DNA of 64,000 bases from Octopus vulgaris (Eukaryota), in assembly GCA_951406725.2 (NCBI GenBank), contig OX597824.1:48484001-48548000 (forward strand), written 5' to 3'. Below are positions 1-64,000 of this stretch, one piece after another. The notes below the pieces were generated by a model. That model did no database searches and had not been told where the DNA came from. It saw only the letters and a program-made list of their open reading frames with translations. Made by a program: the position numbers and the translations under genes. Numbering within the stretch: position 1 is the stretch's first letter; each line of letters begins with the position of its first letter.

Positions 1-121
1 GATATGGTTCTGTGTTCAGCTCCAATGCATGACACCTTGAGCAAGTGTCTTCTACTATAGAATCGGGTCGACCAAAGACTTCTGAGTGGATTTCGTAGAC
101 GGAAATTGAAAGAAGCCCGAC

Positions 122-125
<4 letters not shown>
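1..125 (+). mobile_element. SINE family A, 5' half (truncated by window edge)
   Basis: CACCTTGAGCAAGTGTCTTCTACTATAG...GACCAAAG...GTGGATTT..GTAGACGGAAATTGAAAGAAGCCCG is shared with more than 10 other copies in the window and runs into (TA)n. Confidence 0.85.
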
Positions 126-157
<32 letters not shown>

Positions 158-359
158 AAATTCAAAATGGGACGAGAACGCAAAACACCCGGATAACTAG
201 GTGATACACAAGGGGACATGCACAGTGGGATTGAACTCGGAACCATGCGATAGGAAATCAAGCTTCTTACTACGCAGCCACTCCCGCGCCTATATATATA
301 GAGCGAATATATATATTGTATTCTTTTATTTGTTTCAGTCATTTGACTCCGGTCATGGT

Positions 360-474
<115 letters not shown>

Positions 475-530
475 CATATATATATATACACACACACACG
501 CACACACTCACACACACATGCACACACACA

Positions 531-831
531 TTCCATCGCTTACGACGACAAAGGTTCCAATTGATCCGATCAACGGAACAGTTTGCTCATGAGATTAACG
601 CGCAAGTGGCTGAGCACTCCACAGACACGCGTACCCCATCACATACTTCTCAAGGAGACTCAATGTGACACAGAAAGTGACAAGGCTGGCCCCTTGAAAT
701 AAAGGTACTATTTATTTTTGCCAGCTGAGTGGACTGGTACACAGTGAAATAAAGTGTCCTACTCAAGGAGACAACGCGCCGCCGAGAATCGAACTCGCGA
801 CCCTACGATTGCGAGCCGAATACCCTAACCA
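531..831 (-). mobile_element. tRNA-derived SINE family C
   Basis: The reverse strand shows a tRNA-like head (TGGTTAGGGTATTCGG...GAGTTCGATTC B-box), then CTTGAG..GGACACTTTATTTCAC. Homologous to 894-1000 and 33280-33560. Confidence 0.8.
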
Positions 832-855
832 TCTATCTATTTCAGCACACACACA

Positions 856-894
<39 letters not shown>

Positions 895-1019
895 TGGGGT
901 TGCGAGTTCGATTTTCGGCGGCGCGTTGTGTCCTTGAGCAAGACACTTTATTTCACGGTGCACCAGTCCACTCAGCTAGCAAAAATGAGTAGTAGCTGTA
1001 AGTATATATACACATATAT

Positions 1020-1298
1020 GAAGGTTGTGGCCTAGTGGTAGGCTGTCGCACTCACGATTGCTTGATTGTGAGTTCGATTCCCAAAGCTGGCGGCGCCTTG
1101 CGTTGAGATCTTGAGCAAAACACTTGAATTCTCGATGTTCTAGACCTCGTTTCGATCAGTGGAGGATGTTGGCCTGCTCGTCTAGCAAATGGAGTTGCGT
1201 CATTCGACAGCTAAAACGATGCAAAAAGCATTGTGACGATGCATTATGAGATGCATAAGAGCATCTGATAGTCTGGTCGGTTACGTGATCACATGATA
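1020..1298 (+). mobile_element. tRNA-derived SINE family D (older copy)
   Basis: TGGCCTAGTGG A-box and GAGTTCGATTCC B-box; 3' end ...CATCTGATAGTCTGGTCGGTTACGTGATCACATGATA matches 33981-34286. Confidence 0.8.
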
Positions 1299-1301
1299 TG
1301 C

Positions 1302-1365
<64 letters not shown>

Positions 1366-2085
1366 AAATAGCTAGATAGATACATATATACATAGAGTAA
1401 TTACGTCATTAGCGTCAATCCAAGTTTCTAGAGAGATGCTGACAACGTAATTTTATCACCAGTACATCTCTTAAGAGTAACAGCTTGTAATCTGAGCACT
1501 ATCAAAAAATGCCTTTCTCACTACTATTTTTCTATTGAGTACGTTTGCCTCTTCTAAAACGCAAAAGTACATTGCGTGTGTGTATAGAGAGAGAGAGAGG
1601 AACAGAGAAAGAAAGACAGAGAGCCACAAAAACGTATTTTTGTAGGTTTGTGTTTGTGTATGTCTATATACATATAAGTATAATTGCATCCACACGTGCA
1701 TGTGTGTTTTAAATGCTGGAGATAAGGATTGAGTTGGATCAGATATCATGATATCTAGAGAAAGAGAGAGGGGTTGAAGTGAGGAAGAGCCTTAACAGTA
1801 CTAGAGGTTGTTGTAGTAGAAGTAATACAGTGAATGTGAGCGGCTGCAGGGAGATGTTCTTATAATCATCGATGATATTAAGATGGGGAATTACCTCGGA
1901 AAAGACACCACTCTTCTGATACAACCCCATTCTTTCTTTCTCTGTGTACATGTATGTGCTGACGAGGTTTGTCTGTATGTAGGTGCGTATTTTTTCTGGA
2001 AGTGGAGGAATAGATGTGCAGATCATTCTTACACACATCGTGTACAAACGTAAACACGCTTCACACCTTCACGCGCATACACACA

Positions 2086-2148
<63 letters not shown>

Positions 2149-2321
2149 GTATATATGTATACACACATATATACATATATACGCATTCACACTCACACAA
2201 ACACATACACACACTCACATTCACACACACACGTATAAATGTAAATCAGAGTATATGTATGTATATATATGTATATAATATATATGTATATTATTTTTAG
2301 ATGTATATATAATATACATAC

Positions 2322-2399
<78 letters not shown>

Positions 2400-2717
2400 G
2401 TCTTCATATATGTGTGCATATATATGTATACACACACACATATCCATTTTCTGATAAACCCAGAAGTTCATAGACGTGAACGCACATGTATATAGAGAAA
2501 AATGCCAGGTGTTTATGCGTGTTGTGTATGAATATATATTTTTATACATGCATAAATAAAATAAAAATAGGTATGTTACAGGTAGGTGTATGTGTAATAA
2601 CAAACTGTTCTACACAGAAATACATAAGTAATTGGTGGGAGTGAGGAAGAAGGAGATACACAAACAGAGATAAATGGATGATGACGTTGCAGGTTGTATT
2701 CTAAGCATTCCATTCAG

Positions 2718-2762
<45 letters not shown>

Positions 2763-3070
2763 TGTCTGTGAGTGTGTATGTATGTGTGTATATATATATA
2801 TATAGATAGATGCATAAATATGTTTATATATGTATGTATATACATTTTACTCAGACACTCATCTACGAGTCCACTTCATTTTAGAAACAGCTGTAAGCTA
2901 ATGAGGCTCATAAGATAATAGTTTACTCCTTTGTTATATATTTCCTTAAACATGTGTATATAGATATATACATACATATGCTCAGATATGCCCAAATATA
3001 CACGTATGTTTGTTTAGAGCAATTATATGTATATGTTTGACTATATGCATATCTATCTATCTATCTATCG

Positions 3071-3182
<112 letters not shown>

Positions 3183-3320
3183 TGATAGAAATGGTAAGAC
3201 AACAAAAGAGTGAAAGAGATCTCGATATTATGTAAATAGAGGAATTTATCTATATATATATATATATATATTTGCCTGTCTGTCTGTCTCCCTCCCCCTT
3301 TCTCTATATATATATACATA

Positions 3321-3370
<50 letters not shown>

Positions 3371-3690
3371 TATATACATCTATAAAACGATTGAAGGGCG
3401 GGTGTCAATTCATATGGACTATGTTTAATAAAATGTGCATGTTTCAATAGCTGAAGAGCAGATTATGAACTCAGTTGGGTCAAATTAACTGCATATATTA
3501 CCCGAATGTCATTCAGCCAGTAATTCTGTATCAAGGTTGGTATTCATCTAAAAATTGTTGTGTGTGCATTTTATTCCGAGCTATCTAGGTGCTTCAGCTT
3601 TAAGTACCTTATTCAACTGAATCTTGTTTATATCATATATATATATATATAGATATATATATATGCACGTATAGATCTCTAATTTGTTTT

Positions 3691-3823
<133 letters not shown>

Positions 3824-4242
3824 AAAAACATTTATATGCATATGTCTGACTAAAATTTATCTCAGCGGGATTTGAGTTGTGAACGTAAAGTAAGACCTTC
3901 CAGTTCGCCATTATCTTTAACAGAATAATAGGATCACTAATGTCGACACTGACAGAAGATAGATATAATTGACTCTGCCAAAACCCTTTTCATACTACTC
4001 AACCGAGACAGATCCTGGGCTTCAATACATACTTCCGGTTTAAAAGTGATCTAATTTGAAACCTTCTAACAGTATTTTATGCTGATTTATGTTCCAAACG
4101 CTAGGTTTTTTTTTGGCAGTCATTTTACTAAGTTTTTCTTATCTTTAAAATTAATTGAAACGATAGTAATGTATGGTAAAAAAATATGTATTTATAGTAA
4201 AGCGTGCTAACACGTACATTGTTGTAATATTTCTCTCTTGTA

Positions 4243-4548
4243 AGGCGGGCCAGGCGAAATGCTTAGCAGTATTTCGTCTGTACTGAGGTCGATCTAATCG
4301 ACTGGCCTCTTACCCCGAAAGTTTCGAGCCTTGTGCCTAGAGTAGAAAAGAATCGTTAGTTCACCGGGCAAAACGCTTAGCAACATTTCCTCAGTTTTTA
4401 CATTCCAAGTTCAAATACCGGTGAGGTCGACTTTACCTTTCATCCTTTCGAAGTCGATAAAATAAGTACTAGTTGTGCACTGGGGTCAATGTAATCGACT
4501 AGCTCGTTCCCCCAAATTTCGAACCTTGTGTCTATCGGAGAAAAGATT
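4243..4548 (+). mobile_element. two tandem SINE family B copies
   Basis: GAAATGCTTAGC..TATTTCG...GTTCAAAT..GAGGTCGACTTT.CCTTTCATCCTTTCG..GTCGATAAAATAAGTAC. The same core recurs at about 7470, 28451, 47975, 53470, 56610 and 58415. Confidence 0.8.
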
Positions 4549-4929
4549 AAATAATGACCCTTCACAGAATGAGTAAAGTGTGGACTTTCAAATTGTGCCC
4601 TGAAAGACAATTGTTGTAATATCTATTTACTTTCGCCTGCGTTTTTCTCATTAGAATTGAGACGTTTTAACGCCCACTGACGAATTCTGTATGAAGGTAT
4701 CGGGAAAATCTCATATCAAGTTCATGGAATAGTATACACGGCAGTAACAACAATAACAGCAATAACATTGACAGAAATAGTAATGACAATGGTAAGGAAG
4801 TTTTCAAAAACACAAGCTTATTGGACATCAATAGCAACATGAAAAGTGACAGCAACAGTAACAACATCTGCATCAGCATCAGCCACTATAGCAATGACCT
4901 CTCAATAGCAACATTGAGAATAACGACAA

Positions 4930-6400
4930 ATTAATTGGTGGGAGCAACTCCACAGGCAGGCAATCTTTTGCGGGGATGGCGACGAAATCAACACAATACT
5001 TCATGCTTTCCCAAATCAACAAAGAGGCATGTCCAACACAGGTGAAACAACTTGTGGAGGTCAGTGCGAGAAGAGCACAAATTGCTATCCTAGTCAGCGT
5101 TTTGGCAGCAATAGCACAGAAGACGTGATATATCACTGCGTGTTGGCTAATGCTTGACGACTAGAAGCAGCGACAAAATATGGAACCTGGGCACAGCAGT
5201 TCGGGAAGGTAGAAGTCTTTTTCAAGAACGAAACTCGAGCTGAAACACTCCATAGCTCTTATACGCGAGAAGAACTCACTTTCTACCAACGTATTTAGGG
5301 AGAATGAGCTTTTGCGTCAAGATTGAGTCCACATGATGGTTGTTAGTCTGTATCATTTCGGAGGGCAGTGACACCCTCCTCGACATGAAAATAACAGAGG
5401 AGATTTGGGCTGAGATCACTGTTGACATCCTTCTTCAGATCAAACCGGGATATGTGCAAAAGATACCAAGTTTTATCCATATGTCTATGGATTGAAGTTG
5501 CGTGGTGCGATACGAGAGCAGAAGGCCAAGATATGGTACAGAAGGTTACTTCAGAGCTTTCTCTGTTCAAAGAAAAGAGAGGAGCTCCCCACTACTGTCA
5601 GCATCCACTACGTGGACCGAGTGTGTACAGACATATGCATAGGCTATGACATCCCTAGAGACTTTTTGACAGTGTGCAGGTGTAGTCACGATTTATTAGA
5701 TGCACTTTCAGCAGCTGGCTTCGTTGATGAAGCGTAGACCAAGGCATGGTATCAGTTACCTGATATGAGGCGCTCACAGCCGTCTGTCAATCAGATAACG
5801 CGATCGGTGGTAGCTGTTCCATCATGTCATTCTAGAGAAGATTAATGATGGGTGACAGCGACATCGTTCTCTGTGAAATTCTGGGACATTTCGCACCGGA
5901 GAGGGAGGCTTTTCATCCATTCCACTCAAATAAATTTGTAAATAGCCTCTTTCTAGATGCTATGGCGAAAGAGGTTGTGTGTTGGACGAGACTGAAAGTA
6001 CTAAAGAGAGACGTTTACCTCTTTGGCCAAGCCCTCATCGACTTTTTTTAATAAGGTAATTCCATTTGAAAAGGAAAGTGAAATTGCCAAAAAGTGGTTA
6101 ATGTAGCAAGAATTGCCTGAGTAAGTGGGCTTACTTTAAGCTGGCGCCTGTACGCTGAGGAGTAGGGAGGAGATAGGGGCACATGCCATGATACCCTTGG
6201 CGAGTAGGATGGTTGAGGTTTTTGTGGATTTCTTTGCTTCCCCTGGGTGGCCTATCGCCTTCTCGGGGAGTTTAGAGTTTTTTAATGAATTGTTATTGTT
6301 TTTTTAAAATGCTTACTCGGTTTTATGTTAGTCCTCACTGTCATTTGCCTTTCTATCATCCTAAATTATTTTTCGCTACTCATGTGACCAATAAAGAATT
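4930..6400 (+). mobile_element. decayed L1/Tx1-like LINE 3' portion
   Basis: GC-richer block. The peptide FLDAMAKEVVCWTRLKVLKRDVYLFGQALIDFF..KRKVK..KKWL resembles a Tx1 ORF2 C-terminus; it ends in TGTGACCAATAAAGAA plus a (TTA) tail. The upstream part is too decayed to assign. Confidence 0.5.
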
Positions 6401-6429
6401 ATTGTTATTATTATTATTCCGTAGTATTA

Positions 6430-6995
6430 TTTTTATCACGTGCTTTCACGGCACTACCGAGCGCAGTTCTGTGTGCCTTGGGTACGTGTTGTGGTTTACT
6501 GTGGTGTTCTTATTTTCATTGTATTGAAAGTGCTTTACGTACGATATGTGTGGTGCATAGTAGTGCTATTTTATGTATGTTATATACACTTGTAAGTCAT
6601 GGTGCTTTGACTATGCATTTGTCTGAATGTTTTTTTTCGTCATACATAATGCGCCTATTATTATAGGGATTGTTTCTGTTTTTAGGCTCCACTTTCAAGT
6701 TACCTCTATTTCCAGATCCTTGTATTTTGAAAGTTTCTCTGTATCTTTTTGGGGAACGTTGTCATCTATTGGTATTGGTACATCGATTAGAAGGCATCTT
6801 TTTCTTGGTAGACTCTGACAAGTATATCCAGTCTATTAGCCTTGATTCTCTGTCTGTGTGCATTGGCATATCCCAGAATATGGTGGCTTTCTCATTGTCT
6901 GTGACTTTTTCTGGGGTGTGCCTATACTGTCTTTTTAGTTGTCATTATATAGTGTTGGCATAGTTTCCAGTGCATATAGGTCCCAACTCTGTTAC
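6430..6995 (-). mobile_element. R4/Dong-clade LINE 3' end (restriction-like endonuclease domain)
   Basis: The minus strand reads HWKLCQHY...HTPEKVTDNEKATIFWDMP.HTDRE and ends RKALSIQ*. Homologous to 17110-17700; abuts (TTC)n(TTA)n. Confidence 0.85.
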
Positions 6996-6997
6996 GT

Positions 6998-7172
<175 letters not shown>

Positions 7173-7179
7173 GATTAAC

Positions 7180-7465
7180 AGAGCCATTCATGCTATCAAG
7201 TGCATTCCAGACACTGGGGATACAAATATACCCGTCATGACTACTCGTCTGATAAGGGGACACCAGGACATGCATCACAACTATATGTGCGCAACATGGT
7301 GATCTCATATCAAGATAAACAGCACATGACATTGCAGGTGGGGGCCCAGTTAGAGGTTTCTTCGGGTTGAGTAGCCCATCCCGCTCAGATGGTCTCTGAA
7401 TAAGGTTTGTTTAAGGATGATGAACGAAACACCCATGTTTCCAGAGGGGAATTATTCAAACCTCA
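7180..7465 (-). mobile_element. partial copy of the TAA-associated non-coding element (full copy at 18865-19410)
   Basis: Colinear similarity to 18865-19160 (GACACTGGGG, GTCTGATAAG, CATATCAAGAT, TTGCAGGTGG, GAACGAAACACCCATGTTTCCAGAG). Confidence 0.85.
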
Positions 7466-7746
7466 TTGCTTTGCGGAATTTCATCCGTCTTTACGCTCTG
7501 AGTTCAAATTCCGCCGAGGTCGACTTTGTCTTTCATCCTTCCGGGGTCGATAAAGTAAGTACCAATTCAGCACTAGATTCGATGTAATCGTCTTCCTCCT
7601 CCTCTAAAAAAAAACCTTCAGACCTTCTGGCTCAATGAGATAAGATTATTATGATTAGAGTTAGAACGAATAATGGTGTCAGTAGTTGCAATGATTCTTG
7701 TATCAGTTGTAAAAAGCAAATACGTGTGTGTGCTTGTTTGTTTGTT

Positions 7747-7853
<107 letters not shown>

Positions 7854-8005
7854 GTGTGTATGTGAGTGCGTGTGTATGTGTGTGTGTATACGCAAACACA
7901 AGATCATAGGGTTGAAATTATGGGTCCATACACAAATGAATTTTCACAGAGTGTATATGTACACAGACAAGCACACATAATGTATATATTTATGCATCTA
8001 CGCAA

Positions 8006-8069
<64 letters not shown>

Positions 8070-8148
8070 AATATATATTGTGTATATATTTATGTGTGTA
8101 TATATATCTATATGCATATATGTATATATATACAGATGTATATATGTA

Positions 8149-8188
<40 letters not shown>

Positions 8189-8276
8189 AATATGTGTGTT
8201 TATATATATGTGTACACACACAAATAAGTGTTCATATATGTATATACACATATATACATACACGGAGTCGGTTATC

Positions 8277-8351
<75 letters not shown>

Positions 8352-8517
8352 TAGTGTTCTTGTATTTTGAATTGAGCATTGAAAAACATCGGTTTGGAAA
8401 TAGATGAGAATTCCGTTTTATTTCATTTATCGATTCCTAGAAAAAAATTGAATCGCTGTTTTTCCTCTTTTTAATTTAAAAAAGTCTCCTTTTTTTATCT
8501 AAATAATTCCAAAATAG

Positions 8518-8690
8518 CCAACAAACCATCACAGAGAGCGCAGTGATGCGCATCTATGGAACTCGTATGGTTGCATCCTCTGTAGTTTCTCGCACGTTGT
8601 TCGGGTCACGTGAAATCGCTTGCCTGAATCGCGATGCACAGACTTTCCGTTTGACATTCGAAGAAGCAAAGGTAGCAGCGCCAGGAACAG
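8518..8690 (+). CDS. candidate internal exon of an unidentified host gene
   Basis: Unique, GC/CpG-richer 173-nt block between ...TTCCAAAATAG and a consensus donor CAG|GTAAGT. One frame is open: QQTITESAVMRIYGTRMVASSVVSRTLFGSREIACLNRDAQTFRLTFEEAKVAAPGT. No homology recognised. Confidence 0.35.
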
Positions 8691-9130
8691 GTAAGTGCAG
8701 CAGCAGTAGCTCTAACAGCAGCACTTGCAACAGTACTAACAACATCATCACTATTAGCAGTAAAACATCAATTGTAGTAGTTCTCTCTTATCATCGTTAT
8801 TTTACGGTTGTTTAGCCTCAGGTGAATGACCTATGTAACTATGATGTGTTTTAATATAGAACTTTGACATTATTTGTACTCCTGATGCACTGACCATTGG
8901 TTCGTTCTTGGGCGGTTTCATTACCGTATTGGTAATTCGGTTTTCTTTTCTTTTTCTTTTTCCTATGAGACGATGTTGTTAGTCACCTCTCGCTCAGGCT
9001 TTTTTCATATAAGGAGATATAGGCGCCATTAGTGGGCGCTGTCCTCCTACAAAACCTCTCACAGCAGTCATTCGGAAAGAAGGAAAGAGAAAAATTAGCT
9101 AGCTAGCTAGATAGATAGATAGATAAATAA

Positions 9131-9187
<57 letters not shown>

Positions 9188-9219
9188 CAGACATACAGAT
9201 AGATAGATAGATAGATAGT

Positions 9220-9264
<45 letters not shown>

Positions 9265-9598
9265 GGATGGATGGATGGATGGATGGATAGATAGATAAAT
9301 AGATAGATAGAGAGGGAGCGAGAGAGAGGGGAGAGAGAGAGAAAATAGATAGATAGACAGACAAACAAAGACCCAAACAATAACAGAGAAAAGATACAGA
9401 GAGAGAGAAAGATAGAAAGAAAGAGAAAGAGAGAAGAACCGACCCCCAATTAACTGGGTACTTTAACGCCTCCGAAAGGACAAGCAAAGTTAACCTCGGT
9501 AAGAAGTGAATTTGGAATACAAATGGCCGTAGCCTAATTAATGCAAGGTATTTTCTGTGATGCTCTAAAGATTTCTATCAAAACCGTCATTTTACACG

Positions 9599-9631
<33 letters not shown>

Positions 9632-9784
9632 CATATATGTGTATATGTATGTATGAATGTATTTGTGTGTGCATGTGCATGTATGTGTATGTATGTGCAT
9701 GTGCATGTATGTGTATGTATGTGCATGTGCATGTATATATCTGTGCATGTATATATATGTGCATGTATATATATATACATATAT

Positions 9785-11015
9785 ATGAATAATGCGATTT
9801 TTTATACATTTATTTTTCAAATTTAAGATCAACAAAGTTCTTTTTTTAATGTATAATATACTCTCCTTCATTTTCTACAATGCTCTTCAATCTATCCGGT
9901 TGACTTGGAAAGCCCCCTCTTTCAAATTTCACTTCTCCGTGACGAAAAATACTCCTCCAGTACTGTTCTGGCCACGTCTACAAAATTCATATTTTTTCCA
10001 TCCAAATGATTTTGAAGACTGCAGAATAAATGATAATTAGGTGGAGCAATGTCCGGCAAATATGGTGGATGGGGCATTGTTTCCTTTTCAGACTGCCCCA
10101 GCCTTTTGAATGTCATCCTTGCTGTATGCGGCCGAGCATTATCCTGGTGGAAAAATACCTTCCGTCTTAAAACCAAAGATGGTCGTTTTTCTCCTAGCAA
10201 TCACTTAGCCGTTCTAGCTGCCAGCACTAGATCTCCTTTGTTATCGTTAAGTTTGTGTTTAAAAGTTCAAAGTAGACTAAACTTTTCATATCCATCAACC
10301 AAATAAAACCTTACGTGGGTGAAAACCTTCTTTAGCCTAGGGTGCCGGTGTTTCACCATTCCCTACCTACTGTGGTGCATCACATTTTAATAGAGAACCC
10401 ATTTCTCATCACCAGTCACTATTCGGTCCAAAAAAGGTTCATTCGTGAGACGTTACAGCAAAGAAGAGCACACATTCACTCTCTGCGCGCGATTAGACTC
10501 AGGATGTGTGCGAGAAACCCATTGAGCCAATTTGTTGACTTTTCCGATGAATGGTTGAATGGCCAAATCCTAGCTTCTCTGCTAGTTCTTCAACAGTTAT
10601 TACAGGATTTCGTTCCACTAGGGTTTGCTGTACAGATCTTCCAGGACGATGCTCGTCCTCTAGGCTGTAGTTTCCGGCTTGGAATTTCTGGAACCACCGT
10701 TGACGCTGGCTTACGCTTATTGTCCGATCCCCCATGTACTGCATCAATATTCCTTGCACTTTCCGTTACGTTGTTGCCTTTATTGAACTCATAAAGCAAA
10801 ATATGCCGTATATGCTCCTTTGTCACTTCCATTATAGCTTTGAAAAAATAACTGTTAAAATCGAATTGCACTCTTTAAAACTTGCACTAAGAATAAGTAC
10901 AAGGTAAAATTACTACCTGCTTTTATAACAAGTAGATGCAGGTAGTTCATTCCGTCCCTATCCAACTTTTAGTTCATGTAATTGAAAAAACCGCATTATT
11001 TATGAGATGACCCAA
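9785..11015 (-). mobile_element. mariner (DD34D-type) DNA transposon, frameshifted transposase
   Basis: MEVTKEHIRHILLYEFNKG...WFQKF..G..SLEDEHRPGR, TGDEKW, FHQDNARPH and PPYLPDIAPPNYHLF (decayed YSPDLAPSDYHLF). Right TIR TTGGGTCATCTCATAAATAATGCGG followed by TA; the left TIR survives only as AATAATGCGATTTTTT. Confidence 0.93.
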
Positions 11016-11779
11016 TATATGTGTGTGTGTGCGTTTGTGTGTGTTTGTGTGTGTCTGTTTTTATGTATAATGTATATACACACACACACACACACACGAA
11101 CATGTATGCATGCATGTTTGTATGTATATGTGTATGTGTTATGATTATAGCTTCTTTTATATTCTCACTCTCACTTCTCTTCTTTTTTTCTTAGTCATCC
11201 ATCTCAACTTTTTAATCTCTGTTTCGTCTTCCTTCACATTCCCCACCCCCCATTTTTGTTGCTCTTCTTCATGCACGTCCCTCGTTCTTTTATTTTCTGC
11301 TACTACTATTCTTCACTACTCTTATTTCATTCATTCTTCCCTCCTCTCTGTCATTCGCTCCCTGCTCCATCATCGTTCTCTCTTTCGCTCCTTTCATCTT
11401 TTTCTCTAGTTCTGCATCTCTCTTTACTCGCTACTCTCGCCGTCATCTTCCTCGTCCTTTTTACGATTTTACACCCAAGATTACCGTGATTCTATTGGGA
11501 ATAGCTTCTCTTTAACATTTTGGAAATTGTAGTGCCAAGTGTCGTAGAACTAGACTCAAACACGATTCCACCCTTCAGCAAGAAGCCATTCTACTGCTGT
11601 TATTGTTGCGAGAAAGGCATGTAATCTCAAACCTTCCATTTGATCTCTCAAAAGCATACAATCGTTGTGCTGAGTCAAAAAAAAAAAAGATATGAAAAGA
11701 AACAGGCAAAGAAGAAGCACTTTACGTTGTCCCAGCATGGCTGCAGTCAAAGGAATGAAACAAGTAAAAGAATATAAAT

Positions 11780-13500
<1,721 letters not shown>

Positions 13501-13599
13501 TTGAATCTTTTAAAGGCATCTTAATTCTCAGTATTTTGCCTCTTTCCCTGAAATATATCACCCCAACTTATAAATAACACCCCACAAAAATGGACTACA

Positions 13600-13871
13600 C
13601 AATCAATTCGATTTAGCCACAGAAGTTGCTGGAAAAAAGTACGAAATAGCCCGGCTATGGAAAATGAAAAAGGTGAAGATAGTGCCAATTATTGTTGGGT
13701 CCTTGGGAACAGTATCAGAAAGCATCAAGAGGAATATAAAGGAAATTGGAATAGAGTGCCCAGTAGAACTGTTACAAAAGGTTTGCCTCCTTGGCACGGC
13801 CAGAATAATCAGGAAACGTCGAACATGCTGTTGCTTGAGCTTTCTGAGTGAAACTTAGAACAGCTTTATAA
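13600..13871 (+). mobile_element. R4/Dong LINE extreme 3' end (young subfamily)
   Basis: LWKMKKVKIVPIIVGSLGTV...VELLQKVCLLGTARIIRK is the typical R4/Dong C-terminus. Confidence 0.85.
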
Positions 13872-13889
13872 AACAAAACAACTACAACA

Positions 13890-14955
13890 ACGAGAGTATA
13901 ATGATAATAAGAATGGAAATGTACGCAGTAGCAGAGAATATGGGAAGCCCTATATGGAATAGCGTGAAATACTGGAGGACGGAACTGACAGAAGGGAAGC
14001 AACTACTAGGAAAGGTGAAAATCAAGATTGCGTGCGTATCGAACTCGAGAGCTTAATGAGATATCCAGCCCAAAGCAAGGAAACCTTGCTAGTGAAAGTT
14101 AGAAACGAGAGAGTATTGGGAGCAGAGAAAAAAGGGAAAACAAAGGGAAAAGTACAAAAAGGACATGAAGAATTACGCAAGAGGAGACTACACAATCAAA
14201 TTCATGTACTTACAGAAGTTGCTGGAAAAATAGGTGGGATTGGCTGATGAAAGGAACCCTAAAAAAGAAACCGAGAGCACTATACTGGCAGCCCAGGACC
14301 AAACTCTGGATACGAGCTGGAGGGTTAACCTGAGGAATGAACAAGTGTCTCCGCTATGCTGCTTCTGTAATAGAGTGGATGAAACTATTGCTCTTATCAC
14401 GAACGAATGTCCTAGATTTGACCAAACCTCTGCAAGTTGTGGTGACACGACCAGGTAGCGAAAGTATTACATTGGAAACTGTGCGAAAAGTGGGGGATAG
14501 AAAGAGGCAAGACGTGGTATGAGAACAAACCACAGAGAGTGGCAGAATCGGAGACTAGCAAAACCCTCTGAGGATTTCTCAATCCAAACAGATCAGGTAC
14601 TAGAGCATAACAGACCGAACCTAGTGGTAGTGGACAAAGTGCATCACATTAGCTATATAAATGATGTTGCACGCCCCTTTGACCCACGAATAGTCAAGGA
14701 GGAAGACAAAAAGATAGATACAACGCTTTTAAGTACAAAATAACCCAGCTATGGAAAATGAAGAAGGGGAAGATAGTGCCTATTATTGTTGGGTCCTTGG
14801 GAACAGTATCAGAAGGCATCAAGAGGAATATAAAGGAAATTGAATCAGGAAAGTATTAGATAGCTGAAAAGAACGAATAGCATGGTGCCGTATGCTGCAG
14901 GTAGTAAGCCTGCTACGCATGCAAAGCTCCAGGAGTTCCAACAAAATCTGTGATA
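13890..14955 (+). mobile_element. R4/Dong LINE 3' portion
   Basis: KKETESTILAAQDQTL, CCFC..VDETI, HWKLCEKW, DFSIQTDQVLEHNRPNLVVVDK and LWKMKKGKIVPIIVGSLGTV; followed by a (GAT)n/(TAA)n tail. Confidence 0.85.
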
Positions 14956-15065
14956 AAGAGATGATGATGATGATGATGATGATGATAATAATAATAATAA
15001 TAATGATAATAGTAGTAGTAGTAGTAGTAGTAGTAGTCGTAGTAATAATAATAATAATAATAGTA

Positions 15066-15110
<45 letters not shown>

Positions 15111-15128
15111 GTAATAGTAATAGTAGTA

Positions 15129-15186
<58 letters not shown>

Positions 15187-15206
15187 TGATGATGATGATG
15201 ATGATG

Positions 15207-15272
<66 letters not shown>

Positions 15273-15290
15273 GTAATAGTAATAATAATA

Positions 15291-15605
15291 TGTGAGGTAT
15301 ATTTGCCATCTCAATATGGCTAACCACTAAGGGTGGGTGTTACTGTAGCTTGTAGCCCCAGGAGAACATCTCCTCCAGCTGTGCCCTAAGGTATTTGCAA
15401 AGGGCGGTCATCCTTCCTTCGTCAACCTAAGTGATACGCACGGACTGCAGTTGACGAGAGAAGGATGACCTCCCTTTGCAAATACCATAAGGGGACAGAA
15501 AGTGTGCCTAAAGCCACCTGGAGGAGATGTTCTCCTGGGGCTACAAGCTACAGTAACACCCACCCTTAGTGGTTAGCCATATTGAGATGGCAAATATACC
15601 TCACA
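15291..15605. mobile_element. fold-back MITE with 88-bp perfect TIRs (TGT...ACA termini)
   Basis: 15291-15378 is the exact reverse complement of 15518-15605. The interior forms a second imperfect stem of about 45 bp. No TSD is evident. Confidence 0.85.
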
Positions 15606-15644
15606 TTGTCGTGCAGTTACTGTTTATACCTCGTTCAGAGATTT

Positions 15645-15727
<83 letters not shown>

Positions 15728-15792
15728 TGATGATGATGATGATGATAATAATAATAATAATAATAATGATGATGATGATGATGATGATGATG

Positions 15793-15867
<75 letters not shown>

Positions 15868-16415
15868 GGATTGCCTGTTGGACACTTTGCAACAAGTATG
15901 GACTTGACAGAGAAAATAAGTGGTACGAACATAAACCCAAAGGCATCATCGAAAATGATAATGCGAAGATCCTATGGGATTTTATGATTCAGTGTGACCA
16001 TGAGATAGAGAATATGAAACCAGACATAGTGTTAATTGAGAAAGAACGCAAACGATGCTGGATCGTAGATATAGCATGCCCAGCTGACAACAAAGTCTGC
16101 GACAAGGAAGAAAGAAAAGTCGATAGATATAACAGGTTAGTTTGGGAGGTTAAGCATTTGTGGTCGCTGTAAAAGGTGGTAGTAGTAGCAATAATTGCCA
16201 GAGCGCTGGGAACAGTGAGTAAAAATCTTGAGGAGTAGATGGAACAAATAAGGGCTGCAATAAGGGTGGAGCACTTGCAGAAGACAGTACTGCTTGGAAC
16301 CGCTCGAATATTCCGGGTGGCGCTCGAAAAATAAAGGGTATTACCTTAGTTCACTGATAGTGAACAGCTGGCACTGTAGTACATCTCCAGCTTTAGAATC
16401 TGTGGAAATACAATA
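15868..16415 (+). mobile_element. R4/Dong LINE 3' end with RLE PD..D motif, flanked by (TAA)n
   Basis: WTLCNKYGL..KWYEHKP...ILWDFMIQCDHEIENMKPDIVLIEK..CWIVDIACPAD..KEERKVDRY, then LQKTVLLGTARIFR; (TAA)n on both sides. Confidence 0.92.
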
Positions 16416-16426
16416 AAGTAATGATG

Positions 16427-16498
<72 letters not shown>

Positions 16499-16550
16499 TA
16501 ATAATAATAATAATAATAATGATGATGATGATAATAATAATGATAATAAC

Positions 16551-16634
<84 letters not shown>

Positions 16635-16682
16635 TATAATAATAATAATAATAATGATGATGATAATAATAATGATAATAAC

Positions 16683-16761
<79 letters not shown>

Positions 16762-16924
16762 GAATAACTGCCCTGATGCAGTGGGTCCCGTGGCTCCTGA
16801 TCTTAACTGATTGGAAGTTTTATTATGTACATTATTTTGTCTTGGTATAAAAGAGGGGCAACAACAAATATTCTGCTCAATACCACAGATTTGTAAACGA
16901 TTCTGCCAGTTCGCCACACTATCG

Positions 16925-17088
<164 letters not shown>

Positions 17089-17109
17089 TGTTTTTTTTTT
17101 GTTTTTTTA

Positions 17110-18556
17110 TATCGTGCTTTCACTTCACTACCGGGCGCAGCTCTGTGTGCCTTGGGTATGTGCTGTGTTTTGTTCTGATGCTCTGATGGATACTGTATTG
17201 AAAGTGTTTTGCGAAGGATGTGGACAGTGCCCAGTAGTGTAATTTTCTGTATGTTATATGTGTTTGTAAGTCCTGGTGTTTTTGTTATATATTTGTCTGA
17301 ATATTTGTTATCGTGCCTAATGTACTTACTATGATAGGAATTGTTTCTGTTTTTAGATTCCACATTCGAGTTACCTCTATTTCCAGATCTTTGTATTTTG
17401 AAAGTTTCTCCATATCTTTTATAGACAAGTTGTCATCTGCCGGTATTGATACATCAATTAGAAAGCATTTTTGTTCCTTCATGATCTCTGATAACTATAT
17501 CTGGTCTGTTGGCCTTAATTTCTCTATCTGTGTGTATTGGCATATCTCAGAGTATGGTTACTTTCTCGTTTTCTGTGACCTTTTCTGGTGTGTGCCTATA
17601 CCATCTTTTTTCTGTTGTCATTCCATAATGTTGGCATAGCTTCCAGTGTATGTAGGTTCCAACTCTGGCATGTCTGTGAATATATTCCTTCTTAGCCAGG
17701 ACTGAGCAGCCAGAGAAAATGTGATTTATTGTTTCTTGTCCATCTCGACATATTCTGCAATTACTTGTTATATTTCTTTTCAATATATGTTTTTGGTAAT
17801 TTCTGGTGGAGAGGCTTTGGTCTTGTCCCTCTATCTCTGCTTTGAGTCCTGAGCTTCTCAACCATTGCTGGGATTTTTCTTCGTCTATTTCTTTTGCATC
17901 TAGTTTAGTCCAGTGTTATAAAGCTGTTCTAAGTTTCACTAAGAAAGCTCAAGCAACAGCATGTTCGACGTTTCCTGATTATTCTGGCCGTGCCAAGGAG
18001 GCAAACCTTTTGTAACAGTTCTACTGGGCACTCTATTCCAATTTCCTTTATATTCCTCCATGAAGTGGCTTTTCTTGCCATCGTTTTATCATGGTCCGTT
18101 GCTGTTCTAGTTTTAGTTTGGATTTCATTTGTTTTAAAGCTTTTCTTCTTCTTCTTCTTCTTCTTCTTCTTCTTCTTCTTCTTCTTCTTCTTCTTCTTCT
18201 TCTTCTTCTTCTTCTTCTTCTTCTTCTTCTTCTTCTTCTTCTTCTTCTTCTTCTTCATATTTGTTAGGTGGTATGATTTCTTGTTTGTCAGCTTCCTTAA
18301 ATACTGAGAACAGTATTTTGTTTTGCTCGTGTTTTGCAGCTATTTGTATCAGTTTTCCTTGCTTCTGAAGTAGGTATTTTGCAGTCCTATGGTGGTTATT
18401 TTATAATAGTTTTCCAACTGTATAAGGCCTCTACAACCTTCTATACGTTGTATATATTGCCTTTCTATGTCAGATTTTGAGTGATGCATCCTAGATCCTG
18501 TCATTATTTTTCTTGTTTTCCTATCTATTTTGGTTAGTTCATTTAGTGTCCAGTTC
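17110..18556 (-). mobile_element. R4/Dong LINE 3' portion, interrupted by (AAG)n and a nested Dong tail
   Basis: NWTLNELTKIDRKTRK, WQEKPLHG, WLRSSGLKAE, CRICRDGQETINHIFSGC..EYIHRH (CCHC), CFLIDVSIPAD..KLSKYKDLEIEV, NIQKITLLGTVHILRK. Confidence 0.93.
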
Positions 18557-18713
18557 ATTTAGGTCAAGTAACTGACAAGTAAATCTGTGGTATCGAGCAG
18601 AATATTTGCTGTAGCCCATCTTTTATACCATGACAAAACAATGTACATGATAACACTTCCAAACAGTTAAGATAAGAAGCCATGAGAGACACTGCCTGGT
18701 ATTGCATCAACGC

Positions 18714-18864
<151 letters not shown>

Positions 18865-19410
18865 GAGGGAGAGAGCAGTGCATGCCATCAAAGTGACACT
18901 GGGGTAAAATATATGAAGCCCAGTATACCCATCATTACTACCTGTCTGATAAGAGTACACCAGGCACGTTCATCACAACCATGTATGCGTGACACGGTGA
19001 TATCATATCAAGATCAACAGTGCATGACCTTGCAGGTGGAGCTCAGTTAGAATTTTCTTCTGGTCAAGTAGCCCATCCTGCTCAAAAGAGCCCTGAACAT
19101 GGATCGTTTAAGGATATTGAACGAAACACCCATGTTTCCAGAGATGAATTATCCAAAGCCCCAAACATTCCTCTCAACACATGACTATGATGCTTCCCCA
19201 CTACTTCTGCTTGTGATCAGAGATGCACGTATCGTCAGCCACTAAGGAACATGCTCAACTGGTTAAGGTCAAGCAACTGACAAGTAAATCTGTGGTATTG
19301 AGCAGAATATTTGCTGTAGCCCATCTTTTATACCAAGTCAAAACGATGTATATGATATCAATGAAGATAAGAAGCTATGAGAGACACTGCCTAGTACTGC
19401 ATCAGGGCAT
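18865..19410 (-). mobile_element. ~545-bp non-coding element bounded by (TAA)n on both sides (putative Dong-mobilised non-autonomous element)
   Basis: Partial copies at 7180-7465, 16768-16900, 18560-18715 and 26935-27085. No ORF; both ends of the full copy abut TAA repeats. Confidence 0.75.
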
Positions 19411-19428
19411 TTATTATTATTATTATTA

Positions 19429-19523
<95 letters not shown>

Positions 19524-19544
19524 GATAAAAACAACAACAACAAC

Positions 19545-19816
19545 AACCAAATTCGAGAAATATGTCACAGAAATCGGAATTGACTTGAAAGCGGAGCAAG
19601 CACCCTCTAAAAAAAACTGCTCTGCTAGGGACAGCTGGGATTTTGAGATTGGTACTTTGGTGTTGTATGTCTTCCACGATAATCAACAACCAAGTCTCAA
19701 AGCTTATAATGTGCAGAGAGAGACCCTGTTAGACATCTGACAGCAGCTTGCTGTCCGTTCTCACAGAATCTACCAGCGCAAACAAGACCGGTCGTTCTGA
19801 GAACTAAAACAACAGC

Positions 19817-19847
<31 letters not shown>

Positions 19848-19880
19848 GCAGCAGCAGCAACAACAGCAACAACAACAACA
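19545..19880 (+). mobile_element. R4/Dong LINE extreme 3' end with (CAA/CAG)n tail
   Basis: KFEKYVTEIGIDLKAEQ..KKTALLGTAGILRLVL. Confidence 0.7.
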
Positions 19881-20029
19881 ACTTCCTCGCGGCGCGTACA
19901 ATCCCTGCATCATTTAACAATGCTATTTAATATTGTTAATATTGAAACATACCTTTACCTATATTATAGATCCTGTTGAGTAGAAGATCGATTTTAATCT
20001 GTTAATCGAATCAAAATGGATTATGTAGC

Positions 20030-20589
20030 CATGTTAAATATCGATATGTTAAATATCAATATGTTAAATATCAATATTTTGCATATCAGTTTTGTTAGAT
20101 ATCAGCTATGTTGTTAGATATCAGTTATGGTAGATATCGATGCGTTAGATATCAATACTTTAGATATCAGCTTTGTTAGATTCTAGCTATGTTAAATATC
20201 AGCTATATTGAATATAGATTTATTAGATATTATTAGATATCAGCTATATTGTTAGATATCAGGTACGTTATGTGAGATACCAGCTACGTTTGATACCAAT
20301 ATGTTGTTAGATATCATATGTTAGATGTCTGTTGAATATCGATATGTTAGATACCAGATATGTTATACATCAGTTATGTGAGATACTAGTATATTCGATA
20401 TCAATCATATCAGATGTCAGTAAACAACTTTCGATATATAAAGATCACTAAGTAACTTGTTTCCCAACCACATGGTTTCGGGTTCAGTCCCACTGCGTGG
20501 CACCTTGAGCAAGTGTATTCTACTATAACCCCCGGCCGACCAAAGCCTAATGAGTGGATTTGGTTGACAGAAACTGAAAGAAGCCCATC

Positions 20590-20642
<53 letters not shown>

Positions 20643-21250
20643 GAGTGTGGCTTTGTGTCTGCGCTTGTTTCCCAACCATCGCTTGACAACCGATATTGGT
20701 GTGTTTACGTCCCCGTAACTTAGCAGTTCAGCAAAAGAACCGCGATAGAATAAGTACTAGGCTTACAAAGAATATGTCCTGGGCTAGATTTCTTCGGCTA
20801 AAAGGCGGGGCTCTAGCTTGACTGCAGTCAAATGACTGAAACACGTAAAAGAATAAAAGAATCTTGTTAGATAACAGCAATGTTAGACTTCAATATGTTC
20901 TTAGATATCTGCATGTCATACAATCTAGCTTTGTTGAATCTCACTATTTAGTTAAGTATCAGTGTTGTTAAATATCAGAATCTTGGTAGATATCAGCAAT
21001 TGTTAGATATCAGTAAACTAGATATCAGAGGTATTAGATATTAGTATGCTAGATATCAATATGTTGTTTGATATCAGCGATTGTTAGATATCAATATGAT
21101 ATCGATTAATATGTTGGAATGACATATAAGATTTGTCAGATATCAATATGTTAGATACCATCTATGTTGAATATCAGCTTATATATCCATATTAGTTAGT
21201 ATGTTATATATCAGTACGTTGGCATCACCCCTATTAGATAACAGTTATGT
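20030..21250. repeat. degenerate GATATC-core minisatellite (~14-17 bp unit, TGTTAGATATCARYW) split by a SINE
   Basis: Dozens of TGTTA(G/A)ATATC units on both sides of the SINE at 20440-20861. Confidence 0.85.
20440..20861 (+). mobile_element. SINE family A with internal (TA)n
   Basis: CCCAACCACATGGTTTCGGGTTCAGTCCCACTGCGTGGCACC head; tail GCAGTCAAATGACTGAAAC..AAAAGAATAAAAGAAT. Confidence 0.9.
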
Positions 21251-21567
21251 TTTATACTGATTCTACTGAAGTTACTTACCAAGTTACAAAACAAATTCTA
21301 CAAGGAGACATCAAAAGCCTGAATATATCAAGTCATTTGACCCGTTATCTAGTCTTGGATAGCAGCCAACTCTTCTTTACATAACACTCTTCCGTCCTTA
21401 AAATTGGAGGATACATTACACAGAGTGGTCTAGTGTGCACTACTGTTAGATATCTAGAGAAAAAAACCAAACGAAATGGTCACAGTTAGAATGCCTTTAT
21501 GAGGGCCAATTTATGACTAAATAAGATCTCCCACTCTCTTTTTCTATTTATTTCTCTCTCTCTCTCT

Positions 21568-21618
<51 letters not shown>

Positions 21619-21830
21619 GATAGATATAAACATGTATGTACGTATGTATTTGTGTGTGTCTGCGTTTGTCAACCTATGCTGGTGTGTTTATGTCCCCGTA
21701 ACTTAGTGATAGTATAAGCACTAAACTTACAAAGAATAAGTCTTGGGATCGATTTCTTCGGCTAAAACCATTTAAGGCGATGCTCCGGCATGGCCGTAGT
21801 CAAATGACTGAAACAAATAAAAGAATAAAA

Positions 21831-21878
<48 letters not shown>

Positions 21879-23338
21879 CTTTCTACCTGCCAACATGTCT
21901 GTCTGCCTTTGAGGCTGATTGAATGTTGCACTGTCCATGTGTCTGTTTAATTTAGACAGTTATCCACTCCTTGTCGTTCGTCTTTCCTATATTCTTTCCC
22001 ATGTAAATATTTTCCTGTATATTGTTTGTCATACTTCAGTGGGATTCTTCCTGAATCTTTTACATTAAAGCAACTTCAGTTATGATCTAATCACTCAGAA
22101 AGTTATCAATCTTAAATTTATGGCTTTTATAATTTTCTTTAAGTATTCAACAGTGTAAGTGTAGGGTTGTGACTTCAACTGCAATTCGAAAGCTACTTGG
22201 ATTCTTACTATACGAGCTACTTAAGTTTTGGGTTATTAACTTCCACTAATTGTATCTGAGTAATTAACTTGCGTGTTCATTCCTCATTCGCTTTATACTT
22301 AGACATCTTTGTTAAGCTTCCGTATTGGATCGAAAAATAATTAAGAACTGATTATGATAGACCCTCCCAACCTCCCCACTTCATGAATTATCATGTTATT
22401 ATATACCGAAATCAATAATTTTGTTAGTTAAGCTTTTTATTACGTTAGTCATTAATAAGACTCCCAATCATGTATGTTGCTAATTATCCTATGAGAAAAG
22501 AGCAGCCATGTTTATTGTGAGATGATGATTACATAATTACTTGTTGGAAAGAAACACGAATATATGAAGCCTATTATGTCTTTGGGGAGTCATGATGTTT
22601 GTCGTCTTCGTAAATACATTTGTGAATTAAGTGAGTTGAAAGAGATCCTCATGTATGGCCTTCTCCATGTATTTGGAAGGAATTGAAGTCAGTACTGCAA
22701 ACGAATCATTTGTCAAAGCCACGGAACTACAGATTCTTTAATGCTTGCTTCTTTTACTCTGTTGTGTCTTCTCAATTTGTTCAAATTGGCTGTTACGAGT
22801 TCAATTCATTGTCTATGATTTCAGTGAAACGTTGGTGCAAATAGCCTGGCTGATTATCTGCCGTCCTGTTTATCTGGCATAGCTGCTCGAGCATAAGCAA
22901 CATCAGTGAAGGGAGGTAGTTAGTCGATGACGTCGGCCTCAGTATTTAAATGGTAATCCATCCTATCAATCACTTAAAATTTAAAAGACAAAGTGGAATT
23001 CGGTAGAATATTAGAAAATCAGAAGGAATCCTGCAAGGATATATATGTATGCGTGCGTGTATTTATATAACATGTAAATACATGTTTATATGTATGTATG
23101 TATGCGTACATACATATGTGTATACATACATGCATACATATGTGTATACACCCACACACTTACACACACATATACACACACGCATATATATATATATATA
23201 TATCTATATATATACATACATGCATACACACATACATACATACACACACATACATACATACATACATACATACATACATACTTACATACATACATAAATA
23301 CATACATACATACATACATACATACATACATACATACA

Positions 23339-23369
<31 letters not shown>

Positions 23370-24038
23370 GCTACAGAACCTCCCAAAATTCAACACCGAT
23401 ATCTAAACATAATCTAAGCCAAATTAGATTACCTGTGAAGAAAACCAAACAATAGTGATCTCACACTACGAATCTACAAAGACTTTTCACTTTATAAGAG
23501 TGAAGGACAACGCAAAATGACGAGACTAATACATAAGAAATTCACAGTCAGGCATAATATATGTGTATTCCCCTCATCAGCTCCCAAACGGATATCACTA
23601 TGATTTCGACACCATTCAGTTCGTCAGTGTCAACAGCATTAAAAGTATAAACGCTGCTTGGGAATCCACCGGCTTGGGGATCCACTACAAGTAACAACAG
23701 CAGAGTAAACAAATAGTGATAACTTATTGCTGCAAAATAGTACTTATAACAAAGTGTTTATTCCAAAAAGGAAATTCAAACAATACAGCAAACATAGACT
23801 TCTAGATATATTGGTTCTCATTGAACGTCATATCAAGAACATGATATCACACCAAAATCAAGCCTAATAAAGATTAGTGGAACATTACATCACGTAAACA
23901 ACTATGTTGAAAGAAAAGGCCAAGCTTAGATCAATATCTACGAAACAAGTTCAATACTATGAAATAATATTAACCAAATAAATTGCTCATTAAAGGTAAA
24001 ACAATAAAATAAAAAGGTAAATATAATTAAATTAAATA

Positions 24039-24080
<42 letters not shown>

Positions 24081-25101
24081 AATATAGATCTATAATTAAA
24101 GTAAATTATGGCGGTGCATCAGCATGGTCGCAGCTCTGAGCTGAAACTACAGAAAAAAAAGAAACTAATAACACGTCCTAAATGCAAAAAAAAAGCAAAC
24201 TAAATAATCCATTATAATTAAAAACTGCCAATGGACTTGCTACTTGGGAATAACTCAAATTATCTATAATTATAAAATTAAAACATATGTAATTTAAATC
24301 AACGTATACACTTACAACTAAGAATATTGAAACTACTAAAATAAAAATACTATCGAAATAATGCTATATATAACGAAATCTTACGTGTTGCAGAGAAATT
24401 AACGGAAAACATGTTCACGTCTTAACCCTACTCTGCCAAAGATCCGAAAAATTGATGCCTGTCAACAGGTGGAAGTCAATCCGAATTACCCAATGGAAGA
24501 GATGTTGTACCCTATAGAAAATGACGGCTACACAGCAGGAGTAAATGACAACCAGCCTCAAAACACCAGAGTAAAAGGCTAACACTCCTTACAATTCCAG
24601 GCTCAACTGAAAACTCGAGATCATTCCATACATTCTCAAAACCTCACTATGTTTACATAAACAATAATTAAAACATTTAACCAACCTTTTACTACTGTAA
24701 TCTTATTTTTACCTGTGCGCCTTTAACGTATTAACCTATCCAAAAACATTCCAACATTATTTATAATTCTATCATATCTAATGACCTGACTGAAAAACAC
24801 GTTATAATCCATCCATAGAGGAATTCTACTACACTCCTAATGCAATGATGTAATGTAGAAATTAGATGTTTTATTGTAAATACTCGTTTCGACCTTAATA
24901 TTTTCTCACACTCAAATTGTTAACTTCTTTTACGGAGTCACCATTTCTACTTGCCTCGGGATTCTCCGGATATATTTTACTCAGCAAATATTCAAAATGC
25001 CTATAGTTAGGAATAAAAATATCATAGATAAATCTGCAGCATTCAGTGAGTTGTTTGACCAAACCTATCTTTTTTCTTCGGTATAAATCATTAAGAAAGA
25101 T

Positions 25102-25455
25102 TTATGCAAGGTTTACACGGACTCAGATGTCTTCACTTATGTAGGGGCCTCATCCTCAAGATTGTCTTTGCGTGTCTCCAACCATTACGCAACTTTTCGG
25201 GACATGAACAAGCGCCAGACCACGGGACTCAGTAAGCTAATATGGCGACTGAAGGATACGAACTTAAGCTACAGGCTGGAATGGTCCATTTTGTCGGTGG
25301 CCCTCCCATTTGATAGGGGCAGAAGGCAGTGCAACCTTTGTGTCTCCGAACTCTTCCATATTTTGTTTGCCAGAGGCCAGATGGTAAACGGGCTTTTACA
25401 GTCGGCTTTCCGATGCCCCCATTGGCGGCGTTACACTTATCTGGCTTTTAAATAG
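25102..25455 (+). pseudogene. GIY-YIG endonuclease domain of a Penelope-like retroelement (5'-truncated)
   Basis: ORF 25162-25455 extends upstream in frame to the YVG motif; conserved R, NH, E and N positions are present. Confidence 0.85.
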
Positions 25456-26048
25456 CGTTTATAAATAATACCGGCACCCATAGCCCTTGGTAACAAATTC
25501 TGAAATAGCCTTTAAGATATCTACGATTAACCACTGCAAGGGGAATTACTCCTGTAAGACAAACGGGGCTTGGTTTTTTCACAGCGGGGGTTTCCTTGAC
25601 AAGGCAGGCTTAGATGAACACACACACACATAAAACATGATATATATATTTTTTTTTTCTGCCACCCAACGGTTATCACGGCAGTAGCCACTGACAGCCG
25701 AACGATCAAACGCACACACGTACACAAAAAATGTTTTCTACCCCTACGCCAACACACACATATATAGAACAGTATACACACACACACGTCTCTAAGTAGA
25801 TTTTTTCTCGCCCCTTATAAAACATCCAATATTCTTTAAATAGTCAGAACTTTATTCTCGGTCACAAAGAACATCTACGCACCCTCACCCACATGATTGA
25901 CCGATGCTTGACCCGTTGAATTCTTCAGCCACCGGTTCTCAACATACACTGATAAACAGTTTCGCCATGGGCTCTTAGGAGCATAGTTCGATTTGTTTTT
26001 GCTCCGCCTCTGTTCTGTTTTTGTTTTTCCAACGGATTTCCTATTTTC

Positions 26049-26128
26049 TTCCTGAAGAGAAAGACACAATATGGTCCCATTATTCCATCGGATTTTGGTA
26101 ATTTGTGCCTTTCGAAACACGTGTAGAA
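26049..26128 (+). ncRNA. type I hammerhead ribozyme (intact core)
   Basis: TTC-CTGAAGA-[GAAAGACACAA...TTGTGCCTTTC stem II, 10/11 pairs]-GAAA-C-ACGT-GTA^GAA. Stem III is the palindrome ACACGTGT; predicted cleavage after 26125. Confidence 0.85.
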
Positions 26129-26342
26129 TGAAATAAAACGATTTCTGTTCAATCTGCGTTCAGCTCCATTTCTTCAATTCACCAATAATGTTCTAATTTC
26201 AATTATCCGCACCAACGCACGGTTGCAACACCATATGGTTGTACCTCCAACCGTGCTGTTTTACTGCTGTGATTTTTGCTACTAAGGTATCGGTTAAACT
26301 TTTGATTAATCTACTACAAGATTATTCATCTTTCTATTTCAC

Positions 26343-26382
<40 letters not shown>

Positions 26383-26387
26383 TTAAT

Positions 26388-26850
<463 letters not shown>

Positions 26851-27876
26851 CTGGACGTCAATGTTTTCAAACTGACCTATTTTCCATTACATTTCAGACA
26901 GATTCAGTGCTGAGTTGATGAAGCAGAAATACCGATATAGCAAATATTCTGCTCAATACCACAGATTTGTATGTCAATTGCTTGACCTTAAACACTTGAG
27001 CGTGTCCCTTAGTGGCTGATAATATGTGCATCTCTGATGATGAACAGGTATAGTGGGGGAGGGATTCTTTCGGGTTTGAATAAATGTAACAAAAGCAAAG
27101 TATGAAGGAAATATTAGCTATTTTTCATACTTTCTAGGGGTAAGCAAATAGGTAACAGATACCACCCAAGGACAGAAAGGTGTTATGATTGAAGGTACTT
27201 CCTTTCTATTTACATATGTGTTTGTAGCTAAGATCTACCCTGGGTAGACGATAGAGTCGGTAGGGCTAAATTGTTTTAGTTCGGTAGAACGTCCAATATA
27301 TACGTAATTTTCGTTTCTAGTGAATATATCACCCGACCCAGTAAATCTAACATCTTTATTTTAATAACCGTTTCTGATTTAGGCATTGGGTTAGTAATTT
27401 TGATTACAGGACCCCAATAAAATAATGTACCGCTTAGTACATTATTTTCTTGGCCTTGGATGGATGAAAGATAAAGTCGAACTCAGCGGGGATTGGACTC
27501 AGAACGTAAAAAAGTCGCAAGAAATACCGCAAAGTATGAATGCATTCCGTCGCCCTAACGATTCTGCCAGCTACCCAACTTAATTGGTAACAAACTGACG
27601 TCAGAGTTCTTATCTAAGAATTATTTCAGGATTCTTTTTGCAAACAATGCGTAGTATATGTGTGTGTGTGTGTGTGTGTATGCATATGTATGAATGTAAA
27701 TGTTTGTGAGTGTATGGATGCTTCTATATGTGTGTGTATGTCTGTATGTGTGTGTGTGTGTATGTCTGTATGTCTGTGTGTGCGTGTGTATTGTGTATGT
27801 GTGTGTGTGTCTGTTTTTGTGAGTGTACATATTATTATATGTAAATATGTATAATGTAAGTATATGTACGTATTGA

Positions 27877-27926
<50 letters not shown>

Positions 27927-28374
27927 CATATATATATACATACATACGCACATACATACATGCATACATAAAAAAATACTCATATTCATACATATGTATA
28001 TGTGTGCGTGTGTTTGTGTCTGTGTGTACGGGTGTGGGTGCGCGCGCGGTCTTGGTCAAATGTCTGAATATACTGTTAAAGATATTTCGTACTAATTGAA
28101 GATGTTGAAGAAAAAGAAACGGGATATACTTTGAGATAATAGAAGCAAATAACCTGAGCGCAATTCACAAAAGTACAAATACCAAAGCGATATAGCTTAA
28201 TACTTAGCATGATACCCTTAACCTTTAAGATACCATGGACGCCTTCAGGTGTAATTTCCAATAAAATTTAACAGTAATCTGGGATTATCTAGTATCCATG
28301 TCTACAATGTTTTCTCTATGAAATCCGAAATTTACGATGCATTATAAACTGCATTTTTTTATGCGAATACATGT

Positions 28375-28857
28375 AATTGCTATTATGTTAAACTGTCGTA
28401 TGTCCAAATTTGGCCAAATACATTTTTTTTTTCAATATTTATTTTTGCTTAGGGCGGAGAGCTGGCTGAATCGTTAGCATACTGGATGAAATGCTTAGCG
28501 GTATTTCGGCTGCCGTAACGTTCTGAGTTCAAATTCCACCTTTCATCCTTTTGGGGTCGATTAAAAAAGTACCAGTTACGCACTGGGGACGAAATCGACT
28601 TAATCCCTTTGTTTGTCCCCCTCTATGTTTAGCCCCCTCCCCCCGTGGACAATAAAGGAATAAATATTTATTTTTGCTTGCAATAGCCGGTTCATTTGAT
28701 CAAACTATCGTATCTCCAGCTGCTTCAGATACCAAGATATGAAAAGTTGCCAAAGTCTAGTAAAACGGTTTTCCTGTAGAATGGTAAAACTATGTTTTCA
28801 TTTTCTGAAAAAGTAACGTTTTGGACTTACGACACTTTTGCATAACAACAACGATAT
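28375..28857. mobile_element. non-autonomous DNA transposon remnant carrying a SINE
   Basis: Imperfect inverted ends TTATGTTAAACTGTCGTATGTCCAAA / TTTGGACTTACGACACTTTTGCATAAC. Confidence 0.5.
28451..28662 (+). mobile_element. SINE family B with 17-bp target-site duplication
   Basis: AATATTTATTTTTGCTT at 28434-28450 and 28663-28679; head GGCGGAGAGCTGGCTGAATCGTTAGC; B-box GAGTTCAAATTC. Confidence 0.92.
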
Positions 28858-29540
28858 CTTTTTCTATGCGGTTAAGATCGGGTGATGAACACGGACAGTT
28901 ATACAATACACGTAAACCACCTATTCACGCAAGCTATGGAATAATGTGAAGTCGCCTGGTCTATAAATTAAGGCATTACACTTATTATCGCATGATTGTG
29001 ATATTGCGGTTTAGATTTCCAGACAGGGCGGTGTGTTGTGTTCTTGAACAAAACACTTTATTTCAAGTTGCTTCAGTTTACTCAGCTGTTAGTGAGTAAC
29101 CTCGTGACGGACTAGCGTCCCTTCAAAGGGTGATGTTATCAGCTCGTCTCTTATACGCCATGAAAACCCATGAAACCAGTTCTAGGACTCGATGACTATA
29201 CTTATTTTACGGAAAAGCAAAGTACAACATTCTTTTGGAATCGAGCACAACTACGGATGATCATATGTGTAGCAAAATTTCCTTCAGAATATCCAGATCT
29301 GTTTACGAGTTTAAGGATGTGTTTTGAGGAATTATCCAAATATATTTTATCTTTTACTTGCTTCAAACATTAGACTGCTATCTTGTTGGGGCACCGCCTT
29401 GCAGTGGAACGAATCGACCCCGACACATATATTTTTAAAGTCTGGTACTTATACTGTTGGTCTTGTTTGTCGAACCGCTACCACCATTTGTCAAGCTCTG
29501 GTGTGAGGCAAGCACAGATACAAAGACACACACGCACGCA

Positions 29541-29588
<48 letters not shown>

Positions 29589-29592
29589 CAGA

Positions 29593-30829
29593 CAGACATG
29601 CAGGAAGTAAATACACACCTTTGATTTTCAAAATCTTATATTTAATACGCAAAGCGAACAATCGGAATGTAATCGATAGGTAGAACTACACACTTTAGTA
29701 TTTAGTTGTCATTCCCTTTGCAGTTTTTATTTCAGAAACTCTTTTTGGCATTGAACTGATGAGCATTGTGATTGCCTCTTGTGGAATTTCTGCCCACTTT
29801 TCACGTAACAATCGAAGCAATTCATCTTTAGATTTAGGTTTCTGTCGAGCTTTTCGTATAGCTCTATCTAGTATGCGCCAAAGATTTTCAATTGGGTTCA
29901 TGTCAGGAGATTGACTCGGCCAAGGAAGCTTTTTGATCCCATTTTCAGCCAGCCATTGTTGATTCTTTTTCGCCGTGTGGCATGGAGCCCCGTCTTCCAT
30001 GAATAAAATCTCATTTTTTGTTATGTTATCGTGTGAATATATCGGATGTAGTCCTTGCTCAAATATTTCGATGTACTTTTTAGAGTTTGTGGTTCCAACA
30101 CATTCGATCAGCTCAGAACGTCCATTGCTGGTGACAGCTCCCCATACCATTACAAAGATACCGCCATGTTTCACAGTTGGTTGGAGTCGTTTCAAATCAA
30201 ATTCTTGATTGGGAAGCCTCCAGACCAAAACACGTCCACTGTCTGAAAATAATGCAAATCTGGATTCATCTGAGAAAATCACTCTATCCCGAAATGAACT
30301 GGATTTTTCGGACATCTCCTTAGCCTATTTCTTTATTTCCATGATATTAATTGGTTGAAGGAGAAGTTTTCTTTCAGCTGCTCGTCCATAATACCCAAGC
30401 TTATGCAGATATGTAACACACGTTCTTGGACTAACTTCTAGCTGTTTTGCAATGTCAAAAGCCTTCGAACGGGGTTCATTTTCCACAATTCTCTTCAAAC
30501 AGCGAAGCTTCATTTCCGAGGACCCAGGTCGGCCGGGACAAGAATCTGTTGATTTTTTTCCTTGTCTTTTGAATTGCACTATAATTCTATTAACAGTAGC
30601 AAGAGGAATTTGAAGATTTTCGGCGATTTTACACTGGCTAAGACCAGCCATAGATTACCCAACAATACCACCTCTTTGAAAATCTGACATTTTTGGGCGT
30701 GGCATGGTTACTCTTCACAGATGTTTAATATAATGGCACCAGGAATAAAAACGAATAGTTACATTGTAAATTCTACACCGCTGAAAACATTAAGACGCTT
30801 GGATCAGATATTTACTTCCTGCATGCCTG
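29593..30829 (-). mobile_element. full-length Tc1 (DD34E) transposon
   Basis: TIRs CAG(A/G)CATGCAGGAAGTAAATA at both ends, TA on the right; FSDESRF, FMEDGAPCH and SPDMNPIENLW, with 34 residues between D and E. Confidence 0.96.
29695..30705 (-). pseudogene. Tc1 transposase, single frame with two premature stops
   Basis: ATG at 30705 ([16 protein letters not shown]). ORFs 30325-30651 and 29695-30315 share one frame and are separated by a TAG where W is expected. Confidence 0.92.
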
Positions 30830-30831
30830 TA

Positions 30832-30895
<64 letters not shown>

Positions 30896-31520
30896 CATAC
30901 ATAATACATACATACATACATACATACATACATACATACATACATACATACATACATACATCACTGCTATAATCAATAACGAGCCACCTTTAGGTCACTT
31001 GACCATTTAACATCCTATTACTATCATATCACCGGCATTCCCTTATTATTCTCCCTTCTCTTTCTCCTTCTTCTTCGACTTCTTCCTTTCCGCTACCTCC
31101 TTCCTAACTTTACTACTATTGCTGTTTAGAATAACACCTACGCAAATTTTATAAACAATACATTCCAAAGAGATGTCTCAAGAATTCAGTCACTACTACC
31201 ATTCACAACACCCCGCTTTCAGGGCACTTGACCATTTAATATCCTACTACTATCATGGCAATTCCACATTCTCCCCCCTCCCCCTCCCCCTCCTCCTCCT
31301 CCTCCTTCTTCTTCTTCTTCTTCTTCTTCTTCTTCTTCTTCTTCTTCTTCTTCTTCTTCTCTGCCAAGAATTCACAACGACCTCGAACCCACAAGCGTAA
31401 ACAAGAGAGACAGAGACAGTCAGAAACAAGGAAAATGCCCCTTGTATTTGAATACTATGCAAATATTCTTTTAAAACTTTTCTTTTAATTTCTCCAAAAT
31501 TTAATTGTTTTCCATACTTA

Positions 31521-31556
31521 CAGTTGAAAAAGTCTCAATGACTGAAACCGGTACTG
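31521..31556 (+). ncRNA. degenerate minimal hammerhead motif in a Penelope-type terminal fragment
   Basis: CAG-TTGAAAA(for CTGAAGA)-AGTC-TCAAT-GACT-GAAA-C-CG-GTA^CTG. Stems I and II are intact with palindromic ACCGGT; two core substitutions. Confidence 0.6.
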
Positions 31557-31644
31557 AAATGTTTTTTATAAAATTATTTTAGGATTTTCTACCTTGACTT
31601 TTTTCCATATATATCAACTCGTGTGTTCTTTTTCAACCTTCTAC

Positions 31645-31739
<95 letters not shown>

Positions 31740-32837
31740 CGACAGGTTTTTTTCAGTTTTTGTTTACCATACCCACACACGAGCTTTCGTCGGCCTGGGA
31801 TTATAATACAAGATATTTTCCCAAGGTGTAACGAACTGGGATCGAATCTGGAGCCATATGTTTGAGAGGGAAACTTCTTACTACATAGGCATGCCTTCAC
31901 TTCTCTTGCAGAATTTCCCCCTTTTGTATCATGCTTTGCCATTGCTTGGGATTGTACCATTACTTCGATGGACGACGAACAAATGGTGCTTAGATGCGAA
32001 TTGCTTAATGGATGTTCAATAACTAAACACGAGGCAGAGCCAGTCCTCTTTAGTCCTATTTTCATTATTCTTGCAAATTTTCAGACGATCCAAGATGGTT
32101 TTCCATTTTTCTTTTTTAACAGCTTTTTCGCTGGACTTCTTGCAATTAGACTGAAGTCTATGAACACAACGCCTTATTGTTGTAATGTAGATGTTAGTAT
32201 TGCTAGCACATGTGTTTGTAGTACTACTCGGATTAAATTATGGTACTGTTCAGATTATATTATAGTACTGCTCGGATTAAATGGCGATACAAAACAAAGA
32301 CAATGAATCGTGCAACCCATATAAAGATATGTTGCACAAGATCTACTTGCTTTATTAAACGATTTGTAGCCATCAAAATACCAACAGATACATTTAGTTC
32401 AGTTCATGTCTTTCGAAAAGATTAGTCAATCTTTCTCCATAGCAACAATTTTCATCCTTTTGTTTTTTATGACAATTCCAGAAATTTATGAAATATTGAT
32501 GTGCCTTACACTATGAAAAATGTCAAGTACAAGTCGAAATTATGCAATAATATTTCATGTTGGGAATTCGTCAGCGATTGAGTAACAGCTTTAAATGTCC
32601 ACGCAGATATTGCTTATAAACCCATTATTCATAAGGGTTTAAGAATGATAAATTGCTCAGGCCTTATTTCAATGCTGTATGGCACAACTCAACAGACACA
32701 CACACACTCATACACACACACGCAAACACGCACGAAGACACACATAAACACATAACCACGTTCACACGTATGTATGTGTGTATGTATTGTGTATGTATGT
32801 GTGTATGTATGTATGTACGTAAATCTTTTAGCTTTTA

Positions 32838-33210
32838 TCTTTTACTTGTTTCAGCCATTTGTCTGCGGCCATGTTAGAGCACCGTATTGAAGAATTTTTA
32901 GTCGAATAGATCGATCCACCCCAGTAATTATGTTTTTAAAACATGGTACGTATTCTATCGCTAAGTTACGGGGAGGTAAACGTACCAGCAGCGGTTGTCA
33001 AGTGGTAATGGCGGAAAAACACAGACACAAAGACACACACACACGTGCGCGCGCATTCATATATATACAACGAGTTTCTTTCAGATTCCGTCTGCCAAAT
33101 CCACTCAAAAGGCTTTGGTCCGCTCGAGGCTATAGTAGAAGACACTTGCCCAAGGTAGCACGCCCTGGAATTGAACTTCGAACCATGTGGTTGGGAAGCA
33201 AACTTCTTGC
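32838..33210 (-). mobile_element. SINE family A
   Basis: Tail and head match other family A copies. Confidence 0.85.
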
Positions 33211-33218
33211 AACATACA

Positions 33219-33283
<65 letters not shown>

Positions 33284-33569
33284 TGGCTAGGTGGTTAGAG
33301 TAATCGGTTCACCAGCTTAAAGTCATGAGTTCGATTCCCAGCAGCGCATTGTGCCCTTGAGCAACACAATTTATTTCACTAGTTGTATATGTAAGCCAAA
33401 GGACTGGCCTTTGCGTGTCACGTTAACTATCCCTGAGAACAACATTAAGGTACCCGTATCTGTGGTGTACTCAGCCACTTGCTCATTAATTTTAGGAGCA
33501 GGGTGTTTCGTTGATCGGATCAATTGGAGCACTCGTCGTTGTAACCGACGACGTAATATATATAACGGT

Positions 33570-33601
<32 letters not shown>

Positions 33602-33674
33602 GATCTCTTGAGCACCACCAGCAAAAAAAATTTTTTCCTCTGTCTTCCCTTCTCGGGATCTTTCCTTCTCCTTT

Positions 33675-33709
33675 GTTTCCGACGAAGAGCTCCGCTCGAA
33701 ACGTTAAAC
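33675..33709 (+). ncRNA. minimal hammerhead-like motif (U4C variant, extra A before stem II)
   Basis: GTTT-CCGACGA-A-GAGC-TCC-GCTC-GAAA-C-GTT^AAAC, inside a ~205-bp insert (33602-33807) bounded by (TA)n. Confidence 0.65.
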
Positions 33710-33802
33710 CCTCCTTCCCTTCTTTCCTGAGCGTCAAATAATACTTTAATTGTTCCACGTCCTCGCGTTGCTGTGTTTTTTTCTGTGTTTTCTTGTTTGG
33801 AT

Positions 33803-34350
<548 letters not shown>

Positions 34351-34383
34351 GTATATGTATATGTGTGTATGCATGTATATATA

Positions 34384-34531
34384 GTTCAAATCTATAAAAA
34401 TATAATGACGAAGAAAGGAGTGCATTACTTTGACGCTCGGGAAAATGGAAAGGTCTTTTACGCTTCAAGCCTACGCTCTTCGACTGAAGGGAATAAAGAA
34501 AATAAACAGAAAAAGAATGAAAAAAGAACGT

Positions 34532-34535
<4 letters not shown>
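34384..34535 (-). mobile_element. Penelope-type terminal fragment related to 33602-33807, with decayed hammerhead motif
   Basis: Minus strand CCTT-CAGTCGA-A-GAGC-GTAG-GCTT-GAAG-C-GTA-AAAG; shared downstream TTCC(C/T)GAGCGTCAAA. Confidence 0.6.
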
Positions 34536-34586
<51 letters not shown>

Positions 34587-34587
34587 C

Positions 34588-36089
34588 TTATAGAAGATTA
34601 ACCAAACATTAAGACTAGATACGTCATACATATTTAGATTTATCTAATATCTATCTTTCATGAAAATTTCAAGTGAATGGAATAGATATTTCGTAAGTCC
34701 TAAGGAAATAAACAAATGATCTTCCAAACTGCAACGGCCTAAAGTTAAGGGTCACTTAGAAAAACAGTGAAAAATGGAACAAAGAACAAAGAAGAAACAT
34801 TTACTATTAATATTTTGGAAACATCCTTTTACTAACAATGACTTTCTGACATCTGATACCACAGGACTGAATTAATTTCTTGCAAAATGATGGTGTAATA
34901 TTGTTCCATTCGTTTTTCAATAATTCCCAGAGTTCATATTAGTTCTTTGGATTTCCCCTTCGTGCCCCATCTCTAATAATCTTCCAAACGTTTTCTACAC
35001 GGTTGAGATCGGGACTTTGAGGTGGCCAGTCCATGAGATCAACCCCTTCGTCACATCCAGAAATCTTTGACACTCTTCGCAGTGTGACAAGGAGCGTTGT
35101 CCTGCACAAAGATAGAAGGTTGAACAGGTGAGGGTCGGAGATGTAGAAGGGCATACTGTCTAAGAATCTGTTTGTAGATTTCAGCATTGATAGTCCCTTG
35201 CAGGCGAATAAGTAGACCAGGACCAGCAGCAGAGATCACTCTCCATACCATTACACTCTCTTCACACATGCACGAGATAACCTTTCGCAACTTCCTCGTC
35301 GGATGTATATCCCACCATCGGAACCAGTCACAATAAACTCCGATTCATCACTAAAATGAACCTGCGAGCACTGTTCTTCTGTCCAAACGATACGATTCTT
35401 CTTGGAGATAAGACGTTTCTTTGCCGGTGCCCGAGCAAGTAACCCAGAACTTCGTAACCTCCGAAAAACTGTTTTGCACGATACGTTGACATCGGATGTG
35501 AAGCTAAACTCGCGGGATATCTCAGCAGCACTCTTATACCTCTGTTTCAGTGACTTTCTAACCAAAATACGATCCTGTCTTGGTGAAGTTTTACCAGGTC
35601 TACCAGTTTTGTATTCGATCCTGATGACTTAAAACGCGCTACAATATATTGAACTACACTTCTAGACCTTCCTACAGTAGTTGCTATCACAGAATTTGAC
35701 TTGCCCTCTTGGTGAAGGCACACGGTCCTTTGTTTTCATCACTGAATACCGGTCGTCTCCCATAATCCGCCATGTTGACAGTTGAATGTTCCAATAATGT
35801 AAGATCATAAGAAGTAACTGTTAGCCCATTAACAGTCTTCTAAACAACAAATACCTCGGTTAGTAGTTCATTTTTTTCTAAGTGATCTTTAACTTTTGGC
35901 CGTTGCAATTTGGAAAATTATTTGTTTATTTCTTCATAACTTACGAAATATTTATCCCATTCAGTTGAAATTATCACGAGATATAGATATTAGATATATC
36001 TAAATACGTGTAAAATATCTAATCTCAACGTTTTGTTAATCTTCTATAATAACGATTTCTTACTGACCCTTATATTCTGGCCGCTACTG
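34588..36089 (-). mobile_element. Tc1 transposon with long IR/DR termini, frameshifted
   Basis: About 180 bp of inverted repeat survives (34588-34765 vs within 35872-36089), with inner and outer direct repeats CGGCC..A..TAAGGGTCA. Peptides HFSDES, VMVWRVIS, FVQDNAPCH, WPPQSPDLNRVENVW. Confidence 0.93.
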
Positions 36090-36106
36090 TGTGTACAGAC
36101 AAGACA

Positions 36107-36187
<81 letters not shown>

Positions 36188-36253
36188 GTAGACAGATTTT
36201 TATAGCTCACACTTTGTAAACAGACATTATATATATATATATATATATATATA

Positions 36254-36525
36254 AAGTATAGGAAAGAATGGAGCTGAACGAAGATTTAACAAAATTCCTT
36301 TATTTTATTTTCGAAATAAATAAATAAAATAAAGGAATTTTGTTAAATCTTCGTTCAGCTCCATTCTTTCCTATACTTAATATGTTAAACTTCAAATTTC
36401 CGCACTAAGGCACGGAGTTTATGCCCTATGGTCGTAACTTCAACCGTGCTTTTTCTGTTGTGAGTTTGCTACCCAGGTATCGGTTAACTTTCGAATTATC
36501 CGTAATAAGATAATTCATTTGTTTA

Positions 36526-36530
<5 letters not shown>
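36254..36530 (+). mobile_element. solo Penelope pLTR with 57-bp perfect inverted duplication
   Basis: 36322-36530 is homologous to 26126-26340; 36254-36310 is the exact reverse complement of 36322-36378; inserted in (TA)n. Confidence 0.85.
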
Positions 36531-36586
<56 letters not shown>

Positions 36587-36839
36587 GATGGTACTGTTAT
36601 CTTTGTGAAACCCCAAGTAACAGCGGTTTTATAATATCTACAACTAGCACTAATGATTTATTTATAGCAACCAAATGTACATGCCGTATATTAGTTCACT
36701 CTCTCCATCAAATCGACGTTGCCTGAAGAGATGCATGGTGTACCACTCGTCAGGTGTCGAAATGATCGCAGAGCAACGTGAAATGAAGTGTTTTGCTCAA
36801 GAACATAACGCACCACCTGCAAATAACATACACATACAA

Positions 36840-37260
<421 letters not shown>

Positions 37261-37652
37261 AAAAAAGGCAGTAAAAGAATACAAGTAAATTCAACGCAGA
37301 TCACATCAACACCTTATGTTTGCCGGTGGCCTGGGTCCGGGAGAACAGGGATACGAATATAAGGGGAGAGTATAAGGGAAAAGAAATGGAGAAAATGCAA
37401 ACTGAAGAATTGAGAGAGAGGGGGAAGAACGAGAGGAAGAGAGAGAGAGAGAGAGAAAGTGTTTAGAAAGACAAGAAGAGACTTAGATGCGTATTTGTAA
37501 GTAATCCTTGCTTGCAGGTTAAATATGCGTTGGTCTATGTGGTGTGTGTGTGTGTGTGTGTGTGAATGCATTCTTGTTTTTAAGGGAAATCAAGAAACGG
37601 CAAGTCTGTTTGCATGTGTGTGAGAGTGGGAGGGAGAGAAAGGAAACGAGAC

Positions 37653-37692
<40 letters not shown>

Positions 37693-38184
37693 AAAGAAAG
37701 AGAGAGAAAAGAAACGAGACTAGACAGATATATATATATATATATATAAGAAACGAGATTAGACAGAGAGAGGGAGAGAGAGAGAGAGACGAAAAGAAAG
37801 GTAGCGAGAAAGTTTGTTGGAGAAGCAAACTGGCTGCAACAGAGTGGGAGGGAGAGAGTGTGGGAGGGAGAAGGAAAGAAAAAGAAAATAAATATATAGA
37901 CAATGACTGATGTATAACTTCCCCCCATCAGAAAATGTTGACCTCCCCCGTCCCTCCCCCACTACACAATAAAGAAAATATCATTAGTTCCAGTATGAAT
38001 TATTTGTTTGTTTTCCTATCTTATTATTTTTAATTATATTTCTCAGCCCATTATATTTCTCTTTCATCAATTTTGGCTTCTGTTCTATCTTCACTGCTCT
38101 CTTCTTGTTTAACCTACCTTCCGATCGACCTATGAAATATCTACCTCACTATAACCCATCTACCTACTTTCCTCCCTTCCTTTG

Positions 38185-38419
<235 letters not shown>

Positions 38420-39208
38420 ATATATATATATATATATTTTTATCTATCTATATGTAAGTCTATCTGTCTATCTATTTGTCTATCTATCTATCTGTCTATC
38501 TGACTATCTGTCTATCTATCTATCTGTCTGTCTGTCTGTCTGTCTATCAATCTATCTATCTGCCTACCTACCTAGCTTCCTACATACTCTACTACGCACC
38601 TACCCACCAACGTACTGAGCATTCTCTTCTAGCTACAAGCGTACTTAACATTCCTCCCGTACCATTCGTCCCACCCGTCCCATCCACCCGTCTACCTTAC
38701 CTATTCGTCTATCTACCTGCTCAGCTTCACGTATACTTACCCACCTACCACCTACCAACTTACCAAATTGCCTGCGTTTCTATCCTAACATCAGTCATTT
38801 TCTTTCAAGACAATGAAACGAACTATGTAGCGTGGAATTGTTTTTGATTGGGCCACATTACCCTAAAAATCAAAACAAATACTAAGAGAAAAAACTAATA
38901 ACAAAAGGACCAGAGAAATTAAAACAATGGGAGTCTTCTCCCGCAAATTGAAACTTTTCCTCATTCAAAATGGTTTTTCCATACCATAATTCCATCGACA
39001 GACAGAAATCTATGGTTTTTAAGAGAGGAAAACAAGATGCCATACTTAGACGCAGGCTTGGTTATGTGGTAAGAAGTTTGCTTCCCAACCACATGTTTCC
39101 GGGTTCAGTTCCACTGCTTGGAATCTTTGGCAACTATCTACTGCTATAGTCTCGACCCGACCAAAGCCTTGTGAGCGAATTTGGTAGATGGAAATTGAAA
39201 GAAGTCTG

Positions 39209-39251
<43 letters not shown>

Positions 39252-39609
39252 GCCTAATCATATCAAAAGGGAAATGGAATTTAATTAGATTTAAAATATT
39301 CAATCAAAATTTACATTTCCAGTGGTCTAATGTGCAAAAACTTTGTCAAAAGACTATATATTAATTATACGATAGTGTAAAATTATACACATAAGGAATC
39401 TACACCTAGGGTGAAGATTCAGCACATTAGAGAGCCACAAAAATAGTGGATAAGATTCGACAAGAACAAAAATTTGAAAATGAAAAACATTTACCATTTA
39501 TTACCCCATATATATATAGAAATTCAACAACAATTGAGGAACGGCCTCAGTAGGCCATTCGACCTACTAGAAAGAGCAGCCAGGACTCAAACCGCCAAGT
39601 AGTAGTAGT

Positions 39610-39796
39610 TCAGAAATTAAAGGAAGATTAAAAAACATTTACCCTATTCATCTTTAGACAATGCATTGTTTCGACGTTTTTAATGGCAAACCAACCTAAT
39701 TAAATTAAATTAAACTTAATCAAGTCAATCTACCAATGGCTCGTCTCATCGATGAGACGAACCATTGGTAGATTGACTTGATTAAGTTTTAATTTA

Positions 39797-39801
<5 letters not shown>
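39610..39801 (-). mobile_element. Penelope-type terminal fragment with truncated hammerhead and loopless palindrome
   Basis: Minus strand GATGA-GACG...CGTC-GAAA-C-AATGCATT-GTC; arms 39701-39750 and 39751-39801 differ by 1 mismatch and 1 indel. Confidence 0.75.
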
Positions 39802-39837
<36 letters not shown>

Positions 39838-40176
39838 TTCAGCAAAATTTAGATTCAAATGAATATGGTATTTAAGTATATGGTATTCAAATGAATATGG
39901 TAGCAGTTCAAAACAACTGAATATTCTGAATATTCTTCAGTCAGTTGATAAACTCTACTACCTTAATGTTCTTAAAATTTAAATCGACATATATATCTAC
40001 CTTCTCTATAATTTTATCAATTGATATGAAAATTATGTATTAATGGAAAACCTCTATTAATGGCGGATGATTGCTCAACCTTTTAAAACTGTTGTAATAC
40101 TTACAACATTTAATAAAATGATGTAGCGTGAAACGATCGTACCAAATTACCGAAGTTATTCTTGTTGCTTATTTTG

Positions 40177-40217
<41 letters not shown>

Positions 40218-42336
40218 CTTATGTATGTATGTATATATACACACGTGCGCGTGTGTGTACGTGTCTAAGTATACATATGTGTATACATACACATATGTAT
40301 GTGTCTTTGTATTTGTGTTTGTTCCTTACCACTACTTGACACCGGTGTTGCTGTGTTTACGTCCCAGTAACATAGCAGTTCGGCAAACGAAGTCGTTGGA
40401 AAAAATACCAGGCTTTAATAAAAGAAAAGAAAAGAAGAAAAGAAAAATGAGTATTGAGGTCGACTAAAATTTTTCAAGGTGGTGCCCCAGTTTGGTCGCA
40501 GTCTGATAACTGAAACAGGTAAAAGAACAAAATAAAGAATACTTTTCATGCGTTTTTTTTTTATCAAGAGAAAATAGAACGCTATTCTCGACCCACTGAA
40601 GGAATCTCTACCTTGCCGTTTGACTAGCTAGAAATAACAATCCCACGGAAATCGTACCCCATCTCTCTCATACATAAGGTATTACGAGATGGTCACACTG
40701 GAATGCCTTTGATCTTAGACCTGCTTGAACGAGGCTTGAAGATTAAACAAACTAGAAAGCGAATCAAGTATTTGGTTGGCTAAAATCCTCAGTTACTATA
40801 TACTACACTTTTTGTAAAAACCCTTTTTATTCTTAATGTTCCATAACATTGCAGATGAAACAATGTGGATTACTCTAGCTTTTTGAAATTATGTTTGAAG
40901 AGGATACTATGTTTAATCGTTATTTGTTTCTTGTTAATGTATCAACGTTATCCAAAGTGTAAACATCTTTTCTTCAAACCGACTAACAATAAAATGCCAT
41001 CTGAATACGAAGCAACAACATTTTGGCTTAATCTGGTTTTGTTTGGTTTGGTTTTGAGGGATGTGTCGATGGGCTTCTACAGTGCCTCTCAGTCCATTGT
41101 GATTTACGCTGTTAACGTCCCTCTTTATTAATCACACGGCGGCGGTTGTAGGAGAAAAGCATGTGCACGAGGTGGGAATTCCAGAGGGCCAACGTTTTAG
41201 GAAGAATGGACTAGCTGCAATGGTTGATATGGAGTGCTCCAACATGGCCGCAGTCAAATGACTGAAACAGGCAAAAGAATAAAAGAAAAATACTAATAGT
41301 CATTAATATCGGTTTTCCTTGCCAGTATTATTATTTCTAATTGACTTTAAAAGTATAGTTGACACTAAATTTGTTAACACTAATTTGACGTTCCCCGTCG
41401 CTTTTGAGACTTTTGTGCTTCACGTCACTAATCTGTACTTCACATATCTCTTAACTGCTTCACATTTCTATTTACTATTTTATATATTACGTTAGGAGGC
41501 TGTTATAGATGAAATGCAAATGAGTAAGTACCTCCTTTCTTTTTTTCTTTTTCATATGAAATATTCAAATTCTAAATTCATGGGACTCAACTCGGAACCA
41601 TGTGGTTGGGAAGCAAGCTTCTTATCACACAGCCACCTCTGCGCCCATATGGATGTATATATTTCCTGGCAACAATGCGAATGGCCACTGCAGATATGTT
41701 CATGATTAAAGCATAGCATTCATGGTTTGTACTCGTCGAAGAAGGAGTGCACAAAGCAGGTAGATACGTGAAACACAAAAAGTAGATGTAATTCTTTGCT
41801 AGCGTTATTTTACCACGTTGCCCAACCAAAGATGACGCCTTTACCAAACTTCATATCGGAATATCGGATAATGTGGTGAAACAATTATAATTACAATTAA
41901 TTATAATCACATCTGTAGTGAAGAAAAAATTTGTTTTAATTCATTTAAAATAAAACGCTGATGGTCTTAATCCTGATTGCTGGTAGTTACGACAATTCTG
42001 GATACATTTCACTCTTAATAGATTTCATCAGTGAAGCGTAGGCGTAACATCAATGTGAGATTTTAGATAACGTGAAAGATTTCTAGAATTATTGGGAAGG
42101 AACATTGAGAGATGCAATAACTTAAAAGTATCACAGGGCTAAAATATTCAGGGTCATCTGCTGCATGAAAAAGGAATAGTAAAGTGAATGCTGACATACT
42201 TGATATAGGTAAGCCAAATGTCGTTGCCTTTCTCCTGACGCGTATTTGCCCCAGCTGGTCTAGAGAAAGCGGTGGGCAAGATGAGAATTAGCTTTCAAAC
42301 GGGAGAACAAAATAGAAATAAAACTCTTAATGAGGG

Positions 42337-42423
<87 letters not shown>

Positions 42424-43550
42424 GACAGAGACAAAAGGATGAGGGAGGGAGAGCGAGAGGGGTAGAATGAAGGATGTAAGGTGTAACTAATTGAAATTTA
42501 GTAATATTGTAAATGTATAACTTTTTGAGGGCAGAACGTAGCATCCAAGAAAAGAATAGTTTATTTAAAAGGAGCAAGGATTTGAAAGCACGATAAACAA
42601 TGTCGTAAAAAAGTGAGAACAAAATCAGTAGTTAAATAAAGAGACTTCCGAACCTTATTTATGTCTGTTTCTTCTATGTCGTTTGTTTTATGATATGTAA
42701 GAGTTATATTTTTCTTCCAAGGATATTTGCAAATGAACTTACGTTATATATACTAATACTAACTTAAAAGCGTGGAGACTGCAGTCTATTCAATATTTAG
42801 ATGTTAAGTAACCCAGTAATTCTCATATACGTGCAAGTATGCATGCATATGTATATGCGAGTGTGTGCTTGCGTGCTTGCGCGCGCACGTGTGTGGGCGT
42901 CTATTTACATTTATATTTTTCTGTTCTCTTAACTCTCGAATCTTCTGCATAATTTACTATGCTTTACTTTCTCTTTTCTCGGCTATATATTTTTTTTCAT
43001 TGATTTCCCATCTTGTATCTTATCCCTTCTCTCTTAACTTGATTTTCAATCGCTCCACCTTTTATCTCTTTATCTCTCGAAAGCCACAACATTGACAAAG
43101 GGAAAGGAAAAGAAAAACAAAAGAAGGGAAATCCGTTCAGAATAATTAACGCAATTTCCTAACAGGTTTCCAATAGCAAAGTCATCTAAAAGGCATTGTA
43201 TTCACACTGGTATAGATATTATTCATAAAGCTAGTGTCACGGATATTTTCTCCAAGAAGGCCATAAAACACATTGAATTAATTCGTATCAATGAAATAAG
43301 TTTTAAGGCGTTCTCCCAATTATCATATACAAATATTATTTGTCCATCAAACCATCACGGTCACCACGGTACATATCCCCGGTTCTGTGTGCTATTAAAC
43401 GTTCCTGAGCTTGGCAAAAGACCAGCAATCTTAAAGAGAGAACGTCAGCCGACACCATCGATCACAGTATGACTATTTTATCGACTCTGAAGGGACGAAA
43501 AGCAAAGGTGACTTCGGTGGTATATGAACTCAGTATTTTTGTAAACGTGT

Positions 43551-43603
<53 letters not shown>

Positions 43604-44636
43604 CTCGCCCGCCCCGCTTGTATACACACAGCATGGCCGAATATCCCACACGATTGTTTCGCAATGACGAGGTGCCGGGTTCGATCACACGGCGTTTCAT
43701 CATTAGTAAGTATCTTTCCCTTGTAATTTCGGTTCGACCTAAGCCTTCTCAATCAAATTGGACTCAAAGAATCTATTGAGAGACCTACCGAGTGGATTGT
43801 ACATGTAACTGAAACACCCGGCTTTGTCACTCTCCGTGTCACGTTGATTTTTACCTGAGCGTTAAGTAAAGGATTGACATTACTGCAGAATACTCAATCA
43901 CATGTTAATTCAATGAGCATTGAACAACTGATACTCATCGACAAAACTGCATTTACAACAGTACTTTACATAACATAAGAGGAAACGAGATAGAAAAACC
44001 CTTAACTGATAAATATTATAAAGAATTTCTTTAACACACTTAACAGATTAAATGATTAGTTATGGAATCAACAACAAAAGGAAAGTATAACGTAAGCCAG
44101 AAAACTAAGACAGCACAATCTGGTGAGAAATTGCTAACAAATTCCATGACTAGTCTATTTCCTGATTGCTGAAATCTGGCGTTAATGATCAGAAAATTGA
44201 CATATAGTAACAACCAATGAGAAAGAGGGAGACTACGTTCTTCCCATGATTTTCTATGACAACAAAACAGTATTAATAACAATCATGAAATTCATTTGAT
44301 CCAGAAGATAAAACCAGAAAGGTCCTGCAACAAAGATGGATGTCAGTAATTTATTTTTCCAAACATGACAAGACGGATTAACAAAGAGATGTGGAAAGTC
44401 CTTTTAGAAAATTTAAACCAGATCCCTAGTCGTGATACACAGGCGTTCAGAGTTTCTAGCGAGTCGAGGTTATTGTTGAAAGCACTCTTCTAAATTGCCT
44501 CGCTATGGCATCGAACACATGGCCTCATGATAGTTTACCGAACGTTTTCCGCATTGCATCACGTCTGTGTCTATACATTCCACTTCCGGAGAGGTTTGGA
44601 TAGGTCACATGCACTGGCTCTCCTCCTCTTACGATC

Positions 44637-44721
<85 letters not shown>

Positions 44722-44759
44722 CATAATACAGAAAGAGAGAGAAAACGTATATACAAACA

Positions 44760-44857
<98 letters not shown>

Positions 44858-45044
44858 CTACTGCTGTTACACTGCACTCATTCAGTTCATTTCTCTGTTG
44901 GGAGTACAACCAGATTCTGGAAATAAATCGTTGAGAATCATCACCCACGAAATGTTAAAAATTGACTCTATTTATGGTACCAGTGCATAGGTCAAACAAA
45001 TATTTATATTTAAATACACGTGTACACACACACACACACACACA

Positions 45045-45085
<41 letters not shown>

Positions 45086-45799
45086 ACACACATATACACA
45101 CATACGCACATAGCATTACGGTGTTGTCCGGCGAGGTTAATCTTGGGTTAATGTGTTCACATTTTCTTTATATGCCAATTTTGGTCTATTCCGCTTAGTC
45201 TATTCACATAGGCAATGGTCAAAACCCCCAGCTAACTTAATTAGTATACTCTTGTTAAGATAATGTTAACAAACCAACTAATACATCTAATAACATTAAT
45301 TAATGAGTTGCTGGCGGATTGGCATGGAATTGATTCATTACTTTCTCTTTTCCTCCTTCTCCCTGCATTACTCTACTATATTTCTTTTGTTTTTCTCTTT
45401 TACTGTCTTTTGTTTTCTCTATTTTTCTTTATTTTCCATCCTTTTGTTTCTTTCCGTATTCGTTCCTTTTCCCCCTTGTTTTACGACTACGTTCAGCTCT
45501 TGTCTCGCTCCTCTTCTTTCCTAGTGCTTCTAACTTTTCCCTTATTTTCGTTCTTTTGACCCGATCTGGTTCTTTTCCCCCTCTATCTACACTTCACACC
45601 CTGTCACTCTTCGTTTCTTCCGCTGAACATTTAGAACAGCACCCTCTAAACCTTTTCTGTACCACGGAAGGATTTCAAGCAAGACAACTTTTCCGCGTAG
45701 CGAAACATAATAAAATGCATAATGAATTATTTAATTATTACTGATATAATGCATATATGATGTGAAAAGACGCTGCAGATTGCGATAGTCAATAATATA

Positions 45800-46249
45800 C
45801 TCTTTTACTTGTTTCAGTCATTTGACTGCGACCATGCTGGAGCACCGGCTTTAGACGAGCAAATCAACCCCAGGACTTATTCTTTGTAAGCCTAGTACTT
45901 ATTCTATCGGTCTCTTTTGCCGAACCGCTAAGTTACGGGGACGCAAACAAACCAGCATCGGTTGTCAAGCGATGTTAGGACAAACACATACACACAAACA
46001 CACAAACACACAAACATACACACACACAGACACAGACACACACACACGCACACACACACACACACACACATATATACATATATATACGACGGGCTTCTTT
46101 CAGTTTCCGTCTTCCACATCCACTCACAAGGCTTTGGTAGGCTCGAGGTTATAGTAGAAGACACTTGCCCAAGGTGCCACGCAGTGGGACTGAACCCGGA
46201 ACCATGTGGTTGGTAAGCAAGCTACTTACCACACAGTCATTCCTGCGCC
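45800..46249 (-). mobile_element. SINE family A, best-preserved copy
   Basis: Complete head (GGCGCAGGAATGACTGTGTGGTAAG; B-box GGGTTCAGTCCC), internal (TG)n and complete tail. Confidence 0.92.
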
Positions 46250-47362
46250 TATATAGAAATAAACTTTAAAAATCTGTTCTTTCTATGTGACTCTTTAAAA
46301 AATGATCCACTGTACAGTATTGTCTCGTCGCTCGATGATGGCGCCCCCTTATTTAGACTATAAAAAAATGTATAATCTATTGGACATAAACTATACTCTT
46401 TCCCTCAAAATACTCTTGGTGTGTCTTTCAGTTGTAGATACTGTCGTTCTGCTGTAAATTTTTGCCAAAGCGAAATCTAACTCGGTCTTTGTTTTACCTC
46501 TGTTAAGTCACTGAAGATCTGGTAAAAAAAAAAAAAAAAAAAAATTATATATTTTCTGAAAAAGATTCTAAAAACAACATATTCCTATATTATATAGATT
46601 TCAGTTATCCTTAAGCCAGAATACTGGCACACATTGCCGAGTGACTTACTGACTAACTTAATTAGCTACTGTTGGATTTTTAACAGGACTATACCTGCAA
46701 AAGGACACGACCATCTTATCTTGTTAAATAAACAGAACCAAATCTAAGAGTTACAATAAGACTGAAACTGAGAATAGTGCAGAAAATTTCAAGATCAGTG
46801 TAAGTTGAATCTAGTAGCTTGAAATGAAAAAAGGAGTAGATCAAGTATTTATCTCTTGCTTTTGAGGGTTTATTTTAGAAAAGCAACTCGTTACACTAAA
46901 GACAGATTTGTTTTTATTCTAAGTAAAGCGTTAGTTACATTCTTTATAGCATTTTGAGTTCGACTTAGCGATTTTTCCTTCCGAGATTGGGGAAATAAAT
47001 AGCAGCCAGTCGATTTAATTGACTCTCGTTACAGTTAAGGCGTGCGCCTACTTTGGAAATCAAAAGCACAAACGTTTCTGCTTGCTCTCATGTATCTCTT
47101 ACATATTCAGAGATTTAAATTAATAAAGAAAAAAAGGAAAACATTATTCATAAACTCAAATAGTGTGTAATTATTAGAAAGTAAATACAGGGAATCAGTA
47201 AAATGAAACTGCACCAATTTTACATTTCACCATCTGTTATGGCGATGCAGGCTAATTGGACGAAATATAAATAATAATGGTGTCTCTAGATAAGCAGAAC
47301 ATACAATGATGATGAGAAAAAGAAATAGGAGGAAAGAGAGAGAAAGAGAGAGAGAGAGAGAA

Positions 47363-47393
<31 letters not shown>

Positions 47394-47614
47394 AAGAAAG
47401 AAGGAAAAGAAGGGATAGGGAAGATGATGTATTACGTATTTATTCTGAATTACATTATCCTCCTACATTCACCTGTACATGTTTTCAACTATTCCACATT
47501 TTCTTGAAGATAAATATGCTTAAAAAGTAAAAAGTAAATGAATATCGGTAATGGGGGCAATGGAAGCAGTACCATGTGGTTGTAGTTGTTTGCTTTCACA
47601 TACACACACACACA

Positions 47615-47685
<71 letters not shown>

Positions 47686-48200
47686 TAAAACACACACACA
47701 TTCAAACGCACACTAAAGTACATCAACACATGATATCAAATACGCAGCTGCCATGGTCCCGCAGTACATTCTGTCGTATACCTTATGCTGATGACATCTT
47801 CTATCCTTCATTTCCTGCTGGTCTGACATACTTATACCACTCTACCTATTCGTCTTCCTACGTCTAACAACGTTCCCTCTCTCAGACACCTACATCATCT
47901 CTTTCTTTATATGTGTGCGTGTGTGTTTGTGCGTGTGTGTGTGTGTGCGCGCGCGCGTGTGTGTCTATTATTAAGGCGGCGCGCTGGCAGAACTGTTAAC
48001 ACACAGACAAAATGCTTAGCGGCAGTCTGTCTTTACGTCCCGAGTTTAAAAGCCGCTGGGGTCGAATTTGCCTGTCGTCCTTTCAGAGTCGATAAAATAA
48101 GTACCAGTTGAGCACTGATTTTAGATGAATATTGGAACTATAACTATGCTCTTTTTAATGTTTTCTTTTTTTCCAAGTTTTCTGTTTATATTTCAATATG

Positions 48201-49049
48201 AATTCCGGATCTTTATGGTTTTCGTCACTGCTTACAATTTTGTTCTAATTGTTTTCAAATTTGGAATATGGATTAAGTTTTTTATACTAATTATGAAAAT
48301 GAAATTCATTTTCCCAATAAATATATAATCAAAATGTTATTAGCCTTTAAAATTTTCAAAATTTGGGTATTTTAGCTAATCAGAAGCGAGTATTTTACAC
48401 ATCACCGTAGCGAAAAACTCTGTTTCCATAGTAACTAAAGATGCTGCGCATGCGCACAAGGAGGAGATGAGGATAAAGATACTCTTGTGTTTTTCTCCGT
48501 CACAACATATGAATGAGACAGGAAGGGGTGAGGGCAAACCGGTAGTGGGAGCGTTTCAACGCTGTATGAGTATACGCGTGTGTATGTAGAAGGGAGGTAT
48601 GTAAATGTTTGGGTGTATGTATAAAATCCTAGAGTGTATTGCAAACTTTCGTTCTTGAATTTTTCAAACTGTTTTAAACAATGTTTTGACTTATTTCTAG
48701 CAAATTATGTTGGATTTTTGTTTGTTTGTAGCTTTTAAATATTTAATTTGCACGCGAATGTTAACTTCATTCATGTATATTTTAATGTTTTGACTGTTAT
48801 TTCTAGCAATGTTTTGATATGTCGATGTCTCCTCCCCCCACACCCCGATAATGGAAGAAGCAGCGAAGGCGTTATTTTCTGATTGGCTGAAAATTCTGAA
48901 AATTATCAAACTTCGAACACCTGTAGCATTTTTGCAAAATTTTTCTGGAATCAATGAATAACAAATTTGGCTTCAGCATAAAAAATTCTAACTAAAAAAT
49001 TTTTTAAAGGTAATTGTAAACTGACGAAAACCATAAAGATCCTGAATTC
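48201..49049. mobile_element. non-autonomous DNA transposon with ~38-bp TIRs
   Basis: GAATTCCGGATCTTTATGGTTTTCGTCACTGCTTACAATT vs the reverse complement of AATTGTAAACTGACGAAAACCATAAAGATCCTGAATTC; subterminal inverted AGC(T/C)AATCAGAA. Confidence 0.8.
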
Positions 49050-50565
49050 CTTGCAGTCTGTTTGGAATAGTTCACTTCCTAAATTCATCAACCTTTCTTG
49101 ACTTTCTTAGTCTAATCTTCTGAATGAAGTGATATTGGTGTGTATTTAAATCGTTTTTAGTAATAAACAATTTCTTACAAAAGCACTCAGTCAAAAATAC
49201 TTTAGTCATGCAATTCAACATAAAATTATATCGACCCCAGTTGTTAATCGCTTCTAATTTTAACGACTTCAAAACTATGAATGAAGTCAGTTTTTTTGGC
49301 TTTAGAGCTCAGAACGTAAAGGGACATATTTAATTACCAGACAGCATTTTGTCCAGCGCTTTAATGATTAAGACAAACCACCGCTCTTGCCACTTTATTA
49401 ATAACAAAGGACAAGCATGCAAACCTGCAGATAAGCTGTTACTGTCCAATGGGACTTACAAATTCGATTGTATAATGTAACGTTCAAGTAACTTCACATA
49501 AATTCTCATCGAACGATTTTTCTCCCCTACAAATGTCTTTTTTAATATTTTGTTTTCTCTCTGCCCTGCTTATTTTATAAGTTCATATTTGGCTTCGGTT
49601 TTTTTCCTTATCCGTGCATACTTTCTCTTTATATAGTTTGTCATTAACACAATTCCCTTATTATTTTTACTATATCTTACTTGCTTATAAACGTTTATTT
49701 AAATGTGTCTGCCTTGATCATTTGGATTCTGTTCACTTTTATTATAACATTTATCCCGAGTGAGTACTGCCAAATATTGATTTACACTAGCAGGTGTTCG
49801 AAACAGTGTTTAGTAAATATCTGATGAAGACTCAATTTTTTCTATATATCGTCTTTCCTCCATTTTACCCTCTTATTCAGTACCGTGTAATTTTTATTGT
49901 TTTTCTTGCTTTATTGTATAAATTATTGCCGAAAATTATTTTTAGTTCTCATTTCTCCCCAACAAATTTGTATTTTTGGTTCACACAGTCCTGTGTATTT
50001 TACTAGCTCAAGTATAATTTTGGCTTTACTTTTTCATTGCATACTTTTATACATGTACACATGTATCTGTTTGTCTGTCTGTCTGTAAGTATGCATGTAT
50101 GCATGCATGCATGTGTGCATGTATGTATTATGTATGTATGCATTATGCATGTACAAATGTATAAATGCATGTACGTACATGCATGCATACATATATACAT
50201 ATGTAAAGTTGCAATTAGCACGTTCGAGTGTATTCGAACATGTAAGACATTTCGCTGCGGAAATAGTCCCTGGAGAAAATTTTCTGCCTCAACATGAGGG
50301 GAAAACCTTTTTTGGCGTGGGGACGCGGCGTCTATCAGTGAGGTCATTTGATCGTAGGGTGCATGCGTTTTTGCGTCGTTTCGCTACGTCAGCTTCGAAA
50401 AACCAAATCTGCCACTCACAGCTCGATAAGAACAAAACTATTTTCATTAAAAGGAGTACGCAGCACGTTTGCTGATATGCGTAAAGCTTGGGCTAATTCG
50501 AGAATTTTCTCCATCCCACTATCTCTCTGTCTCTCTCTCTTTCTCTCTTACACACAGACACGCAC

Positions 50566-50619
<54 letters not shown>

Positions 50620-50751
50620 AAAGGAAAAATTCAGATCAGACAAACCACTATCAACACATATGTGTGCGGATTTGATCAAGATGAAATTCGTCTAAAATTA
50701 AAGCATATTAATATATATATACATAGATGCGTTTGTATGTGTGCGTGTGTG

Positions 50752-50817
<66 letters not shown>

Positions 50818-51559
50818 TGCGTGCGCGTACGTGTGTGTACGTGCACGTGCGTGTGTGTGCGTACTCGTCTTTCTTTCGGTAGAAATTTGACCGTGAAGCG
50901 AGCACTATCAATAATGAAAATGAAGATATGTCCGATGGCAGAAAGAAACAAAAAATGTAAGTCGTTTTATGATGTTATTTTCTTTCACTGGCGTTAACTG
51001 GATTGGAAACGAACGTAGTTTTAACCAAATGTATATCTGAATAAGAATGGAAGTGCTTGCCAAGAAACAAGATCGTCCTTTAAAGAGACGGAAGATACTA
51101 AAACTTTTAATATTGAAAAACAAGAAAACAGCTCAGCTTATGCAAGTCAGGCACAACATGATGATGTAGGTTTCTTGGATATATATAACACTTTTTTCAT
51201 CAGATACCCTGCAGGAAGAATTGATTGCACTGGTTCGAAGTATTCTCAGAATAGCTAAATATTCTGCTCAATGATTCTAATCAATGAATAAAAGATGTTT
51301 TCAAGTTCAAATTGCATCAGAGAGGCGTTCTCTACAAAGAATAGCTTTAACAATTCAAAATCTTGCGCTGTGTAATACCAACGAATGTCACGTGCACGGT
51401 GTATGAAGCAATTTTAGACATTAAGAAACTTTGATCCTGTTGTGTTTAAAAACATCATCTCGGTAATGTGGGGAAAAGACGGAAATCTTTCTGGATTTTT
51501 GATAAACAAGATTTTATTCTTTTCGTACACAAATGTTTGAATGTTTTTGTTCTTGGTAG

Positions 51560-51850
51560 TAGTCAAAAGGCGAGCAGCTAGTCGTTGTGTTGCTGTCGCC
51601 GATCGGTCATTGTGGTTGTTATCAGCAACTGACCGCATCTATTCGTCGTTCGTCTGCCGTCTCGTCCCTGTTGTCTGTCAATGCTCTCTCAGCTCCATCC
51701 CAAAGCTCTCTGTCTAGTAATCAAAGCGCGCCAAGTTTATACTGATAGTTAGGTTCAGAAGGAAACGCGCCAAAATATGATATTGTCGCTGGAGCCTATT
51801 CCACGCGACGTCATGATTGGTCAGATTTTGTTGATCACGTGGGTAATACT
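51560..51850 (-). promoter_or_regulatory. candidate CpG-rich proximal promoter (2x E2F-like, CRE-like, NF-Y CCAAT, E-box)
   Basis: GCGCGCCAAG (~51726), CGCGCCAAAA (~51766; TTTTGGCGCG on the minus strand), CGACGTCAT (~51806), GATTGGTCAG (~51815) and CACGTG (~51836), in unique CpG-undepleted DNA. Confidence 0.45.
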
Positions 51851-52660
51851 CCAGTGAATTGTGACATCGGATGAAGTGATCTGACTGCTGAACATTCCCG
51901 CTACAGTAATATAGAAAAGAATGGGAGAAAGTATCATATTTATTTCCCTTATTGCTGAATGAAAGCATTAAGCGAATGGCTTCATTTGTCCGCCCAAAAT
52001 TGCTACATAGCATTCATTAAGCCTCACGTTTGATTCTATTCCAGATCAAGTATATCTAAATCAAATGGCAGAAACAGTTTGTTTTTTAATTGATTTTTGG
52101 AAGTAAACCTTATTTTTGTAAAAGCTTCTCTTATAAAAAAAAAAGAAGGTTGTTCTCTCTCTCCCTCTCTCTCACAAAAACACACACACACACACGAACA
52201 CACACACATGTACATATGATACATTTGAATGTATGTCAGTGTGTTTAAGTGAGTATGTAGACTAACTGAAACGCCGGTATTCTCGTCAGCATACACAAAG
52301 ATATTTTCAGTCAAATCTTAATTGACAACTTCATGTGTGTATTACGAAGTATATCTACTCAAATCACTCACGCAATTACATGCAAATAGGATGGAACCGG
52401 CCATTTTTAAAGACATTGACTTGTGTGTTGTTTTCCTCCAACTCATGTCCTATTTGAGCACAGCAATAGTGAACATAAGCAATCTTGTCATGAGTATTCC
52501 AAGTTTTTGTACGTCTAAGACAACATCGTTCTATGTTTTCTGCTTTTAAAACTGCAGCGAGGAGTGATTTTAGGGAAATTTGGCTCAGAGTTTAGTATAT
52601 CGAATGATCACGTAGCAGCTCCGTTGTTGGCTTGTTCCCTTACGTGTTTATCCGTTAAAT

Positions 52661-52962
52661 CAAGGGTCACCAAACATTTTTCTCGGCGGGCCAGATAACT
52701 GAGAGAATGACAAGCGCAGACCGCAAAACCATTTTGTTTAATGCAATACAGTGAATACACAAAAAATAAATACAACCAACATATTTATTTACCAAAATGT
52801 TATCAAAGAAGGTGACGTTAGCAATGTAACACATGGCTTGAAAATATCACACTCAGTGCGCACATATCAGAATCTCACAAACTAAACAGCAAAAAAGGTT
52901 TGTGTGATTTATGAAACTGGTGTTTAGGCCTTGAGATATCAATATTTGGTGTAAATGTGCAC

Positions 52963-53011
<49 letters not shown>

Positions 53012-53196
53012 CGCGCGTGTGTGTGCGTTTTGTGTACTGTAGACGTACTGTAAACTTAACTGATCTGAAGCACAATTTTTTCCATTGGTCCTGAAAAATT
53101 ATCGTTTACCCCTAATTTACTATATTGCATCTGTGGATTCCCCAAAAGTTTTATATGGACCTCCAGGGTCCATATGGACTCCGATTGAGAACCCCT
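52661..53196. mobile_element. hAT-type terminal fragments
   Basis: Left CAAGGGTCACCAAACATTTT..GCGGGCCAGATAA and right GATTGAGAACCCCTG (rc CAGGGGTTCTCAA). There is no matching 8-bp TSD, so these may be two elements. Confidence 0.6.
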
Positions 53197-53467
53197 GTTC
53201 CAGTTTATTCGGCTGGAAATGTGTCCCAACGTGTATTGCTGCAGCTCTTTCTCCTTCCAGCTGTCACATTCCGGATGTTCAGCTTGGTTACAGGAAAAGG
53301 AAATGAGAGGGTGTCTGTATCTCCTTGCAACTAAATGAGCACCTAAAAGAATCAATGAAAACATGGCATATTTTACCAAGCCATCCTCAATTACGAGTGA
53401 CGGCAGCAGTTTTTAACGAGTACGTATATAAATATACACATCTTACAGACATACCTTTCAGATACAA

Positions 53468-53683
53468 TGGTTTCAAGTTTTGGCATAAGGCCAACAATTT
53501 TTGGGGAGGGAGCAAGTCGATTATATCGCCCTTCAGTAGTCGACTGGTACTTATTCTATTGAACCTGAAAGGATGAAAGGCAAAGTCGACCTCGGCGAAA
53601 TTTGAACTCAGAACGCAAAGACGGACGAAATGGCGCTAAGTATTTTGCTCGGCGTGCTAACGATTCTGCCAGCTCGCCGCCTT
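53468..53683 (-). mobile_element. SINE family B
   Basis: Reverse complement of GGCGGCGAGCTGGCAGAATCGTTAGCACGCCG...CTTTGCCTTTCATCCTTTC. Confidence 0.88.
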
Positions 53684-53748
53684 CAGACATACCTTGCATA
53701 TATTACATAACATACATACATGCGTGCATGTGAACATACTATACATTC

Positions 53749-53820
<72 letters not shown>

Positions 53821-54222
53821 CATACACACACGCGCGCGCGCGCACACACACACACCACACAAAATACTATCCATATATATTTGTTTGTATGCAAGTCTAT
53901 AACTTTTCTATCTCCCATAGAGGTGGCCATCTGGATTGGCTAAGTGATCGAATAACGTCTGGTGTCTGCTTTCTGTTTGCGATAAAGATTTTGTTGGAAA
54001 GATAAAAAAATATTTATAGCCAGATTTATAGCTAGAACCACTATCTGCTTTCTAGTTAATGTCTCGACATGGTCTTCCTAGTACTCTGTTGATGATTAAA
54101 CAAGCGCTGAGAGATCAACACTAAATACACATCCATACATCATACAATTAATTGAATTGTTTGCTCTGTGGTGAGCAGCTTAATTTGCCTCACACATTTA
54201 TTGTCATACTCACTACATCATT

Positions 54223-54297
<75 letters not shown>

Positions 54298-54816
54298 ACA
54301 CTTTTATTACGCTGTATCTCAGTGTGAACCAAGTAAGATAAATCGCGATATTTTTGTTAAATACTCACTCCGTTCAGAATATCTAATACTAAACTATTTA
54401 AAAGTAAAGAAAAAGAAAACTAAATTTAAAACCAATAAATATATAGCAATTATATAGCAGAAGGCATATATCAGACATTCAAAAACACAAAAACTGTTAT
54501 CAGTCTTTGTGCGTTTTTGAAATGCTATTTGTCTGCACTGTAGTCGTTTTAGTTTCAATACACGGTCTAAGATCAAATCACTTGCTTAGAGATCTCTGAA
54601 ATAAATATACAATCTTATACAAAATTAATTAGCTCCCTTTGCTTTTCATAATATATTACGTAATTTTTATATCTCAATATTGTTTATTCTTCGACAGATT
54701 TTGAAAAGCAATAAATTCGCTGAAACTATACGGAAGCAGTTTTCTACGGCGACAATACAAAAGTGTTCCTGGAACAGCAGCAACATCTCTAACAACTAAA
54801 CCAACCTTTTTTTTAA

Positions 54817-54863
<47 letters not shown>

Positions 54864-55456
54864 TATATTTAAAACTGTTTGATTCGGTTCCATGCTGTTT
54901 TAAATAACACATGTAACTCCTACTAAATGAGTTGAATGCCTTTTTCTATCGTTTGTTCTCTTGTGTGTGTGTGTTGACTCGAGTGTCCAAACATCTGTGA
55001 AATAGAAGTTAATCATTTGCCTCGAACACAACGAAATCCTAACGGTTCCATTTACATCATCGTTATAGGTGAGCAACGTTCTACAAGTGAATATCGAAGT
55101 ATCTGCCATTAGTGTTTATCATCGGTGCACTATATCGAAGCATCTTTCTGCTACAGATAGCGGATCAATATATCGCTTTCCCCCATATAACATTTACGCC
55201 TGGTTGCACTTAAACTATTGCTATTCTAGTTTACCTCAACTGAAACAATGCCGGCAGACTATTGTGATATTTTAACGATTACAATTAACAACTGCTTTTG
55301 TTCCTCTCAAAGCACGGAAAATTAATTCATTTTCTTTCTGTCTTTCTTTCTTTCTTTCTTTCTTTTTTTCTTTCTTTCTTTCTTTCTTTTCTCTTTCTTT
55401 CTTGCCTTTCTCTTTCTTTCTTTCTTTTCTCTTTCTTTCTTTCTTTTTTCTTTTTT

Positions 55457-55500
<44 letters not shown>

Positions 55501-56419
55501 TCCCATCATTTGCTTTTCATTAGCGTTATGATATTTTTTGGCTTTTCTTTTTCTTCCTTTTGCCCTTTTCAGTGGCAGGTATTATTAGTGGCGAGGATAT
55601 GGATGGGGTGGGGTGGTGGTTGGGATGTTATTTATCATTGTTAATGCTGTTGTTTTCGTTATTGTTGCTATTACTGCTGCTACTGATGATGGCGATGATG
55701 ATGACAACAATGATGATGATGACGATGACGATGATGATGGTGACAAGGAGAAAGAGGAGGAAGAGGAGGGGAATAACGACGATGATGATACTGATAATTA
55801 CGATCCTACTCCCGCGGTGAGACGAGGGTGGAGTCACAAAGGAGAGATGGTGATGGAGGAGGTAGGTGGAAGGTAGCTCAACTAACTCAGATTAAAGAAA
55901 AGATCTATGGCACTAGTGTAACCAACTGTACACAAAGTGCTGACCCAGAAACTCAACAATCCAGATTTTATTTAACTTTGTTCTTTGTCTTTTCTAATAT
56001 AGAAAGGCAAAGATCAATACTGTTTCGTTTCCCAAAAGAAAGAACAACGTTTTTTTAAAAAATTTTTTTTTGTTTGTTTGTACAAAGAAAATCTCTGGGA
56101 TAAGGGTGAATATCACATCCTATTTTCCATCCATCCACTTTGTTAATCTGGAACCTTGCATATAATTCTAAAATAATCACGCAATTTATTAATTGTAAAC
56201 ATTGTGAAATGGATCGAAATTCTACTGAACTGTAGATGCGGCTTCAATTCCCCTTTGAATTATTCAATGTGACTGTTGTAATGATAGGGCAAAAACAGCA
56301 GGGAGGGCTTCTAACTTCTTTACTGTGTATTGGATGTTTTCAAAGCAAACATAATCATTATAGTGTTGATAATTAAGGTTGGTGGATTAAAGAAACGATA
56401 ATTGGAATAATCTAAACGC

Positions 56420-57135
56420 CTCGGGGTATTCAGTTAAGTCGCTTCTGAATCTGGGTTCAAATCTCGTATGAGGTCATCTTTGCTTTTTGTCTCCCTGGGG
56501 TCAGTTAAAACGAGTACATTTCTACTGCTTAAAGCGATCTGTCCTCTTCCTCGAGCATTTGTGACCTTGTGTCTTTGTTAGAAATGATTATATTACTGAT
56601 AGTTACAAAGGTGGAGAGCAGGGAGAATCATTAGCACGCCGGACCAAATGCTTAGCAGCATTTCGTCAGTCCTTATGCTATGAGTTCAAATTCTGCTGAG
56701 GTCGACTTTGCCTTTCGGAGTCGATAAAATAAGTACTAGTTGAGCACTGGAGTCCATGTTGTCGATTTTCCCATCCCCTCAAAATTGCTAGTCTTGTGTC
56801 AAAATTTGAAACCGTTATATCACTGATAGTTGTGGATGGGGCGCCGGACTAAATTCGTTGTGGTAGTTTAATTACGGCATTTTGTACTCTTAATTTAAAT
56901 CCTGATGAGATAATCTTAGCACTTCATCGATAACATTAGCATCAGACATATACTGGTGGAATTACCAATTATGTACCATTGCTGTAGCATATCTACTACC
57001 TTCGGATGGCGAGCCGGCCGAATCGTTAGACCATCGGACAACATTTCCTACGTTCTGCCCTTTGAGTCCAAATCCCATTGTGGTTAAATATTTCTATCCT
57101 TTCGGGGCCGATGAATAATGTACCAGTCATGTACC
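56420..57135 (+). mobile_element. cluster of SINE family B copies of different ages
   Basis: The best copy is 56608-56815; decayed copies flank it. Confidence 0.7.
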
Positions 57136-57508
57136 GCCGATCCACTCAGTCATTTACATTATAAATCAATGAACAATTGATCGAAAACCTAAAACAATAT
57201 TCGTTGTAACCAACGGAGATCCTTTTTCTTCTTTTTATCAGCTTATTCTATCATCAGCAGATTTTCCTACTCATCATTATCGCTATCGTCATTGTCCCTA
57301 TGAAGTTTCTATGTGTTTGATGAAAGGAAAGCCTCAAAGCAAAGAGCTGTGATCAATTGATCTCTGTGAAACGGTGAACAATTCATAAATTAGGTTAAAT
57401 CTAAGCAAAGTCTACATCGATATCTATTTCCCTATTTCTTTCTCTCTTTCATCCTCCTCTCTCTTCTCTCTTTCCCTCTTTGTATGTAAGCATGCATGTA
57501 TGTGTGTG

Positions 57509-57554
<46 letters not shown>

Positions 57555-57558
57555 CACA

Positions 57559-57618
<60 letters not shown>

Positions 57619-57644
57619 CGTATGTATGTACACACATAGACATG

Positions 57645-57867
57645 TAGCAATCCCTCGCCATATCGCGTTTCACCTATCGCGGTTTATTATTTAAGCTTAC
57701 GTCGATTCCTCCGTGATGTTGTTTTAGATTTATAATAAAATAAATATGTACAAATTATAAAAATTATATATATATACATACAGTTCAGTACTGTCTCTAC
57801 TTCGCAGATTTTCACCTATCGTGGTGTGTTTTGGAAAGTAACACCCACGATAGTCGAGGGATTACTG
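57645..57867. mobile_element. pogo/Tigger-like MITE
   Basis: Ends TAGCAATCCCTCGCCATATCGCG / CACGATAGTCGAGGGATTACTG (rc CAGTAATCCCTCG); internal repeat TTCACCTATCG. Confidence 0.75.
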
Positions 57868-58075
57868 CACATTTTCTCTGCATTATATGTATGTATCTCT
57901 CACTTGTTTCCACCATTAAACTGCAGCCATGCTGGGACACTAACTTCAAAGACCTTTGCCGATCATATGGACGTCGGTACTTATTCTTGTGTCTTACTTA
58001 TTTTATCGATATGTATTTATCGAATGCTTTACTTTTTAGGGGCGTGAAACGTAACTTACAGGTTTGTCAGAACTC

Positions 58076-58120
<45 letters not shown>

Positions 58121-58414
58121 TGTGTGCGTGCGTCTGTGTGAGCAAGTGTGCTCATGAGTGTGTGCTCGTGTATATGTAGGGGAAGGTGCATGTATTTTAA
58201 TACTGAAGATGGTAATATTTCAGTGATCTAAGTTCCAATTTCAATATCCAGGCCCCAAATTACATTCATTTGTTTCCTTGATAGCCTTACAAATATGGAA
58301 ATGTACCAGCATCACAGGATTCTCTTTCACCTAGCAATAAATATGGCACTTGACAATCATGGAAAAATAACTTCCATATACAAATAATACTTTTGAAATA
58401 ATATTGAGATAATA

Positions 58415-58830
58415 TTGGTTTCTAATTTTAGCGCAAGGCATCGAGTTTGCGGGGAGAGTTAAGTCGATTACATCGATCCTAGTCTTTGACTGGTAGTTAT
58501 TTTGTCGAGCCCGAAAGGTTGAAAGGCAAAGCTAACCTCAGCGGAATTTGAACTGAGAACGTGTAAACGGACGAAATGCCCCTAAGCATTTCGTCCGGCG
58601 TGCTAACGATTCTGCCAGCATGCAATCTTAAAAAAAATAAAGATCTTTACCGAGTCATATAGACTCTTAAGGCCGGTTTCCTGTTTCCCGGTTTTCGTGT
58701 TGTGTATATTCCCCACCTGGAAAGGACGCCTTCCAGGTGTTGTAAAATCACTCATTTCGGTGAGCTGAGTAGATTAGAGCAACGTAAAATGAAATGTTTT
58801 GCTCAAGAACAAAACGCGTCGTCCGGTCCA
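58415..58830 (-). mobile_element. SINE family B plus an adjacent SINE of another family
   Basis: 58415-58625 carries the family B core; 58640-58830 resembles 29000-29190. Confidence 0.7.
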
Positions 58831-59644
58831 GGAATAACATTGAAATAATATTGAAATAATATTGAAAATTAAATACGAATAAGCAAAAATCAGTTTTAAT
58901 TCACATCTTTACTAATTTCTTACTTCTTTCTTATAACACAATCGACAGACAAAGCCGTGTGCAATTCAGCAGACAGTTACCACTACAGAGTCTCTTGGAG
59001 ATTTTTGCTGTTATTCTTGTAGCGTTTCGTATTTTTACGTTCTGAGTTCATATCCCATCAGAGCCAATAAAACAATGCTCCGGTCAAATACTGGCTATGT
59101 CCCATATCATTGACATTTTGCCTAAATTAGTAATTATTAAGTGCGTTGGATTGGCTGAATCATGAGAAAGTCAATCAAATCGCTTGCAGTATTTAATCAC
59201 GGTTCTTTATTTTCTGTGTTCAGAAAGCATAGCAAAGAGAAGTCCTAAAAACAATGCCACTACTTTTTGACAGCCTCGATAATCGCATTATTCTCATTCT
59301 CGTGATAAAAAATGCGGCTGGTGAGTTTTTAAAAAAAATGATTCTGTATGATTTCTATCAAAACCATTCTCTTACGATCGAGAAAAGGTTACTGGAATAA
59401 AAATTGTTTTATTAAGAGTAGCTACGATGGCAACTCGATATACTAAACAATGTAAGTTCGTCTACTTTTAACCTTGACAGACGCCAAAATAGCTGGTGGG
59501 GACGGTTAAGATATTGAATACTGTTACAGTTTCGTAATTATGAGAGCGAAATCTGAGCATTGAATAAAAGTTTTTTTTCTTTTATTCAGAGAACGAGAAA
59601 CAAAGAAGCGAGATATAAGAAGCGAATAGATCCGTAATACGCGA

Positions 59645-62480
59645 TCCTAGGGCCATCTTCGGTCATGGCTGACCATGGGTATCACGTCCGTCCATCTATT
59701 GTCGAGGTTGGGCTTGAGCAGTGCTTCCTGTGGCTATGGAGACCAATGCGAGAATAACAGTCTCGGTCGCATAGATCGCATCTCTGTGTGGATTCTGGTC
59801 TGTCGGCTGTTGATCCCTTACATCGTGCTCGCTTTTCTGCATTGGCTGCCTTGCCAATTCTCTTGTCGATCTCAGCATCGAGAGAGAGGTTTTCAGTGAT
59901 GGTGGACCCAAGGTAGGTGAATTGATGAACAACTTCAAGTTCGTAGTCATCAATGGTGACGGCTGGTTGTGCTGGTGTGCCTTGCGCCAGGACGTTTGTC
60001 TTCTTCGGGCTGATGGTCAGTCCAAAGTCCTTGCAGGCCTGGGAGAAGCGGTCGATTAGCAGCTGCAGCTATCGCTGGGAGTGGATCATAACTGCGGCGT
60101 CGTCAACAAATAGAATGTCTCCGATGACAGCTTCACAGATCTTTGTACTAGCTTTTAGGCGGGCGAGATTGAAGAGCTTGCCATCTGATCTGGTCCTTCT
60201 TGTGCTGTGCCTAAAGTGCGTCTCAGAATGAGAGAGAAGATCCCAAAGAGCGTTGGGGCGAGCACACAGCCTTACTTGACTCTGCTGCCTATGTCGAAAG
60301 GTTCAGAGAGGTTGCCATTGAACTGCACAGTCCCCTTCATATTTGAGTGAAAGGACTCAATTAAGCTGTACAGTCTTGGAGGGCAGCCAATCTTATGGAG
60401 AGGCTTGAAGGGGCCGTCTCTGCTGACGAGGTCGAAGGCCTTGGTGAGGTCGATGAATGCTGCTCCCTGTACTTCTCCTGGAGTTGACGAAGGGAGAAGA
60501 TCATGTCTACAATGGACCTTTCAGCTTGGAAGCTGCACTGTGATTCTGAGTAGACATGCTCAGCCAACTTTTGCAGACGGGTCAGAAGTATCCGGGCGAA
60601 GACTTGCCAACGATGTTGAGGAGGAAGATGGCCCTATAGTCGTTACAGTCGCTTCTTTCGCACTTGTTCTTGTACAGGGTATCTATCTTTGCATCTCTCA
60701 TGTCTTGCGGTACAGTTCCCTCTCTTCAGTACTGGCAGAGGACTTCGTGCAAAGGCTGCAGTAGGGTAATCTTGCAGCGCTTTGTGAGATCTGGTGGGAT
60801 GATATCACCGCCTGGAGCTTTGTCTGCTGCTAGGCTGTTGATGGCCTTGCTGAGCTCATACATGGTTGGCTCTGCATCGAGCTCTTCCATGACCGGCATA
60901 CTCTCGATGGCTTCAAGGGCTGAAGAGGTCACTGTGTTCTCTCTGGAATAGAGATCAGAATAATGCTCCACCCATCTGTCCATTTGTCGGCCTTGATCAG
61001 TAATGACTGCTCCAGTGAGGGATTTGAGGGGAGCCGTCTTCTTCTGAGTTGGTCCCAGCACCCTCTTGATGCCACTGTACGTCCTTCTGATGTCGCCAGT
61101 TGCGGCGGTCATATGGATCGACTCGCTGAGCTCTGTCTAGTACTCAATGTCGCAGCGCCTGGCAGTCTGCTGAACCTTGCTCCTGGCAGTCCTCAGAATC
61201 TGCAGGTTCCTCTTAGTGGGTGACCGCTTGTATTCCGCCAGTGCGCCTCGTTTGGCTTCAATTACAGGAGTCATCTCTAGCGACTTGGCCTCGAACCAGT
61301 CACATGACTTTGAGGTGTTCTTTCCGAAGATAGACAAAGCTGTGCGATGGATTGTGTCGCATAGAGTTTCCCATCTCTGTGGCAGTATCTCTGGACTGTG
61401 CTGCATTACACTCCTCTCCAAAAGCCTCTGCAAACTGTTCTACAAGGTCGGGCTGAGACATCTTGTTGACATCGATGTGTGGGGTCCTCGATTTCTTTGC
61501 ACGGTGGAACTTTTGGGGTTGTAGCCTGATCTTACAGCACACCAAGGAGTGGCCTGTGTCGCAGTCTGCGCTGTGGTAAGATCGCGTGTGGAGTACACAC
61601 TTGTTGGTGGCACGCCTGACCAGGATCAGATCCAATTGGTGCCAATGCTTTGAGCATGGATGTCTCCAAGACACTTTGTGCTGGGGCTTGGTCTTGAAGA
61701 AGGAGTTGGTGATGCACAGGTCGTGAAAGGTGCAGAGCTCGAGCAATCGCTGTCCGTTCTCGTTCGATATCGACGTTCAGCCCCTTGAGCCCCTCGTTGA
61801 TGACTGCTGTTTTCCTAACGTCAATGATGTCCTAAAGGTTCTGGGAGAAGCCAGGCATCATTGTCCGGACATTCCAAGATCCCAGTTTTAGAGCTGGTCC
61901 CTTTTTGTTAGCTTTTCTGTTTTGCCTGATGCGATAGTTGACGATCTGCTTGTCGGATGTTCTCCTTATCCCCATGAACCTAATGAGGAAAGCAAGCCGT
62001 GACGGGACAACGCCTTACTGGCTGGGGTCTGCCTAACTTAAGGCGGGTGGTAGGTGTCCAATGAGACTCGAAGATCTCTCCCACCGTCGGAAGCAACCCC
62101 TAGCGCCGCACTCTACTCCAATTGAGTAAAGGTTTATAATCGGTATCAGCTGCTTCTCGTGTTGTGTCGACACCAAATAAATGGCGAGTCTGGACAATGT
62201 AGTATGGAGAACATGCTGTTTCCCATGCAATGTGGTCGCAGGGGCTGCCAAGGCGAAGTTGAAGTCAACATCGAGCTGCCTGATTTTTCCTCGAGGTTTA
62301 CTCCTGAAGCCTTTCCCGTGGTCAGGTTTGAAATCAGGGTTTCCTTTCCCCTAGGTGGGCTGTCCTCCTGGGTTGACGAGCCCCACCTGCCTGAAGCAAC
62401 TGGTTATGAGGCGCCATATACCTGCCTTTGCTCCTTCTCCTGTCAGTGGTCGTAGTTCCGCCGAGCTTTGAGGCTAAGCT
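59645..62480 (-). mobile_element. RTE-clade LINE with 5' UTR, internally deleted APE-RT and C-terminal zinc finger
   Basis: LKLGSWNVRTM, LCITNSFFKTKPQHKVSWRHP..HWHQLDLILV, KAPGGDIIP, SESQCSFQAERSIVDMIFSLRQLQEK, LFVDDAA, CDRDCYSRIGLHSHRKHC; the 5' UTR carries CTAGGGGAAAGGAAACCCTGATTTCAAACC. Confidence 0.93.
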
Positions 62481-62555
62481 GACAAACAATATATATACAA
62501 TTTAAAAACACAATATACAATATGTACACACACATGCTAAAATACAATATCTACA

Positions 62556-62627
<72 letters not shown>

Positions 62628-63458
62628 ACACACAAACACTCCACAAACACACGTAGTTGAATGGCCTTGACTACGTTGTGGTTCGTCCGCCCTTTGACGG
62701 GTCTTATTTTTTGTCCCGCAGGATGTTCAACAACCACCTCACCAAACAAGCCTGGTGGGGTTGCCAGTTTAGTTGCCGACGACCCGACCATAGAGCAGGC
62801 TGTACTGGACTACATGGTACCAATAGCACTCAAGAGCGATATGGATTGTTTATTAGTAATAGGCACGCGTAGTTTTTGAAAATACGTTAAATGTGTGGGA
62901 CCAAAACAAAATTAATTGAGGTAAATTCAATAACCAGGAACGTCATCACATTCATCGCCATTTAATGCTGTATTAGAATTTAACATTTATCTTTATATTA
63001 AAAACTTGTACGGTTATTTAGTGTTGTATATGAATATTTGATTTATGAACAAATTTTAATAGTTTAAATGAATTTCCTCATTTTCAAATTTGGCATTAAC
63101 ATGTATGCTGAAGTCATTTAAATAGGCATAAGTGTCTTTTATTTCAGACTATGGTCGTCTATAATTAGTCGGAAGCACCTCGTTAGTAAGACTCAAACTG
63201 AAACATTTCAACCGAAGCAGTTAACAGTGTTCCTCAAAAACAGTCATTTATTATCGAACCGTTGCGCAATTGAATGGTACTGGCTGCGAATATCGGTAGA
63301 ACTAAATAATTTGTAAGAAAATATTTTACTAAGTAAATCGTCGAAGAGAGAAATCAATAAGTGAAACAATTAATTTAAATCAATTTATTTGTTTTTAATC
63401 CAGACGTTTCTGTATCGTATTAACAGGTTCTTTTATATTGATTTTATTGACGATTTGA

Positions 63459-63499
<41 letters not shown>

Positions 63500-63560
63500 T
63501 ATGTTTGTGTAAGTGTTTGCGTATGTGTGTGTATGTGTGTACATTCTTACCCCACGACGG

Positions 63561-63592
<32 letters not shown>

Positions 63593-64000
63593 GAAATTTA
63601 AGCATTGCATCCTGTAATGCAGAAACAAATTATATTCGTAGATACTGTGTGCGTGTGTTTGCGATCTTTTTTTGTTTTGTTTTTTGCTCCTTTTCTTTCG
63701 CCTGAGTTTAGACCTTAATAACAAAATTTGAAATTTGAACAGGTTTGAAAGCCAAATATCAGTTAACAGGACATTGTTTCATTATTATTTCTAACTTTTC
63801 AATCTAAAATATCTTTAAAAAATTCTGTGTCAAGGAATGAAAACGGGACATAAAATGGTTGAGTAAACGGATGCATAGATGAGCAATAGTATTGAAAATC
63901 TTCCCGCCATTCAGATTGGAGATAAATTGTTAGCAAAATTCCTTCCTTTTATTTCAAGACGATAACGTTTGATTTAAAAGAAAACAGTAAGCAAAAATCA

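Follow-up and report, generated by a model that had tools for sequence, protein, structure and literature searches.

A head-to-head Penelope-like insertion in Octopus vulgaris and the position of its family's junctions relative to a predicted hammerhead cut

EN+ Penelope-like elements (EN+ PLEs) have been described as insertions in which an inverted, truncated 5' copy lies head to head with the element and a one-sided extension is left over, with a hammerhead and TATA and Inr-like motifs in the pLTR and with (TA)n as target (PMC3846280; PMC8557442). In PMC3846280, the inverted copy was proposed to arise by self-priming on an antisense template, and the passages of PMC8557442, PMC11167929, and PMC4209133 that deal with the matter leave open both the origin of the inverted ends of PLEs and the role of the hammerhead in transposition. 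In vitro, the protein of Poseidon_Ac was reported to cut both strands and to extend them, starting at sites internal to the RNA; insertion was unchanged when the hammerhead was mutated, so that the ribozyme is not needed there (PMC11167929). As given in PMC4209133, the minimal type I hammerhead is defined by CUGANGA and GAAA boxes, an NUH triplet, a long helix II, a helix I, and a palindromic helix III/loop 3. From another angle, chimeras of U6 and LINE-1 RNA have been attributed to ligation by RtcB, for which a 5'-OH is required (PMC6789731).

Here, we analyzed a 64,000-nucleotide window of Octopus vulgaris DNA (contig OX597824.1), which holds an insertion of 274 bases at 36 kb. This insertion and its relatives share with EN+ PLEs all the features listed at the outset, and the 36-kb feature is a genuine and ordinary member of the architecture published in PMC8557442 and PMC3846280. 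Among the openly accessible main texts searched, we encountered no paper that maps PLE junctions against the hammerhead cut.

A hairpin insertion and its two element families

Positions within an element are counted from the base directly after the predicted hammerhead cut (+1); family 1 is the 36-kb copy's own family, and family 2 is the sister family, represented in the window by a copy at 26 kb. The 36-kb insertion has a mirror-image layout and lies between a left (TA)13 tract (36228-36253) and a right (TA)27 tract (36528-36582), both unstranded, family copies being flanked by (TA)n on both sides and a target site duplication not being resolvable within such a repeat. It consists, in this order, of an inverted arm running from +59 to +1 (36254-36312, minus strand), the dinucleotide GA, a 7-nt A/T filler built of AAAT units (36315-36321, plus strand), and a forward arm running from +3 to +208 (36322-36527, plus strand), the stretch from +60 to +208 being present in the forward arm only. 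The 3' end of the forward arm is a fixed end of the family, and the outer end of the inverted arm is a fixed internal start point of family 1, which we infer to be a second priming site. In an alignment to another member (L005), the filler is absent from the family sequence; it may stem from end joining or from slippage, and similar fillers are present at other junctions too.

A preliminary description of this locus had reported a perfect 57-bp inverted repeat (36254-36310 against 36322-36378) set in (TA)n around an 11-nt spacer, TCGAAATAAAT (36311-36321), and had traced it to a Penelope-like pLTR, and in both respects it was right. It had also called the copy a solo pLTR, a label that has to be dropped since the pLTR is not whole: the ribozyme core and the part upstream of it are gone, and only the strand after the cut is kept. 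Its forward arm was further said to start just after a GUA cleavage triplet, when 36322 is in fact +3 rather than +1 and the triplet of family 1 is GUC; what stands is that the junction lies on the predicted cut. Indeed, the mirror axis (TC|GA, 36312|36313) falls exactly at the predicted family-1 cut, which makes the coincidence tighter than had been claimed, yet it also falls at the center of a natural 4-bp palindrome (TCGA, 36311-36314); family 1 has seven such short palindromes in the interval from -40 to +30. That the TCGAAA of the spacer is instead the ribozyme's own GAAA box is possible and less parsimonious, as 10 nt would have to be replaced by 5.

The 26-kb copy is a separate family-2 insertion (25087-26345, plus strand) made of an endonuclease remnant, a 3' region, a hammerhead, and a pLTR end. 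Its minimal type I hammerhead (26053-26125) reads CUGAAGA ... GAAA CACGUG UA with a predicted cut after 26125, and the GIY-YIG-type ORF remnant upstream of it (25087-25455) shares 56% identity with the C-terminal part of the complete ORF of a family-1 member (L083). The homology previously noted between the two copies is real (36323-36518 against 26127-26329, 73.9% identity, E = 6e-26), but the 26-kb copy is not the parent of the 36-kb one, which is only 74% identical to it as against 95–98% to copies of its own family (genome search, best 40 of 2,788 candidates scored). In the genome, an exact family-1 27-mer occurs 243 times and family 2 has 1,672 matches, with the same layout as family 1 and no palindrome at its cut. 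Four same-orientation family-2 matches spaced 3,624–3,625 bp apart (G000:C1:119514313-119525211) form a head-to-tail tandem whose units are apparently full-length.

The family-1 ribozyme reads CUGAAGA, helix II, GAAA, CAUAUG, UC, cut, GAAAAU. All elements of the minimal type I hammerhead (PMC4209133) are found in both families, self-cleavage being a prediction, and the two hammerheads differ from each other in helix II sequence and in palindrome (ACAUAUGU, ACACGUGU). Since Rfam gave no hammerhead in the window among the 150 matches listed out of 240, amid microsatellite noise, and none at 25800-26400, the call rests on motif and fold.

In full-length copies of family 1, the open frame spans about 890 codons (896 in L083, 891 in L088), a single ORF that combines a reverse transcriptase with a GIY-YIG endonuclease in the manner of EN+ PLEs. 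Among Atlas look-alikes at 0.95–0.98, GIY-YIG is found in 26–50% of members and RVT_1 in 18–77%; when the complete L083 ORF was itself compared with Pfam and with PDB sequences, no relevant match was obtained. L088 has the pLTR layout of EN+ PLEs, that is, an inverted arm, a partial direct pLTR that runs into the ORF, and a 3' pLTR; as this pLTR leads into the ORF beyond +208, position +208 must lie within the RNA. By eye, the L083 protein shares with the Hydra clade, as described in PMC8557442, a DKT motif, the lack of CCHH, CxxC before a conserved E, and CxH after a conserved N, to which (TA)n targets can be added; the CxCX5C linker and the RWK motif of that description were not seen in this one copy read, which has RW(L). 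Given this partial motif fit, we place the 36-kb element, an EN+ PLE, probably in the Hydra clade. A non-LTR retrozyme, made of non-coding tandem monomers with a ribozyme each, was considered and rejected, the copies being truncations of a coding element with arms that reach up to about 3 kb into the ORF.

Around residues 640–780, the L083 ORF contains a long Asn/Ser-rich stretch between reverse transcriptase and endonuclease, reminiscent of inserts rich in Asn that are known from Penelopes of rotifers (PMC3846280). Three near-identical full-length copies located near contig ends (L083, L065, and L028, on C7, C4, and C31) share their flanks and have their 5' region inverted relative to the ORF; these are probably segmental duplicates. 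The window itself also holds ORF remnants (29695-30654, minus strand; 35251-35628, plus strand; 59682-61776; 15570-17915), which resemble transposases of the Tc1/mariner group and reverse transcriptases of RTE or other non-LTR type.

Distribution of junctions around the predicted cut

For family 1, 163 loci were fetched: 30 top matches by similarity to the query, the rest from listed matches (the first 100 of 243, 100 of 113, and 25 of 25). With 8 re-fetched or duplicate loci and the loci without an inverted arm skipped, 147 arms were mapped, and removal of the index locus and of one tandem duplicate left 145, both arms being adjacent at 105 loci. The forward end of one locus (L120) was placed by hand, and the sample represents the young subfamily only.

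Contrary to the earlier suggestion that the cut sets the inverted terminus, what defines this terminus is a fixed outer end at about +59. The outer ends of family 1 are fixed at about +59 and about +208, both after TACTT and both joined to (TA)n, and, at 76 loci not selected for TA, 65 of the 67 non-forward arms end at +58 to +64 into (TA)n, the other two a few nucleotides beyond. The fixed end of the inverted arm occurs 138 times genome-wide, and loose (TA)n ends at 36377-36383 (the +57 to +62 joint) are present in contigs of four out of four runs, from four studies.

The inner ends of the inverted arms range from +36 to beyond -2,900. The plot of breakpoints against the hammerhead that had been put forward as a check of the cleavage model accordingly reveals a broad spread, 115 of the 145 inverted arms passing upstream of the cut and upstream sequence being missing from both arms at only 20 of the 105 loci, together with a small excess at the cut. 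Ends within 2 nt of +1 number 13 out of 85 when 6.5 are expected (uncorrected P = 0.012, arms not being independent), and a window near +9 exceeds that of the cut, with 15.5 ends. Expressed per locus and per nucleotide, the stopping rate is 1.0% at about -2 to +12, 0.65–0.84% at -3 to -30, 0.2% at -31 to -100, 0.6–0.7% at -101 to -180, and 0.18% beyond -180. The last drop falls at TATAAATAG (-176) and TCATT (about -155), which, by consensus, would be TATA-like and initiator-like, respectively, and the region around -155 is a candidate transcription start as read from the junctions. Motifs at -176 to -145 were read in L005, L007, and L134. The stopping rate upstream of these motifs is roughly fourfold lower, and, among 27 double-ended family-1 loci, 6 end at -145 to -166.

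Family 2 served as a replicate. Raw junction-pattern matches numbered 154 at -4 to +9, 119 at -27 to -15, 85 at -90 to -78, and 25 at +16 to +28, with 103 at -17 to -5 for one subfamily only; when loci were checked by script, 4 of 30, 9 of 30, and 7 of 25 proved to be false positives due to indels, and the -90 to -78 window contains so many that about 50 of its 85 matches are real by eye, a rough figure. Matched for subfamily (39 of 62 rows, hand count), about 84 ends fall in the cut window against about 72 in the 13-nt window upstream, and hence there is no cliff at the family-2 cut. Ends at -1 to +2 nevertheless number 34 of 91 against 20.3 expected (about 1.7-fold, P = 0.0008 under a null that models chance extension; tallied by hand on the first 100 rows of the -4 to +9 matches, 9 dropped), or about 35 of 89 once rechecking had discarded 4 rows and readmitted 2, the P value being that of the original tally. 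A post hoc bump lies upstream of the cut at -10 to -8 (27 against 16.1, 1.68-fold; first 100 rows, 20 dropped). With 40 extra family-2 loci included, mostly picked near the cut, both arms end within -2 to +2 at eight family-2 loci, with no palindrome spanning the cut there, and 7 of 14 listed pairs have this configuration (P = 0.01–0.11 depending on the null). We conclude that ends are in probably genuine, though slight, excess at the cut.

Possible origins of the mirror-image layout

The relation between the two arms informs on how they were made. At the 105 family-1 loci with adjacent arms, these do not overlap at 31 and overlap, forming a palindrome, at 74, including 33 at which the inverted arm extends upstream past the forward arm; the 31 non-overlapping and 33 over-long cases together exclude a single snap-back at 64 of the 105 loci. 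Inner ends are coupled (Spearman 0.58), with 24 of the 74 overlapping pairs within 10 nt against 6.8 expected, and 1–7 nt of microhomology is found at 54 of the 105 joins.

We consider it fairly probable that the 36-kb copy is a 5'-truncated, head-to-head EN+ PLE insertion generated by two-sided target-primed reverse transcription. The GIY-YIG endonuclease would cut both strands of the (TA)n tract, and each 3' end would prime a cDNA at one of two fixed internal sites of the RNA. Both cDNAs would then extend toward the RNA 5' end and halt at similar places, be it a 5' end set by the promoter near -155, the ribozyme in its folded state, or, in some cases, the site of ribozyme cleavage, before end joining linked them, preferentially at self-complementary sites; in the 36-kb copy, both would have halted at the cut. 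Two-sided priming fits better than snap-back because non-overlapping and over-long inverted arms are impossible for a self-copying cDNA, and inner ends should be coupled when a single RNA is the template of both cDNAs and they are halted by the same obstacles or by the 5' end of that RNA. The in vitro cutting and extension of both strands by a PLE protein (PMC11167929) agrees with this scheme. Moreover, cDNAs of the same polarity can anneal only at self-complementary sites, and perfect folds do accumulate on such sites upstream of the family-2 cut, most commonly on the palindrome TTTCGAAA (10 exact loci and a further one nearby; first 100 of 119 rows) and at least 4 times on ACACGTGT. Three observations weigh against two-sided priming: in the symmetric subset, coupled inner ends fit snap-back as well; two loci discussed below have an identical foreign junction in each of their arms, for which a pre-joined template or snap-back is needed; and the one-sided tail measures about 149 nt (+60 to +208), the same kind of tail as the 30–40 nt published for EN+ PLEs but of another length (PMC3846280; PMC8557442).

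Both loci deserve description. L200 (G000:C1:121057031-121060065, 1531-2079) is a palindromic family-2 insertion whose two arms reach -1/+1, that is, the predicted cut, and then enter the same very GC-rich sequence of 265–280 nt, joined head to head. This piece corresponds to an internal stretch of the 18S rRNA gene in the sense direction, and 2 nt (AG) at the join are common to rRNA and pLTR. A search for a donor copy of the rRNA–pLTR fusion matched only the two arms of L200 in the assembly, whose rDNA arrays may be collapsed, and rDNA next to a PLE arm was found at no other fetched locus. Hammerhead cleavage leaves a 5'-OH on the 3' product, and an RtcB-like ligation joining a fragment of rRNA to that end of the cut RNA would fit this structure; so would a jump between templates with subsequent snap-back, or a donor masked by the collapse of rDNA. 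At L006 (G000:C13:3745380-3748582), in family 1, both arms stop at +6 and enter the same foreign repeat-like sequence of about 265 nt in all, presumably a SINE-like repeat, and this join at +6 rather than at the cut weakens the case for ligation at the cut. The assembly also contains an rDNA array whose tandem units recur about every 18.4 kb (G000:C20:23960784-24076289) and many dispersed 18S fragments elsewhere.

Of the competing explanations, the one that fares best, although we regard it as unlikely, is that self-priming or snap-back at a palindrome or a stall, independent of cleavage, makes the symmetric hairpins, including the 36-kb copy, whereas the asymmetric ones arise by another route. 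In PMC3846280, self-priming was the interpretation given to palindromes at inverted junctions, and the 27 family-1 loci with inner ends at most 10 nt apart (index locus counted) and the identical foreign junctions of L200 and L006 agree with it. It nonetheless needs two mechanisms that have one common fixed end at +59, and it offers no reason for a copied-back strand to halt at +59 and join (TA)n.

We give markedly less credit to the model of the preliminary description, in which the template is a ribozyme-cleaved RNA and the inverted terminus is set, as a rule, by snap-back of a cDNA that has run off at the cut. It draws on the axis of the 36-kb copy, on the excess of ends at the cut in both families, and on the eight family-2 loci that end both arms there outside any palindrome. 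As a general rule it is refuted, for most inverted arms extend upstream of the cut, the window near +9 is higher in family 1, the upstream window is about as full in family 2 with an equal-sized bump at -10 to -8, and the geometry rules out snap-back at 64 loci; it survives as a minor route. As for a fold-back chimera of sequencing or assembly, it is scarcely credible: the arms are 100% identical and the locus junction (36254-36333) is uncovered in contigs of four DNA data sets, but the mirror ends at the family's fixed +59 and gives way to unique flank, more than 100 loci combine the same +59 end with different inner joins, arms of other copies have diverged from one another (L200), and the +57 to +62 joint with (TA)n recurs in four independent data sets.

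Within two-sided priming, cleaved RNA was probably used some of the time, as a minor template. From the roughly 1.7- to 2-fold excess of ends, we put the chance that the 36-kb copy itself was templated by cleaved RNA at about even, the other possibility being TCGA microhomology on uncut RNA; a blunt join of run-off cDNAs and such a microhomology give the same letters, and the copy is therefore assignable to neither. More tentatively, and with slightly less than even confidence, we propose that Penelope hammerheads cut in vivo, that the cut RNA is a minority template whose cDNAs run off at +1 and join, and that its 5'-OH can be ligated to host RNA. If this were true, insertion junctions would be a fossil record of the two 5' ends of the RNA, one at the promoter start near -155 and the other at the cut.

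Comparison with described systems

The 36-kb copy alone settles nothing, and it is the two families that provide a genome-scale test set, with putative fixed priming sites 149 nt apart, a geometry that speaks for two-sided priming, a small excess at the cut, and one rRNA–pLTR chimera at the cut. Should this excess persist once all loci are mapped one by one, there would be genomic evidence for in vivo cleavage by PLE ribozymes. In the twin priming of LINE-1, the second target strand reportedly primes internally and leaves an inverted 5' part with a microhomology join; here, by contrast, the internal site does not vary, and at most loci (74 of 105) the two arms overlap and hence form a palindrome. 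Relative to the published accounts of EN+ PLEs (PMC3846280; PMC8557442), the present data add breakpoints mapped in 145 family-1 arms and several hundred family-2 pattern matches.

With regard to the U6/LINE-1 chimeras described in PMC6789731, L200 likewise has host RNA joined 5' of retroelement RNA, although it is a single 18S rRNA–pLTR locus with a 2-nt microhomology at the join and its ligation is putative. Finally, the account of Poseidon_Ac in PMC11167929 shares with the scheme proposed for our families the cutting and extension of both strands, an AT-rich target, two internal start sites that bound the tail, and an insertion process for which the ribozyme is dispensable; Poseidon_Ac belongs to another clade, and the start sites of family 1 lie further apart. 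In the text of that report, no reads end at the cut and uncut RNA is the dominant substrate, whereas the octopus genome displays a small excess of ends at the cut.
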